NCBI GenBank assembly: GCA_963827165.1
Contig: CAWGZR010000006.1
Location: forward strand, 64,001-128,000
From: Candidatus Bathyarchaeota archaeon
Lineage (GTDB): Archaea; Thermoproteota; Bathyarchaeia; Bathyarchaeales; Bathycorpusculaceae
Reading direction: 5' to 3'
DNA length: 64,000 nt
Numbering within the stretch: the first letter of the stretch is position 1; each line of letters opens with the position of its first letter. The notes under the pieces are model-generated. The model did no database searches, was not told the origin of the DNA, and was given only the letters and a program-made list of their open reading frames with translations. A program made the position numbers and the translations under genes. This document shows, piece by piece, positions 1 to 64,000 of this stretch.

Positions 1-1
1 C

Positions 2-529
2 CAGTACTGCAGACAAAATACTCTGCACTAATGCCTGACAGATCATTGTGTAGCTACTTAGCTTCATACGTTCGAAACCTGTAAAAACGCTTTGGGCTGC
101 GCCTGCGAATGCAGACGATAAAATTGTAATTGATATAAGTGCAATTAGAAAAGCAGTTTCGGGTTTTCCAAAGATAAAAGTCGCTACGAAACTTGCTGTC
201 AACAGTGATATTATTGTCAAAAGCAAACCGGTTCCTACCTCAAAGGTCATACCGGCTATAATTATTCCTCGCAGGTCACTCTCTCTGTTTTCGGCTCGGC
301 TTTGAGAGCAAAACTTGGTCATAGCTGCGCCTACGCCCCAATCTTGAAAAAGAAGAAAAGTCGAGATCGGAATTGCAGCGATGGTGTACAGACCGTAAGC
401 TGTCGGGAGTATAAAGAGACCAACAATTATCGTTCCAACTGCCAGAAAAATGGTTGAAAATGTTCGCCCTAGAAACAAATGAAAACTTCCAACTGCAGAA
501 GTGTGACCCATCTCTGCTGCCTTAGCCAT
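2..529 (-). CDS. Oligosaccharide flippase (Wzx/MOP family), runs off the window start
   Basis: Hand translation from ATG 529: MAKAAEMGHTSAVGSFHLFLGRTFSTIFLAVGTIIVGLFILPTAYGLYTIA...FQDWGVGAAMTKF...FTGFERMK; multi-TM with the YGLY and DxG motifs typical of flippase N-termini. Not in the ORF track (no stop inside the window). Confidence 0.85.
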   Translation of the reverse strand, partial: MAKAAEMGHTSAVGSFHLFLGRTFSTIFLAVGTIIVGLFILPTAYGLYTIAAIPISTFLLFQDWGVGAAMTKFCSQSRAENRESDLRGIIIAGMTFEVGTGLLLTIISLLTASFVATFIFGKPETAFLIALISITILSSAFAGAAQSVFTGFERMKLSSYTMICQALVQSILSAVL

Positions 530-1200
530 GTCACTTTCGCCCGTAATAATTCCCCCATTCAGATCCTAAGAGTTAACAGAAACCTTTAACATGTTTTTTG
601 TTAGTATACAAGCTTTCTGTACAAATTTTTCCAATTCCAGCACTGATTCCTCCAGCTTTATGCATAGAAATTCTTTGAAATACCCAAAGGCTAATCAATT
701 CAAATCTTTGATTAATTTGTTCTTTTTCTGAAGCGAATAAAGGTTATTTTTCTTAGATAAGCGGGTACTTTTACGAACCAATGTGAAACAAATTTTACGA
801 AAGCAAATAAAAGATAGTATTTTTGGGGCATGATAAGAAATATGAAGTTATGAGTGCAAGAATTAAATCTCAGATCGGCAAAATTAAGGTCATGAACGGA
901 CACTGTTAGATAAATATAATTTCTAATTAGAAACACAAGTCAAATCAGGGTAATGTTTGAAGGAAATTACTAAAGAAAACCGGAAAAAGTAAAAAAGAGA
1001 CTTCACACAAGTCAAAGTTTGATGCAGCAAGGGGAGTTGGTCGGAAACCCCAAATTTGTGCTTTCCCGGAGAAAACTTAAGTTGTCTAATCTAAAAAAAT
1101 TCACGAAAGCTTTTGGTACTTTAGTACTTGGAGTCCATTCTCGGTCCGCTTTTCCTTTGAAAGAACCTAGAGTTTTCAATACAAAAGGAGAAATCTTCTC

Positions 1201-2091
1201 ATTATTTCAATTTTAGTTTGTGTGTTTAACGACCAGAACCATATTCGAAAATGCGTTAGTTCAATTTTGAACCAAACGATGGAGAATTTTGAAATAATAA
1301 TAGTTGATGATGCTTCCACCGATAAAACATCCGAAGTAATTAGGAGTTTCAAAGATGCAAGGATACGCTACTACAGAAATGAAAAGAAAGTGGGAATTGC
1401 TCAAAGTAGAAACAGGTGTATTAAGTTAGCCGCAGGAGACATTCTGTTTTTCACTGACAGCGATTGCATTGTTTCGAAAGACGGGCTTAAAAAAGGCCTT
1501 TTGCCATTTGCCCACCAAAATTGCATTGGGACAGAAGGAAAAACTGTCTATGTTGCCCCGGGATACCAACCCACTTTTTCTTATAGAATTGTTGAGAACC
1601 ACGAACCAGGACATTACATGACATGCAATATAGCGTACAGACGAAACGTTTTTGAGACCATTGGGTACTTTGATGCGCGTTTTAACCGAAATAGCGACAG
1701 AGACTTCGGTTTTCGGGCAATAAAGTTAGGTAAAATATGTTTCAGTACAGATATGCTAGTTTTTCACCAGCAAAGCATTTTCACTCCCATGCAATTTGTG
1801 CGTTGGGGAAGGAATATAGAGAATTGGGTTTTGCTTTTCAAGTTACACAATGATACAAGTTTCTTTGGAGAAAACTGGAAACAAAGCAAAAAGTCTATTT
1901 TTGTACCTTTGGTTTTCCCAGAACGCTTAATCGGCATTTTTTTTCCACCTTTAATTTTGGTTAGTCTCGCTAGACATCGATTCAAGACTAAAACTGACTT
2001 TAATTTGATTCCGTATATTTATTTTCAAATAATCCACGAAAGATTACGATTATGGCAAATGTGCGCAAAACAAAGAGTCTTAATGATTTAG
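1201..2091 (+). CDS. GT2 family glycosyltransferase (start uncertain; track starts at GTG 1222)
   Basis: IIIVDDASTD, SRNRCI and FFTDSDC (DxD) motifs. The first beta-strand ISILVCVFND lies in frame upstream of 1222; AGGAG at 1186-1190. Confidence 0.9.
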   Translation: MISILVCVFNDQNHIRKCVSSILNQTMENFEIIIVDDASTDKTSEVIRSFKDARIRYYRNEKKVGIAQSRNRCIKLAAGDILFFTDSDCIVSKDGLKKGLLPFAHQNCIGTEGKTVYVAPGYQPTFSYRIVENHEPGHYMTCNIAYRRNVFETIGYFDARFNRNSDRDFGFRAIKLGKICFSTDMLVFHQQSIFTPMQFVRWGRNIENWVLLFKLHNDTSFFGENWKQSKKSIFVPLVFPERLIGIFFPPLILVSLARHRFKTKTDFNLIPYIYFQIIHERLRLWQMCAKQRVLMI

Positions 2092-2291
2092 TTCGAGTTC
2101 ATGTCGATTGTCTTTATCATTCAATACAAGTTTTTTGAAAACTCGCTTTGTTGGCTTCAAATGATTCCCAGATTTTAGGCATTTTAAGTGTGGCATATAC
2201 GCCGCAAAACAAATACTTCATTATAATGGATCGTTAAAATAACCATATTTGGATAACGGTATAATCACAATTCTGATTGATAAGCTATATC

Positions 2292-3254
2292 TCAATTAGG
2301 CGAATGTTCTTCGAAAAATTTTAGAAAGTGATCGTGAAGAAATCGGGGATGGTACCCAAATTCTGTGGCCCATTTAACACTGAATTTATAATAGTTTTCT
2401 ACATCGACAATTGCAGGGTGCAAGGTACTGTTCGCTTTTTTAAGAGGGGATGTAACAGTCAAAACATTGATTCTTTGAAGATATCTAAGATGTTTAAGCA
2501 ATAGTTCGAATTTATCAAATAAGCAAGATATTTCTGCAGGATTCCTTGCGGGAAGCTGAATGAGTTTTTCGGGATTAAGTTTGCCCCCATTAAATTTAGA
2601 GTAATAGATCAAGTCCCAATCAGACGTGTTAACAAGTTTACTAGGATGGATAGTTAACACCGATACCTTTCTTTTCATTATAAATTTTTGTAGGTGAAGG
2701 TGCTTACGGAAACCGCCTCGCCAGTCGTCAGGAAAAAGTGGATAAGGATAAAATGTTACATCTCGGTAAGCAATTAGATCTGAGGATAACTTGGCGGAAA
2801 AATCATAACTAATTCCAAAAGTTTTTAGGGCATCAAGATGTGGGGGACTCCAGCAGTAGCCAGGAGCCCTAAAAGAAACTATATGTTTCTTAGGGAAAAG
2901 AGCTTGTAAAGCATGTATCCCGCCTGCACCCTCAATCGCACCTGTCAAAGGATTAATGTGAGCAGTCTCCCGGATAAGTGATGTTTGATATGCCTCATCG
3001 TAACTGTTTAAATCAGTAAATTCAAATAACGTAGGATGAACAGAATGACTTGAAGTATGATAACCAATTTGATGCTCATTTAGAAGCTCCGTCGTTTTAG
3101 GGAAAATACTCAACAGCTCAGCCATATGCCCTGTTACGAAGAAAAGTGCTTGCAAATCATGCTTCTTCAAAAGTTCTAAGACACGATTCAAAGCCAGAAC
3201 TGAGTTTTCGCTGACGAAATCCTCCGTGTCGAAGGTTAAATAAAGACTATGCAT
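2292..3254 (-). CDS. Polysaccharide deacetylase (CE4/NodB-like)
   Basis: LTFDTED, FFVTG, IGYHTSSH, FRAPG and TIHP motifs. Confidence 0.85.
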   Translation of the reverse strand: MHSLYLTFDTEDFVSENSVLALNRVLELLKKHDLQALFFVTGHMAELLSIFPKTTELLNEHQIGYHTSSHSVHPTLFEFTDLNSYDEAYQTSLIRETAHINPLTGAIEGAGGIHALQALFPKKHIVSFRAPGYCWSPPHLDALKTFGISYDFSAKLSSDLIAYRDVTFYPYPLFPDDWRGGFRKHLHLQKFIMKRKVSVLTIHPSKLVNTSDWDLIYYSKFNGGKLNPEKLIQLPARNPAEISCLFDKFELLLKHLRYLQRINVLTVTSPLKKANSTLHPAIVDVENYYKFSVKWATEFGYHPRFLHDHFLKFFEEHSPN

Positions 3255-3308
3255 TGTTTTTCCTTCAAAAAGTCACGCCGAATATTCTAAAGGCCAATCA
3301 AGAAAATG

Positions 3309-4496
3309 CTAATTTCCGAAAGAATGATAGACATCATTTACTCTTGATGCGATCACACTGATATCATGTTCTTTAACGCTTTTCATTCCATTTGAAGCAA
3401 GAGTCTTTTGAAGTGTTCTGTCATTAAATAAATTAATTAACGAAGCAGCCAATTGCTCAGAGTTTCCCGGTTGCACTAAAAGACCATTCTCGCCATCGGA
3501 AATTAGTTCTTTCATGATTCCATATGCCGGGGCTACAACGGCTAGACCTGCGGCCCATGCTTCAAGGGTGGCGATATAGCCGCTTTTAGTTCCAATAAAA
3601 ACATCGCTACTCCACAGGAACCGCCTAACGTCGCTTTTCGCGCCAACCAACGAAACAGAATCACTAAGACTCAAATCTTTGACTAAATTGCTGACAGACT
3701 TATAAAGCGGACCATCCCCAACAATTTGAAGGCTTGCGGAAGGCACCTTTTCTTTAACTACTGCAAAAGCGCGGACAGGAGTTAATGGGTCCTTGCCGGC
3801 ATCAAGTCGACCAACCGTAATTGCTCTAGTCCCCAAATTATTTGCGGACGAAATCGGGCGATAAAAGGATTTCACCTTAATGAAATTAGGAAGTAGAATA
3901 GTTTTCTTACCTAGACCTAATTCTTCAATCAAATCTAATACATCTGTTGAAAAAGTTGTTATTGCACTAGCTTGTTTAAAAACCTGTAATATAACGGGAT
4001 TTCTAAGAGGCATCGCATAAGAATCGTTTGGATCAACTGAATCGCCATGAAGAGAAATTACTAAAGGTCTATGAAAATGTTGACTTAACAACATTGCGAG
4101 AACTGGAAAACGTGGCCTCCAAAGACCGTGAAGGTGAAAGACATCCACTTTATCCATTTCTGGAATTCGAATTGCTTCCTTGAGCAAGCTCTTTATGAGA
4201 AGATCATCTAAAATCTTGAACTCAGTATGGGTTATTTTTTGAGAAGCATTTCTTAAATAACTTGAGAAAGTTGGTCCCAATCTATGCAGTTCTATGCTAT
4301 TAATTCTTTGGCACTTTGGCAGCTTATATTTCATAGGAAAAGGAATATTAGATCGATCAGTAAGCATTAGAAAACTCAAACTCGAATCATGTTTTAATAG
4401 AAAATCAGACAAATTTAATACATATTTTTCCAAGCCGCCTGAACCGGTGGGAAAGAAGTTGTGCCAAAGATGACAGATTCGCATTATTTCAATCAC
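3309..4496 (-). CDS. GT4 family glycosyltransferase
   Basis: GGLE, HLHG, VGRLDAGKD, VGDGP, LEAWAAGLAVV, NGLLV. Confidence 0.92.
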   Translation of the reverse strand: MIEIMRICHLWHNFFPTGSGGLEKYVLNLSDFLLKHDSSLSFLMLTDRSNIPFPMKYKLPKCQRINSIELHRLGPTFSSYLRNASQKITHTEFKILDDLLIKSLLKEAIRIPEMDKVDVFHLHGLWRPRFPVLAMLLSQHFHRPLVISLHGDSVDPNDSYAMPLRNPVILQVFKQASAITTFSTDVLDLIEELGLGKKTILLPNFIKVKSFYRPISSANNLGTRAITVGRLDAGKDPLTPVRAFAVVKEKVPSASLQIVGDGPLYKSVSNLVKDLSLSDSVSLVGAKSDVRRFLWSSDVFIGTKSGYIATLEAWAAGLAVVAPAYGIMKELISDGENGLLVQPGNSEQLAASLINLFNDRTLQKTLASNGMKSVKEHDISVIASRVNDVYHSFGN

Positions 4497-4726
4497 TTTT
4501 CTACTTGTTCAAACTAAGTTTTCCTACTTATTAAGGCAATAGCATTTAGAATAATAATATCAATAAAATCTCAATAAACCGTCCAGCTTCTACACCAATT
4601 CAGAGGAGTCTGAGCTGTAGCTATTGCCGACAAACAAAATGGCTACTTAAGAGAAGAAACTCTTAATACTTTATCCTAAAAATATTTCCCTAAAACGAAA
4701 ACAACCGGGGAAAAAACAGTGATTTC

Positions 4727-5917
4727 CTAAGAACATGTTTCGATGACAGCCTCTAAAACTTTTTTCCTTTGTCCCTCAGCTAAAGACAGAACTTGTTCTC
4801 GGTTTTGCAAGCCCATTTCGGCCAATTTATCTTTGTTTAAGCTCAATAATTGACTCAATTTGGCTGCCAAGTCATGGGGATCAAGATAAGTATACTCATG
4901 TGGTAGCAAATCCCCACGCGAACCAAAATTGTCTGAGAGTACAACAAGCCCGGCCATAGCGTAGTCATATTTTCTTTCGTTTGTCCCACCTTTATGAACA
5001 CCCACATTTATACCGAGCCAAGATTTACTAAGAATTGTAAAATAATCTATTTTGGTTGAAACGTAGTCATAATGTTGAAGCTCAACATTTTTTGGGGTGC
5101 GTTGCGAGTCTATTCCAATCAGATTAACTTTTATTTTTTTATTAATAAAGGATAGCGCTCTGAAGATTTCTTCGATGGATCTATTGACGCTATCTCCCCA
5201 ATGAGCACGCAGGACAATGCTTATGCTTGGCTCCTGGTCCTTGTCCGCCGGCTTAAATTCTGCAATTGGATAAATATTAGGATAAAAAATCACTTTTTTT
5301 GCACCCATTTCTAAATATTTAAGCTGGTCTCTTTCGCTGCAAGCTACAACCAAATCGGATAAGGCAACCGCATCGCGTTCCAACTTGTACATTAGTGTTT
5401 TTGTTACAACGTTATTCCCGAAATTGAAATGATCGTAAGCAACATCTTGAGACACATAAACAATCGACCCAAATAGTTTAAGGCTTTTTAAATTGACAAT
5501 GTTTATGCTAACGAATTCATCTATTAAGAAAATTTTTGGAGAGTTTGTTTTTCTCAAGAAAGCCATCAAGAGATTTGTTCGAACAGGTTTATCAAAATAT
5601 TCTCCTAAAGCTTGAGAAAGACTAGACAAGAAGCCTTCAACGAACAAGACATTTGAGCGCTTTGTTCGCAAAAACCGCTTTATTAGTCCATCACGCACAC
5701 TCGCAGGACTTCGAACCAACATGAGAAAGTAATGAATAAAATTGCCGGAAGCAGAAGCGGCCAAAGCAACTTCTTGTTTTGACCATTTCTCTTCAAATCG
5801 AGAATCAGCGCGTCTATAAACATAAAAAAAATCTCCATTCGAATTCAGGTTAAAAGACTTAACTACGAAATCCATCTTTAATGAAAGTTTTCCGCCATCA
5901 TTAATGACAATTATCAC
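4727..5917 (-). CDS. Divergent GT-B/GT4-like glycosyltransferase
   Basis: SDLVVACSERD, PN and KYDYAMAGLVVLS resemble the GT4 C-terminal motif; glycan cluster context. Confidence 0.6.
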   Translation of the reverse strand: MIIVINDGGKLSLKMDFVVKSFNLNSNGDFFYVYRRADSRFEEKWSKQEVALAASASGNFIHYFLMLVRSPASVRDGLIKRFLRTKRSNVLFVEGFLSSLSQALGEYFDKPVRTNLLMAFLRKTNSPKIFLIDEFVSINIVNLKSLKLFGSIVYVSQDVAYDHFNFGNNVVTKTLMYKLERDAVALSDLVVACSERDQLKYLEMGAKKVIFYPNIYPIAEFKPADKDQEPSISIVLRAHWGDSVNRSIEEIFRALSFINKKIKVNLIGIDSQRTPKNVELQHYDYVSTKIDYFTILSKSWLGINVGVHKGGTNERKYDYAMAGLVVLSDNFGSRGDLLPHEYTYLDPHDLAAKLSQLLSLNKDKLAEMGLQNREQVLSLAEGQRKKVLEAVIETCS

Positions 5918-6164
5918 TTAAAATCAACCCCCAAAGACATGAAATAGCTATCACCGTTATCAGGCTTACTAAGTCTAAACAACCAAGCAATCATTTGTTT
6001 TATTCTACCAAACACATGTCTAAATTGAGCAGCATTTAATGTACCAAAAATCTTGAGTATTTCTTCAAAGACTGCAAGAATCAACTAAAGAGCATATTCG
6101 GTTTTGTAATCATCGAAACCACTTTAATTTTTGCCGCAGTTAATGTGATGCCGACTTTTGTATG

Positions 6165-7031
6165 TTAAATTACGAAAACTCGCTCTTTTATGCACATTTT
6201 CCATAATTGCAAACGTTCAGAAATCGCAAAAACATAGGTAAAAGGCACCAATTTGTAGTCATCAGAGCTTTCAAATTTGTTATTAAAGAGACTTGCAAAA
6301 ACTGCAGGCGGACAAAGTATTTTGAACAAGTCAAACGGAAAAGCAATGCGGCCCGCAATGCATTCTTTGTCGTTATACTTCTTGAATAAGCGCACTCTGT
6401 ATTTTGAGTGGGAAGCTGACTCAACGAACTTTTTTGGCGTTTGAGTTACTCGAGGGTGATATGCGATCATTTCTGGACTGAAACAAATTTCGCCCAAACG
6501 CATGATTTTAAAGGCAATGTCCCTATCTTCAAAATAACGCAGTTCTTCATCAAAACCGCCAACTGCTTGGATAACCTTCTTTTTGTAAGCAATGCTACCA
6601 GTCATGAATTTGTTTCCGTGCTTGTTCTCCATAACGTAATCTGAAAATGTTGGCTGATAATCTCTTGCCACATAATAAATTGCTCCTTCTACTGCAACGC
6701 AACTATTGTTCTTGAAATACTTCATTCCTTCTTCAATCCAATTTTCAGATATGGTACAATCGCCGTCGGTGAAAAAGATATACTCTCCTGATGCTTTTTT
6801 CAGTCCTTTGTTCCTGCTTGCGGATATACCGAGCCTTTTTTCGTTCCTAAAATATTTTATTCTCCTATCATTAAATGCGTCAACTATATTCGCAGTATTA
6901 TCGCTGCTTTGATCGTCAATTATTATAAGCTCAAATTCAGAAAAGGATTGACATAGGATCGAATTGATGCATGCCTTTACGTAGTTTTCCTCGTTCCTGA
7001 CACATATGACGACGCTAACGCCTTCGTTCAT
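6165..7031 (-). CDS. GT2 family glycosyltransferase, paralog of 1201..2091
   Basis: VSVVICVRNEE, IIDDQSSD, FFTDGDC, GGFDE, EDRD; ATG 7031 preferred over the track start. Confidence 0.92.
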   Translation of the reverse strand: MNEGVSVVICVRNEENYVKACINSILCQSFSEFELIIIDDQSSDNTANIVDAFNDRRIKYFRNEKRLGISASRNKGLKKASGEYIFFTDGDCTISENWIEEGMKYFKNNSCVAVEGAIYYVARDYQPTFSDYVMENKHGNKFMTGSIAYKKKVIQAVGGFDEELRYFEDRDIAFKIMRLGEICFSPEMIAYHPRVTQTPKKFVESASHSKYRVRLFKKYNDKECIAGRIAFPFDLFKILCPPAVFASLFNNKFESSDDYKLVPFTYVFAISERLQLWKMCIKERVFVI

Positions 7032-7539
7032 TTTTTTCAACCAACCTTTAAGCAAACTTAACTTATTACATTTACTGACGCTAACTTCATGTCATTAATC
7101 AAGTTCAAATATGTTTAGCAGCTACTTGAAATAGTGGAAATAGACCGCAAAAACTAAAACACTCTCGCAGAAAAGCAAATAGCCAGTTTTCGCTAAAATA
7201 ACAGCATCTGCCGCAAACCGGGCAAAACTAGAGCAAAAAACAAAAACAAATTAACCCTACCTTTATGCATACGCAGAAACCACAAGTCTTATCAAGAATT
7301 CTTTGAAAACGCATAGTTAAACAATAAAACGTCAAAGAAAAGAAAGAGGCACAACATTTTGGGACTTGATATTGTTTTATCCAAAACCGGCTAAACTCAC
7401 AAGATACTCATTTCGATTTGTCCAAGGGGGATGGAACGCCTAGTATTCGACTTCACCGCTTATTTTCAAAGCTGACAGTATTCACTTTTGTGTTTTTCGA
7501 TTAGAGTCAGAGAGCATGCGCTTGCTATGGATATGATTT

Positions 7540-7626
7540 AACTTCGCAAAGCTTGTCAAGTTGACTTCGCAAGGTTTCGCTAAAGTTGACAAGTCACGTC
7601 AATGAGTTTTTCAAAAACCTATAAAA
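7540..7626 (+). promoter_or_regulatory. Phased operator-like repeats followed by a BRE/TATA-like element
   Basis: Six 8-mers (cttcgcaa, cttgtcaa, cttcgcaa, tttcgcta, gttgacaa, cacgtcaa) ending at 7549, 7559, 7572, 7582, 7592 and 7602; aaaacctataaaa at 7614-7626. Confidence 0.5.
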
Positions 7627-7673
7627 CAGATTCAAGGAATATGACGTTTCAAAAGCTAAGAAGAGAGAGGAAA

Positions 7674-9389
7674 ATGAAAACACATAACATAGGGAAAAAA
7701 GTTCAGCTAATAAACCTTAGAAAATTGGCGAAACCAGCCGCTCTTTGTATCAGCGCACTTTTCCTTATAAGCATACTATCAGCTTTTGCCTTTGGTGCAG
7801 GCCAAGGTGCATCAGCATCAACTACCATGTTTGGGAATACAGCAGTTGGATCAGTTAACAATTATTTTGGCACCGATAAAGACGCAAGCAGATTCCAACT
7901 AACCCAAAGCGGCCAAGTCCAAAGCATATCAACCTACTTCACCACAACAGGCTTTAGCGCCAAAGCAGCAATATACACAGACAACAACGGCGCACCAAAC
8001 ACCCTAATAGCCCAAAGCAGCAGCCAAACAGTCACCACAACAGGATGGAACACATTCACCCTCCCACAAAGCACCCTCACCACAGGATACTACTGGCTAT
8101 GCATAATCTCAAGCAGCTCATCAGCAACAGGAACAATGAGCTCCACAACCGCAAACACACACGCATGGAAAACAACCACCTACTCAAACGAGTATACATC
8201 AACTTTTGGAACCCCAACCGGATACGAACAAACCACCACAAGCATATACGCCACCTACACACCCACAACGACCACTACTACCGCCCCAACACTTACAACC
8301 ATGTTTGGGAATACAGCAGTTGGATCAGTTAACAATTATTTTGGCACCGATAAAGACGCAAGCAGATTCCAACTAACCCAAAGCGGCCAAGTCCAAAGCA
8401 TATCAACCTACTTCACCACAACAGGCTTTAGCGCCAAAGCAGCAATATACACAGACAACAACGGCGCACCAAACACCCTAATAGCCCAAAGCAGCAGCCA
8501 AACAGTCACCACAACAGGATGGAACACATTCACCCTCCCACAAAGCACCCTCACCACAGGATACTACTGGCTATGCATAATCTCAAGCAGCTCATCAGCA
8601 ACAGGAACAATGAGCTCCACAACCGCAAACACACACGCATGGAAAACAACCACCTACTCAAACGAGTATACATCAACTTTTGGAACCCCAACCGGATACG
8701 AACAAACCACCACAAGCATATACGCCACCTACACACCCACAACGACCACTACTACCGCCCCAACACCAGCGCCAACACAAACACCAGCACCAAGTTCACC
8801 TACTAGCGGGAACAGTCTAATTCCAATTAATGATGGGGACTGGTATACTGATTCGCAGTGGCTTCAGTGCCCGGCACTCAATGTCCAACTTGACACAACC
8901 GATACTTGTGGAGGCTCTCCCAGCTGGGAAATTACTGGAAATGCAGTTAACCTCGGAGCTGACTATGGAGGTCTAGGCGTTGCGCCAGGTGACCAAATCG
9001 TTTTTAGTTGTTGGATTAAGACTTCCGCTGCTACCCTTGGAGCTGACGTAGGTAATCCTCAAGCGGGGGGAGAAATCGGCATAGACATGTATGGGGCTAA
9101 GGGAGTAATATGTGGTCTTGTTACTCCGAATGGCGTTGGTAGTTCTACGAACACGGTTAACAACTATGTTACATTTGGAACTAACACATGGAAACAAGTC
9201 ACTATGAGCTTTACAATCCCATCTACCTATCAAGTCGAAGCTGGTTATGGTAATGCTTATCCAGCAGGTCAATCTGTAACTCCGACGTCAATTATTCCTT
9301 GGTTGATGGTTTGGAGTGATACGCAAGGCTCAAATGAACATGGAACAGTATGGTTCGCCGATACACAATTGACCATAACTGCACCATAA
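7674..9389 (+). CDS. Secreted Thr/Ser-rich surface protein: two identical beta-sandwich modules (DUF4082/choice-of-anchor-R-like), PT linker, C-terminal CBM-like domain
   Basis: Basic N-region plus hydrophobic signal (LCISALFLISILSAFAFG); repeated FGNTAVGS...SIYATYT module; linker APTPAPTQTPAP; no C-terminal TM. Domain names by resemblance only. Confidence 0.8.
   Translation: MKTHNIGKKVQLINLRKLAKPAALCISALFLISILSAFAFGAGQGASASTTMFGNTAVGSVNNYFGTDKDASRFQLTQSGQVQSISTYFTTTGFSAKAAIYTDNNGAPNTLIAQSSSQTVTTTGWNTFTLPQSTLTTGYYWLCIISSSSSATGTMSSTTANTHAWKTTTYSNEYTSTFGTPTGYEQTTTSIYATYTPTTTTTTAPTLTTMFGNTAVGSVNNYFGTDKDASRFQLTQSGQVQSISTYFTTTGFSAKAAIYTDNNGAPNTLIAQSSSQTVTTTGWNTFTLPQSTLTTGYYWLCIISSSSSATGTMSSTTANTHAWKTTTYSNEYTSTFGTPTGYEQTTTSIYATYTPTTTTTTAPTPAPTQTPAPSSPTSGNSLIPINDGDWYTDSQWLQCPALNVQLDTTDTCGGSPSWEITGNAVNLGADYGGLGVAPGDQIVFSCWIKTSAATLGADVGNPQAGGEIGIDMYGAKGVICGLVTPNGVGSSTNTVNNYVTFGTNTWKQVTMSFTIPSTYQVEAGYGNAYPAGQSVTPTSIIPWLMVWSDTQGSNEHGTVWFADTQLTITAP
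7824..8766 (+). repeat. In-frame tandem duplication, 2 x 469 bp (7824-8292 and 8298-8766), period 474
   Basis: Copies read as identical; the shadow ORFs 8077..8268 and 8551..8742 have identical translations 474 bp apart. Confidence 0.97.
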
Positions 9390-9399
9390 ACAAAAATAA

Positions 9400-9437
9400 A
9401 ACGGACCCCTGACGGGCCCGTTCAAACCTGTTTTTTT
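9400..9437 (+). terminator. Hairpin plus T-tract after the surface protein gene
   Basis: aacggaccc-ctgac-gggcccgtt (one mismatch) followed by caaacctgttttttt. Confidence 0.55.
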
Positions 9438-9936
9438 AAATAACCGAACACTCGTGGTACTTGTCAGATAGTCTTTAAAAAGAAATTCTACATGTGAAAC
9501 TTTCGTTCATTTCAACGAGAAAACTCAAGTTAATATTCGGGGATAAAAATTAAGTTGTTGCTCAGCTCAAATTCACGAAGTAAAGGTTACGAAAAACGAA
9601 GTTTGGGAATAACGCCGGTTCTGGTCTTTTTCAGCTACTTGCCTAAGTCTCGGTTAGTTAAACTGCTGAGCATATGATGAAAATCGCCTTCACAAGCATT
9701 TCTAAATAAAGATGGAGAAAGGAAAAACAGACAACTAATCATTCTTCAAGGATGACTGCTCAAAAGCCGACCACCTAAATAATATTCTTTTCGGAAACAA
9801 GCAAAGTTGAAACGTATTCCTCGCACTCTTCAATAACTTTTTTGAATGCTTATGCCCAACAACTGGACGGACTTCAACTTTTGCGAAATAACCGTATATT
9901 AATTAAGAAACGTCTGATTAAATAAAATGCTTCAAA

Positions 9937-10995
9937 CTAGAAATGTAGCTTGGAAGCTACACGTTTGAAAATGCCAAAATAGAAACCGATTATTCTTGCC
10001 AAGGTGAACAAGACTACCAATGGATAATAAATAATTCGTCGGTCATGCACCTTTGTCCGTATCGCTGTAAACGTGAAATGACCCAAGAGTATCAATGCAA
10101 GAAGTAAAACAAACACAATCGGGGAGACAAACAACGTAACAAGTAAAACCAGAAATAGGATATTTGAAAGATAATAAGAAGCAAATAAAGATTCATGACG
10201 CGAATACTTTAGAGTTTTCCAAGACAGGAAGAAGGATACCATATTTGAGCTATTCCAAAATGCATGCTTCAACCCTTGCCTGTGATGCCAAACTAAGATG
10301 CTTGGATCACAACGCAGATTATATCCGTTTTCAACTAGGCGAATATGAAACTCCCAGTCTTCTCCTGACCGAAGCTTTTCATTTAAAGGACCAATTTTAT
10401 CAAAGATCGTTTTCCGGTAAGCAACGTTGCAACCCGCAATCTTTCCTACAGCTGAACGATCTAGAATAACAGTTCCCCCCATCTGTGATTCTAAAAATGA
10501 GCCTTCGACAAATCTTAAAGGATTGCTTTTGCTTTCGTCAGTAGGAGTTAGCTGCGCTCCGCCTAAGCACATCAACAATGGATACGCCTTGAAGGTTGAA
10601 TATATTTTACTCAGCCATTCAACGGGCGCTTCTGCGTCATCATCAATGAATACAACAATATCGGCTTTCGCATTCTTTACTCCCAAGTTCCTTGCTGCAC
10701 CCAACGTTCGACCGTTTTCTTTCAAAGTCAAAATGTTGTAATCTTCAAAAAGTTTGGTAAGACCAGCGGGGTAGATCGAATACACTAGGATCACCTCAAA
10801 CTGTTGGAATGTCTGATTTTGGAGGGATTTAATACATCGTTCCAGAAACACCGTTTTGTTTCCTTTGGTGGCTAGTACGACACTTAATAGAGGCGTAACA
10901 GCTTTTTTGGTAACTTCGTCAGGCATACACATTCGCTCTGCTTTTTGTAGGAATGTATTAGTTTCTTTGTACAACCGCAATTTAATCGTTTCCAA
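9937..10995 (-). CDS. GT2 family glycosyltransferase with C-terminal TM helices
   Basis: LSVVLAT, ARNLG, VFIDDD, GCNVAYR, GEDWEF; hydrophobic C-terminus. Confidence 0.92.
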   Translation of the reverse strand: METIKLRLYKETNTFLQKAERMCMPDEVTKKAVTPLLSVVLATKGNKTVFLERCIKSLQNQTFQQFEVILVYSIYPAGLTKLFEDYNILTLKENGRTLGAARNLGVKNAKADIVVFIDDDAEAPVEWLSKIYSTFKAYPLLMCLGGAQLTPTDESKSNPLRFVEGSFLESQMGGTVILDRSAVGKIAGCNVAYRKTIFDKIGPLNEKLRSGEDWEFHIRLVENGYNLRCDPSILVWHHRQGLKHAFWNSSNMVSFFLSWKTLKYSRHESLFASYYLSNILFLVLLVTLFVSPIVFVLLLALILLGHFTFTAIRTKVHDRRIIYYPLVVLFTLARIIGFYFGIFKRVASKLHF

Positions 10996-11131
10996 TTTAC
11001 TTTGCTAAGAAAAATTGTTGTTATTGTTTTTGTGTTGCACATAAAAGAAAGAATATTTGTGCGAAAAAACACTTATATATCATAACTTACGACATAATAT
11101 TCAACAATAGACCACCAAGGAACTCAAACAG

Positions 11132-11935
11132 TTGAAAAAAAGTAAATACTTTGCCATCATCTTGTGCGTCATATTATGCTACTCTGCGGTGCTTATAACA
11201 ACACGAGCACAAGTTTCAATTCAAGTCAACATATCATCGTCCGGAAGCATCGCGATATCCAAACCGAGCCCAAGCCCAACACCCTCACCGACCCCTAAGC
11301 CTTCTTCTACACCAACGCCGTCCCCAACACCAACGCCAACAGGTTCACCCAGCAACTTAGTTTGCATTAATGATGGGCAATGGTATGCAGATTCAACTTG
11401 GGGCTTAGCTCCCACCCTTAACGTCGCCCTGGACACATCTGCATCTGACGAATACCAAGGAAATCCCGTTTGGCTAATTACTTCAAACTCAGAAAACAGC
11501 GGCGTTGATCACTGCATCGACTCAATTGCACCCGGCGACACAATTTATTTCAGCTGTTGGATAAAAACTGGCTCAGCTACTCAATCGTCTGATGCGAATA
11601 ATCCGCAGGCAGGAGGTAGAATTGGTATTGACATGTATGGTTCAGGCGGTGACATTTGCGGTCTTTGCACTCCTGACGGAGTTGGAAACCCCACTAACAG
11701 TTATAATACTTATGTTGAATTTGGAAAAAGTACATACGCTCAAGTGACGATGCAATTTACTGTTCCAGCCACTTACACGTATGTGAACCAAGGACTAGAC
11801 ACGAGCTACAGCTCAGGTCAACAGGTTACTCCAACTTGGTGCATTCTATGGCTTCAAGTCTGGGGGCCAGGGTATACATCTGGTGAAACTGCAAAAGTTT
11901 GGTTTAGCGACCCCGTATTCACGGTAAATACATAA
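11132..11935 (+). CDS. Secreted protein with PT linker and CBM-like domain, paralog of the C-terminal domain of 7674..9389
   Basis: Signal peptide MKKSKYFAIILCVILCYSAV; PSPTP repeats; shared APGD.I.FSCWIKT and NPQAGG.IGIDMYG motifs. Confidence 0.82.
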   Translation: MKKSKYFAIILCVILCYSAVLITTRAQVSIQVNISSSGSIAISKPSPSPTPSPTPKPSSTPTPSPTPTPTGSPSNLVCINDGQWYADSTWGLAPTLNVALDTSASDEYQGNPVWLITSNSENSGVDHCIDSIAPGDTIYFSCWIKTGSATQSSDANNPQAGGRIGIDMYGSGGDICGLCTPDGVGNPTNSYNTYVEFGKSTYAQVTMQFTVPATYTYVNQGLDTSYSSGQQVTPTWCILWLQVWGPGYTSGETAKVWFSDPVFTVNT

Positions 11936-12063
11936 TTTTTTTAAAGCCTGTATGAAAGCTAAAATTAACAGCCCCGAGAAATTGTTTCAGTTTTTTGCTT
12001 GTCCTTCTAGAGCGCCTTTATCGGATAATTTTCGAGGCCTTTTAACTTGTAAAAATTATTGTA

Positions 12064-13620
12064 TCAATGACTTCTTATTTCGACAGAAGCCATACCGTTA
12101 TCATAAACTTTGTTTAAACTTTGATCTTGAATGACATTTTCCAAAGTAGTGTTGAGTGAAACGAACGATTGGCTTAGCTCCAGAGTATAAACCATTATGT
12201 AATCTTGGCTTACATAGGTCAAATCAGTATCAAAAAGTTCATAATTGGGTAATCTTGGGGATATATAGGTCGCTACCCTAAAACCCGCAACGATACGTGT
12301 TGATGTTTCCCAATTGTAATTATTAATCAAGTAATTTTCAGCTGTAAAGTCTGTTTTTGTTTGGTTCAGGATCTCAGAAGAAAATGACTGATGAATGGGA
12401 ATAAACACGAACAAAACAAGCAATATCATGAATATACCAATAAAGTATTTTCTTAACTTGGTTTCAAAAATAAAGGCTGTTCCTAGAGAAACTGGAATTA
12501 AAGCTATTGGAATTGCACGATAACCAAGAGTGTTAACAACTAACCCTAAAACTGTATAAGTCAAACCTGTCATGAGAATGGCTTTGTCAAGAAAAGTCAA
12601 TCTTTTTTTAATAAGTAGAAAAATGAAACCTGAAACGCAAGTGAGAACAAATACAACCGTTATAGTTCTCGAAAAAAATTGAGCTAAGACATCCGTGGGA
12701 ACTAGAACGGGTGCAAAAGTCCCTCGTGCTATTTGAGAAAAGGTCTGGGATGTAGCAAACACGTAAGAGATGTTTTGGAAAAGCGAAACTCGCGCAAGCG
12801 ATAACTGCACCATGAGATAACTAATTACAGAAAATAGAAGCAGAGTGCCAACGTAGCCGTATAATCGACTTCTATCAATAATACTCCGAATAAGCAGATA
12901 AATAATAAAAAATAAGGGGACAAAAGCATGAGTTAAAAGAAGACTGGCATACAGCAGCATTTGAGTTACTAATATGGTTGCACTTTTCTGGCGAGTTTCT
13001 AACATCAGAATAAGAAAAAAAATTGCAAAAGCGAGGGAAAAGGGTGCAGCTTGATAATCTATGAAGTAATAAATCGAAACCCAAAAAGCTACAACTGCAA
13101 AGAAAGCGCCATTCTTGTATCTGCTGTGAAGGTAAACGTACAAACTAGTTGTTATTAGAAAACCAAAAAGGCTAAACAGGATGAATTCGAAATCCGATAG
13201 AGATATCCCGCTTAATGACGTCCCAATGTAATTCAAAAGGAAAAAAGAAGGCCACTGGTAATACACATGGTTTGATTGTGAAGCATTCAAATTCTTTGTT
13301 GCTGCAAGATATTCACCAAACGCCCTAAAATATTCGGAATCAGGAGTTGGGAGATTCGTATAGAAATAGAAAAGTGAATAGAAGGTCAGTACAATGCCAA
13401 CAGCCAATAACCATTTCAGAATACTACTCTTTGTTGTTACTGCTATAAGAAACATAGAGCACAACAATAAAGGCAGACTAATCCAGTACAAGAAGTTCAC
13501 ATGGTTAAAAACGACGTCTGATGCAGAATTAGTTGAAAGAGGATAGCTTAGCCACCACGAATAAATCATGAGCGATAGGCCCACAAAAAAGGGAATAAGC
13601 AGCAGCCTATTTTTTTCCAA
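12064..13620 (-). CDS. Polytopic membrane protein, candidate polysaccharide polymerase or GT-C enzyme
   Basis: More than ten hydrophobic segments, loop PTPDSEYFR...YYQWP, soluble C-terminus ending NKVYDNG; glycan cluster context. Confidence 0.6.
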   Translation of the reverse strand: MEKNRLLLIPFFVGLSLMIYSWWLSYPLSTNSASDVVFNHVNFLYWISLPLLLCSMFLIAVTTKSSILKWLLAVGIVLTFYSLFYFYTNLPTPDSEYFRAFGEYLAATKNLNASQSNHVYYQWPSFFLLNYIGTSLSGISLSDFEFILFSLFGFLITTSLYVYLHSRYKNGAFFAVVAFWVSIYYFIDYQAAPFSLAFAIFFLILMLETRQKSATILVTQMLLYASLLLTHAFVPLFFIIYLLIRSIIDRSRLYGYVGTLLLFSVISYLMVQLSLARVSLFQNISYVFATSQTFSQIARGTFAPVLVPTDVLAQFFSRTITVVFVLTCVSGFIFLLIKKRLTFLDKAILMTGLTYTVLGLVVNTLGYRAIPIALIPVSLGTAFIFETKLRKYFIGIFMILLVLFVFIPIHQSFSSEILNQTKTDFTAENYLINNYNWETSTRIVAGFRVATYISPRLPNYELFDTDLTYVSQDYIMVYTLELSQSFVSLNTTLENVIQDQSLNKVYDNGMASVEIRSH

Positions 13621-13728
13621 TCTTTATTGGCACTTCCGTTTTTATTAGCATATTCAAACAAGGATAAATCGTGTTAATAGAATTATTTAGTGCGTCTATT
13701 GAACGAAAAAATATAGATAATAGAGGGT

Positions 13729-14448
13729 TTACCGTTGGGAGGTAATTTTTTCTTTAGGAATTCCAGCTGCAACTAGAAACTCTTGAAATGATTTGTAGAA
13801 TGGTTCTGAGGCTAAAAAATTCGAATAAGCAGATCCCAGCTGACTCTTAATAGGCAGATCGCCTCGATTGTAAGTTCTTTCAAGGAAAATTGGAAATTCT
13901 TCCAAGAAATCGGCAATCTGCGGGATTTTTTTTGTTTTACGATATAATTCTAAAGCATATGCTTTTGCTTCTTCAACATAGACAGCTTTTCTTTTTTTAT
14001 AATACTCTTCGAGAGTCATAATCACCTTACAAGGATTACCTACTGCAACGCAATTTGAAGGAATATCGTGAGTGACTACGGAACCAGCACCTATAATCGT
14101 ATTTTTTCCTATTCTCACGCCCTTCAATATTACGGTGTTAACCCCAACAAACACATTTTCTTCCAAAACTACTTTTCCAGAACAACAAAGCATTTCCCCA
14201 AATTTCTCGCGTAAGACGGCCCAATCATAACTATGCGTTAAAAGAACTACGCCATCAGCTAGAATGCAGTTTCGTCCTATTTCGACTAAACAAGGTCGTC
14301 TATTATAATCAATGGATACATGTCCAAAAAACGCTGTGCCCTCTCCAATGATAACGCCTTTCTTTCTCAGAAACGTAATATATAATCTCGGATCAGACAT
14401 ACAAATTTTTTGAAGAATTGTCGATATTAATCTGGAAACTGTATACAT
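13729..14448 (-). CDS. LbH (hexapeptide repeat) acyltransferase
   Basis: LLTHSYD, VFVGVNTVILKGVRIGKNTIIGAGSVVTHDIP, GNPCK. Confidence 0.9.
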   Translation of the reverse strand: MYTVSRLISTILQKICMSDPRLYITFLRKKGVIIGEGTAFFGHVSIDYNRRPCLVEIGRNCILADGVVLLTHSYDWAVLREKFGEMLCCSGKVVLEENVFVGVNTVILKGVRIGKNTIIGAGSVVTHDIPSNCVAVGNPCKVIMTLEEYYKKRKAVYVEEAKAYALELYRKTKKIPQIADFLEEFPIFLERTYNRGDLPIKSQLGSAYSNFLASEPFYKSFQEFLVAAGIPKEKITSQR

Positions 14449-14673
14449 GCCTTTTCGCCTGTAAGCTTATTCCTCAAATTTAAATTAATGACCACCAAGA
14501 TAATATTGGTTCTTTCTAAGTGCTAATCACAAATATATTATTAATGAATTACAGCGTGAAAGTGGAAAGAGGTTGAAGATTTGATTTTATGAATTTAGGT
14601 GCAAGTGGCATTAGCATAGCCAGTGCGTTATTAGCATCAGCACGTCCTATTGCATTTAGTCACAGATAACGCG

Positions 14674-15888
14674 TTAGCATGCGTGATTTAGAAGATTTCG
14701 AATAATCCGCAAGTAATTCTCAGTGTAAGCTTTCGGAGAAAAGTTTTTTTCAAAAACATTTTTTATTTTCTGCGGCGACAGGTCTTTTTTCGAAAAATGC
14801 AACAAAATATCTTTAAGTTCAGTCCAATCATTAAAAATCAAATTCGGATCGACTTTTTCGATGATTTCAGGCAGTCCGCCTTGATTTGAACTAATCACAG
14901 GAGTGCCAACGGAGAGTGCTTCTAAGGCGACTAAAGGAGCGTTTTCCGGCCAGATGGACGGAATTATTACAGCTAATGCATTTGCATATAGCGAATATTT
15001 GGTCATATTGTCGACAAAGCCTAAAAATAAAATAGAGTCGCTTAGCGAATTCTCCTCAATGTAATCACGGATATAAGGGCTAAGGCTTCCCCCACCTGCA
15101 ACCACTAGTTTAGCATTAAGATTGTGCCTTTGTTCCTTAAACAGTTCTATAAGATTCAGAATGCCTTTATGCTTTTCTAACATGCCCAGAAACAAAAAAT
15201 AATTTTCGTATCTGGAAGAGGGAATATTGTCAGGTGGGTGTGGCACGAAATTAGGCAATGTGACACTTGGCACATCAATCTCTTGTACCAACCGCTTTCG
15301 AACATACTCACTGGGTGATATAAGAAGATCAATGTTCCGAACCGCCATCTTGAAGTTTCGACATGAACGCCAGATTTGAGGAATTCGGTTAGATTTAAGA
15401 GAACATGAAGAACAACTTTTTACGTTGCAAATCTCTTCCTGGTTCTTAAAGAGATTATTTGTCGGGCAGATTAACCAGTAATCGTGAGCAGTATATAAAG
15501 AAAGATAGTCTGATCTTTTTCTGAGGAGGTCATACCCCATGAGAGAAATATTGTGGTGATGAACTACATTTGGACGAACGTCCTTTAAAATTTGCGAAAA
15601 TTTGGCATCAACCCACAAGGAATTGCCAACAGTGTAAATCAATAAAGGATCCAAAGTGCCTAAAGGAGATTTGATAGCATGAACAAAGACGTTTTCTTGG
15701 CGAGAAACCACCTTGTTAGGCTGAATTTTACCCCGCTTTACCTTGTACGCATCCAAGCTATGTATTATATGAACTTCATGACCACGATCTGCCAGTTCTT
15801 TAGACAGGTACTCGACATGAGTCGCATCTCCACCAATATGATAAGGCGGATAGAAACTTGAAGAAAACAGAAATTTTAGATGCTCCAT
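14674..15888 (-). CDS. GT4 family glycosyltransferase
   Basis: YPPYHIGG, HHHN, TAHDYWLICP, PSIWPENAPLVALEALSVG. Confidence 0.93.
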   Translation of the reverse strand: MEHLKFLFSSSFYPPYHIGGDATHVEYLSKELADRGHEVHIIHSLDAYKVKRGKIQPNKVVSRQENVFVHAIKSPLGTLDPLLIYTVGNSLWVDAKFSQILKDVRPNVVHHHNISLMGYDLLRKRSDYLSLYTAHDYWLICPTNNLFKNQEEICNVKSCSSCSLKSNRIPQIWRSCRNFKMAVRNIDLLISPSEYVRKRLVQEIDVPSVTLPNFVPHPPDNIPSSRYENYFLFLGMLEKHKGILNLIELFKEQRHNLNAKLVVAGGGSLSPYIRDYIEENSLSDSILFLGFVDNMTKYSLYANALAVIIPSIWPENAPLVALEALSVGTPVISSNQGGLPEIIEKVDPNLIFNDWTELKDILLHFSKKDLSPQKIKNVFEKNFSPKAYTENYLRIIRNLLNHAC

Positions 15889-16113
15889 CGGACAGCCTCT
15901 TCACTGAAATAGTTAAGTTAATCACGTTTCTAAAAAATGTTTGAAGACTAAAAAATAAATCGAAAATTATGGCTAACGAAGCCCAACGTTGGGTGAATAG
16001 TTGTTTCCGCTAAAACTCGAAATTTCCAGGTTAAAATACTTTTACCTTTCTGCATGTTCACGTTTCGGCTTCTTGCTTTTTTGATGTTTTGTGTTTTTGT
16101 ATTCTAAATTACG

Positions 16114-16638
16114 TTAATAGTTATATCCTGTGGTATTGCGTAATTTTTTAGCTGGGTTTCCTGCAACTATTGTGTTGGGTTCAACGTCTTTAGTTACTAT
16201 TGATCCTGCACCGACAACCGAGTTATCTCCAATTGTTACACCTTTAAGAATCATTGCTCTCATGCCAATCCATACATGGTTTCCAATCTTGATTGATTTG
16301 CTTACTGCTGGGTTTCCGTCTAATCCGTAACCGTCATGGTCTATAAGCAGAGCTTGAGCGCTTACTACGACATCATTTCCGAGCTCTATGCTGCTTGTGC
16401 AAGTAATTGTTGACATTCGAAAGTATGTATGGCTACCAATCTTTATTGTTCCTCCGTTGAAAGCAAATAGTTTTGATTCGTTTTCAATTATTACTCCGTC
16501 ACCAACAATAATTTTTCCTTCGTTGATTACTTTAATTTTACCAGTAACTAACAGTCTACCTTCTACAGTCGTAAATTTCCTTTTGTAGAATGGAGTTATA
16601 ACTCGTCTTTGAAACAAAGAAGCTATTTCTTTTTTCAT
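16114..16638 (-). CDS. LbH acetyltransferase (MAT-like)
   Basis: IGNHVWIGMRAMILKGVTIGDNSVVGAGSIVTKDV, AGNPAK. Confidence 0.9.
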   Translation of the reverse strand: MKKEIASLFQRRVITPFYKRKFTTVEGRLLVTGKIKVINEGKIIVGDGVIIENESKLFAFNGGTIKIGSHTYFRMSTITCTSSIELGNDVVVSAQALLIDHDGYGLDGNPAVSKSIKIGNHVWIGMRAMILKGVTIGDNSVVGAGSIVTKDVEPNTIVAGNPAKKLRNTTGYNY

Positions 16639-16681
16639 GCTTCCAGTTTCACCTTTTTATGTTCATTTTTTTCAATTATTT

Positions 16682-17809
16682 TCACTGACCATGCTGTGCC
16701 CAAATAAGCGAGGCATATATTTTCTCAATCGTATCTGTTATCTTATTCCAATCATAATACTTCTCGACTCGGTCTATCGTCTTTCTTTCCATTTTATCAA
16801 CTGTCTCTGGATTTGCGAGAAGAAATTGGAGTTTTTCTTTTAGATCCTCCGAATCTCCATGTTTGAATGAAAAACCAGCATCGCCGATAGTTTCCAGATT
16901 TTCTGGAATGTCACTTACAAGTACACATTTGCCCAAAGCCATTGCTGTGAGCAAGGCAGGGGATGTGCCCTCAAGTTCAGAAGGGGTGACATAAAGGTAG
17001 GCACCTTTGCACAAATTCTCATAATCCTTTCCATATACGTACCCTAAAAACTTGGTATTTTTATTAGCGTTTTTTCTTAGAAGCCGCTCGTATTCCTTAT
17101 TATACGGGTCACCTCCAACGATAACCAATTCGAAATCCGTTTCGATTTTCTTAAAAGCCTCAACCAAATAATGAACGCCTTTCTCGTGCACTAACCTGCC
17201 TACAAAAAGGATGTATTTCTTATTTTTGAGGTTTTTACTGTCGAGAATTGTTTTATCAGGTTCTGATAGATCAATATTGGCCCCATAAGGGACATAAATT
17301 GGGGGCTTGCCGAAGTTCTTACAGTACCAAGCTTGTACTACTTTTGAGTCGACAATTGTGACATTAGGCAAATATAACGCATAACGAGCTGTAATACGTA
17401 GGATTTTTCTTACCCACAATGGATAACTCTTTCTATTCCAAACTAGACCATCAAGAGTAATTACCGTTTTTGAGGAAAACATCCTTGGAATAAGTGCAAA
17501 GGGCCAAGCATCAGAACCAAAAAGATGAACAACATCAAAATCCCTGTGTAATGTGTCAAAAGTAGAAACAAATGCGCGGAAAGGAAAATCCAGAAATTTG
17601 CTTTTTAGACAGCGGACATACAACAACTGCACACCTTTGTATGATCTCATCTGTGGTTTTAAATCCCTATATCCGCAGTATACAGTTACTTCATGCCCTT
17701 TTTTAGCAAGTCTAGTAGCAACTTCCTCGACACAGGTTTCAAATCCCCCATAGCGAGCGGGAATACCCATTGTTCCCGCAAAAGCGATTTTCAAAATAAT
17801 CAACACCAA
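16682..17809 (-). CDS. GT4 family glycosyltransferase (RgpA/DUF1972-like, possible rhamnosyltransferase)
   Basis: GTMGIPARYGGFET, DGLVWNR, YGA, VGRLVHEKG, EGTSPALLTAMALG; adjacent to rfbD. Confidence 0.88.
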   Translation of the reverse strand: MVLIILKIAFAGTMGIPARYGGFETCVEEVATRLAKKGHEVTVYCGYRDLKPQMRSYKGVQLLYVRCLKSKFLDFPFRAFVSTFDTLHRDFDVVHLFGSDAWPFALIPRMFSSKTVITLDGLVWNRKSYPLWVRKILRITARYALYLPNVTIVDSKVVQAWYCKNFGKPPIYVPYGANIDLSEPDKTILDSKNLKNKKYILFVGRLVHEKGVHYLVEAFKKIETDFELVIVGGDPYNKEYERLLRKNANKNTKFLGYVYGKDYENLCKGAYLYVTPSELEGTSPALLTAMALGKCVLVSDIPENLETIGDAGFSFKHGDSEDLKEKLQFLLANPETVDKMERKTIDRVEKYYDWNKITDTIEKIYASLIWAQHGQ

Positions 17810-18034
17810 AATCCAAGATTTCCGATATCAGAGTTTGTGGCCAAAAGCTCGCTTTTTCGTTAACAGTTTAAGTAATTTTCAATAGCGTATTTACGCGTAC
17901 CTATAGATCCTTCTTTCATTAAATCCAAACAGCAATTCAAAGTGGCATTTTATATCAAAGGGTTTGGAATTGAGTTACTTTACTATATAGCGAGCAAGCT
18001 CAGTTTTTGCATTTGGCAATTATGCTTCGGACGT

Positions 18035-18919
18035 TCATGATTGTTTCCAAAAAGTGTCAATGTATTCTTTTAAAGCGTCTTCCCAATGTCTGGTCGAATC
18101 TAGCCCAAGCAATTCAAGCTTGTAGTTCCTAGACATTTCAGACCTAGCTCTAGGTGCAGGTAAAGGGAAATACGCCGAGCTAACAGGTTCTATTGCTACA
18201 TCTTTTCTTCCCATGAACTCAACAATTTTCTTTGCAACATCAAACCTCGATCCAACACCTTTGTTCGTACAATGGTAGAGTCCATAGAAACCAGTTTCAA
18301 TCAGGTCAGCCATGCATCTACAAAAGTCATAAGTGTATGTGGGACTACCAATCTTATCATTGACCGCTTTCAGCGTCTTTGTTTCATTTATTTGCCTGAT
18401 GATTTTTCCAATAAACTTCTTATCCTTTTTCGGTCCGCCGCCGACCATCCAACCGGCGCGCATGATATAGAATTTTTGCAAAAGGATTTCCACAATTTTT
18501 TCGCCCTCAAGCTTGCTTCTGCCGTACACGTTAATTGGATTTGGTTCATCAAACTCAGTGTACGGTTCAGGTTTATCTCCCCAGAATACACCTAAGGTAC
18601 TAATGTATACCATCTCGACGTTCCGTTTTTGACATACCAAGGCAACATTCTGAGTGCCAATAGTATTAGTGAGAAAAGCGTGATCAGGTTCGACTTCGCA
18701 TCGGTCTACATCTGTTTCGGCTGCTAAGTGCATTACCATATTGGGCTCAACTTTTTCAACCATTTCTTTTATATCATTGAAATTTCGTACATCTAATTTT
18801 TTGCTTCCTTCGTTTGATGGAGCGAGATCAGTAGCTATAACAGTGTATCCTTTCTTCTTAAGCGTAGGGCATAATGCGCTACCGAGCATTCCATCAGCGC
18901 CGGTTATAAGTACTTTCAT
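18035..18919 (-). CDS. rfbD: dTDP-4-dehydrorhamnose reductase
   Basis: ITGADGMLG, HLAAETDVDRCE, YGRSKLEGE, VNDKIGSPT, GLYH, PAPR. Confidence 0.9.
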   Translation of the reverse strand: MKVLITGADGMLGSALCPTLKKKGYTVIATDLAPSNEGSKKLDVRNFNDIKEMVEKVEPNMVMHLAAETDVDRCEVEPDHAFLTNTIGTQNVALVCQKRNVEMVYISTLGVFWGDKPEPYTEFDEPNPINVYGRSKLEGEKIVEILLQKFYIMRAGWMVGGGPKKDKKFIGKIIRQINETKTLKAVNDKIGSPTYTYDFCRCMADLIETGFYGLYHCTNKGVGSRFDVAKKIVEFMGRKDVAIEPVSSAYFPLPAPRARSEMSRNYKLELLGLDSTRHWEDALKEYIDTFWKQS

Positions 18920-19251
18920 TTTAGGTCACCATTAAATGTGTGTGAGTTTTCCTTCTCATACATGCTTTGATTAATACTCAAAACACCATTCATAGATAAC
19001 TCTTAAGCTTTTCTGGAAGAACTATGCAATACTCAATAGTTCAACAGAAATACTCTGATTGAAAAATCTAAATTCCAACAGCTTTGAGCGCGCACGTCCG
19101 CCGCACTTAATATTTCCCCACTATCGCAACATGGAATTAATCGTTTCGAAAATACACCAAATTTATGCTTTGAAAAGTAGACTCAACGTCTGCTAAACAC
19201 CTAAAATCCTTCGATTCGTACGCCTTAAGAAAATGACGTAATTTTTTCGGG

Positions 19252-19866
19252 TTATGCTCTGAGCACGGCTACTGTGGCAAAAGTGACTGTTAATCCTAGC
19301 AAACTGAGAGTAATGGGAACTATTCCAAGTCCGTATGAAGTATAATAAAAGACTAAGCCAACCATAGGAACAAGGGCTAGGCTTAAACCGAAACTTAGGG
19401 CTATTCGTACGATGATGTCTATGTCTTTGCTGCTGGTAGACAAAGGTAATTTTGAAGGAAAAAGCATTTTTATAAAGGCGAAACCGGGCAGAAACAATGT
19501 TAAAACTAAACCCAATATCGAGCGGACATACACAACTGGATACGCGTTATCTGGTACGGCTAACACCGATACTGCAGTTGCAAGTGCCAAAAAAACTGTA
19601 ATCCAATACCAAACTTTTTGTTTTGAGGAAAAATTGGCCGTGAGAGGTGAAGCAACCACTGTTTCGTTTTTGGCAAAGTTCACTTTATTTTCTCGCTCAA
19701 GTTGAATCAACACTTTGGTTAATTCTTTTTTGGACAAAGGGGTTTTTTCTTTAACAAGCTCGATTAATTGTTGAGTAGTTTCTGGCGACTGTTTTTCAAT
19801 AGTTTCAAGTATAATTTGTCTTGATAATTCTATTGCCTGATCACTATGAACTTGCGCTTCAGTCAT
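19252..19866 (-). CDS. DUF1616 membrane half with N-terminal winged-helix-like domain
   Basis: RSILGLVLTLFLPGFAFIKMLFP and RIALSFGLSLALVP match the DUF1616 TM region as I recall it; N-terminal helix pattern ends LERENKVNF. Confidence 0.7.
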   Translation of the reverse strand: MTEAQVHSDQAIELSRQIILETIEKQSPETTQQLIELVKEKTPLSKKELTKVLIQLERENKVNFAKNETVVASPLTANFSSKQKVWYWITVFLALATAVSVLAVPDNAYPVVYVRSILGLVLTLFLPGFAFIKMLFPSKLPLSTSSKDIDIIVRIALSFGLSLALVPMVGLVFYYTSYGLGIVPITLSLLGLTVTFATVAVLRA

Positions 19867-20235
19867 CGCGAGACCGCCTTCAAAAGCCTAGTTTTTCTAA
19901 ATTTAAGCACGGACAATACACCAATTACATCGATTGACAATTTATAAAAATAATTTGCCGCACCTACGAAAAATAGTAAAAGATTCCATTTGCACTATAC
20001 GAAAGACCAACAAAACCCAGATTTAGCAAGCAACGACCCCGGAATAAAGAAAAAAAGAGTCACAAAAAAAGCATTTCAATAATTCGGAAAAGAATCTTCA
20101 ACGAGTTTTCTCTGCATCGAGTTTGCATTCAAACATATTCTTCGGATCTGCACACATTGAACTAAGATATGAATAAAGATGAACCGTCAACATAGATTAT
20201 TTCAAGTGCTATATCTTCCAGAAAAACAACGATTT

Positions 20236-21751
20236 CTAAAGCGGTTCTACATCTAATGTTTCTTCGTTACTGCCTACTCGCACGTTTTTGAGAAGATACA
20301 TAAGCTTATTTGAGAGTTCTCGGGAAACAGGAAGCGGTTTCTTGCCGAATTGGGAGATTTGTCTGAAAGTCTCAACTTTCCAGTAATTACGCATTATTTG
20401 TTTTCCCATGGTTGAAATCTGGTATGCACTCAACCATTTGGATCGCATCACAACAGTTTCCGATGTATAATTGGACCAATCATTACTTACAATTAGCTTT
20501 TGTTCCTGCGCTATTCTGCTAAGGCTTGTTCCCGGGTAAGGAGTTAAGTAACTCCAGTGAACTCTATCAGGAGCTAATTCTTCCACAAAACAAGCGGTCT
20601 TTCTCATGCTTTCAATAGTTTCACTAGGCCAACCAAAAACTATGTGACCCACCGAGCTTATTTTAAATTCTTTTGTTAAATTGAAAGCTTTTCGGGTGAT
20701 ATCCAGATTAGATTTAGGTTTTGCAACACTGATAAGACTTTCGTCACCCGTTTCCACACCAAGTTGAATAGATTTACATCCAGCTTTTTTCATCTTCTCA
20801 AGAATGGCTCGATTGAGGTTATCGAGGCGCGCTTCACAAAACCAGGGCAATTCAATTTTTCTCTCAATTATCATATCACATATTTTGGCAGCACGTTTTT
20901 CAAAGATTGGAAAAGATTGATCTCTGAACATGAATCCTTCAACATTTCGTGAAGACAGATATTCAATTTCACCTACAATGTCTTCAGATGAACGCCCTTC
21001 CCACTGGTTTCCGAAGCCTATCGGATAAGGACAGTAATAGCACATTGATGCGCATCCAATAGCGCCTACAATTGGTATGTAGCTGTAACGAATTCCATCT
21101 GTGTCCTTGAATCGTTCGTACCCATTCAAATCCAACTCTTCATACCGTGGAAACGGCAGACCAACGAGACTTTTAGTGCAGCCTCCAGTACTCGCAAAGA
21201 TTTGGCCACCTTTTAAGAAAGACACACAAGGAATATTGTCAAGTTCCGTTCCCTGTTCAAGGGCGTCGATGAGTTGATTAAGGTTAGCGACGTATGGATA
21301 TCTACTGGTTGACAATAAGTCAACTTTGCTTTTTCCAAGAATTTCCTGTTGTAGAACATGACATGAAGTCCCAACACAAACAAGGGTCGTACTTGGAAGG
21401 GCGTCTTTGATTGCGTTAAGGAGAGTCAGGTCTCCTCGCAGCGAAGGAAGCCCTATTTGAGAGATAATAAGGTTAGGATTCTTTTTCTCTACGATTTGAA
21501 GAGTTCCTTGTTGGTTCAGCTTGGATTTTTGTCCATCCAATATGCTGAACTCGCAATTTCGTTGATGTAAAATTGATGAGGCGTAAGCCTAGAAATGGAT
21601 AAAAGAATGGGTCACCGCTCTGGCCATACCCTTTCCTGTTGTTCGGTATTGCTGTACCAAAACCACCTGCCCAGTCTCGACACACGTCCATATGAGAAGG
21701 ACTGGGAGGATTCAATAACATGACCTTAAGCTCTTTTTTCAAATATATCAC
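20236..21751 (-). pseudogene. B12-binding radical SAM protein split by a 1-nt frameshift near 21588
   Basis: N-part LLNPP...DWAGGFG...YPFL joins AYASSILHQRNCEFSILDGQ if one G of CTAGGCTTAC is removed; CASMCYYC (CxxxCxxC), GVETG, TPYPGT. Confidence 0.85.
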
Positions 21752-21803
21752 TTCACGTTGAGGATATTTTTAACAGTGATCAGACCCTTCATTGATATCG
21801 TTT

Positions 21804-22709
21804 CTATTGTTTTGTCTCTTTTGATGTCAAGGTTTTAACGGGATGAAATATGCCTGCTTTTTCATTAGAGCAGATGTCTTCTTCGGACCAAATCGGTCGA
21901 TATCTGAAGAATGGAAAGTTCAGCTTACTGACTTTGAATCCGAGATTAGTCAGAACAGTTGGAAGTCTCATTTCAGATTGGCAATAAAATTCTGCAGAGG
22001 ATGTTTGGTCGAGTTCTCTAAGTTTTTCAAGGACGCTGCGCGAGAGCAGGTTTCCAGAGAAAATGCTGCGGTAAAGGTTTGTTGATAGCCTCCTTCGTTT
22101 TAACCATCTTTTCATAACCTGGCTGCATTTCGGAGGAAAGTTGTAAAAATACCAGTTGGGAGTTGCTTCGCTGTAGTCGACAAAACATGCGTCGTAGGAT
22201 TTTGCGTAGTTTCCATATATTTCTTCTAGTGGTTTGGTTGTGAAGATATCGAACTCGTAGAAAATCAAATAGTCAAAGTCAAGTTGCTTTCCTAAAGTGT
22301 TAAACCACCGCATAATTACGTAATCTAAGTTCCAGAGCAATAGAGGAGTGTAGTCGGCGTACAAGGTTTGAGGGCACTCTTGCTTGGTCTTATAATGTAA
22401 TTCAATCTGCTTGTTGTGTCCAGTAAGATTGACCACTTTTTCGTTGATTATATTGGATAATTTGAAAACGCCTGGCGCCCCTAAGACCATGGAATTGATT
22501 GAGTGCGCGACTGGCCCAATTAGTCGTAAACTTCCCGTTGAGCCAAACATGTTCTCATCAACAATCATAGGCAAATACAGTAGCTGTCGTGTTCCAACCG
22601 CCGGAATAAACAGGACATCGGGGTTCATAACACGGAGCCTTCGCAATCGCAACATTGCCATTGTGGATTGTGATTCAGAAAACAGGTAAAAAGCAGCAAA
22701 TTTGCCCAC
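21804..22709 (-). CDS. Putative GT-A-like glycan-modifying protein (DUF3405-like)
   Basis: DYLIFYEFDI, EMRLPT and the C-terminal IFHPVK motif; cluster context. Confidence 0.5.
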   Translation of the reverse strand: MGKFAAFYLFSESQSTMAMLRLRRLRVMNPDVLFIPAVGTRQLLYLPMIVDENMFGSTGSLRLIGPVAHSINSMVLGAPGVFKLSNIINEKVVNLTGHNKQIELHYKTKQECPQTLYADYTPLLLWNLDYVIMRWFNTLGKQLDFDYLIFYEFDIFTTKPLEEIYGNYAKSYDACFVDYSEATPNWYFYNFPPKCSQVMKRWLKRRRLSTNLYRSIFSGNLLSRSVLEKLRELDQTSSAEFYCQSEMRLPTVLTNLGFKVSKLNFPFFRYRPIWSEEDICSNEKAGIFHPVKTLTSKETKQ

Positions 22710-22813
22710 TTATAATCAACTTCCCAAATTAATGTTTTCAATTCGAGATCAGAATAATTGCGATTGAGCTCTGAAAATCCAAATGTGAGAGGACAGTAAT
22801 ATCAAAATACTAA

Positions 22814-23413
22814 TCAAACGGTTTGAGTTAGGTTCAGCTGAAGGCTAACGTAGCGATTGTTGTATTGAATTGTATTGGTCTGTGCATTGTAAATCCACAG
22901 CTCGAACAAAAGCTGATATGGGAACATGGTACTATTTGAGTCCCATGCAGCGGGCTTGTTTATGGTAAATGCAACATCGTTTATCGTTAAAACGTTAACA
23001 AGAGCTTGGTTTTCAGAAAACGTGGCTGAAGAGACCGAAAAATTCATCAAGCTCTCCCAGTTGTCGCCATTATGAAGAAAAAACGCGTACTCATACAGTG
23101 GCGAAACTGAACTTGGAGTTCCTGTCGCCGGATTTGGGTAAAGATCGGTTTGATTTTTCAACTTTACATACAATACGTAGTAGGCCGACGAACCCAACTG
23201 ATTTGTGACGCCAACGTATAAGGAATTGTTGTGGCCAACGGCAATATTGAACGGGTAATTCTCCATAGTATGTCCTGGTCCCAAAAGAGACAACTCGGAA
23301 AATTTCTCGCCCTCAGGAATGGGTATAACAATGCTGAGGGCAGGGGTGGCAATGAGTAAAACTCCAATTAAACCCATCACAACAAAAATGAGTTTATACT
23401 CTCCAATCTTCAT
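22814..23413 (-). CDS. DUF1616 extracytoplasmic half with N-terminal TM anchor
   Basis: EKFSELSLLGPGHTMENYPFNI, GVTN, LLFELWIY, LQLN. Confidence 0.75.
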   Translation of the reverse strand: MKIGEYKLIFVVMGLIGVLLIATPALSIVIPIPEGEKFSELSLLGPGHTMENYPFNIAVGHNNSLYVGVTNQLGSSAYYVLYVKLKNQTDLYPNPATGTPSSVSPLYEYAFFLHNGDNWESLMNFSVSSATFSENQALVNVLTINDVAFTINKPAAWDSNSTMFPYQLLFELWIYNAQTNTIQYNNRYVSLQLNLTQTV

Positions 23414-23916
23414 TAGCGATGCACCTCGGGTTTTGCTTCCAATAAGCTCTTAAGGTATCTCTGCTTTAGCCTGCGCCAAACTAAAAACAGCACCAAAACG
23501 AATACTATTGCACCAATGACTGTAAATACTATAATACGCCAGAAAGCATTTTTACCGGAAACCGAAGCAGTTTGCGTGGCATCTTGGGCGGAAACGGTGA
23601 CTTCTTGGGCAATCGGGAGTACGCTTTCTGCCTTGGTTGCCGCTGCATTGGAATCACCAGCCCTATAAGAATTTTCTGCTTGAACCAAGTCGCCCGCTGC
23701 AACATTCAGTTGAGCAAGTAATCCAGTAACGTTTGCACCCGCGTTTTCAGCACCCAGAACAGCATTGAAAGCCTGCTCAAGAGCAGTATTAGCCGCCTGC
23801 AACTTCGACGCAGTTTGATCACTTTGCGCAAAAACACAGTGCCTACCGTAGAGACAAGAGCTAAACGCCAAGAACACAAACAGGACAATCATAAAAAGTT
23901 TACAATTGGCGTTAAT
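23413..23916 (-). CDS. Signal peptide, Ala-rich helical domain and C-terminal TM (start ATG 23892 or ATT 23916)
   Basis: Its stop overlaps the next start (TAATG); helical AEnAGANVT motif; GGAGG 9 nt upstream of an in-frame ATT. Confidence 0.75.
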   Translation of the reverse strand: MNANCKLFMIVLFVFLAFSSCLYGRHCVFAQSDQTASKLQAANTALEQAFNAVLGAENAGANVTGLLAQLNVAAGDLVQAENSYRAGDSNAAATKAESVLPIAQEVTVSAQDATQTASVSGKNAFWRIIVFTVIGAIVFVLVLFLVWRRLKQRYLKSLLEAKPEVHR

Positions 23917-24225
23917 TTGTTGCCGCCTCCAAACTAAATGCCACTTTAAGCCAAGGTTATTTTTGCGTCCAAGTATAGGCAGAGTCTTTAGAGGGATTCA
24001 AGTTTGTCGTTAATTTTTTAGGGCGATTATATCCGTCTATCGGCCATAAACAAGTTTTTCTTGTGCCAAGAATTCTTGATAGTTGTAGTCACTTCGTAAG
24101 TGTAACCGTTAAATGCGAGAGCGATTACTCCACTTCTAACGCTGGCCGAGATTTGAGAGAATTTTGGAACTTTGGTTACTTGGACACTATTTTGGTTGGA
24201 TAGCACCGGCATTTGTAGCTGACCA

Positions 24226-24861
24226 CTAGCTTATTTGTGAAAGTCTGTCAACGTATCTTATTACTTCGTAAGCCTCAGCTGCGTGAAGGTTAACTTGGCT
24301 TCCTCGGAAAGCGGATAGATTTACCATTGATTCGTAGTTAAGATACCTTTTTGATTTCTGAGTAAGATGACATTGTAGCGCTTCCCATTTAAACTGAATA
24401 AAATCTGATATATCTACAAAATAGTTTGGAGCGAAGTGCCCCATAACTCTAGGAGTCTCATATGCAAGTAACTTTGAAACATTTCTGAATGCAGATAAAG
24501 ATAGCCAAGCTATTTGGCGATGGTCCTGATGAGTATCATTGGTTGTATGAGTTAAAACTGTGTCTGGTTTGTATTTGTCATAAAAGTCCTCTAAAAATTT
24601 GATTGCCTCATGCGAATTAGGAATTTCGGTATCTTTAAAGTCCCCGAAAAAAACATCTTTTACACCAAGAATTGATAGGGCTTTTTTGCTTTCGCACATT
24701 CGTACCTTGGGATCGCCGCTTTTTTCGCCTTTCGTCAAATAGACTGCAATTACTTTTTTTCCTGTAGCCGAAGCAGCACTTATGGTTCCTCCACAGCCTA
24801 GTTCGATATCGTCAGGATGGGCGCCTACCGCAATCAAGACATTCGATCTTAAGACCACCAT
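24226..24861 (-). CDS. PIG-L/LmbE family deacetylase
   Basis: GAHPDDIELGCGG, DTHQDH, AEAY. Confidence 0.92.
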   Translation of the reverse strand: MVVLRSNVLIAVGAHPDDIELGCGGTISAASATGKKVIAVYLTKGEKSGDPKVRMCESKKALSILGVKDVFFGDFKDTEIPNSHEAIKFLEDFYDKYKPDTVLTHTTNDTHQDHRQIAWLSLSAFRNVSKLLAYETPRVMGHFAPNYFVDISDFIQFKWEALQCHLTQKSKRYLNYESMVNLSAFRGSQVNLHAAEAYEVIRYVDRLSQIS

Positions 24862-25027
24862 TCAACACCTCAGAATATTTTCACTCAATAGTTTATATAT
24901 GATTCCTTTGATACTGCAAGTAAATTTCCTTATCTGATAGATATTTCACTTGTTCATAAAAAGTCATTTTGAACTTTAAATTAACAATTGTTAACAATAC
25001 TGGAAAGCACGAGCGGGTAATTCTGTG

Positions 25028-25741
25028 TCAGTTTCCTTTGATATTTGTTTCAGAAGTCCTCTGGGGCACCCAGTCTTCTCCTCCGTGACAAAAAAGATAA
25101 TCAACTATAGAAAGATTGGGCACAAAGGTTCCATATAATTGGGTGTAGACGGGATAATGAAAGTCTTGAAAGACCACTTTGATTCCTGCGTTCTCCAAAA
25201 GGGGGATGTCTAAGTAGACTCGCCCACCAATTCCTGAAAGATAAGTGTCAGCTCCAACTGCTTTACATTGGGATAGAATCATATCAGATGATTTTCCCGA
25301 AACATTTAATGTTGAAGCCATTACTAATGAAGTCTTTATCCTAAGAAAATTCATTATGCCCTTTATGAGGTGCAGGTTTAGCTCCATAAGAGATTCCCAC
25401 TTTTGGCGATAAGCCTGCTCGAAAAAATCGCAATATTGCTTCCAATAAGGCGCCGCCTCATAGTTTAATTCAAGAACCCGCCAGTGGTGCAATCCCCACT
25501 CCGACTCTAAGCGTTTAGCAATTCTAATTTCCTTAATTGGCAAGGTCTCGCCTACATGTTCGATTGGAACGCTCAACCATGTAGCGCCTTTGACCGTTTT
25601 TATTTGATTTCTATTTTGAAAATCGTGTCTTTCGTATTGAACATCATCTTGAATTACAAAGATGTCACATTGAGACATTTTATCAAAAAAACCGAGATAC
25701 GGCAAATAGTTTGGTTGATGCCCAGATGTAATCATTTTCAT
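25028..25741 (-). CDS. WbqC family protein
   Basis: HQPNYLPYLGFFDK, DDVQY, NRNQIK, YLSGIGG, PNLSIVDYLF. Confidence 0.92.
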   Translation of the reverse strand: MKMITSGHQPNYLPYLGFFDKMSQCDIFVIQDDVQYERHDFQNRNQIKTVKGATWLSVPIEHVGETLPIKEIRIAKRLESEWGLHHWRVLELNYEAAPYWKQYCDFFEQAYRQKWESLMELNLHLIKGIMNFLRIKTSLVMASTLNVSGKSSDMILSQCKAVGADTYLSGIGGRVYLDIPLLENAGIKVVFQDFHYPVYTQLYGTFVPNLSIVDYLFCHGGEDWVPQRTSETNIKGN

Positions 25742-25778
25742 TACTTCCTTCTCAAGGGAACCGCAGAAAAAGAGGTGG

Positions 25779-26918
25779 TTACTTTGTTTTTGAGGCTTTA
25801 ATGCAATTGTCAAGAGCCTTAGTTATGTGGGGTACGCTTTCTTTGGCTATCGCGACGTGCAATGGCAAGCAGATTACTCTTGGCAAAACATCCTCTGCAA
25901 CTGGGAACATGCCTTCGCTGGTTCCAAAGTTTTCTCTGTAATAGGGGTGAAGGTGAACTGGTGGATAGTAGAGATGCCCTGTTTCAATGTTGTATTCTTC
26001 TCTCAGCATCTTGCTGACTTTTTCTACGTTGATACCTTTGTTAAGCTTTACGGTGTATTTGTAGTAGCTATGCCTTATCCCAGATGGTTCCATGATTGGA
26101 GAAACACCATCCACTTTATGCAAACATTCATTATAAATCTGAGCAAGTTCATTTCGGCGAGTAACAAAAAACTCCAAATTCTCCAATTGATGTTCGCCAA
26201 GTATAGCATTGATCTCACTCGTGCACCAATTGTGGCCAAAGGTCACCATGAGTGATTGCGAGTTCTGGCCATGATTTCGCATCATGCGAGCAGCTTCCGC
26301 TAAACCAGAATTATCGGTAGTTATCATTCCACCTTCACCCGTAGTCATTATCTTTGTTGGATAAAATGAGAAACAACCTGCATCGCTCAAAGCACCAGCT
26401 TTTAGACCATCAATCATAGCGCCATGCGCGTGAGCACAATCTTCGATAAGAAACAAGCCGTGATCTTTACATAATTTGGAAAGCTGATGGATTTGGGGAC
26501 ACACTAAGCCAGCTATATGAACTACGATAACTCCAACGGTTTTTGGCGAAATTCGACGTTCAATGTCGACTGGATCGATGCATAATGTGTCTTCTCGCAT
26601 GTCTGCAAAGACTGGCTTTCCTCCAGCGAACAAAACTGAGTTAGCAGTAGCTATGAAAGTGTTGGCGGGGACTATAACTTCAGCGTTTTTTACACCGAAA
26701 TATCGGAGGGCAATTTCAAGGTTTGAAGTGCCCGAATTAACAGCAACCGCATGTTTAGTTTGTATATAGTCAGCAAACTTTCGCTCAAATTCTTTAACAT
26801 GTGGTCCGTTTGTTAACAAGCCACTTCTCAGCGTTGACGCCATGTCAGATAGGATTTTTTGGATACTTTCTTCATCAAAAACAGGGAAAGCTGTTCGATA
26901 TACCGCATTTTCTTTCAT
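25779..26918 (-). CDS. DegT/DnrJ/EryC1/StrS sugar aminotransferase
   Basis: VNSGT, IEDCAHAHG, FSFYPTKIMTTGEGG (PLP lysine). Confidence 0.95.
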   Translation of the reverse strand: MKENAVYRTAFPVFDEESIQKILSDMASTLRSGLLTNGPHVKEFERKFADYIQTKHAVAVNSGTSNLEIALRYFGVKNAEVIVPANTFIATANSVLFAGGKPVFADMREDTLCIDPVDIERRISPKTVGVIVVHIAGLVCPQIHQLSKLCKDHGLFLIEDCAHAHGAMIDGLKAGALSDAGCFSFYPTKIMTTGEGGMITTDNSGLAEAARMMRNHGQNSQSLMVTFGHNWCTSEINAILGEHQLENLEFFVTRRNELAQIYNECLHKVDGVSPIMEPSGIRHSYYKYTVKLNKGINVEKVSKMLREEYNIETGHLYYPPVHLHPYYRENFGTSEGMFPVAEDVLPRVICLPLHVAIAKESVPHITKALDNCIKASKTK

Positions 26919-27431
26919 AATAAACTCCGACCATTATTTTGTAATTTTCATTGTGTAACATTATTTAATTTGAGTCTATATTATCAACAAACCATACTAA
27001 ATCGGCAGAACAAGCGTGATTTGTTCTGCAACAGAGATGTGATCTTCGATAGTCACATACTTATAAAAACATTAATCTTTGATAGATATAACTCTTATTC
27101 CGAAGAAGAATACCATCATTCTTAACAACAAACGTCAATAGCTAAAATTCTTATTGTGATAAAAGGTTTCCAATAATGAATCCCTCTTTGACAAGAGCAG
27201 ATAAGCAATGGCGCGCCTAATCAGTAAAGCGCACTCTTTATCACAACATCAAATACGTTCTGAATATTCCTTAATAAAACCTAGGTAACGAAATATAGGA
27301 CAGAACTGCTATAATTGTTGAAATCCAAATAGATCTGCTTCACTTGTCAGATTAAGTCTTAATTTTTGGGTTATCTGACGTAAATTCAGGGCACTTACAT
27401 TAAAATTGTCTTGCAACGCTAAGAATTACAT

Positions 27432-28133
27432 TTAATACTTTGTTTCTAAGATTATGCGCTTCAAAATTTCAGCGCCGTTTTTAACGCCAAGCTTTTTCTC
27501 GCCTAATCTTTCTCGATACCGAATTGGAATCTCCACAATGCCAAAACCCTCCCGCTCGACATAATGATTAAGCTCTACCTCAATATCAAAACCCTTAGAC
27601 TTAACCGTCCAGTTCCGAAGAATGCTCGCACGTACCACACGCAAACCCGTCAACGGATCAGCCAACTGGACCCCATTAAAAAAGTTGTGAGTAAACGCAA
27701 TAAGCTTATTCCCAAAATAAAAAACGTTATGCAACGCCTTACCATCAACATGACCGTTAAACCTATTACCACAAACCATGCCTATATCAGGATTCTCCTC
27801 TAGTACCTGAATCATCTCAGGAACGTATTCAGCTGGATAAGTGTAGTCTGCATCAGTAATAACAACATAATCAACCATTGAATCCAAGTTCTTAACTGCC
27901 TTCGCCAACGCATCTCCTTTACCCAATCCATCTTGAAAAAGAACGTCTGCACCCTGGTCCTTTGCTACCTCAACAGTTCGATCACTGCTTCTGCCGTCTA
28001 CTACTAGAACATGCGGATTATTGAGGGTGTCAAAAATCTCGGCTATGGTGAGCCCTATCCCCTCTTCTTCATTCAACGCAGCTATAATAATCTGCGTAGA
28101 CGACACATGCTCGCTTCCTTTCTGTCCTTGCAA
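27432..28133 (-). CDS. GT2 dolichol-phosphate sugar synthase-like (DPM1-like)
   Basis: ALNEEEGI, VDGRSSDRT, GKG, TDADYTYP, GFDIEVE, YRERLGEKKL. Confidence 0.9.
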   Translation of the reverse strand: MQGQKGSEHVSSTQIIIAALNEEEGIGLTIAEIFDTLNNPHVLVVDGRSSDRTVEVAKDQGADVLFQDGLGKGDALAKAVKNLDSMVDYVVITDADYTYPAEYVPEMIQVLEENPDIGMVCGNRFNGHVDGKALHNVFYFGNKLIAFTHNFFNGVQLADPLTGLRVVRASILRNWTVKSKGFDIEVELNHYVEREGFGIVEIPIRYRERLGEKKLGVKNGAEILKRIILETKY

Positions 28134-28252
28134 TATTTCATCTTCTTTTTAAATTAAACCGCCCAAAAGCAGTCGTTAAAATTAACAGTTCAACGGCTAT
28201 TTAAAGAAGTATAAAAAAAACCGGAATATATCAAGACTCAAGCCCTAAATCG

Positions 28253-28582
28253 TTAACAATCAATAGAACTAAGCTCACGTTTCTCACATAGGTGAGACAG
28301 CTGCTCACGCTCAGAACTCAAAGCTTCTAGCCGTTCCTGGGCAGTGGTACAGCGTTCACGAAATCCACTGTACCGTTGAAGAAACTCTTGGCCGCGGTCA
28401 GTTACATAATAGATAGAACAGTTTACTTGAATAAAACCGGCGTTAACTGCAATATCCAAATATTTCTCAAGAAGCTTAAAACTTAGTTTTGCTGCAAACA
28501 TTATGCGCGTCTTGTTCGTACCTGAATTGGCGGCTTCCAGCACGGATGCAACAATACCCAATCGATCGCGATTCTTAACCAA
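28253..28582 (-). CDS. Archaeal winged-helix transcription regulator (HTH_45/ArnR1-like)
   Basis: RDRLGIVASVL, KTRIMFAAKLS, YL...GFI, YYVTDRGQEFL; GAGGGG upstream of TTG. Confidence 0.85.
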   Translation of the reverse strand: MVKNRDRLGIVASVLEAANSGTNKTRIMFAAKLSFKLLEKYLDIAVNAGFIQVNCSIYYVTDRGQEFLQRYSGFRERCTTAQERLEALSSEREQLSHLCEKRELSSIDC

Positions 28583-29114
28583 ACAAACCCCTCGACAAAT
28601 AATGTCAGTGTATAAAAAGGCTCAAAGCACAAGCAAAAGCCTTGCTAAGCAATCCCTTCCTGACGGAAGCAGATATGAAAAAAAAGAGCCTTAACTAGAC
28701 TGCGAATCCTTCGCTGTTATAATCCTCCACCTGTGAAGTAGCATTTTCAATAGAACTTCTTTTAAACTTTTCTATTTTGCATACGATGAACCGCTTGAAA
28801 AACAAGGAACCGAAAATAAGATTGACCCAAAAAAGCGCAAGGTGCCAAATGCAAACGCCGCTTGCAGCTAGCCATCTTTTATGATTGAACAACCGCTGGA
28901 TCGAAACCATTATTCTCAACTTTCTTAATTCTTGCTAAACAAGTAACTAAAAAAAGCATTTAAACCTTATTTCAAAAAACAAAACAAATCGAAAGAATTC
29001 TGGCAACGAACTTGTTAGAGGCCACCTTGCGATAGTTGAAAAGTAAACTTTGCTAAAGTTCAAAAACATGCATATAATCAACTCCAACTTGAAATGATAT
29101 GTCAATTACATAGC

Positions 29115-29336
29115 TTAGTCTGCTACTATTTCTTTTTGAGAGGGTATTACAAATAAATCGACGTTGTCCTGCCTTACGGTTTTGTTGACTGTTTTTTGCG
29201 GTTGTTTTGTTTTGGATTGTCTTGGTCTCCCCGCCAAATAAAGGCTCCATCCAGCGATAAAGATTATGATTATCATGGGTGCGAATAGGATTACCACGAG
29301 TTTGCTGCGCTTTTTTCTGGTCGTTGGTTTTGCCAA
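29115..29336 (-). CDS. Small single-TM protein
   Basis: Basic N-terminus, TM LVVILFAPMIIIIFIAGWSLYLAG, charged tail. Confidence 0.6.
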   Translation of the reverse strand: MAKPTTRKKRSKLVVILFAPMIIIIFIAGWSLYLAGRPRQSKTKQPQKTVNKTVRQDNVDLFVIPSQKEIVAD

Positions 29337-29535
29337 GCAAAGGCACTTTCCGCACTCTCATTACTTGATTCTTCAGATATAAACTTTCCTTGAATAGAGG
29401 TGAAACGCTCCCCGCAATGGATCCCGAACTATTATGTTCATTAGCAGGCTTGATTTGACAACTCTTTTGAGCACACACTTTGCAGCCTAACAATATTAAG
29501 GAAAGCTTTTATTCAAAACAAACAAACATCAATAT

Positions 29536-30522
29536 ATGCCTCAATTTCTCTCCGGCCAAGCTTTATACGAAACAATACAAAGCAAATCAATTGATACAAA
29601 AGGAATTCTGTGGATGTGCTCTCCAAATCTTGGCTCTAACGCCCACGAAGTTTTCTCCCAAGAAATCTCGAAGAGCCCCCCTGCCGATATCCGGTTTATT
29701 TCCAGGATAAACGAGTCTTCAGTAAAGAAAGGTGAGGTCTCTCCATATGAAGCTCAGTACATCATTGAGCATTTCGGAAACCACAGCATCAAATCATTGG
29801 ATGGCTTCAATTCAAATATCTACATCTTTGACGATTCGGCAGTAATAACCTCAGCTTGCTTGGAAAAAACATCGTTTGAAAGTGGCACAGAGGTCGGCGT
29901 GACTTTAGAAGGGCGCCAGTTTGACGAGTCTAAGGCGTTTTTTGATCAAAATCTGTGGCAACATGCAAAGCCTGTGGGCGATCTGAGGAAACTCAAGCAG
30001 ATGTGGAATTCAACACAAATTAAGTCCAAGATGGAGAAAATAAAGAAAGTCAAGCCCCTTATTCAATTCAGGAGTTGGACAGATGAATACGTTAACAGAT
30101 GGTACATTGCAGTCTCTTTTCAGTTGCCTGCAAAGACCGAGCGCAAAATAAAGAAAGAAATAACATGGCCAAATGAGTTGGCAGTCGTGGGAGATGTTGG
30201 CTACCAAACTTTTAGGGAACTTAAACTGGGTGACTTAGCTTATCTAGTTAACTTCAAGAACAAGCGTGGGAAAGTGGAAATCGAAAGGGCACGCATATTT
30301 GACAAAATCAAAGTCGAAACTGATGAGGGCGACCTTCACTTTGCATACCATGCAGACAACAAATACCTAATGGAAAGGGAACAATTCTTTGAGATGCTAA
30401 GAAACGTAAATATTAATCCTTCAAGAACCTTCGAAACCCTACTCAACACGGAACAAGTTACCCAACTAAACGATTGTCTTATATCAATAAGACCTAAAAG
30501 GAAAAGGAAAGCGAAATCATAG
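29536..30522 (+). CDS. PLD-like domain (HxK motif degenerate) fused to a possible EVE/PUA-like domain
   Basis: MCSPNL and FNSNIYIFDDSAVITSACL (canonical pattern LHAKIYIFD...TSANL), EVGV; C-half WYIAV...LKLGDLAYLV. Confidence 0.7.
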   Translation: MPQFLSGQALYETIQSKSIDTKGILWMCSPNLGSNAHEVFSQEISKSPPADIRFISRINESSVKKGEVSPYEAQYIIEHFGNHSIKSLDGFNSNIYIFDDSAVITSACLEKTSFESGTEVGVTLEGRQFDESKAFFDQNLWQHAKPVGDLRKLKQMWNSTQIKSKMEKIKKVKPLIQFRSWTDEYVNRWYIAVSFQLPAKTERKIKKEITWPNELAVVGDVGYQTFRELKLGDLAYLVNFKNKRGKVEIERARIFDKIKVETDEGDLHFAYHADNKYLMEREQFFEMLRNVNINPSRTFETLLNTEQVTQLNDCLISIRPKRKRKAKS

Positions 30523-30566
30523 CTGACTAGTTTTTCGAGCCTTAAATGGTGAGCCAAGTGGTCCGT

Positions 30567-30818
30567 TTAGTGAAAACTGCTTAAACCGAAAAACCTCAAA
30601 ACGTTGATTCCGCGTTCCGTTGAACTGTAACCAACAGGGATATTATTTGCACCTACTATCAGCGTAATTAAAGATGTTTTAACAAGAATTTCTAAAGAAT
30701 CTCCAAGTTGGCCTTCTCCAATTTTTGTGGTTGACAGCATGTCATCAAAAGTTATTTTGTTTCTTTTTTCCACAATCCGAAGTAAAGCTAAACACTGTTC
30801 AAGTTTGCTATGTTGCAT
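30567..30818 (-). CDS. Small winged-helix protein (ArnR1-like)
   Basis: SKLEQCLALL...LEILVKTSLI...YSSTERGINVLRFF. Confidence 0.7.
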   Translation of the reverse strand: MQHSKLEQCLALLRIVEKRNKITFDDMLSTTKIGEGQLGDSLEILVKTSLITLIVGANNIPVGYSSTERGINVLRFFGLSSFH

Positions 30819-31141
30819 TTGAAATCATAATTATTAATTTCACAAGATATATAAAAAATTTTGCAGTTCTTTTTCGCGAGAACACGAGCCATTATCCATT
30901 GCCATAAGCAAATGAAAAAGGAAATTTGCAGTAGCCCATCGAAAAAAGCCGCCCCCCGAACTGAAAGGAATAAAAGCCCTTTCCTTTCTCCTCGTTTTGC
31001 TCCTTTTCCCATAAAATGCTAAGCCGGCAAAATAGCGTATAAGTCATATTCCAAGAGCGGATTAAGTCGCAAAAGAAATTGACCTTTGATCGCGCCGCTT
31101 TGAGATGTAAGATTTAATTTGTGTGATACTTTGGGGATAAA

Positions 31142-31711
31142 TCACAAAACGCCACTTCGCTTGTCAACTGAGCCTACCAAAACATTCAACTCGTTTATGT
31201 CTAATTGCTGAGATAGCCATTTTTTAAGAATTAATGAAAAACTCGGCAATGCGCCCGTATACACGATTAATTTGTTTCCCTTAAGTGCGTTGACTTGAAA
31301 AACCGTCATATCTTCTTTATAATTGAAAGTCAAGCTTTGCGCCTTTACTGCCAATGCCTTAAAATCGCTCCACTGTTTGCATTGAAAAGTCGCGGAAGAT
31401 AGGTTATCGAACGCCTTGAAAGGTGTAGTTTGACCCGTTTGCTCCTTAATTTGGGTTGGAAGAGTTCCTTTTGGCGAGTTGTCTAATACGAAGGCGATTA
31501 GGTTTGTTACTTCTTTTTGGATTTGGCTTATTGTTTCTTCAGTTTTTTCGACTTTACTGTTTAATCCGTTTTTTGTCTTGCCTATTTGTTCGGTGACCGT
31601 TGCAATGTCATGAAATAATTTATCCAAATGCTGTTCATGTTCTTTTAGAGCGTTGATTATGAAATCTAACGCCTCTAGAGATTTGTCTTTCGAGTCGTGG
31701 TCGTCTGTCAT
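31142..31711 (-). CDS. Conserved hypothetical coiled-coil protein, paralog of 48244..48801
   Basis: SLEALDFIINALKEHE, CKQWSDF, ALKGN, KWLS shared with the paralog; similarity begins at ATG 31711. Confidence 0.8.
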   Translation of the reverse strand: MTDDHDSKDKSLEALDFIINALKEHEQHLDKLFHDIATVTEQIGKTKNGLNSKVEKTEETISQIQKEVTNLIAFVLDNSPKGTLPTQIKEQTGQTTPFKAFDNLSSATFQCKQWSDFKALAVKAQSLTFNYKEDMTVFQVNALKGNKLIVYTGALPSFSLILKKWLSQQLDINELNVLVGSVDKRSGVL

Positions 31712-31935
31712 GTCTTTCAATTTCCAAGTTGAAACTAAGCTATTTTTCTTTTTAAGGCATATTTCGGCAAAGAAATATTCTATCTCTTGATAGTAGCGGC
31801 CAACAAGTTGGTTACGACTGGTTTTTTCAAGGTGATCATTTTTCTTCTGGAGCGGGACAAATATTATATAGCAATACGTCATATACATTGCAAGGTTAAA
31901 CACAGCTCTTTGTAGGAGCAAGTAGGTAAGGAAGA

Positions 31936-32304
31936 ATCAAAACGCGAAAAGAAGCAACGCTAACCTGCCCTAATCAGGCATGTGGAAAAGTTATCCCTAA
32001 GCCCCTAAAAACGCTTAATCTTCAGCAAGCTTCAGGAAAGCGCTATAACGCATGCCCTTATTGTTTAGAGGAAATTAATCTCGTTGAAATCGGGCGTAAA
32101 AATCCCGATGAAAAAACAGCTACACAAACTGAGTTCGTTGATAAAAAACCCGATCAAGCCGAGAGGAAATTACCAAATTGCAATCATTACTTTGGCTATA
32201 TGAATGAAAAAGACCACAAGCAGCAAATCCCAGAAGACTGCATGTTGTGCCCTCAGGTAATGGAATGCATGAAAGAAAAAGGGTCTGCAAAACCAAAAAC
32301 TTAG
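31936..32304 (+). CDS. Two-module Cys-rich Zn-binding protein with no canonical start (ATC 31936)
   Basis: Hand translation: IKTRKEATLTCPNQACGK...ACPYC...CNHYFGYM...IPEDCMLCPQVMECM; in-frame TAA at 31927; absent from the ORF track. Confidence 0.75.
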   Translation: MKTRKEATLTCPNQACGKVIPKPLKTLNLQQASGKRYNACPYCLEEINLVEIGRKNPDEKTATQTEFVDKKPDQAERKLPNCNHYFGYMNEKDHKQQIPEDCMLCPQVMECMKEKGSAKPKT

Positions 32305-32335
32305 ATTAAAGAAAAAACATCGGCTTCCTACCTGA

Positions 32336-32467
32336 AATTCTATGAGCATCTGTCTTCCCAGTGATGCCGACTCTTTCAGCCAAGCGAATCACAATTTAAT
32401 GAACTAAACTTCGCAAAAGGCTTTTTCCAAATTTTTTGACATAATCCAACTCTGGAATACGCCTTTT
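32336..32467 (-). pseudogene. Probable tyrosine recombinase/integrase fragment
   Basis: KRRIPELDYVKKFGKSLLRSLVH*IVIRLAERVGITGKTDAHRI resembles the YVF-GK.L-helix-AGI..H.xR segment of Xer/Int proteins; internal stop. Confidence 0.45.
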
Positions 32468-32716
32468 AAGGCATAAAAGCAACTTACTTATTGAGGAGAA
32501 AGGAGAGCTTCTCAGAAAAGGGAAAGGGGAAAACTCCCCATTATTTTAGTTCGGAAAAGTTAGCTGTTCTCTTGATCGTAAAACTTTTACATTCAAATTA
32601 TAACTTACTAGTCCTAAGAGGTTATTTTGAATCATTAATTATGAAGGAACGATATGCAAGTTTGGATTGTCTACCCCAACAACCCGACAGAGTACTTGCT
32701 AAAAAACATGAAAACT

Positions 32717-32866
32717 TTACAGAATGATTACACTACCACAGTAGTCGCCCGAATTGAAAGATGTTTTGCAATGTCCACATCTATAATGTTCAACGTGAAA
32801 CCAGTTATTTGTTATCCATTTATCAGGTTTAGAAACTTCTTTTCCACATTTAGGACATTTAGCCAT
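32717..32866 (-). CDS. Zn-ribbon microprotein (49 aa, Cren7-like pattern)
   Basis: MAKCPKCGKEVSKPDKWITNNWFHVEHYRCGHCKTSF...; below the ORF track cut-off. Confidence 0.75.
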   Translation of the reverse strand: MAKCPKCGKEVSKPDKWITNNWFHVEHYRCGHCKTSFNSGDYCGSVIIL

Positions 32867-33115
32867 TCCAAAACGCACTTTTTTGCAATACTGTAACTAG
32901 TTATTGCCAAGAAGCGATTTAACTATTGCTTATTATTTGATTATGAATCAATCATACAATGCTTGAATACGAATTCAGCTTATTGGAAAGACTTTAACGC
33001 GTAAGTTAAATAGAAAAATAGGAATCTAGCAATGACATAATCCATTTCAGAAATATCCCTTTAACCGCTGGAAACAAGTTCTCTTTCTTACTTGAGAATC
33101 GAATAGTTTCTCAAA

Positions 33116-33355
33116 ATGACGGGTTCAGAGGGTAACTTGATGATTTGCGATTGGTGCGGAAAGAACCATTCAGGGATTAGGCAAAGTAAAGAAGTTTTCC
33201 ACGTACTTGATAGTTATGCAGCAACTCCAGTCATATGCGAAGATTGTTATCGCAAATTGGAGAAAACAAAATCATACATTTGGAAGCGAAAGAATTCAAA
33301 GGTCGTTAAACCAAGAGTTTCTGATGACTTCTGCTTGGAACTTACTGAGGTTTAA
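33116..33355 (+). CDS. Small Zn-finger protein
   Basis: ICDWCGK...ICEDCYRK; GAGGG upstream of the second possible start. Confidence 0.65.
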   Translation: MTGSEGNLMICDWCGKNHSGIRQSKEVFHVLDSYAATPVICEDCYRKLEKTKSYIWKRKNSKVVKPRVSDDFCLELTEV

Positions 33356-33490
33356 TCCTTTGCTCTCCAGTGGTTAAACGTTAATCTACCCACAAGTTGC
33401 ACCAAATTGCAGGTTTTGCTGGTTCTCCCAGTGTGTGCAGTCTCTTTATTTCTTGAGCTAGGCGTCTGAATTCGCGTTTTTAATATTAGG

Positions 33491-33570
33491 ATTGTCTAAT
33501 ATTGTATAATATTGTCTGAAAGTGTACAATACTACATTATAGTGTATATACGTGTATAATTTTGTATTAT
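33491..33570. repeat. Eight imperfect 10-bp tandem units, consensus about ATTGTATAAT
   Basis: attgtctaat attgtataat attgtctgaa agtgtacaat actacattat agtgtatata cgtgtataat tttgtattat; TGT in register in 7 of 8 units. Confidence 0.75.
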
Positions 33571-33874
33571 TACGACTCAACCTGCAAACGAATTAAGCTT
33601 CCCGGCAAGAAAGCAACCCAAAACACAATCAAAAAAATTCCCCTTCCAAAAAAACCGCGCGATCTCTATTCACAAATCTGCAATCTTTTTTTTACAACTT
33701 TTAGGCTATTTCAGAGGTTTTGAGAGAATCGTTGTAACTAATCCAACCTCCCTAACAAAAAAGCAAGCCAACACGAATTGTGTCCGATGATTTGTTGCAA
33801 CTTGCTGTGCCAACATGGTTTCATATGTTATGGTGTTGTAGTCTAAACGTAACTAACTTCAAACGGTGACTTGC

Positions 33875-34027
33875 TTGGCCATTTGTCCTAAATGCGGCAA
33901 TGACGTAGTTGCGCCTAATAAGAAACTAGAGAACTCTTTGTTCTGCGTGGCTGTTTTCAAGTGTGCAAGATGTGGAAGTAATTTCAAGACTCAGCACATG
34001 AATACGTTTAATTATGAACCAAAGTAG
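33875..34027 (+). CDS. Zn-ribbon microprotein (50 aa), paralog of 32717..32866
   Basis: TTG after GGTGA; MAICPKCGNDVVAPNKKLENSLFCVAVFKCARCGSNFKT. Confidence 0.75.
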   Translation: MAICPKCGNDVVAPNKKLENSLFCVAVFKCARCGSNFKTQHMNTFNYEPK

Positions 34028-34136
34028 TCGAGGTCAATGGATTCAGTAAATATTGTTTCTCGTTATTCTCTTCCAAAGTCAAATTGCCAACTTGGGCTAA
34101 TTCGTCTATCCATCAAATTTGCATTAAGAGAATTTT

Positions 34137-34445
34137 TTAGAGCCAGAGTGAGGGCTTCTGGCGGGCATCTGTCACGTCTGTATCAATCATGTCTGCAGCG
34201 CGCTCTAAGACTTGTTTGGTCAATTCCATGCAAATTGCTGGCGCTTTTAGGTGAACCACTGGCACATCGTCATTTACCAGTTTTTTGTGTGTGCTTACAT
34301 GATGGTCAATTTCTTCGATCATTTCGCCCAATGTCGGAACCATAGGGATTTTTTCACCGCATTCAGGGCACCTTATGTATTTGATTTGGGTTTGTTCAGT
34401 GACGTTTTCTTTAGATTCTTCATTTTTATTTAAATTAGTTATCAT
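34137..34445 (-). CDS. C2H2-like Zn-finger protein
   Basis: IRCPECGEKI...IDHHVSTH; AGGTG upstream of ATG. Confidence 0.7.
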   Translation of the reverse strand: MITNLNKNEESKENVTEQTQIKYIRCPECGEKIPMVPTLGEMIEEIDHHVSTHKKLVNDDVPVVHLKAPAICMELTKQVLERAADMIDTDVTDARQKPSLWL

Positions 34446-34792
34446 GAATAGACACCTTGCACGTAAATGGATTAAATGAGGGTTTAAGCGCTTATAACAT
34501 GCTCATGTATCGCAACTGATCATCTTTCTGCGTTCATTTAACTCTGAGTTCATCAATCAGGCATTTTTTAGAGTTACATGCAGGCCTAAATTAGAGCGAT
34601 TTGCCTTTTTTATGCTAAAACGGCTAAAACCCTCCCAACAATATAGCGGAACATCATTAGAGGTCCTCTTTCATTATTTTTCTATTTTACGCATGAGACA
34701 GCCTCAATGTCAAGAGGGAATTATGAACTCCGATAGGAATAACCAGCGGATGAACCTCTTTTTCTTATCGATAGCGAATTCAAATTTTGATG

Positions 34793-34870
34793 TGGTGGAC
34801 CGGGCGGGATTTGAACCCGCGGCTTCCGCGTTGCGAACGCGGCGATCATACCAGGCTGATCTACCGGCCC
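34793..34870 (-). tRNA. tRNA-Ala(CGC), intronless, encoded CCA
   Basis: GGGCCGGTAGATCAGCCTGGTATGATCGCCGCGTTCGCAACGCGGAAGCCGCGGGTTCAAATCCCGCCCGGTCCACCA; G3:U70 pair, anticodon stem CCGCG/CGCGG. Confidence 0.97.
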
Positions 34871-34928
34871 AAACGGGCGCTATTTTGAAAAAATAGCAAT
34901 GTGACCGCATTTAGAGGTTTCGGTTAGT

Positions 34929-35105
34929 TTATTCCTCGCCGTAACCGTGTTCCAGTCTCCCATGGGTTTTGCGGTAAAAAGAGTCATGTTCGTCTTTGCG
35001 GTCCCCGAAACGATCCATATGTTTCTGGAGATCAGCGGTAGTTAAGAATATGCAAGCGCAGTGTGGACACTTATATAAACGGTTGTTGTTTTCCTCTTCC
35101 GCCAT
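34929..35105 (-). CDS. Small C2H2-like Zn-finger protein
   Basis: YKCPHCACIFLTTADLQKHM; ATG 35105 avoids overlap with ileS. Confidence 0.7.
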   Translation of the reverse strand: MAEEENNNRLYKCPHCACIFLTTADLQKHMDRFGDRKDEHDSFYRKTHGRLEHGYGEE

Positions 35106-35131
35106 ATTATTTCCCTTGTACGATTGAACAT

Positions 35132-38100
35132 TTAATGAATGTTTATGTATATCTTTTTGCCGTCGAGTTCGGATTCGCGCCATTCTGCTTCGTGTTCTTC
35201 TGTTCGCTTAATGTGCAAGTAAACGCGTCTAGCTCTCACGAGTCCAGCCATAGGCGCAAGGTACTGTTCAAGCAAACTCATGCTTTCCTCATCTAACTCG
35301 GCGATGTGCACAGACTCCAAAACTTCTGTCGGCACAAAACCCATTTCTTTACGCAGAGCCTGCACACGGCGGGCCAAATCCCGCATGATGCCCTCGCCAA
35401 GCAGCTTATCGTCCCGTTGCCCGCTTACGAACACCGCTATGTCTTCTTCCTGCGAAGAAACCCAGTTTTCTCCTCCAACATAATCAGGAACCTTGGTTGC
35501 ATATTCGGCGGCTTTCACGTTTGTAAGCTCCAAAAACAGCGATTCCAAACTCTTCACTGCATCCAACGTTTTTTCGGGGGCAACCACAATTGCTTTGCTC
35601 AACGGCCATCTCCGCTTCAGCTTGCCCTGTTGCCTCGCAGCGTAACCGATTGAAACAGTCTTAAGCAATGTGTCAAATTGTTCTTCAAGGGTTTTGTTTC
35701 GGAGTTTCCCGTTTGGCGTTGGCCACGGAGCCATGTTGACTGACTCAGGTAGGGTTGGTTCAAGAGAGCGGTAGATTTTCTGGTAAAGGGCCTCGCTAAG
35801 GTATGGTGTGATGGGGTTGAAAAGAAGCGTGACGGTTTTTAGGGTGTGGTAGAGGAGAGCGTAGATGGTTTGGCGGCGCTCAAAGGTTTCCGGTTCGTCA
35901 GTCCAAAGTTCCTTGCGAATCATTGGTACATAGAGCCTGCTCAGAGTTTCAATCACGAAGTCGTCTAAGACAGCAACTGCCGCGTTGAACTCGCAACGCC
36001 CAAGCTTTGATGTGTAATCCTCGATTTTCTCCTGCAGTTTAGAGAGCAACCACTGGTCAGCAGCTTGAAGCTTGTCTGCTTTGCAAGCCCACTCCAAGGG
36101 GTATTTGTCGGGGGTAAATTCGTCGAAGGTTGCGTTTTGCACAAAGAACCTGCTTAAATGGTAAAGTGTTGAAAGCACTTGGTAGGAACGGCGGGTAAGT
36201 TCCTGCATGTCGAAGTTCATGAAGTCAATCGACGAGCATTTCCGCAGCATGTAGAAGCGGCAGAGGTCAGCCGAGTTTTTCTCCAGTAGCTTATTGGTTT
36301 CAACCACGTTTCCGAGGCTTTTGCTCATTTTTCTTCCTTTCGCGTCCTGCGTGAGCCCCTGAAACAGAAAAGACCGATATGGCGCCTCAGATTTCCCTGT
36401 TAGAATTACATGCTCAAGCAGCAGGCTGTTTGCCCAACCTCGAGTTTGATCGATGCCTTCAGTTAAGAAATCTGTGGGCACAAACTTCTCAACTTCCTCA
36501 TCTGTGAAACGCGCAAACGGGGATGCACCGCTGTTGTGCCACGTATCCAAAACGAAATCCTCACGACGCATAGTTCCGCCACATTTACCACATTTAAGCG
36601 TGATGCGGTCCACCCATGGCTTATGCAGCTCAAAGTTGTCGGGGATGGCTTCTTGCGCGTTGTCAAGCAGCTCTTTTTTGCTTGCGATCAAGCGCTTTTC
36701 CCGGCATTTTTCGCAGGTCCAGATTGGCAGCGGGCTGCCCCAGATCCGTTCGCGGCTGATGCACCAGGGCTTGCCTTCTTTTAGGAACCCGAAGAAACGA
36801 TTTTTGGGTTCATCAAAAAAGTACTCTACTTTTTCTGCTGCTTCCAGCACGCGGCTGTTTATTTTATCCGTGCGAAGGAAGTATTCTTTTCTTGCTAGCC
36901 AAACCAGTTTGTGGTGGCTGCGCCAGCATGTGGGGTACTCGTGCTTCACTATCGTGACCTTGACAAAGGCGTTTCGGTTGCGGAGTTCTTCAACAACTAG
37001 GGAATCTGCGTCGCGAGCGAAAATGCCTGCCCATTGCCCTGCATCTTGTGTAAATTTCACTTCGTCGTCAAAAGGTGCATAAATTGGGACGCCTCTGCGT
37101 TGTGCAGCCCAGAAATCATCTTCACCGTTCCCTGGAGAAAGGTGCACGACGCCTGTGGCTGTGTTGACCTCAACGAAGTCTTCGCCTACTACCTTGTGAA
37201 CCAGGGGATGACGGCTTTCGTTTTCTGCCTGCTTTGGAATCATGTCTTTGAGTGGGTATTCGTAGGCGGTTCCTTCCAAGCTTTTGCCAGACATACTTTC
37301 GACGATTTGGTACTTGGTGATTGCAAGCTCAGCCATCACGGGTTCAACGCGTTGCTTAACCATTATCCAGATTTCTTCGCCGACTTTGACTTTGACGTAT
37401 TCGGCGCTGGGTTGGACCGCAAGCATGGTGTCGGTTATTATGGTGAAGGGCATGGTCGTCCAAATGAGGAAAAACTCGTTTTTGCTTCCTGTAACCTTGA
37501 ATTTAAAGTACAAAGATGGGTCTTCGACCTCTTTGTAGCTGCCTTCGTAACCGACTTCGGCGCTACTAAGACTAGTTTGGCAACCTGGGCAATAAGCGAC
37601 GACGTAGTGGCCTTCCTCAAGCAACCCTTGATCCCAAGCCCGCTTTAGAATTTGCCACTCTCGTTCAATGTAGCTGTCCTTATAGGTCCAATAAGCCTTC
37701 TCCTGATTGATGAATACGCCGAGGTTCGCGTCAGCCAAAAGCCACATGGCATGGTAACGCATGATGGCTTTCTTGCATTCCTCGATGAAACGTTCCATGC
37801 CGTATTTCTCTATTGATTCTCGCTTGTTCCGCACGCCTAGAAGCTTCTCAACTTCCAGCTCAACGGGTAAGCCTTGGCAGTCCCATCCAGCCCAAAACGG
37901 CATGTAGTAGCCCTCCATGGTTTTCCATCGATAACGGACGTCTTTCATCACACGTCCACGGGCATGCCCAATATGCGGGATACCGTTAAGTGTCGGAGGG
38001 CCTTCAACATAGCCCAACAATCCCTTAGCATTCTTTTCCAGAAGCTCAAGTTTCTCGCGAATTTGCCGCTTATGCCAGAATTCGCGGATTTCTTTCTCCA

Positions 38101-38176
38101 AAGCAAGCGGAGCGTAATTTGTTGGTAAACTTGACGAATCAGTTTGGGTTTCTTCGATGTCTGTCACGGCGTTCAT
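35132..38176 (-). CDS. ileS: Isoleucine--tRNA ligase
   Basis: EGPPTLNG.PHIGH, GWDCQGLPVE, WTTMP, WCISRER.WG, EGIDQTRGW, KMSKS. Confidence 0.96.
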   Translation of the reverse strand: MNAVTDIEETQTDSSSLPTNYAPLALEKEIREFWHKRQIREKLELLEKNAKGLLGYVEGPPTLNGIPHIGHARGRVMKDVRYRWKTMEGYYMPFWAGWDCQGLPVELEVEKLLGVRNKRESIEKYGMERFIEECKKAIMRYHAMWLLADANLGVFINQEKAYWTYKDSYIEREWQILKRAWDQGLLEEGHYVVAYCPGCQTSLSSAEVGYEGSYKEVEDPSLYFKFKVTGSKNEFFLIWTTMPFTIITDTMLAVQPSAEYVKVKVGEEIWIMVKQRVEPVMAELAITKYQIVESMSGKSLEGTAYEYPLKDMIPKQAENESRHPLVHKVVGEDFVEVNTATGVVHLSPGNGEDDFWAAQRRGVPIYAPFDDEVKFTQDAGQWAGIFARDADSLVVEELRNRNAFVKVTIVKHEYPTCWRSHHKLVWLARKEYFLRTDKINSRVLEAAEKVEYFFDEPKNRFFGFLKEGKPWCISRERIWGSPLPIWTCEKCREKRLIASKKELLDNAQEAIPDNFELHKPWVDRITLKCGKCGGTMRREDFVLDTWHNSGASPFARFTDEEVEKFVPTDFLTEGIDQTRGWANSLLLEHVILTGKSEAPYRSFLFQGLTQDAKGRKMSKSLGNVVETNKLLEKNSADLCRFYMLRKCSSIDFMNFDMQELTRRSYQVLSTLYHLSRFFVQNATFDEFTPDKYPLEWACKADKLQAADQWLLSKLQEKIEDYTSKLGRCEFNAAVAVLDDFVIETLSRLYVPMIRKELWTDEPETFERRQTIYALLYHTLKTVTLLFNPITPYLSEALYQKIYRSLEPTLPESVNMAPWPTPNGKLRNKTLEEQFDTLLKTVSIGYAARQQGKLKRRWPLSKAIVVAPEKTLDAVKSLESLFLELTNVKAAEYATKVPDYVGGENWVSSQEEDIAVFVSGQRDDKLLGEGIMRDLARRVQALRKEMGFVPTEVLESVHIAELDEESMSLLEQYLAPMAGLVRARRVYLHIKRTEEHEAEWRESELDGKKIYINIH

Positions 38177-38230
38177 CCCGTACCGCAAAATAAGTAAAAA
38201 GACTATATAAGGATAAAACTGGGAAGATTG

Positions 38231-38770
38231 TCAGCTTAGCAGTTTGGTTACAAATTGGGCGCTTTCTGTGGTGGCGTCTTGGTTTGTGTTTATTTTCAGT
38301 GTTTCCTTAATTGTTAAGGTGTCTCCGCTGGATAATGGGGCCACATTCTGATTCGGGTAGCTAAAGCTGCCAACTCCAAAAACTCCTATTCTTGTTTCCG
38401 TCATAGGCTTTAGGTTGCCTAAGTAAGCCTTCACTGAATCCGCTGCGTTTCCGGCGTAAATGGGACCGCCGACAACTATAACTGCGTATTGACTGATGTT
38501 AGCGGTTGCTGCGGCGCTTTTGATTCCTGCCAACTCAACATTATATCCTCCCAGATCACCTGCAATTTTGTCAGCAATGTTCTTCGCGGCGCCCGTAATT
38601 CCTGGGTCATAGACTACGAGCGCTTTAGCCATTATAGGTGGACCAGGCAGTGTTCGCGAGCCAGTGGCAGTGTAAGCGGCAACGTCAAGGAATACAACGC
38701 TGAGCCCTGCTACGCCAAAGGTTATGATGGCTAAAAACACAGCTAAGATAATTTTGAATATTTTTCGCAT
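38231..38770 (-). CDS. Membrane-anchored flavodoxin-like protein
   Basis: N-terminal TM; LVVYDPGITG, VVGGPIYAG, GVFG. Confidence 0.7.
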   Translation of the reverse strand: MRKIFKIILAVFLAIITFGVAGLSVVFLDVAAYTATGSRTLPGPPIMAKALVVYDPGITGAAKNIADKIAGDLGGYNVELAGIKSAAATANISQYAVIVVGGPIYAGNAADSVKAYLGNLKPMTETRIGVFGVGSFSYPNQNVAPLSSGDTLTIKETLKINTNQDATTESAQFVTKLLS

Positions 38771-38978
38771 TCCCTTTTTCTCCGTTCTTGCGAGGGGCAC
38801 TTATTAGCAAGCAGTTTTATTGCTCTTTCCTTTTTTTTAAAGATACATTTTTTCAACTTCGGGCGATATTTTTCGTCTTAATTTAGGAATTATCGAATCC
38901 AAACGAAATTTGAGGACTATCTAACTTATATGTAAAAATAAGTTAACATTAGCTAACTAGGCAGGAAAGATGTAGCAA

Positions 38979-40169
38979 ATGGGAAAGTTTCGGTTAGCCG
39001 TCATAAACACTCAGCCGCCGCAGCTCTACTTCGGAGGGGTGGAAAGGCGAATAATCGAAACCACAACACGATTGACAAACGAAGCGGACATCAATGTTTA
39101 CAGCGGGACCAAAGCAGGCTTCAAAGAACCCATCAAAATCGACGGAGTAAACTTTGTCCCCTCCCATTCAACAGACAGGCTTTTCCCTCTTGACAACTGG
39201 TCTTTCAACCGAAGCCTATCCAAGAAAGCTGGCACAATAAACACCGACATTTACGAGGCACACGCGGTAAGCGGCTACGGACTTTTAAGAACGCTGAGGC
39301 GGCAAGACATCAAGACGCCGTTTATCCACACGATTCATGGAGTTCTAGCTGACGAGTACGAGCAGGCACGCAACGCGGGTTCCCAATCACTTAGGGCGCG
39401 GGCAGCCAACTATTTCATGCATCATCTCTCCAAACTGGAGATTGAAACAGCAAAAAATGCGAATCTAATTGTCACAATAAGCAACTACTCGCTGGGAAAA
39501 ATAAAAGAGCATTACGGAATTGATGCGTCAAAGATTCGAATTGTACCAAACGGAGTTGACCCCGACAAGTTCAAACCTTCTACGGATGTCGCGGAGGCCA
39601 AGCGACAGTTCGGGTTAAGGGATGAACCCTGCGTGCTCTTCGTCGGCAGCTTGATTCCACGCAAAGGACTAGCTTTCTTGGTTGCAGCAGCCGGGAAAAT
39701 CGTTAAGACCTTACCAAAAACCAAGTTTGTGATTGTCGGTGAGGGGCCACTTAAGAACCGGCTGCGTGGCAAGGTGGAGTCTGCCAACCTTTCGGGCAAC
39801 TTCAAGTTCATGGGCAACCTCACCGGAGACAGACTTGCCACCGCCTACGGCTGCAGTGACATTTTTGTTTTACCATCTACGCAAGAGGGCCAAGGCATAG
39901 TGCTCCTTGAAGCCGAAGCATCAGCTAAACCTGTAGTGGCCTTCAACATAGGCGGAGTCAACGAAGCCGTACGCAATGGAGAAACAGGTTTGCTTGTCCA
40001 GCGCGGCGACACAGATGAATTGGCTAATGCGGTTGTCAGGCTTTTATCGGATAGGGACTTGCGAGAAAAGATTGGGACGGAGGCTAGGAAATTTGTTTCT
40101 GAAAACTTCACGTGGAACCTGTGCGCACAGAAGATGCTTAAGGTTTATCATGAAGCGTTGGAAATGTGA
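38979..40169 (+). CDS. GT4 family glycosyltransferase
   Basis: GGVE, TIHG, VPNGVD, VGSLIPRKG, EGQGIVLLEAEASAKPVV. Confidence 0.93.
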   Translation: MGKFRLAVINTQPPQLYFGGVERRIIETTTRLTNEADINVYSGTKAGFKEPIKIDGVNFVPSHSTDRLFPLDNWSFNRSLSKKAGTINTDIYEAHAVSGYGLLRTLRRQDIKTPFIHTIHGVLADEYEQARNAGSQSLRARAANYFMHHLSKLEIETAKNANLIVTISNYSLGKIKEHYGIDASKIRIVPNGVDPDKFKPSTDVAEAKRQFGLRDEPCVLFVGSLIPRKGLAFLVAAAGKIVKTLPKTKFVIVGEGPLKNRLRGKVESANLSGNFKFMGNLTGDRLATAYGCSDIFVLPSTQEGQGIVLLEAEASAKPVVAFNIGGVNEAVRNGETGLLVQRGDTDELANAVVRLLSDRDLREKIGTEARKFVSENFTWNLCAQKMLKVYHEALEM

Positions 40170-40720
40170 ACGTCAACGGATTTGCATAACCGTGCAAATT
40201 CGGCGTCGCTCATCCACTCAGTACGCAGATAACAGCAAATCCTTTCTTCACTGAGACCCAATCGCCTGGCTTCCTTAACCGCATAACGGTAAGCCTCAAT
40301 CTCCGTGGGTCTGTCAACGTAGTCATATCGAGGATCAAAAAGTTCCAGCCCATTCATGTACTGTTTCACGTGACAGAGTTCATGGATCAGATCTAGGTAA
40401 ATGTCTGTTCTGTTGCCGTTGTTCAAGTAACTTTTGCTAATGACAAGGTGACCGTCACTGCCGTCCACATACATGTAACCCATTATCCAACTGAGCTCCA
40501 CGATAAGGTTGCTTAGGATTTCATCGGTTTTTTCGCCGAAGATGCCTTTAACTGCTCCATTTTTTCCGAAACCTTTGAAGTACTCCGCAAAGATGACTTT
40601 TTGATTTGGCAGGCTAAGCGGGTTAAACGGGAGTTTTCGAAACAAACGCAGAATCCTAAAAACCGCGTATTCAACGGCTGTCAAAACATATACCGCTCCT
40701 ACTTGAAAGCTGCCAGACAC
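40148..40720 (-). CDS. HExxH (zincin-like) protein
   Basis: LIHELCHVKQ followed by PTEIEAY. Confidence 0.7.
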   Translation of the reverse strand: MSGSFQVGAVYVLTAVEYAVFRILRLFRKLPFNPLSLPNQKVIFAEYFKGFGKNGAVKGIFGEKTDEILSNLIVELSWIMGYMYVDGSDGHLVISKSYLNNGNRTDIYLDLIHELCHVKQYMNGLELFDPRYDYVDRPTEIEAYRYAVKEARRLGLSEERICCYLRTEWMSDAEFARLCKSVDVHISNAS

Positions 40721-42066
40721 TCAAGCTTCATTCCGCGACGCACGAGGTCTGGAAGGTCTTCGATGCTGCCGATGCTAGCGTCGATGTTGCGGTGAATTGG
40801 GTGGCTCCACATGCCTTCGGGAGCAAGGTTAAACTGCAAGGGCACTTCGACGTTTATGCCGTATTTTGTGCCGAAATCCTTGATTAGCTGACCTTCTTTG
40901 CAGGAATGTCGGGCAGAAGTATAACTGTGCAGAAGCCCAGACGAACCAAACGCGCCGACGCCGTGCCACATCGCAGCGTTTTCAGGCGACCCGATCGAAT
41001 ACAGGAAAAACTGGGGGGAAGAAGGAGTTTCCTCGAAGCTGTAATCTGAAAGTTTTTCTCCTGAAACTGTGAAGCTGTCGTCGCAGTAAGCCACCGCAAC
41101 ATCCGCCTCGTCCATCGCGTTTGGGTAAAGCTTGGTGGTTTTGTATTTCACAGCAACGTCGAGAAGTTTTTTGTTGTCGAAATGGATTTTGCCGCGGGCT
41201 GCCCGTTTGGAGCCGTACCCTTTTTTTGAATGAGGCACGGTGAGCAGTGTGGTGCGATTCGCCATGCTTCTGCCCATGCATTTGTATGCTTCGTTGACTG
41301 CGTCGTAGTCTCGGTGGCTCTCGGCGATGATGTAGTGGAGTGAGCCGTCTTTGCCTTCCGACTTCAAAGTTGAAAGAGGCATCCTAAGCGAATACAATGA
41401 TAAGTTCATGCCGAAAAACTTGGATAATGGCTCAAGTTGCTTATACTTAACTGAATCAACAAAATCCAGGTATGATCCATTAGATGCCTTAAGGCAACTG
41501 GAAATAAGCTCCGTTTCACCCTTCGAAATCAAGCTGCCATCATACTTTTTTGCATAGGCTTCATCAATCTTGAGGCTGTCAGTTTTAATGAATGCTGCTG
41601 GAAAGGCGCTTTGACCGCTGTCAACGATGGATTGCTTAAGCGGGTTCATTGAGTAACGGTCAGCTTCGACATCGTCAGTGTTCAGCAAAAAAGGAACGAT
41701 GCAGCCTTGAGGCGTCTTCTTTAGGAGCTCGCAAAGCTGGACAACGTCGCCGCCGTCGGGTTCTCGCAGCCCAACCTTGTTAAAGTAGTTTGCCGTCGCT
41801 TCGAGAAGTCTTGTGCCGATGAGCCCTTGGACTTCCTCAACAGTCAAGTGAGGATTTGTGTATTCAACCGAACTTCTCAAAAAGAAGTTGTTGCCAGTGA
41901 ATTGCTCGCTGACTTTTTTACCGTCAACATAGCGGAATAGAGTTACCTGCCTGCCATGTGTTTCCAGTTTGAAAGTGGATAGCTTTTTGACTAGCGCTTT
42001 CACTGGTGACATGGAGCTCCTAAGAAAATCCTGAACTAAAGCTTTACAATTATCTTCCGACATCAA
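40699..42066 (-). CDS. Hypothetical protein (455 aa, unknown family)
   Basis: Long ORF tightly packed between the GNAT and HExxH genes; no family recognised. Confidence 0.8.
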   Translation of the reverse strand: MMSEDNCKALVQDFLRSSMSPVKALVKKLSTFKLETHGRQVTLFRYVDGKKVSEQFTGNNFFLRSSVEYTNPHLTVEEVQGLIGTRLLEATANYFNKVGLREPDGGDVVQLCELLKKTPQGCIVPFLLNTDDVEADRYSMNPLKQSIVDSGQSAFPAAFIKTDSLKIDEAYAKKYDGSLISKGETELISSCLKASNGSYLDFVDSVKYKQLEPLSKFFGMNLSLYSLRMPLSTLKSEGKDGSLHYIIAESHRDYDAVNEAYKCMGRSMANRTTLLTVPHSKKGYGSKRAARGKIHFDNKKLLDVAVKYKTTKLYPNAMDEADVAVAYCDDSFTVSGEKLSDYSFEETPSSPQFFLYSIGSPENAAMWHGVGAFGSSGLLHSYTSARHSCKEGQLIKDFGTKYGINVEVPLQFNLAPEGMWSHPIHRNIDASIGSIEDLPDLVRRGMKLECLAAFK

Positions 42067-42068
42067 AT

Positions 42069-42908
42069 TTATCCTCGTTCTAAAGATTCAGCCAAATATA
42101 TACAATTTTTCGCAACCGCTTCACCTAAAAACATCCTAGACACAGAAAAATCTTCCTTAAAGCCGGCGCCAAAAAGCATGTCGGCGACAGCTGCCTCCTT
42201 CTTCGGAAGTACCGTGTAGACGCTTTTGCCACCTAAATTGGACAAAACCGCCCTAAGAAGAGATTTTGCAACGTCGACTTCGCTACATCGACATATGAGC
42301 GGTCCAACCCAAGCCGCTTTCCCAATAACCGTCGCCGCAACGTACCCGTCAACCATGTCACCCTGAGACTTGAAGTAGCTCAAGTTGCCCTCTTCAAGGA
42401 GGATTGATTCAAGAAGCTTGCGCCTGTCGCCCCCGAAGTATTGGCTATCAAATTTCTCGATTGCACCCATCTGCTCCTTTCCCACAGTTGGCAAGTCTTC
42501 TGAACCAAATCTATCAAGAGCGTGCGCATGCAAAACCCAGAAATCCTCATCAACCTTAAAACCTAATTTGGCATAGAAACTATGAAGGCTCGACTCAGCA
42601 TAAAGCCCGATTGTTTGGGCACCTTTGGCTTGAAGGTAAGCTATCGAATGTTTTGTAAGAATTCGTCCGGCACCCTTTTTTCGGTATTTCTCCTTAACTA
42701 TCAGATTGCCAAACCAGCCTACCTCGCCAAAACTGATGCTTGTAGCAATGCCGACTCGTTCCGCGCCGTAAAACGCGACAAAGCAGCCTTCTGGTTCAAG
42801 GCGGTTCATGAACTGGAAGTCTTCTTCCGCCATGTTCCAATTCATGGTGTTCGCGAGTTTTGTCGCAAACCCAAAATCGCCTCGACTCATAAGCTTGATC
42901 GTAAGCAT
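42069..42908 (-). CDS. GNAT family N-acetyltransferase (two-domain, YitH-like)
   Basis: LIVKEKYRKKGAG, FYAKLGF, FGGDRRKLL, WVGPL. Confidence 0.88.
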   Translation of the reverse strand: MLTIKLMSRGDFGFATKLANTMNWNMAEEDFQFMNRLEPEGCFVAFYGAERVGIATSISFGEVGWFGNLIVKEKYRKKGAGRILTKHSIAYLQAKGAQTIGLYAESSLHSFYAKLGFKVDEDFWVLHAHALDRFGSEDLPTVGKEQMGAIEKFDSQYFGGDRRKLLESILLEEGNLSYFKSQGDMVDGYVAATVIGKAAWVGPLICRCSEVDVAKSLLRAVLSNLGGKSVYTVLPKKEAAVADMLFGAGFKEDFSVSRMFLGEAVAKNCIYLAESLERG

Positions 42909-42975
42909 AAAAAATACACAGCGTCCTCAGAGAAATAAGGGTTGGCAAACTCGACATAGAAGCTTTAGCCAAGTG

Positions 42976-43518
42976 TTAAGTCGAATGGTTTTTCTTGTTC
43001 TTTACAAAAGTGTAGGTGTGCTTTTGTCTTCTTAGCAATTTGAATAGTTCTCCGTCAGTCACTGATAAGAGGATGCCTTGCTCCTTTAGGTGGTGGTCGC
43101 TAAAAGATATAATGCCGTCCTTCTTTAGCACCCTGTGAATTTCCTCTAGAACCGCTTTTTGATCCTCCAAATCGTGGAAGACATCGTACAGCAGCGCCGC
43201 ATCTACGCTTTCATTGGGTAATCCTGTTGCGCAGTCGGATTGGATTGTTTCCACGTTTTTCAAACCGTTCTTGGAAACTATGTCTTTGACCATTTTTATG
43301 GCGAGCGGAGTGACGTCCAAAGCGTACAGTTTGCCTGTCTCGCCGATCATTTTGGATGCGGGAAGAACGTAGCCTCCTGGTCCACAGCCATAGTCGAGCA
43401 CATATGAACCCTGCTTTAACTCGACTTCTTTCAATATGTCCGCTCGTGGGTGACGGGAATCTCGAATTTTAAATTCTAAAGCCATTAGCCTAAACCAAAT
43501 GTTTGACAATCTAATCAA
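42976..43518 (-). CDS. Class I SAM-dependent methyltransferase
   Basis: VLDYGCGPG, YALD, HRVLKKDG. Confidence 0.9.
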   Translation of the reverse strand: MIRLSNIWFRLMALEFKIRDSRHPRADILKEVELKQGSYVLDYGCGPGGYVLPASKMIGETGKLYALDVTPLAIKMVKDIVSKNGLKNVETIQSDCATGLPNESVDAALLYDVFHDLEDQKAVLEEIHRVLKKDGIISFSDHHLKEQGILLSVTDGELFKLLRRQKHTYTFVKNKKNHST

Positions 43519-43775
43519 CGACTCCTCACTGTTACTGCTTGTTTTAGGGCGCCTGTGATTTCATTTTTAAGGTCCTCGTAGGATGCGCTCAGATGCTTTG
43601 CGTTCTCTTTTGACATGCCTTGCGCGACAAGTTGTTTTTCAAAGGCGCCTCTTGTCTTACGAACGCGGTACCCCAGCGTCAAATACATCCACATCAAACT
43701 CAGCGACAAACGCGCGATGTAAGGCGTTGACTTAACTGCCGCCGTGACCATTGTTTTAGTTTCACTCATACCCAT
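43515..43775 (-). CDS. Small helical hypothetical protein
   Basis: FEKQLVAQGMSKENAKHL; 4-nt overlap with the methyltransferase gene. Confidence 0.7.
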   Translation of the reverse strand: MGMSETKTMVTAAVKSTPYIARLSLSLMWMYLTLGYRVRKTRGAFEKQLVAQGMSKENAKHLSASYEDLKNEITGALKQAVTVRSR

Positions 43776-43799
43776 CCCTCAAAGAGAAAAAGAATGAAG

Positions 43800-44120
43800 C
43801 TACTCGTCTTTCGCTCCCTTTTCTGAATGCCAATGACCGAATCTGCCGCCGCCTGCGTTTCTGAAAAGCTGGCCTATGTTGGTGAAGGTTTGCATGTATT
43901 CCTGTGTCAGCTTGACTGCGACTTCGTCCGGGAGTCCACCTGTTTTGAGTTCTTTGTAATATGCAGCTGCTGCTTTGCCCATGTTTCTTCCAGCTTCTTC
44001 TGAGAAAACACTGCTCATTATGCTTTTGATCATTGTCGGTATTTCAGTTGAAACGACGCTGAGTAGCTCCTTAACATTTTCTGGATCCATTTTTTTGTCT
44101 TTTCTTTCTTCGCGGGACAT
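43800..44120 (-). CDS. Small helical hypothetical protein
   Basis: YYKELKTGGLPDEVAVKLT; ATG 44120 preferred. Confidence 0.72.
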   Translation of the reverse strand: MSREERKDKKMDPENVKELLSVVSTEIPTMIKSIMSSVFSEEAGRNMGKAAAAYYKELKTGGLPDEVAVKLTQEYMQTFTNIGQLFRNAGGGRFGHWHSEKGAKDE

Positions 44121-44195
44121 ATTTTTCAGCTCTAAAACATTAATGGAGTGGTCACTAAACTTAGGTGTTCTGCGCAAAAGTGACCAATCAGGTGA

Positions 44196-44654
44196 TCAGC
44201 TCTTTTCCGCCAAGTCGTAGGTAGGAGGGGTCTCCGCGTTCTTTACGAGAACTCCTTGATTTTGAAGCTTAATGACTCTTTCCCGCACAATGCGTCTGCT
44301 TGCCTTGCCCCGCATCGACGTGACTTGCCGTGTAATCGCTGAGATGTTTAGGGCTCCTTTTACTGCTAAAGCCTGGATTATACATCTTGAGATTTCATCT
44401 TGCGCGATTAAGTTTTGTTTGAGATAAGCTTGGGCGCTTTGAAGGCGGGCAGCGATCTTCAGAGGTTCACCATACATGCCGATGCCTACCCTAGTAAGCT
44501 GCAATGCAGCGGTGAATCCTTCAAACTCAGGTTTCTCAACAATAAGCTCCTCAAGCAAGTCAAGACGCCGCAGAATTTGATCTAGTTTTTTTCCCAGTTC
44601 CTCGACATTGCTTTTAGAGTATTTCTTGTTGCTGCTCAAGTAAGCCCTGCTCAA
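44196..44654 (-). CDS. Coiled-coil plus C-terminal winged-helix regulator
   Basis: IIQALAVKGALNISAITRQV...SRRIVRERVIKLQNQGVL. Confidence 0.72.
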   Translation of the reverse strand: MSRAYLSSNKKYSKSNVEELGKKLDQILRRLDLLEELIVEKPEFEGFTAALQLTRVGIGMYGEPLKIAARLQSAQAYLKQNLIAQDEISRCIIQALAVKGALNISAITRQVTSMRGKASRRIVRERVIKLQNQGVLVKNAETPPTYDLAEKS

Positions 44655-44832
44655 TTAATCGAAAATGGGCTAGCTGAGTATTTAAGTTTCATTGACTGAA
44701 CGTCGCTTGAAAAGGTCTAATTTACTGACAAATACTTTTATTTTGCTGCGTCTGCATAGCTTTACTGCACATTTTTCGAGCTAGCAACGCAGCAGTTAGC
44801 AAGGGGCTAGTCGATTTTGATCGGGGGATTAT

Positions 44833-45609
44833 GTGGCAAAAAAGAAAAGATTTCCGAATCAAGCAGTTATTCTAGCTCTAATTTGGATTATGCTGTTAGT
44901 GTTGTCCCTTTCTTTTCTGTCGGCTCTGGCATCACTTTTTCAAGGTAACCCGCAAGGCGAAACCCTCTCTAGCGAAAGCTGGGCGGGATACGTAATTGGG
45001 AGAAACGCCAACCCAGACATTTCAGTCACCGGGATGAACGCTTCCTGGACTGTTCCCCGAGTTGCCACTTCGATCAGCGATGAGCACACGTCTGTGTGGA
45101 TCGGGGTTGGGGGTCAATTGGATGATACGTTGATTCAGGAGGGAACCGAGCAAGACGCGAGTGGAGGGCAAGAAACCTATTATGCATGGTACGAGTTGCT
45201 CCCTAATTACGCTGTGAAAATCAACACGATAGCGATTGATCCAGGCGACATCGTTGTTGCATCTTTACGCCTCGTCGATCCATCCACAAACCGGTGGAAC
45301 CTGCAGTTAAGCGATTCAACAACTGGGCAATACTTTGGCACAACAGTCTACTACAACTCCACAGGCTCTTCTGGCGAGTGGATAGTTGAACGACCCACAG
45401 TAAGTGACAAGATAAGCACACTGGCAAATTTCGGAAGCGTCACTTTCACCAGCTGCCACCTATCGACGGCAGCCAAGTCGGGTTCAGCAAAAGCGTTCTA
45501 TTTCTCAAGACTAGATATGACCAACAGCGCCAATGCACAGTTAACAACGGTTTCTAATCTTTCAGTAAGCGGAACAGAATTCACCGTAGATTACATTCCA
45601 CAAAAATAG
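44833..45609 (+). CDS. G1 family glutamic peptidase, N-terminally anchored or secreted
   Basis: SESWAGY, SVWIGVGG, LIQEGT (catalytic Q), WYE, EWIVERP (catalytic E), FGSVTF. Confidence 0.88.
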   Translation: MAKKKRFPNQAVILALIWIMLLVLSLSFLSALASLFQGNPQGETLSSESWAGYVIGRNANPDISVTGMNASWTVPRVATSISDEHTSVWIGVGGQLDDTLIQEGTEQDASGGQETYYAWYELLPNYAVKINTIAIDPGDIVVASLRLVDPSTNRWNLQLSDSTTGQYFGTTVYYNSTGSSGEWIVERPTVSDKISTLANFGSVTFTSCHLSTAAKSGSAKAFYFSRLDMTNSANAQLTTVSNLSVSGTEFTVDYIPQK

Positions 45610-45615
45610 GTGGGA

Positions 45616-46149
45616 TTATTTGCCTGCTGAGAGGGCGGCGGAAAGAGCCTCGGCACTTTTCTGAATTTCTTTTGTCACGCTGGAAAGCAGCTTGATGCGG
45701 TTTTCAAGTTTGCGTTTTTGCATGCTTGCTAATCCTTTGAATTTGGGCATGGCGTCTTCAATAACGGCGGTCAGAATTTCACGGTTTTTTTCTTCGCGCA
45801 GGTCTTTTAGTTCTACGTGATCGTCTTCGTACCGTAGAATTAGGTGCCCCGTCTGATCCAGATGAGCTTGGACAACGTCGCCTAATTGAGAGGGAAGTGC
45901 TAATTGATCAACGACTATTGTGGGAGATAGTGGCTGCATCAATTTAAGGAGAGAAGAGAAAAACTGAGAAACCAAAATTTTTTCTTCCGAACTCAACTCG
46001 CTTATTTGTCCAATGTCATCCGCCGTGCTTTTAAGGGATTCAACGAGTTCCTGAATTGAGACTTGTCGCTTTCTTTCTGGCTGCTTAGTTGGTTGCAAAG
46101 TGTAGAGTGCCGATGGCTCTTCTTTAATTACAGCTGCTTCTTGGGTCAA
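45616..46149 (-). CDS. Hypothetical coiled-coil protein
   Basis: Helical ends around a small beta insert (AHLDQTGHLILRYED). Confidence 0.7.
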   Translation of the reverse strand: MTQEAAVIKEEPSALYTLQPTKQPERKRQVSIQELVESLKSTADDIGQISELSSEEKILVSQFFSSLLKLMQPLSPTIVVDQLALPSQLGDVVQAHLDQTGHLILRYEDDHVELKDLREEKNREILTAVIEDAMPKFKGLASMQKRKLENRIKLLSSVTKEIQKSAEALSAALSAGK

Positions 46150-46572
46150 GGTTCATCAAAAGGTAGATGCAACATTTAGAGACAAAAGCGCTTGTACGTC
46201 AAAAAAAATATGCACACAATGTCTCTCAGATTGCTTTCCTAATTGGCGCCTCTGGAAGCGGCTAATAAGCACTTGGGTAGAAATTGACTTTCCCTCTGAA
46301 AAAGCAACCCGAAATAACCCCTTAAGCAGAATCCATCTGCCCTGCAAGGATACAAACATATCTAGAGTAAAATTCCAACACAAAAAACAAAACCAAGCCA
46401 TCCACCAGCCGCTTACTCCCCAGGGGTACCCCATCCTACAGTCCAAAACCAACACGAATATGGATTCTTCTAACCTCGCATGCGCCTTCTGTTTCTCCCT
46501 TGCGCGTAGCTTTTGGCAGCGTAATAAGCATTAATTTATAAATTGATAAACCCATTAGAAAAGAGAACCGAA

Positions 46573-48102
46573 ATGACATTGACAGGAAATAAGTCTCCAG
46601 ACGCGCCAGTTGCCGAACATCAGCCCGAACAAGCTAAAGAGCTTCAGAAAGAAAAAACCAAGACTAAAGCGAAAGGGCTACAAGTAGGAAAATACGAGGT
46701 TTCCGACGGCAAATTGAGATTCTTCAAAGCAAAGGGATTCGGCAAGAAGAAATGGGTCCTTGTACGCGAAATCCCCGTACTCGCGATTGAGCATGTTGAA
46801 AGTGACGGTAACGAACTCGGCTTGACCGTGAACGGGACCGCAGAATGGTTCTCCTCCAAAGATGAGACAGGCATATTCAACAACCTCACACAGCAACTTA
46901 ACGCCCAACCCGTTGAAGACACATCGCCACAACTGGAGGCATTCCATTCACAACAGGAAACCCCTAAGTCCGACCAACCTCAGCAAGAAAAAGCCCAAAC
47001 GCAAATAGAACCACCACAATTGCACGCGGAAACGCAACAACTTGTCCAGGAAACCCCGTCTCAACCGCGACCTGGTCAGGTTCAGCAAGAATGCCCGCCA
47101 GTGCAGGAGCCTACGCATCAACTTGATCTCCAAGCGCAAGAGCAAACACGAAAGAAAAACAAGGAGCTTATGGGAAAGATGGAAAGCCCTATGGTCGTAA
47201 AATACGAGGTTTCTGAGGGCAGAATCAGGCTTTTGGCAGCTAGCGGATTCTTCAAGAAAAAATGGGTTTTGATCCGCGAGATACCCGTACTTGAGGTCGA
47301 AAAAATCGAAGCTGAGGAAAACAAATTAACAGTAACATGGAGAGGAACATCTGAATCCTTCAATACAAAAGAAAAGACCGTTTCCTTCAAAGCTTTAGTT
47401 GATCAAGTAAACGGAACACTTGAGGAGCAACGAAAAAGTAAGGAGTCCGCAGAAACCAACGAGAAAGACGCCATGAGAAAAAATGAGTTGCTTGCGGTAA
47501 TCAACAAGTCTGTCGACATCGTTAACCAAGCATTCAATTTACTCGTTGACTTGCAAGACAAAAGGATAAACTGGGAGCAAATCGAAGCCTATGCAGCCGG
47601 AGTCGGAGATAACTTGAACTTCAAAGGGCAAACGCTGCCTCCGTTGAGCGTGGATTACACGAAAATCGGTTCAGCCGCGAAGATGCAGATACCGCGTGAC
47701 GCGTCGAAGGAGGCATTCGATGTTTTGAAGGGTACATATGAGTATTTTGACCTCTTAAAACCTGAAGAAGACAATAAACAAGACCCGTTGAATTTCCAAA
47801 CGGCCCAAACCCTGATTTCAGCATACTTTATGATAAACGACCTATTGCTAGGCAGGTTCGTAGGGGACAAAAACAACGCGAGAGAAATAAGCGAGCTCGA
47901 AGCTGCGCTGAAAAGTCTGGCGGGGGTTGGCTTCAAAGTTGATATTGAGGCGCTTAGAGGTAGCATTGGCGTAGAAGGCGAGAAGCAAACAGTAATAGAG
48001 GATTGCCGCGCTATTTTTAAAGAGCAGTTGAAACATCTTCCAGACCTTTCCTACGAAACGGAAAACAAGTCGGTTCTGCCTTCAGAAGATTTGGAGGCTT
48101 AG
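46573..48102 (+). CDS. Hypothetical protein with two PH-like repeats, Q/P-rich linker and helical C-domain
   Basis: KYEVSDGKLRFF..GFGKKKWVLVREIPV versus KYEVSEGRIRLL..GFFKKKWVLIREIPV. Confidence 0.8.
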   Translation: MTLTGNKSPDAPVAEHQPEQAKELQKEKTKTKAKGLQVGKYEVSDGKLRFFKAKGFGKKKWVLVREIPVLAIEHVESDGNELGLTVNGTAEWFSSKDETGIFNNLTQQLNAQPVEDTSPQLEAFHSQQETPKSDQPQQEKAQTQIEPPQLHAETQQLVQETPSQPRPGQVQQECPPVQEPTHQLDLQAQEQTRKKNKELMGKMESPMVVKYEVSEGRIRLLAASGFFKKKWVLIREIPVLEVEKIEAEENKLTVTWRGTSESFNTKEKTVSFKALVDQVNGTLEEQRKSKESAETNEKDAMRKNELLAVINKSVDIVNQAFNLLVDLQDKRINWEQIEAYAAGVGDNLNFKGQTLPPLSVDYTKIGSAAKMQIPRDASKEAFDVLKGTYEYFDLLKPEEDNKQDPLNFQTAQTLISAYFMINDLLLGRFVGDKNNAREISELEAALKSLAGVGFKVDIEALRGSIGVEGEKQTVIEDCRAIFKEQLKHLPDLSYETENKSVLPSEDLEA

Positions 48103-48243
48103 GTGTAGTAAACATTCAGATATCAGAAAAGATAATTGTCAATAAGTATAAGTGAGACTCCACTGGGATATTATTTGAAGATTCGCTAGCTTTATCTATA
48201 AAGCGCCTCAATAATGAGTCCAGACAAGTGGGGGATAATTAGA

Positions 48244-48801
48244 TTGGCGAAGAATCCACAATCAAAAGACGATTCATTAGAGGCCTTAGACTTCATCGTT
48301 AACGTTCTCAAAGAACATGAAAAAGACCTGGACAAACTCATCAATGAATTGGCAACTGTCACCGAGCAGCTAGGAGATACAGGCGACATCGGCGGCAAAG
48401 TTGAAAAAGTTGAGGAAAAAATCTCCAGCTTACAGAAAGAAGTCACGAACCTAATGAGTTACATTTCAGGAGTCGGACCCAAGGAACCATTGCCGACGGG
48501 GGCGAAAGAAATGCAGGAAGCTATGCCTACTGCTTCTCCAGTGCAGGCGGGAGGTCCTTCAGTGATTTTAAGGTGCAAGCAATGGGAAGACTTCCAAAAC
48601 TTAGCGTCTCAAGCTCAAACCTTATCTTTCAATTATAAAGAAGAAGACAAGGTTTTCCAGGCTGACGCACTTAAAGGAAACAGGATAATTACCTACAGCG
48701 GCGCATTGCCAAAATTCTCTCAAATCGTAAAAGCATGGCTCTCAAAGGAACTCAGTGTCCCAGACAAAAGCATCCTTGAAGGCGTCTTAACTATAAGCTA
48801 A
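48244..48801 (+). CDS. Conserved hypothetical coiled-coil protein
   Basis: TTG after GGGGG; SLEALDFIVNVLKEHEKDLD; paralog at 31142..31711. Confidence 0.82.
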   Translation: MAKNPQSKDDSLEALDFIVNVLKEHEKDLDKLINELATVTEQLGDTGDIGGKVEKVEEKISSLQKEVTNLMSYISGVGPKEPLPTGAKEMQEAMPTASPVQAGGPSVILRCKQWEDFQNLASQAQTLSFNYKEEDKVFQADALKGNRIITYSGALPKFSQIVKAWLSKELSVPDKSILEGVLTIS

Positions 48802-49296
48802 ATCTGAATTTTCAAATCATATTCCCAATTCTTAAAACTTATATTCATTTTGCATCAATCTCTTTTCTGTCAGTGATGGAGGGCTAGTTAAGGTTGAAGG
48901 CTATACCACCGAAGCCAAAAAGTTTTTTCCGTTTTCGAAGCCTTCTCCTTTCTCCTCGATGACGGATGGCAATGGTAGCCAACACACAAGACGGCCCTCC
49001 ACCACAAAACATTTTCTCAAAAACAACAAGAATGAACTTGATGATAAATGCGTTGCTCCAAGAAAACTGCGCCAAAACTTATATCCAATTGACAACAATC
49101 ATGATTGAGGTTGATTTATTTGGCAGTTGACGCTTCAAGAACAAAGAAGCCGAAGCTTCCTAAAAAGCGACTCCTTAAGAAAACAAACAGAAGATGAACG
49201 GCCCAACAGAGCATCGCCTTCTACTAAATCCAATTAAGAGTATATAACATGCCAAAAGCCTTTCCAACCCAAGATGGATTTGAGGGTTTTCGCAGT

Positions 49297-49803
49297 TTAT
49301 TTGGGAGTGGTCAAGTATTTTAGATGGAACGGTTTGATTACGATTCCAGTTTTGAGGTCAGCGTGGAAAGTTTGGCTTTCGACAACCCATTCAGACAGTT
49401 CCGAATCATGAGCTCTTATGAACTCAGCAAAATTCGAGAAATCCTCATGAAGTGAAATGCAGACGGCGTCCCAACCCATACCTCTTCCATCCAAAACCAG
49501 TATTACGCTGGGCTGTTTGAGGTACCAATCCTTCATTTTCTGCAAGGCGTCAGTTTTTTCGTCACCTGTTTTAAATTTGAGTTTGCTCTTAAGAAAAGTG
49601 AAGGCGGCAATCTCAAACCCTATTTGCCCAAACTTGGGAATAACTGTGTACCCCTCAATAAAATTGTCTTCAAGCATCGCTCTTCTGCGAGTAACAGTGG
49701 GTTGAGAAACACCTAAAGATTTGGCAAGCTGCCTATCGCTTCTATGTGAATCCTTCATTAGTTCGAAGAGTATTTTGTAATCGATCGGTTTCAGTTCCTT
49801 CAT
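49297..49803 (-). CDS. Lrp/AsnC family transcription regulator
   Basis: DYKILFELMKDSHRSDRQLAKSLGVSQPTVTRR...IEGYT. Confidence 0.9.
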   Translation of the reverse strand: MKELKPIDYKILFELMKDSHRSDRQLAKSLGVSQPTVTRRRAMLEDNFIEGYTVIPKFGQIGFEIAAFTFLKSKLKFKTGDEKTDALQKMKDWYLKQPSVILVLDGRGMGWDAVCISLHEDFSNFAEFIRAHDSELSEWVVESQTFHADLKTGIVIKPFHLKYLTTPK

Positions 49804-50133
49804 TGCAACCAACTTTTACCATTCATAGCCATTTTGTTATCATATATAAATCTTGACAAAATTTTCATCTAAACTTCAGGGTACAACGGATGTGCAGTTC
49901 AACATTGCGTTGAATCAATTTTAATATAATTCTTAAAATCTTTCTTTTCTATTCCACTTCCTCTATCTTTTCTTTAGCGTTCTAAACGTGTCCCAACATG
50001 ATTCTTTGATGACCAAGATGTCAAAAAGTAAAGTATAGTTAAAAATTACCCCGGGTTGAGATGGGGGCAACAGGGACAAATACTTTTAAGAGGAAAATCA
50101 GAGTATTAAACACTCTAAAGGAGCCTTAAGGGG

Positions 50134-51492
50134 ATGTCACCTCGAATTTTGAATGATGTCGAACAGGAGGTCACCCAACTTCTCAGTGACCTAATACGAA
50201 TAAACACAACCAATCCGCCAGGGCATGAAACCGCATTAGCAAACTACATTGCCAAATACCTAAGCAAAGACGGTTTCAAAACCGAAGTCATCGAATCTGC
50301 TTCCGGAAGAGGCAGCGTAATCGCTAGGCTCAATGGAACGGGGCAAAAACCCAACCTTCTGTTGCTTTCGCACCTTGACGTGGTTGCAGCTAACCCGCGA
50401 GAATGGACCGTTGACCCGTTTGCTGGAGCAGTTAAAGATGGCTACGTTTACGGCAGGGGCGCCTACGACATGAAATCCATGACAGCGGTTGAAATCATGG
50501 TTTTGAAGCTTTTAAGAAAAAACAATGTCAAACTTAAAGGTGACGTTGTTTTGGCCGGCACTGCGGGTGAGGAGCAGGGAGGCGAAGAAGGAGCGGGCTA
50601 CATCCTAAGGAATCATAGAGAAAAAGTTTGGTGCCCATACGTTATCAACGAAGGCGGAGGTTTGGCTTTTCCGTCAAAACAAGCCTACGTATTCCCAATT
50701 CAAACTGCAGAGAAAGGCATTCTTTGGTTAAGGATAAAAGCCAAGGGCACCCCTGGTCACGGATCCACGCCAAACACAGCTGACAACGCGGTTATCCGAA
50801 TGACTAAAGTCATCGACAAACTCATAGGCTACAAGCCGCCCACAATCTACGTTCCTACTCTGAAAAAATTTCTTGCGGAAATGGGTAAGAAAGATCCCCA
50901 ATTGGAGAAAACTTTTGCTCACTTGCTCGCTAACCCAGACCAAAGCGATCAGATTTTGGATCAACTAGCAAAAACGGACAGTGCTCTGGCAGAAGAAATT
51001 AGGCCGAGGACAAAAATGACCGTTGCGCCGACGATGATTCGGGGCGGGGTAAAAGAAAACATTATTCCGTCTGAATGCGAGGCAGTTTTTGACTGCAGAA
51101 TTCTTCCGGGGCAAACCATCGAAGAGACATTTGATTTGATCAAAGGGTTGCTTAAGGATGTGGAGTTGGATAAGTTGAGCTTCGAGTTTATTCAGGCTCA
51201 CGGCGGCTCCGAATCGATTATGGATACTGATCTCTACCGAACAATCACACATGTTCTAGGGGAGTTTGAACCCGGCTGCGGAGTGACGCCGACTTTGACT
51301 ACAGGTGGCACAGATTCACGTTTCTTCAGGGAAGAAGGCAGTATATGTTATGGGTTCCAGCCTATGATTCCTGATGAACCTAACGATAAATTAGAAAAAC
51401 GAATGCATGGGATTGACGAGAGAATAACTGTCAAGAACTTGGTTTACGGAACTAGCGTGCTGTACGAAACGGTGAAGAGATTCATGACCTGA
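50134..51492 (+). CDS. M20/M25/M40 family metallohydrolase
   Basis: SHLDVV, GRGAYDMK, GEE, GHGS, GGTDSR, HGIDE. Confidence 0.93.
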   Translation: MSPRILNDVEQEVTQLLSDLIRINTTNPPGHETALANYIAKYLSKDGFKTEVIESASGRGSVIARLNGTGQKPNLLLLSHLDVVAANPREWTVDPFAGAVKDGYVYGRGAYDMKSMTAVEIMVLKLLRKNNVKLKGDVVLAGTAGEEQGGEEGAGYILRNHREKVWCPYVINEGGGLAFPSKQAYVFPIQTAEKGILWLRIKAKGTPGHGSTPNTADNAVIRMTKVIDKLIGYKPPTIYVPTLKKFLAEMGKKDPQLEKTFAHLLANPDQSDQILDQLAKTDSALAEEIRPRTKMTVAPTMIRGGVKENIIPSECEAVFDCRILPGQTIEETFDLIKGLLKDVELDKLSFEFIQAHGGSESIMDTDLYRTITHVLGEFEPGCGVTPTLTTGGTDSRFFREEGSICYGFQPMIPDEPNDKLEKRMHGIDERITVKNLVYGTSVLYETVKRFMT

Positions 51493-51728
51493 GTCTCCCA
51501 AAAAACCTCTTCGGGCCATTACATTTCTCGTTTGCAGTGAGCGGAGCTTCAGAAAGCCACATTCAAAAAATAAATAGCGCCATCGCTTTGATGCTATCGC
51601 GGTTTTAGAATTATCGTTTTTTCCAGTCCCAGAAGGCCAAACCTCATTAATTAGCCCACTAAAATGTTTTATACTATCAGCAACCATCTAGGAAAATATA
51701 GAACGCAAGTTTCGGTGTCAACCCTTAA

Positions 51729-52271
51729 ATGACCAGCACTCAAACATTAACCAAGCCAACCGCAAAAAACTTTGAGGCATACAAAACTATTGGGTTAATT
51801 TCAGACACGCATGTGCCAATGATCGCGGCTAAAGTGCCACAGAAGGTTTTTGAAATCTTCCAGAACGTTGACTTCATTGTTCACGCCGGCGACTTGGTAG
51901 AATTGTCAGTCATTGACGAGTTGGAGCAGGCTGCGCCTGTTTTGGCGGTTCGAGGCAATATGGACAACGCGGAGGCATGCGACGGATTGCCCATCCTTGA
52001 TTCTCTTAAGATTTTCGGGTGGAAAATTGGTGTCATGCATGATCCAGACGTCTTGAGCGGGTCAGATAAAATGAGGTATATTGCGGCTGAAAATGGCTTT
52101 AACGTTCTTGTTTATGGGCACACTCATAGTCCAAGGATTAAGTGGGAAACTGAAACCCTTTTTGTCAATCCTGGCAGCCCAACTGACCCAGCATCTTTTC
52201 TTGATCAGCCTTCGGTGGGGTTGCTTCAGATCACGAAGAAAACGATAACGCCGCAGATCGTCAATCTTTAA
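51729..52271 (+). CDS. Metallophosphoesterase (YfcE/MJ0936-like)
   Basis: SDTH, HAGD, RGNMD, GHTH, NPGS. Confidence 0.92.
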   Translation: MTSTQTLTKPTAKNFEAYKTIGLISDTHVPMIAAKVPQKVFEIFQNVDFIVHAGDLVELSVIDELEQAAPVLAVRGNMDNAEACDGLPILDSLKIFGWKIGVMHDPDVLSGSDKMRYIAAENGFNVLVYGHTHSPRIKWETETLFVNPGSPTDPASFLDQPSVGLLQITKKTITPQIVNL

Positions 52272-52726
52272 CCCATCAATGCAGCCCAATAAAGAATGGC
52301 GTAGAGTATGACGCCGAAAACCAAAGCTGCAAGCCACACAGTCAAGGTTGTGAACATGATTCGTTTCCTCATGAAGCACCCACTTAGACCACTTCTTCGA
52401 TATGAAATCACAAGGAAGAGCCCTAACGAAACCGCAACGGCTCCAAGTGGCACATGAACCAAAGTGACGATTGAGGTTAAGCCAGAGGCGTGGGCAACAA
52501 CAAAAACTGGGATTAGGGCCAGGATTAGTGCGGGAACCATGAACACAAATATCATTGCTAAATGCAGAGTCAAAGCTGCTGTCATTGCCCGTGCATGCTG
52601 CTCATACATTGACTTGCTTTTTAACCAGTAACCGTAAAGCAGCAGAAGCAAAACGATTGCTTGAATAGTTAGGCTAAGTGTAGCAAATATGAGGAATGGG
52701 TTGTTAAAAAGGGACATGCTGCTCAT
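52268..52726 (-). CDS. Four-TM membrane protein (DUF420-like)
   Basis: HARAM, HLAM and HVPLG histidines within four hydrophobic segments. Confidence 0.65.
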   Translation of the reverse strand: MSSMSLFNNPFLIFATLSLTIQAIVLLLLLYGYWLKSKSMYEQHARAMTAALTLHLAMIFVFMVPALILALIPVFVVAHASGLTSIVTLVHVPLGAVAVSLGLFLVISYRRSGLSGCFMRKRIMFTTLTVWLAALVFGVILYAILYWAALMG

Positions 52727-52851
52727 TTTACCTCAGATTTCTGGACGTATAAAGCTTCACTTTCAGTCATCCCTCCCCTGAGTCAAAAAGTCGTATGAGC
52801 AACTGCCTTAAAAGCGAAAAACGCCAAAAGACGATTCTAGAGGTAAAGAAA

Positions 52852-52989
52852 ATGGAGCATTGTAAAAACCCCTGGAAAGACAACTGCAAAAGTGAAAATA
52901 TCAAACTCTATATCGAGTTAAAGGGCGAAAAACTGCCAATATGCCAGCAATGCTGGAACAAAATCGCTGACGAAGAAATCGAGTGGTGA
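52852..52989 (+). CDS. Cys4 Zn-finger microprotein (45 aa)
   Basis: MEHCKNPWKDNC...PICQQCW; GAGGT upstream of ATG. Confidence 0.7.
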   Translation: MEHCKNPWKDNCKSENIKLYIELKGEKLPICQQCWNKIADEEIEW

Positions 52990-52994
52990 AATGC

Positions 52995-53231
52995 TTGGAG
53001 AGTTTTAGTGCTAACAGCGCCAAATCGTACCTTGGCAGAAACGTTAACTTGCATTTGAAAGACGGCGCAGTCATAGTAAACGTTCATTTAACGGGAATCA
53101 ACAAAACTTCGGGAAAAAATAATCAAATCGAATTCGACGCATCTGGAAAACGCAAAACTAGCCGTATACCTCTAAGAAACATCGCGTGGGCTGAACTTAT
53201 AAACGCGAATCTTATGCAGAAAGCCTCCTAA
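52995..53231 (+). CDS. Sm/LSm-like small protein
   Basis: YLGRNVNLHLKDGAVIVNV...IPLRNIAWAE resembles Sm1/Sm2; GGTGA upstream of TTG. Confidence 0.55.
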   Translation: MESFSANSAKSYLGRNVNLHLKDGAVIVNVHLTGINKTSGKNNQIEFDASGKRKTSRIPLRNIAWAELINANLMQKAS

Positions 53232-53282
53232 AACAGCGCAAAGGGCATAAAAGGAAAAATAGCAGATTGATAATTCAAATTT

Positions 53283-53663
53283 ATGCGTTGCTCAAACTGC
53301 GGGGTTTGCTGCACAGACACTGAGATGTTGCTATCAAAAAAAGACATGGAACGTCTGGCAAATCGCGGGTTCAAAGCTGATTTCTTCGCCAAAATCGACA
53401 ACGAAGGTTATGTACAACTTAAGAACAACGGAGGCTACTGCGTATTTTACGACCCAAAGAACCATCGATGCAACGTTTACATCGATAGGCCTGCCGGCTG
53501 CCGAGTCTATCCTGTTATTTTAGATGAAGAAAAAGGAATTATCCTTGATGACATTTGCCACTCAAGGTATACTATTTCGGATGAAGAAAAAAAAGTGAAG
53601 GGAAAACGGGTCGTAAAGCTTCTCGAAAGAATTGATTCTGAAGCCGAAAATAGATGTTTGTAA
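53283..53663 (+). CDS. YkgJ family Cys-cluster protein
   Basis: CSNCGVCC, CVFY, CNVYIDRPAGCRVYP. Confidence 0.88.
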   Translation: MRCSNCGVCCTDTEMLLSKKDMERLANRGFKADFFAKIDNEGYVQLKNNGGYCVFYDPKNHRCNVYIDRPAGCRVYPVILDEEKGIILDDICHSRYTISDEEKKVKGKRVVKLLERIDSEAENRCL

Positions 53664-53846
53664 GAAGACAACGTTTTAGAGTTTCAGTTTGTTTTGCATT
53701 GACAACAGAATATTGTTTTGGTGCTTGGTTTTTGATTTCTTAGGTGGGCACTATGCTTGTTCTGACCAGTTTGCCGCAATTGTCACAAATAGACTGTACT
53801 TGAGCCACTCGGGGTGTTACTTTACAGGATCCTTATTGGCAAAAAA

Positions 53847-53993
53847 TCAAGGTCCTTCTTTTGAAGCTTTATCCTTGGCAAGCAGGTATTCAACGTATTC
53901 CCTCATTGTGCAGTTGCTTTCCGCAGCTCGCTTCCTGATGTCTGCGTGGACTTTTTGGGTAACCGTTATGCATTTGTATCCTCTACGTGGCAA
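53847..53993 (-). CDS. Ribbon-helix-helix microprotein (48 aa)
   Basis: MPRRGYKCITVTQKVHADIRKRAAESNCTMREYVEYLL; TTG start, GGAG upstream; not in the ORF track. Confidence 0.75.
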   Translation of the reverse strand: MPRRGYKCITVTQKVHADIRKRAAESNCTMREYVEYLLAKDKASKEGP

Positions 53994-54117
53994 GGCTCAT
54001 AATCTCCTTTCCGTACTTTACAGTACAATGAAATATATGATTAACGGTGAATCGTGAACAGTATTAAAAGCTTATATTAATGTACGTCCGCTAACTATGG
54101 TTGAGAGGGTACAATAA

Positions 54118-54288
54118 ACGCCGAAAAAGGGCTACAAAAGCATCACTGTAAAGGCGGAAGTCTACGACTACTTTTTTTGCGAGTGGCTCAAAGTCAAAGA
54201 GAAATATGTTATCAAGAAGGGCATTCGTAGTTTTTCAGCTTACGTAACCTTTCGTTTGGCGCAACTCATGACTGAAGACAAGAAATAG
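54118..54288 (+). CDS. Ribbon-helix-helix-like microprotein (56 aa) with ACG at the start position
   Basis: (T)PKKGYKSITVKAEVYDYFF...KGIRSFSAYVTFRL; in-frame TAA immediately upstream; GAGAGGG 8 nt before ACG. Confidence 0.7.
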   Translation, partial: TPKKGYKSITVKAEVYDYFFCEWLKVKEKYVIKKGIRSFSAYVTFRLAQLMTEDKK

Positions 54289-54363
54289 ATTAAGTAAATG
54301 TGACTTTTGGAGCCCCTACAAGTTTAAATATGCTCGCGATGACTTGTCAAAAGGTGAATAGGC

Positions 54364-55362
54364 ATGCCCTGCACTGTAATTGTCGGCGCTTTCTGGGGAG
54401 ACGAAGGCAAAGGCAAAATAATCTCTTATTTAGCGCTCAAAGACAATCTTGACTTCTGCGTCAGAACCGGCTCTGTAAACGCGGCACATACTGTTTTGTT
54501 TGAAGGAAAAAAATATGCTTTGCATATGGTTCCCGCGGCCTTCATTAATCCTTCAACACGTCTACTGATTGCTGCAGGAGCGAATGTTCATGTTCAGAAA
54601 TTCCTCGACGAAGTTGAGCAGACAAAAGTAAGCAACAGGATCGGAGTGGATTTGAATGCTTCGATAATCGAGGAAAAACACAGTGCGCAAGACAAGGCAA
54701 GCGTCATAAACAAGGGCATTGGAACCACAGGCTGGGGGGTAGGACCAGCTATTGAAGAAAGGGTTAGGCGTACAGCCAAGCTTGCCAAAGATATTCCAGA
54801 ACTGAAACAGTATGTTGCTGACCAAGTGCAGGAAGTCAATGACGGCTTAGACACAGGCAAGAAAGTGCTTTTAGAAGGCACTCAGGGTTTCATGTTATCA
54901 CTTTTCCTAAGCGGTGGATATCCATATGTGACTGGCAGAGACACAGGCGCATCAGCTATCGCTTCAGAAGCAGGCGTCGGACCAACAAGAGTCGACGATG
55001 TCCTAATAGTTTACAAGTCATTCATTACACGAGTTGGTGGCGGTCCTTTGCCTGGAGAAATTTCAAAAGAGGAAGCAGAGAGAAAAGGCTGGTTTGAAAC
55101 TGCTGCGGGAACAGGAAGAGACCGGCGTTCAGCACCTTTTGACTTTGAATTAGCCAAGAAAACAGCCAAGATAAACGGAGCCACACAGGCAGCGCTAACG
55201 AAACTTGACAGCCTATTTCCAAGCTGCAGAGGTGCCAAAAAATACAGCGATTTGTCCGCAGAAGCTAAAAATTTCGTAAAGGAAGTTGAAAACAGGACTG
55301 GGGTACCCGTTGTTTTGATCGGCACGGGTCCCGAAGCGTTAGAGATCGTTGACCGAAGGTAA
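54364..55362 (+). CDS. purA: Adenylosuccinate synthetase (short archaeal type)
   Basis: WGDEGKGK, NAAHT, GTTGWGVGP, EGTQG, YPYVT, TRVGGGP, TGRDRR, TKLD. Confidence 0.96.
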   Translation: MPCTVIVGAFWGDEGKGKIISYLALKDNLDFCVRTGSVNAAHTVLFEGKKYALHMVPAAFINPSTRLLIAAGANVHVQKFLDEVEQTKVSNRIGVDLNASIIEEKHSAQDKASVINKGIGTTGWGVGPAIEERVRRTAKLAKDIPELKQYVADQVQEVNDGLDTGKKVLLEGTQGFMLSLFLSGGYPYVTGRDTGASAIASEAGVGPTRVDDVLIVYKSFITRVGGGPLPGEISKEEAERKGWFETAAGTGRDRRSAPFDFELAKKTAKINGATQAALTKLDSLFPSCRGAKKYSDLSAEAKNFVKEVENRTGVPVVLIGTGPEALEIVDRR

Positions 55363-55383
55363 CGCCAACTTTTAATTCGCCTT

Positions 55384-55703
55384 GTGGCAAAACTCTCCTA
55401 TTTGGGCGTCAGCGGAGAGGACATGAGTTACAATTTAGCGCAGCAAAGTGCATCCGGTGTAACCTGCGGCTGGAAAGCTTATATGGTGGTCAGCGGGGAA
55501 CTTTCGGATTAGAAATTGAAGGCCGGCGACATCGTTATTGTGCTAAACAAAAATGCGATTGAAAATGGCGATGATTTAGCAAGTTACTTGGAGGAGTACA
55601 CTTTGCCCGACGACACATTAACTCTTACAGTAGTCAGGGAGACTCGCAAACCGCTGTAAGTATAGTCATAGAATCAAGACCCGCGCTGTCGCCCGAAGCC
55701 TAA
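55384..55703 (+). pseudogene. Remnant PDZ domain of an HtrA/DegP-like protease
   Basis: SYLGVSGEDMSYNLAQ...SD*KLKAGDIVI...DDLASYLEEYTLP...LTVVR; TAG at 55510, frameshift near 55645, protease domain absent. Confidence 0.75.
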
Positions 55704-55951
55704 ATATTTCTTCCTTCTTTTTTTTTGAATAAAATCTTAAACTTACACAAGTTAGCCAGCCTGAAGGACGCATTTTTAGCTTTATAGCAACTGACTATTA
55801 GTAATAATGTCAAGGGTAATGGGCAGCTACGAACGAGGCCACGCTCAGATTCTCTTAATTGAAATATTAATTAGGCATTTTTGTCGGGAGGGCTATCTTG
55901 CGCCATAATCAACAGGAAAGACCGAAGCTTTTTTTGAATCTAAGCCTAAAA

Positions 55952-56245
55952 TCAGTGCATTTGTGGTTTCAAGGCTTCTTTTTTGACCTTTCTATTTGCG
56001 ATCTTTTCTTGTTTTAGATCGTTATGGTCTCTTTCAACTGCCATTGCGATTATTTTTCGAGAATAGCATTCTGAGCAGTAGTTCTTTTGCTCGATTTCGT
56101 ACAACGTCATTGACACAACGGTGATAATCTTATGGCACTCCGAGCAACGCACAAATTTGTTTTCTTGACATGTTTTTATTGCTGCTTTTCTTTCGTCCTT
56201 AAAAACACTATTTTTTGGTTCGAAAAACTCACTATCCCAACCCAT
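55952..56245 (-). CDS. Small Zn-finger protein
   Basis: RCSECHK...YCSECY; GGAGG upstream of ATG 56245. Confidence 0.6.
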   Translation of the reverse strand: MGWDSEFFEPKNSVFKDERKAAIKTCQENKFVRCSECHKIITVVSMTLYEIEQKNYCSECYSRKIIAMAVERDHNDLKQEKIANRKVKKEALKPQMH

Positions 56246-56418
56246 CTTTCCTTTCCTCCAGACTGAGACAAGATATTTACTATGTATCGCGGTAAAAAGC
56301 TTTCTAAATTCCACCCGATAAAAAATGATCCCCTGTTTGTTGCAACTGAAAAAGCAGAGCTTATTGAGTCTCTGGTACCATTGTGGGAAAAGTCTTATTA
56401 GCTGACGAAATTTCAATT

Positions 56419-57840
56419 ATGTTACAAATGAGATTTAAGCATCTTACAATTTTGCTGTTTATCCTGCTGATTTCGCCTCTTTTTATAAACTGCATATTGA
56501 CAGTTAAAGCTCAAACTACGGAGGCATCTCCAAATTTTTATTTTGGTGTTGATGTCGCATTTGCGAGTGTTCCTCAAACGGAACAGTTGATCGATAACAT
56601 TAGTTCCTACACCAACTTCTTCATTATTGGATGCGCTCAAAAGATAGGTACCACAATTTACGGCGGCGGAATCTACAATGAAACAAGGCTTACCATCATC
56701 AGCCAATACGTTTACAACAAAGGGCTGTATTTCATAGTCTACAGCGACGACCAGAGTTATCCATCGAAGCATTGGCTTGAAAACGCCACGGAAAACTACG
56801 GCAACAAGTTTATGGGAATCTACTATTTCGACGAACCTGGAGGAAAAACTCTTGACCAAGCCAAGCCTCCTGAGTACCCCGTAATTACTTCTGCTAGCAA
56901 CTTTACTGACGCTGCTATCAAATATAACATTACTTTAAGCACTTGGCTTCGCGGACGCTTTGGCATAACCCAGAATTTTAACAGCCCAACAGAATTTCAA
57001 CTGTTTACTTCAGATTACGGTTTGTACTGGAATGATTACGAAGCTGGGTACAACACGGTTTTTGCGGAGTTCGGTGTTAATAGTGGGAACGAAAACTATA
57101 GTCGGCAGGTAAGTATGTCGCTTTGTAGAGGGGCAGCCACCGCTTTTGACCAGAATTGGGGGGTTATGATAACTTGGGCTACTCAGCAGTATCCGTACAT
57201 GGAAAACGCCACGGATCTATACAATGACATGATTCTGGCATATAGCAACGGCGCGAAATACATTGTGGTGTTTGACACCAATGCAAACTGGACTGAAAAC
57301 GTTCTAAACTCCCAGCAGCTTGCCGCAATTAAACAGTTTTCGCAGTATGCCCAAGCTAACCCGAGAACGGTTACTCATCCGAGTGACCGTACGGCTTATG
57401 TTCTTCCGCAGGATTTCGGCTTTGGTTTCCGTAGCCCTAACGACACAATCTTCGGTTTATGGAAAGCAAATTGGGATAGCACTACTTCCCTTGCTTTTGT
57501 CGCTGACATTTGCATGTGCACGGTCACTTACATTCAGATGATGGGCTCAAATTTGGACATAATCTACCCCGTAAGTAACGGAACAATAGATTCGTTAGGA
57601 TACAAATCCGTGATTTACTGGAATGACACTGACATAGTCCCGAATATGCCAAGCATGCCAAACGCAAGCCCTGCCGGAGGATCATATAAGCCGCCGCCTA
57701 CTACTCCAATCAATAAATATCCTCTTCAAGCTAATAACACCACAGAAATCGAAATATTCGCGGTTGTAACAGTCGTCACAATTTGTCTCATCATATGTGG
57801 AGCCACCTTAATAGTTAGAAGACGCAAGTCAACCGTTTGA
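56419..57840 (+). CDS. Secreted, C-terminally anchored protein with a possible glycoside-hydrolase-like barrel
   Basis: Signal peptide; GIYYFDEPGG, FTSDYGLYW, FAEFG, CRGAA, WGVMITW; C-terminal TM plus RRRK. Confidence 0.75.
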   Translation: MLQMRFKHLTILLFILLISPLFINCILTVKAQTTEASPNFYFGVDVAFASVPQTEQLIDNISSYTNFFIIGCAQKIGTTIYGGGIYNETRLTIISQYVYNKGLYFIVYSDDQSYPSKHWLENATENYGNKFMGIYYFDEPGGKTLDQAKPPEYPVITSASNFTDAAIKYNITLSTWLRGRFGITQNFNSPTEFQLFTSDYGLYWNDYEAGYNTVFAEFGVNSGNENYSRQVSMSLCRGAATAFDQNWGVMITWATQQYPYMENATDLYNDMILAYSNGAKYIVVFDTNANWTENVLNSQQLAAIKQFSQYAQANPRTVTHPSDRTAYVLPQDFGFGFRSPNDTIFGLWKANWDSTTSLAFVADICMCTVTYIQMMGSNLDIIYPVSNGTIDSLGYKSVIYWNDTDIVPNMPSMPNASPAGGSYKPPPTTPINKYPLQANNTTEIEIFAVVTVVTICLIICGATLIVRRRKSTV

Positions 57841-57857
57841 TTGCGAAGTTCTTGGTG

Positions 57858-59114
57858 TTAGCTAAAGTGAGAAGTTTGGACCGCTGCCTGAAGGGTTGAG
57901 CATGCAAGGAATGTTGAGTTTACATTTGAGTTCAGGCTTATTGACAGGTATCTTGAGTTGCTGAACCACAGGTTGTTTCCGTCATTTTGGGCTTGGGCGT
58001 CTTTTGCGACGGTTTGGAAAGCCGTCATGAACGCGTTGGCTGAGCTGGAGTTGTTCCATTGTATGTTCCAGATGAAAAGGTAATTGCCGCTGTTGCCGCC
58101 GCCTTGGTAATATGTGAAGTTGTCGCCTGTCCAACCGTTTGAAATGATTTGGGCTTGGCTTTGTGGTAGCCAGTTGCCGAGGAGGTCTTCAATGAAGTAT
58201 TCGCCGTATGTGTTGTAGTTTTGTCCATAACTTGTCTGCATCTGAGTCCAGTTGCCTCCAGTCGGGGTTGGCAGAGTAACAGGTTTTGCGGTGACGTTTT
58301 CAAAATATTCTTGAGGGTTCAATATCTGTGCGGTGGTGCTGGGAACGTATCCTTGGGTATAGGCTTGGTTAACTGTGGCGAAGCCGCCGTTCTGATGTAG
58401 GGCGTTGACGAAGTTTTCTCCATCAGTGTAGGGGAAGTAGTCGATGTTGGAGAGCGTATCTGGGTGGACTTCACCCAGTGCAATGATGTCTGCGGGATAA
58501 GAAGATGTTGATGAGGGGGCAGGGGTGTTCAGTAGCCCTTCTTTTGTTAGGTTTGTGTAGGTATCAGCCATGAAAGTGGCGTCGCCTTCGATAAGAGCTG
58601 TGTGAGCTTTGTCTTCATCAAAAGTGGTTGCTGAAGGAATACCTGATTGCCAGATGTGGGTTAACTCGTGCACGAAGGTGGCTTCAGCGCCGGGTAAATC
58701 CCAAGGGTCGAAGTTTTCTTTCACAACCCAAATCTTGCCTTCCCAAGTTGCCGCAACATAGTCTCCTGCCCAATCAACAGTCGCTTGGTATAGGCTTCGG
58801 TTTTGCGGTATAAGGAAAAGTCCTTGGTAGATATTCTGCTCTATGGTAATCGCTTGTACGTTCTGTTGCGCGTAGCCTTTGCCCCAGGTATTGATTGCCC
58901 ACTGTTTAGTTACGACCTCGAGTTGAACTTTAGGAAGCGACCCGTTTCGGATTTGTTCCCATGCGCCATAAGCGTCATTAAAAATTTTTTGGGCCTGCGC
59001 CTTATAGGCTACCATGCTTTGGCTCGGCTGGTTAATAACGATGAATAAGGTCACAGCGACAACAGCGATAATGAGGCAGGTGGCAGTAACCATAAGTTTT
59101 CTTTTGAAGTTCAA
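57858..59114 (-). CDS. Membrane-anchored zincin-like surface protein (Hvo_1808-like)
   Basis: VHELTHIWQ...ALIEGDA, FPYTDG, PSTTAQIL.P, GWTGD. Confidence 0.75.
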   Translation of the reverse strand: MNFKRKLMVTATCLIIAVVAVTLFIVINQPSQSMVAYKAQAQKIFNDAYGAWEQIRNGSLPKVQLEVVTKQWAINTWGKGYAQQNVQAITIEQNIYQGLFLIPQNRSLYQATVDWAGDYVAATWEGKIWVVKENFDPWDLPGAEATFVHELTHIWQSGIPSATTFDEDKAHTALIEGDATFMADTYTNLTKEGLLNTPAPSSTSSYPADIIALGEVHPDTLSNIDYFPYTDGENFVNALHQNGGFATVNQAYTQGYVPSTTAQILNPQEYFENVTAKPVTLPTPTGGNWTQMQTSYGQNYNTYGEYFIEDLLGNWLPQSQAQIISNGWTGDNFTYYQGGGNSGNYLFIWNIQWNNSSSANAFMTAFQTVAKDAQAQNDGNNLWFSNSRYLSISLNSNVNSTFLACSTLQAAVQTSHFS

Positions 59115-59281
59115 ACACGCACCCTTAGCTCGACGTTTGGTTCGGATAGAAGCCGAGCAAAAAATAAACATTTCCCCAAATGGCAAGAACTAGAAATTTA
59201 TTGAAAAACAAGGTAATTTGCAAATTCGTAACGTAAATTAAGGTACTTATCCAAGTTTTATTAGTAAGGCAGTGGAGATTT

Positions 59282-59992
59282 ATGAGCCGTAAATCAATCT
59301 ATTTTCACCACAGCTTTCTATTCTTTGTTTTATTATTGGTTGTGTTGCTCGCAGTAGTTGCATTGGTTTTTTTCGGAGCCGTAAGCATAGCCTTTGCAAA
59401 CGTAGGCTTTACACCATTTACTATCTTTCTGCTTTTAGTTTGTACGCTTTTGGGAAGTTTCATCAACATTCCTCTGTTTAAAATGCGCGCAACCATCCCT
59501 ATCGTGCACGATGACTACGTTAACTGGTTTGGTATACCTTACCGCATCCCACATGTAGAATACGGCACTTCAGTCACAGTTATCGCAGTTAACGTTGGAG
59601 GCGCCTTGATACCCACCGCGGTGAGCATTTACCTACTTGCCCGCTCACCATTAAACCTCATCGTGTTGAGCATCATAGCCATTCTCGCAGTTGTAATCGT
59701 GACACATTTGGTAGCTCACCCTGTAAAAGGAGTTGGAATAGCCACGCCGGCCTTTATCCCGCCAATCGCAGCAGCTGCTGCAGCATTTATTCTTGCTGCC
59801 TATGCGCCTTCACAGTCAAGAACAACAATTGCTTATGTTGCAGGCACCATTGGGACACTCATGGGAGCTGACCTGCTTAACCTGAACAAGATCCCGAAGT
59901 TAGGGGCGCCAATGGCAAGCATCGGAGGGGCAGGCACGTTCGACGGTGTCTTCTTGACGGGGATAATAGCGGTATTGCTTGCGGGACTTTGA
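59282..59992 (+). CDS. DUF1614 family membrane protein
   Basis: GSFINIP, AVNVGGALIP, GADLLNL, SIGGAGTFDGVFLTG. Confidence 0.88.
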   Translation: MSRKSIYFHHSFLFFVLLLVVLLAVVALVFFGAVSIAFANVGFTPFTIFLLLVCTLLGSFINIPLFKMRATIPIVHDDYVNWFGIPYRIPHVEYGTSVTVIAVNVGGALIPTAVSIYLLARSPLNLIVLSIIAILAVVIVTHLVAHPVKGVGIATPAFIPPIAAAAAAFILAAYAPSQSRTTIAYVAGTIGTLMGADLLNLNKIPKLGAPMASIGGAGTFDGVFLTGIIAVLLAGL

Positions 59993-60033
59993 ATGACGCA
60001 GAACCGACGTCTGCAGCCAACTAAAATAAATTG

Positions 60034-61623
60034 TTAGCCGAGACCTTTTCGTAGCTTTGCCGATTCAAGCAGTGCTTTTTTTGCTTCGGCATCTTCTTTT
60101 TGGAGGTAACTCAGGAGAAAGTTGCTTGTGAAGTTTTCATGTTTGCGCCCGCAGACACTTCTAGGTCCGAGCTTGATGCCGAGTTTTTCTTCAACCGTTT
60201 TTAGATCGTCGGAGGTGTTCTGCAGGGCTTGTTTGGCTGTCTCTTCGCTCATATTCGCTCTCTTGGACAGAAGACTCTTCATTTCCAAAAGCAAATCTAT
60301 GTTTTCCCAAGAAACATATTCGCCGATTGACTTTAGGTCGGACTCCATTTTCACATAATACTTCTTAAGAAGCTGGGTTTCATGGTCACTTAACTGGTTT
60401 AGAGCTCTTAAGCCAATGAATTCAGGCGGTAGGCCGACGCTGTACATAGCAGCTGAGAATGAGATTGCTCGTGGTAAGCTGACCCCGGCTACGCTTCTGC
60501 TGTATCCGAAGAGTCCTATGTGCAGTTTTCGTGCTCTTCTCGGAGGAACATATGATGCAACGGTGTTTATGAAAGGCGCTAACAACTCGATTTGGTTTTC
60601 GTATTCTTGTCTGCATTTGGAAAGAATCCCCAAAAGATCCTTCTCTTCAATGGGGCTTATGGTTTCTGATTCGCCGTTTGGTAGCCGCTGGTTGAGGCAT
60701 TCCACTCCCTCTTTGACCTGTGCAAGTGGGTAATCGTATCTAAAGGCTGACTGCACGGTTACAGTTGACAGGCCTTTGTATTCTTCCAGGAAGTTGTCAA
60801 TGTTTTCGGGTGAAAGATGTCCCCTGAACGGTTTTGATCCAACGCCTAAAATCGGATCTATGGATATTTCTTGTTGTTTTTCTATTTGCTTTAATTTGCT
60901 TAGAGCTATTTTGGAGAGCAAAACCGCGCAGAGCAGTCCGTAATTTAATGCGGGGTCGGATCTTGCAATGAAAACTCGTTGCTGTGCAGGCTTGATTGCT
61001 TGCAAATAGGGCAATATTACGTTGTCGACGTGCAGCAGGCTGTCAAAGTCTTCAACGAGGGGAATCACTTTTATTGTTTTAGGATGGAAAGAACCGAGCC
61101 AATCTTTGGTTTTCGTTGATTCATAAAGCGTCAATTCTTCATCGGCGATTATGGCTTTCTTGTAGTAGTTCAGAAGCATGATAAGTTCTTGGGCGTCGGT
61201 GGTGAAAGGCAAGATAACTTCGAAAATCGGTGTAACGGGCCTTTTGTAAACTATTGAAGCGATGTCGTAGGCGACAGGAATGTTTTGGAGAGTTTCCATG
61301 AAGAACTTTCGCTCGGCTCCCTCGATTTTAGGGTTAGGAATCCTGTAGGTTAGAAACACATCTTCGCCAATGGTGTGCGCTGAGAAGTAGTCCCAATGCT
61401 TCTGCAAAAGTTTCCTGACGACTCGTGTGTCAGTGTCTTTGCCTTCTGAGTCCCACATTACCTCTTGACAACCTAAAACGCTGAAAGAGTAGAAGGCTTC
61501 ATACACTTCTGCTGTGCCGTTGATTACTTCCTCCGTACTCCATTCGGGGATTGCAGCGTTGTCAGGGTGCTGTGTAGACATCGTTGCTGGAGCCTTCAGG
61601 GTATCGCCAAATTTACCTTTCAT
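60034..61623 (-). CDS. ppcA: Archaeal-type phosphoenolpyruvate carboxylase
   Basis: MSTQHPDNA, MWDSEGK, IFEVILPFT, ARSDPALNYG, PFRG, HIGLFGYSR, LPRAI. Confidence 0.95.
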   Translation of the reverse strand: MKGKFGDTLKAPATMSTQHPDNAAIPEWSTEEVINGTAEVYEAFYSFSVLGCQEVMWDSEGKDTDTRVVRKLLQKHWDYFSAHTIGEDVFLTYRIPNPKIEGAERKFFMETLQNIPVAYDIASIVYKRPVTPIFEVILPFTTDAQELIMLLNYYKKAIIADEELTLYESTKTKDWLGSFHPKTIKVIPLVEDFDSLLHVDNVILPYLQAIKPAQQRVFIARSDPALNYGLLCAVLLSKIALSKLKQIEKQQEISIDPILGVGSKPFRGHLSPENIDNFLEEYKGLSTVTVQSAFRYDYPLAQVKEGVECLNQRLPNGESETISPIEEKDLLGILSKCRQEYENQIELLAPFINTVASYVPPRRARKLHIGLFGYSRSVAGVSLPRAISFSAAMYSVGLPPEFIGLRALNQLSDHETQLLKKYYVKMESDLKSIGEYVSWENIDLLLEMKSLLSKRANMSEETAKQALQNTSDDLKTVEEKLGIKLGPRSVCGRKHENFTSNFLLSYLQKEDAEAKKALLESAKLRKGLG

Positions 61624-61878
61624 TTTGTCCACTGCATTCTTAACCTTAAGCAAAGCCTTATGCTTTTATTTTAATTTTGCATTTCGCCCAAAGAATGTCG
61701 CCATATAAGTCGCGCATTTTTCGAGTTCGCCGCAACTGCTCAGAAGCTTCAGTTGAGAACTTTGTCTATCGAAATTTCGCCGTCGATTGAACGTATAAAT
61801 TGGAGGTTTGGATAAAAATATGGCAAACTTTTAATAATAATAAATAGGAACTTATTGCAACGCTTGGAGTGGGGTAAT

Positions 61879-62799
61879 TTGAAAAAAACTTTCGCAGTTA
61901 TTGTTCTAGCTGTTTTGATTTTGGCGGCATTGCCAGTTTTGACTTTGCCAAATGTTAAAGCGAGTGCTTCAGAGGCTAGGGTTTTGACTTACAGTTGGTA
62001 TACTGCACCGTCACCAACTATCTTAGCGGCGGAGCCTGGTGACTTGGTTGTAGTCGGTGAAATACAAAACGTCGGCTCAAACATCATACAGAACGTGACA
62101 TTAACTGGGGCCGCTTACGACTCCAACGGAACGGAACTCGGCTCATCGCAAGGCACAGCCTTCGTATATGAAACAACACCTGGAGAAAAAGCTCCATTCA
62201 GCATCGACTTTCCCCCTTCAAGCAGTACTTCCACAACAACCCAGAGCTGGGCATCTCAAGTTACTCGCGTAACCGTGACAGTTCTCTCCGTCACCGACAC
62301 TACCGTCGGCCCTTATGCAGGCTTAGTGGTTCCTGAGGCGCCATACGGCTTCAACAACAGCGGCACCTACACAACAGTCGGGACAATCATTAACAACGGC
62401 TCAGAAACCATCGGGAACGTTTGGGTTGTAACAACTTTTTATAACAGTGCAGGAACGGTTGTAGATTTGAATTTCACGAATTACGTGAACACCCCTCTTT
62501 CACCTCTCGCTCCGGGCCACCCGTCAAGATGGGTTGCAACTCCAGCCGATAACACGGCTCAAATTACAAACGAAATCGCATCATCCAGCTATACAATCGA
62601 TTCTATGCCTTTTTCAAGCTCATCCCAAGGACAAGCCACACCGACACCCACCGCTTCGGGCGCATCTTCGGCATTTCCTTTGGAAGCTGTAATCATCGTG
62701 GTAGTTATCATTATAATTGCAGTCGTCGCCTTTATGCTGTTTAGAAAGAAGCCTGAAGCAGCACAGCCTCCGCCGCCGCCTCCACCGCCAACATCTTAA
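61879..62799 (+). CDS. Surface protein with two FxLYD-like domains, C-terminal TM and poly-Pro tail
   Basis: VGEIQN..AYDSNG..PGEKAPF and VGTIINNG..FYNSAG..LAPG; tail PPPPPPPPTS. Confidence 0.8.
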   Translation: MKKTFAVIVLAVLILAALPVLTLPNVKASASEARVLTYSWYTAPSPTILAAEPGDLVVVGEIQNVGSNIIQNVTLTGAAYDSNGTELGSSQGTAFVYETTPGEKAPFSIDFPPSSSTSTTTQSWASQVTRVTVTVLSVTDTTVGPYAGLVVPEAPYGFNNSGTYTTVGTIINNGSETIGNVWVVTTFYNSAGTVVDLNFTNYVNTPLSPLAPGHPSRWVATPADNTAQITNEIASSSYTIDSMPFSSSSQGQATPTPTASGASSAFPLEAVIIVVVIIIIAVVAFMLFRKKPEAAQPPPPPPPPTS

Positions 62800-62917
62800 G
62801 CAACTTATTTTTTTATTAAAGTTTACACCCAAAAGGTCAACTCTGCAAAACTATTGTAAGCTGGTGCGGCAAGCAGCAGATTTTTTCGCTTAAATAGGAT
62901 ATTATAGGAACTGTTGG

Positions 62918-63727
62918 TTAGGCACCGAATCGCCGTTTTCGAAGCTGGAACGTTCTGATAGCTCGTAACAGGTCGATTCGCCGAAAGTCTGGCCAGTAAA
63001 CATCTAAAAAGAGCAGTTCGCTGTATGCCGCTTGCCAGAGCAAGAATCCGCTTAGCCTTTCTTCACCTGAAGTCCGAATGATCATGTCGGGGTCCTGCTT
63101 ATCCATATGGGAAGTATAAAGGTACTTTTCAAAAGTACTTTCGGTGACGTCAGCAATCTCCAACTCGCCATTCTTAACTTTCTCAGCAATAGTCTTAGCG
63201 GCATCAACGATTTCCGCTCTTCCGCCATACGCAAAAGCAAAATTCCAAAAGTAACGGTCATAATCCGCCGTTGCTTTTTCAATGTCCGAGATCGCTTCCT
63301 GCAGGCCTTTAGGCAGAAGGTTAACTCTGCCGATGATTTTCACGTGAACTTTGTCACGGTGCAGTCGTTCATCTTTGAGCAGTTTGCGGAATCTTTCCTC
63401 TGCAATCTGCATTATCTTTTCCACTTCCTCGGATTTTCGGCTGAAATTCTCGGTGGAAAATGTGTAGAGAGTCACGTACTTGAGGTCTAAAAGGTGGGTC
63501 CAATCTAAAAGTAACTCAACAGTGTCAGCGCCGCGTCTGTGACCCCACTTATCCTGCATGAGCATAGGATCTTCCTGACCATTTGCCCATCGCCTATTTC
63601 CATCCAAAATTATGGCGATATGTTCAGGTTTTATTCCACCCTTTACTTGGAGCCAGAGCCAACGCTCATAAATTCTGTATGCACCGATGAAAGAAAGCAT
63701 TTTCTTAAGCATTAAAGCTGACTCCAC
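62918..63727 (-). CDS. uppS: cis-prenyltransferase (polyprenyl diphosphate synthase)
   Basis: HIAIILDGNRRWA, FSTENFSR, YGGRAEI, IRTSGEERLSGFLLWQ. Confidence 0.96.
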   Translation of the reverse strand: MESALMLKKMLSFIGAYRIYERWLWLQVKGGIKPEHIAIILDGNRRWANGQEDPMLMQDKWGHRRGADTVELLLDWTHLLDLKYVTLYTFSTENFSRKSEEVEKIMQIAEERFRKLLKDERLHRDKVHVKIIGRVNLLPKGLQEAISDIEKATADYDRYFWNFAFAYGGRAEIVDAAKTIAEKVKNGELEIADVTESTFEKYLYTSHMDKQDPDMIIRTSGEERLSGFLLWQAAYSELLFLDVYWPDFRRIDLLRAIRTFQLRKRRFGA

Positions 63728-63838
63728 GTATTGACCTGTTTTATAAACGTCTCTTGGGAAATTTTCATTATGTTAAACCCTAAGAACCTTGAATTAAATC
63801 TTGCCCTAATCCGACCGAGGAATTTTGGGGAAAGCTTT

Positions 63839-64000
63839 TCATTTGGCAATTTCATCCTTGTCGCATTTTTGGAAGAAGTCTTTAGAGGACCTGTTGATGA
63901 TGAAAATCAACAGAACCGAAGCTATCCCAATCAAGATCCCCACCACTATTGTGTATATGAAAACTGAGAAGAACGGGTTGTTGAGAACTGAGATTGCTCC
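63839..64000 (-). CDS. C-terminus of a membrane protein (possibly DUF373, by position upstream of uppS)
   Basis: GAISVLNNPFFSVFIYTIVVGILIGIASVLLIFII...EIAK*; the family call rests on recalled synteny only. Confidence 0.45.
   Translation of the reverse strand, partial: GAISVLNNPFFSVFIYTIVVGILIGIASVLLIFIINRSSKDFFQKCDKDEIAK

Follow-up and report, generated by a model that had tools for sequence, protein, structure and literature searches.

Why should the middle of a single archaeal gene be written almost entirely in codons that end in A or C, when the sequence on either side of it, in the same message, is not? The gene in question lies in a window of 64,000 nt from Candidatus Bathyarchaeota archaeon (GCA_963827165.1, contig CAWGZR010000006.1, positions 64,001-128,000 of the forward strand; coordinates below are counted from the start of this window). 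We find that the skew is real and general in the clade, and we consider that it probably records gene conversion between repeated copies, strand-polar and filtered by mismatch type.

Results and discussion

An A/C-pure core in an exactly duplicated module

The features of the host gene and its controls are the following.

7602-9389, forward strand: host gene, 595 aa as called, with a likely start at ATG 7674 (571 aa)
7824-8292, forward strand: repeat copy 1, 469 nt identical to copy 2, period 474
8298-8766, forward strand: repeat copy 2, exact
7824-7880, forward strand: impure 5' edge of the repeat, first 19 codons, A/C in 9 of 18
7881-8189, forward strand: A/C-pure core of copy 1, 98 of 99
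8355-8663, forward strand: A/C-pure core of copy 2, 98 of 99, identical to that of copy 1
8190-8297, forward strand: 3' part of the repeat, A/C in 28 of 36 overall
8790-9386, forward strand: C-terminal domain (internal control), ordinary usage, A/C in 87 of 188
11132-11935, forward strand: diverged paralog of the C-terminal domain, without the module (control), unskewed, 97 of 181 over 11360-11932

The host gene, whose 571-aa form is represented in the database by protein P0002, encodes a hydrophobic leader, two identical modules, a Thr/Pro linker, and the C-terminal domain; its product is predicted to be a secreted or surface protein, from a signal peptide recognised in the sequence itself rather than by a predictor. 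The gene has no match in Pfam, and the module family is in neither Pfam nor NCBIfam. The module (about 144 aa) is modelled as an all-beta jelly roll (AlphaFold pLDDT 95.8), with a cyanophage capsid-associated chain as its best Foldseek match (9jwb_Z; TMq 0.81, E 1e-6), and is duplicated in tandem exactly (474 bp).

The core is in frame within the ORF at 7602-9389. The hand count of the first-pass annotation proved exact: among its 103 codons, 4 are Met or Trp (3 TGG, 1 ATG), and A or C occupies 98 of the 99 informative third positions, the exception being a TTT at 7953; C accounts for 51 of these endings and A for 47. With the amino acids fixed and the codon usage of the 43 other window ORFs, 54.3 such endings are expected, and the probability of at least 98 is about 6e-25; the interval was chosen post hoc, but the margin is far larger than such a choice. 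Codons ending in A or C follow one another in a run of 74 in the core, none of the 43 other ORFs has a run longer than 17, and the highest A/C count in any 99-codon window of the remaining window ORFs is 85. The bias follows codon position: G or T stands at 38 of 103 first, 39 of 103 second, and 1 of 99 third positions. T and G endings are indeed used freely at the start of the repeat (9/18) and in the C-terminal domain (87/188), as had been remarked. The 5' edge (7824-7880) holds the residues that distinguish the database proteins P0003, P0007, and P0004 from the host gene; the 3' part (8190-8297) consists, in order, of an impure patch (8190-8210), a pure 20-codon run, and an impure linker end.

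Since A (47) and C (51) are balanced, the axis of the skew is amino/keto, with 33 A to 21 C at fourfold sites. The original description of an amino/keto rather than a GC effect thus holds as to the near equality of A and C, although GC3 also rises, from 0.30 in the C-terminal domain to 0.52 in the core. A weak-to-strong, strand-symmetric bias, as in GC-biased gene conversion, is not what the core displays: G is lost and A is gained. A diversity-generating retroelement is ruled out, as the copies are identical and none of the 54 window ORFs contains a reverse transcriptase domain.

The host gene sits in a glycosyltransferase island with GT2, GT4, and flippase neighbours. Glycosylation genes (flippase, GT2, GT4, deacetylase, RmlD, WbqC, DegT) extend over 1-28200, where GC is below that of most of the window, and part of this island is syntenic with a related locus, L008, at 74-77% identity. 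Elsewhere in the window, two unannotated paralogous ORFs (31142-31921 and 48214-48801) lie in inverted orientation with 68-74% DNA identity in pieces, the coding strand being A-rich at 31.4-31.6 kb; and a tRNA-Ala(CGC) at 34793-34870, immediately 3' of an aminoacyl-tRNA synthetase gene at the border of the low-GC region, is a possible integration boundary.

The same module in both polarities

The core was expected to have further copies, which is borne out only in part. In the window it has none besides its tandem twin; in the protein database, the second module of P0003, encoded by a different gene of this or another genome, is 97% identical to that of the host gene, the identity starting about six residues ahead of the purity. 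The toy model described below needs only two copies. A Ser (TCA) common to the host gene, P0003, and P0007 is Thr in most homologs, and is possibly an A>T change that spread. P0007 also has the unskewed C-terminal domain of the host gene; it may be an allele of the host gene, or sharing may not always purify. This residue and P0007 both count against the mechanism proposed below. P0002 differs from the window protein by one Ser/Thr change, present in both module copies. Two near-identical sister proteins, P0004 and P0008, carry two and one module copies, respectively, through variable copy number or assembly collapse. Homologs of the module occur in one to three copies, with cellulase-type, deacetylase, F5/8C, or GHL15 domains, and from this variation in number and partners we take the module to be shuffled between genes.

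For comparison, we used 13 related loci (L001-L013, 7-20 kb, three of them from one genome), picked for carrying the module; 11 of the 13 are assigned to Bathyarchaeota or Bathyarchaeia. A further one, L011, is a Gemmatimonadales record that carries an RNase P Rpr2 gene along with the module, for which reasons the contig looks archaeal (possible mis-binning). Third-position A/C in the module is 125/139 in the window, 119/139 in L001, 99/138 in L002, 98/137 in L010, 58-66% in L003-L009, 41/97 in L011, and 6/114 in L013, where a triple tandem forms a near-perfect G/T mirror of the A/C purity in the window. The bias extends to the other codon positions: A/C at positions 1 and 2 correlates with A/C at position 3 (rho 0.81 over 13 modules, with the G/T-rich but frameshifted L012 module excluded; 0.68 without the window and L013), and Thr content ranges from 34/143 residues down to 4/120. 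The shift at positions 1 and 2 and the occurrence of both polarities imply a force on the DNA itself that can run either way and extends to the protein; with both polarities present, there is nothing special about the sense strand. Polarity set by the sense strand or by transcription is thus ruled out by the mirror copies, and a rule based on locus strand gave a mixed outcome. Chromosomal position is likewise ruled out as the cause, since in the syntenic island of L008 the neighbours match and the module is unskewed (83/139).

Purity follows homogenised tracts

Pure repeats are not confined to this module; unrelated ones are found in PKD/Ig repeats of L007 (A/C at 3 and 4 of 99), InlB-B repeats of L009 (6/99), and a duplicated gene of L013 (1/99). 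The last is an unannotated gene rich in Val, Gly, Phe, and Leu (3147-4319 and 5634-6815), whose copies are 96.8% identical and G/T-pure, with their differences in short A/C-rich islands. Defining an ORF as extreme when it contains a 99-codon window with at least 89 or at most 10 A/C endings, we compared the 229 ORFs of 120 aa or more that the window and the 13 loci contain. Of the 28 with a repeat, 14 are extreme; of the 201 without, 2 are. The extreme repeat-bearing ORFs fall in 6 of the 8 genome groups that show repeats; as repeats are visible only within the window or the 7-20 kb loci, the class without repeats is overcounted. Half of the repeat-bearing ORFs are ordinary. That single-copy genes might reach the same purity had been named as a refutation, and two extreme ORFs without a repeat in their locus, a DegT gene of L001 (8/99) and ORF 4315 of L005 (90/99), go part of the way towards it, as do several kb of such skew in L001, but none attains 98/99. 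An apparent A/C tail at 7367-8629 in L005 was disregarded, since it comes from reading a Pro/Thr linker out of frame.

Within repeats, extreme 20-codon windows make up 86 of 209 in identical tracts, 19 of 165 in diverged repeat parts, and 82 of 2849 elsewhere, both copies being counted, so that observations are not independent. Paralogs are mosaics, among the matches listed, of long identical tracts and dense clusters of differences. We sorted 26 non-overlapping identical tracts by hand into 19 that lie inside diverged pairs and 7 that are fresh exact duplicates (including the tract at L001 11102, whose non-linker part is 99.8% identical). Of the 19 former, which come from 6 genomes only, 18 show polarity, where 5000 null draws gave a mean of 1.5 and never more than 8; of the 7 latter, 2 do. 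Duplication is thus insufficient, and repeated homogenisation appears to matter. In L007 and L008, modules in exact tandem are ordinary (80/138 and 83/139), which rules out that duplication as such causes purity. Nor does purity alone create identity, as A/C-rich copies still diverge by A/C exchanges: in the A/C-rich pair 1365/2024 of L001, 30 of 67 listed differences are within class. Mosaic identical tracts with the bias concentrated in them, as biased gene conversion would leave, are therefore found across the loci, the window itself offering the tandem twin only.

The proposal that a strand-biased process acts on multi-copy DNA survives in this form: the skew is a property of a strand and is tied to homogenised copies, but, as the L013 mirror demonstrates, that strand need not be the sense strand.

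A proposed strand-polar filter on conversion

In the mechanism that we favour, a single strand of one copy would anneal to the template strand of another, and in most events it would be the same strand of the duplex that is replaced; the incoming strand could come from a paralog, from the tandem twin, or from the allele of another strain, and its bias to one strand from lagging-strand gaps or template switching of nascent strands. Mispairs of the types G:T, T:T, and G:G would revert to the resident allele, while other mispairs would be retained. The changes G>A, T>C, T>A, and G>C could thus spread on the replaced strand and the reverse changes would be blocked; because the mispairs that revert consist of G and T only, the path from G/T to A/C would be one-way, and after many rounds every unconstrained site would be A or C. 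A gene would become A/C-pure or G/T-pure depending on which of its strands is replaced.

The likeliest candidate for the filter is EndoMS/NucS, an assignment that we hold as tentative, at slightly less than even chances. In vitro, this enzyme is reported to cut G/T, G/G, and T/T and barely A/C, C/C, and A/A (PMC4838380, PMC7736090), a specificity also reported in vivo with annealed single strands in M. smegmatis (PMC11551767); NucS is described as restraining homeologous recombination (PMC5290159), and in Haloferax deletion of nucS is described as impairing gene conversion (PMC11276520).

A toy simulation (one run per setting, with an assumed mutation spectrum) yields 0.96-1.0 A/C when the replaced strand is fixed, two copies being enough, about 0.8 at 75% strand bias, and 0.45-0.48 when the strand is random; without the filter there is no skew. 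Copies in opposite orientation reach mirror purity (0.93-0.95 and 0.07) and lose their identity. Asymmetric mismatch handling, as invoked by the first-pass annotation, thus fits but cannot act by itself: the asymmetric filter alone gives no skew, and the replaced strand must be biased too. The changes proposed there, G>A and T>C, are included but seem not to be the only ones. Fourfold sites have an A share of 33/54 and T shares of 160/240, 114/170, and 89/113; none of the four agrees with what transitions alone would give (p 0.02 to 1e-7), and 3 of them fit a process that preserves the W/S class, which suggests, subject to the assumed background, that T>A and G>C contribute too. The filter model gives an A share of about 0.57 and a T share of about 0.66, a transition-only mutation model about 0.46 and 0.55; the observed shares (0.61; 0.67-0.79) are nearer to the filter model, with 89/113 above both.

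Several findings sit badly with this mechanism. No nucS gene is present among the 54 window ORFs or the 118 of 175 locus ORFs scanned (93 of the 118 at E<=1e-12), none of the papers found in our literature search places nucS in Bathyarchaeia, and the accessible part of PMC7884376 makes no mention of Bathyarchaeota. The 14 of 28 repeat-bearing ORFs that are not extreme include those with modules in exact tandem in L007 and L008, as well as every one of the 7 repeat-bearing ORFs from the genome that contributed L004, L006, and L012. The two extreme ORFs without a local repeat could be explained by allelic exchange between strains. On one strand of L005, opposite polarities are separated by about 2 kb, and in L013 they share a single gene, so that a simple rule of replication direction fails unless domains have been shuffled. 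Purity at tract ends is lower on the side that co-repair by NucS would predict (119/152 as against 143/152), a side that we noticed after inspecting the L013 pair; without this discovery pair, the counts are 91/106 and 98/105 (p 0.11), in 30-nt bins that exceed the published patch (less than about 20 bp).

In L001, flippase, GT2, and DegT genes at 13793-17729, with no repeat in the locus, have sense strands strongly skewed to G/T, and the forward strand is accordingly A/C-rich over about 10 kb. A/C-pure GHL15 patches lie downstream of G/T-rich modules in L013 (about 11500-11600) and L012 (11397-11700), so that in two genomes both polarities occur in a single gene region.

Alternative explanations

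The rival that we take most seriously, though we consider it unlikely, is strand-specific mutation: one strand of the repeats, exposed at stalled forks, during resection, or in D-loops much like the mitochondrial heavy strand, would accumulate C>T and A>G deaminations or asymmetric replication errors, and the identity of the copies would be a separate effect of unbiased conversion. It accounts well for skew that runs over several kb across genes without local repeats (L001, L013), and a leading-strand bias to C>T and A>G is reported in an organism that has NucS (PMC6159521). Against it, a roughly 50-fold boost of transitions is needed for 97% purity, the shares then predicted (given above for the transition-only model, on an assumed background) fall short of those observed, and at the paralog differences of L013 purity breaks within tens of bases, more sharply than regional exposure would allow. 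Quite improbable, in our estimate, is a drive by the recombinase itself. RecA-family proteins prefer GT-rich single strands and tolerate G:T pairs, so that the G/T-rich strand would be the favoured invader and the skew would reinforce itself, with arbitrary polarity and without a repair enzyme; archaeal RadA shares the preference of RecA for TG-rich DNA. For RecA, this preference is described in PMC3763553. Neighbouring opposite polarities (L005, L013) follow naturally from such a drive, but wobble tolerance covers transitions only, leaving out T:T and G:G, and NucS, if present, would oppose it.

Selection at the level of translation or mRNA, favouring codons with A or C endings in a surface protein made in large amounts, finds an echo in the housekeeping genes of relatives, where ribosomal L15 reaches 88/99 and ilvC, an FtsY-type GTPase, and eIF6 reach 86/99. 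This sense-strand preference (ribosomal L15, ilvC, SRP-type GTPase, and eIF6 at L003 2532-2942 and 16750-17817 and at L009 4023-6283) is likely a translational bias and may add a mild A/C tilt, but the G/T-pure mirror of the same module in L013 largely excludes translational selection as the sole cause. The bias neither runs along the whole mRNA, which is unbiased on both sides of the core, nor has the same sign in orthologs; codon positions 1 and 2 are shifted too, and the syntenic gene of L008, whose neighbours match those of the window, has an ordinary module (83/139). We therefore regard it as very improbable as an explanation of the core. Import from a donor with a strong skew of its own, the other source suggested at first and here taken to be, for instance, a virus or plasmid, is a poor fit and hardly credible: look-alikes in a feature-based atlas are mostly viral clusters, and the best fold match is the cyanophage chain, but tblastn against 50,697 phage and 72,556 plasmid records returned no match, homologous modules mostly lack the skew (58-66% in L003-L009), and domain families unrelated to this one reach purity in either direction. 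Every sequence considered here is metagenome-assembled, the duplication is exact, and some loci contain frameshifts, all of which might suggest an assembly or consensus artefact at collapsed repeats; an artefact would not be expected to follow codon position as the core does (38 and 39 of 103 against 1 of 99 G/T), to recur across 6 genome groups, or to yield a separate protein (P0002) of the same two-module form with one difference common to both copies, and is almost certainly not the answer.

Relation to known systems

GC-biased gene conversion is a fixation bias that arises from the handling of heteroduplex mismatches. The archaeal tracts resemble it in that the bias is strongest in homogenised or recombining sequence and spills over into amino-acid changes; they differ in being amino/keto, strand-specific, of either polarity with respect to the coding strand, and near-complete over 100-400 codons. 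Replication strand skew, as between the leading and lagging strands of bacteria and in vertebrate mitochondria, lies on the amino/keto axis and is similarly extreme in mitochondria, but it spans whole replichores, whereas the archaeal tracts measure 60-1200 bp and track repeat identity. One polarity per strand over a long range, the mark of replication skew, is not what we find, although regional trends exist in L001 and L013.

EndoMS/NucS, in reverting G:T, G:G, and T:T and sparing A:C, C:C, and A:A, is the filter that the tract data call for; it acts over a short patch and curbs homeologous recombination, but the accessible parts of the papers describe it as a means of mutation avoidance and report no such long-term compositional footprint (PMC4838380, PMC11551767, PMC11551744, PMC5290159). 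The vls/vlsE system of Borrelia is likewise a conversion family of surface segments, with a mean GC skew of 0.52 as compared to 0.18 for the leading strand; there, G exceeds C, the AT skew is about 0, and the skew is read as selection for G-rich structures (PMC11499132), whereas the archaeal tracts lose both G and T and vary in polarity. In mycobacterial paralogs, again in an organism with NucS, a preprint describes a distinct spectrum, with more T>C/A>G and fewer C>T/G>A, and its authors suggest that repair asymmetry may reshape composition; its classes are strand-collapsed, reduced NucS action is suggested, and amino/keto-pure tracts do not figure in the part available (PMC13061034). Our literature search, which covered few subscription papers and no supplements, yielded no description of such tracts in Bathyarchaeota, and amino/keto-pure repeat tracts are apparently undescribed.

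Implications

Even as a product of mutation, a near-mitochondrial skew over tracts of 100-400 codons in a prokaryotic chromosome would surprise the specialist. As a product of conversion, it raises the possibility, to which we give somewhat less than an even chance, that Bathyarchaeia undergo amino/keto-biased conversion, NucS and strand-specific assimilation of single strands together forming a ratchet that strips G and T from one strand of any sequence that is often converted. The same ratchet could perhaps also produce Thr/Asn/Gln-rich and Gly/Val-rich versions of a domain and cut exchange between oppositely oriented paralogs, a corollary that we put forward with similar reserve. If so, a second axis of biased conversion, strand-polar and amino/keto, would stand beside GC bias, and the NucS pathway would gain a visible evolutionary signature, through which its action in recombination intermediates, and the strand on which it acts, could be tested in genomes and in model archaea. 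What is inferred about codon usage, horizontal transfer, and selection in the surface-protein genes of archaea may then be driven by a force that is not adaptive and yet alters the protein sequence, and the purity of a tract would be a record of the rate and strand of recombination in organisms that have yet to be cultured.
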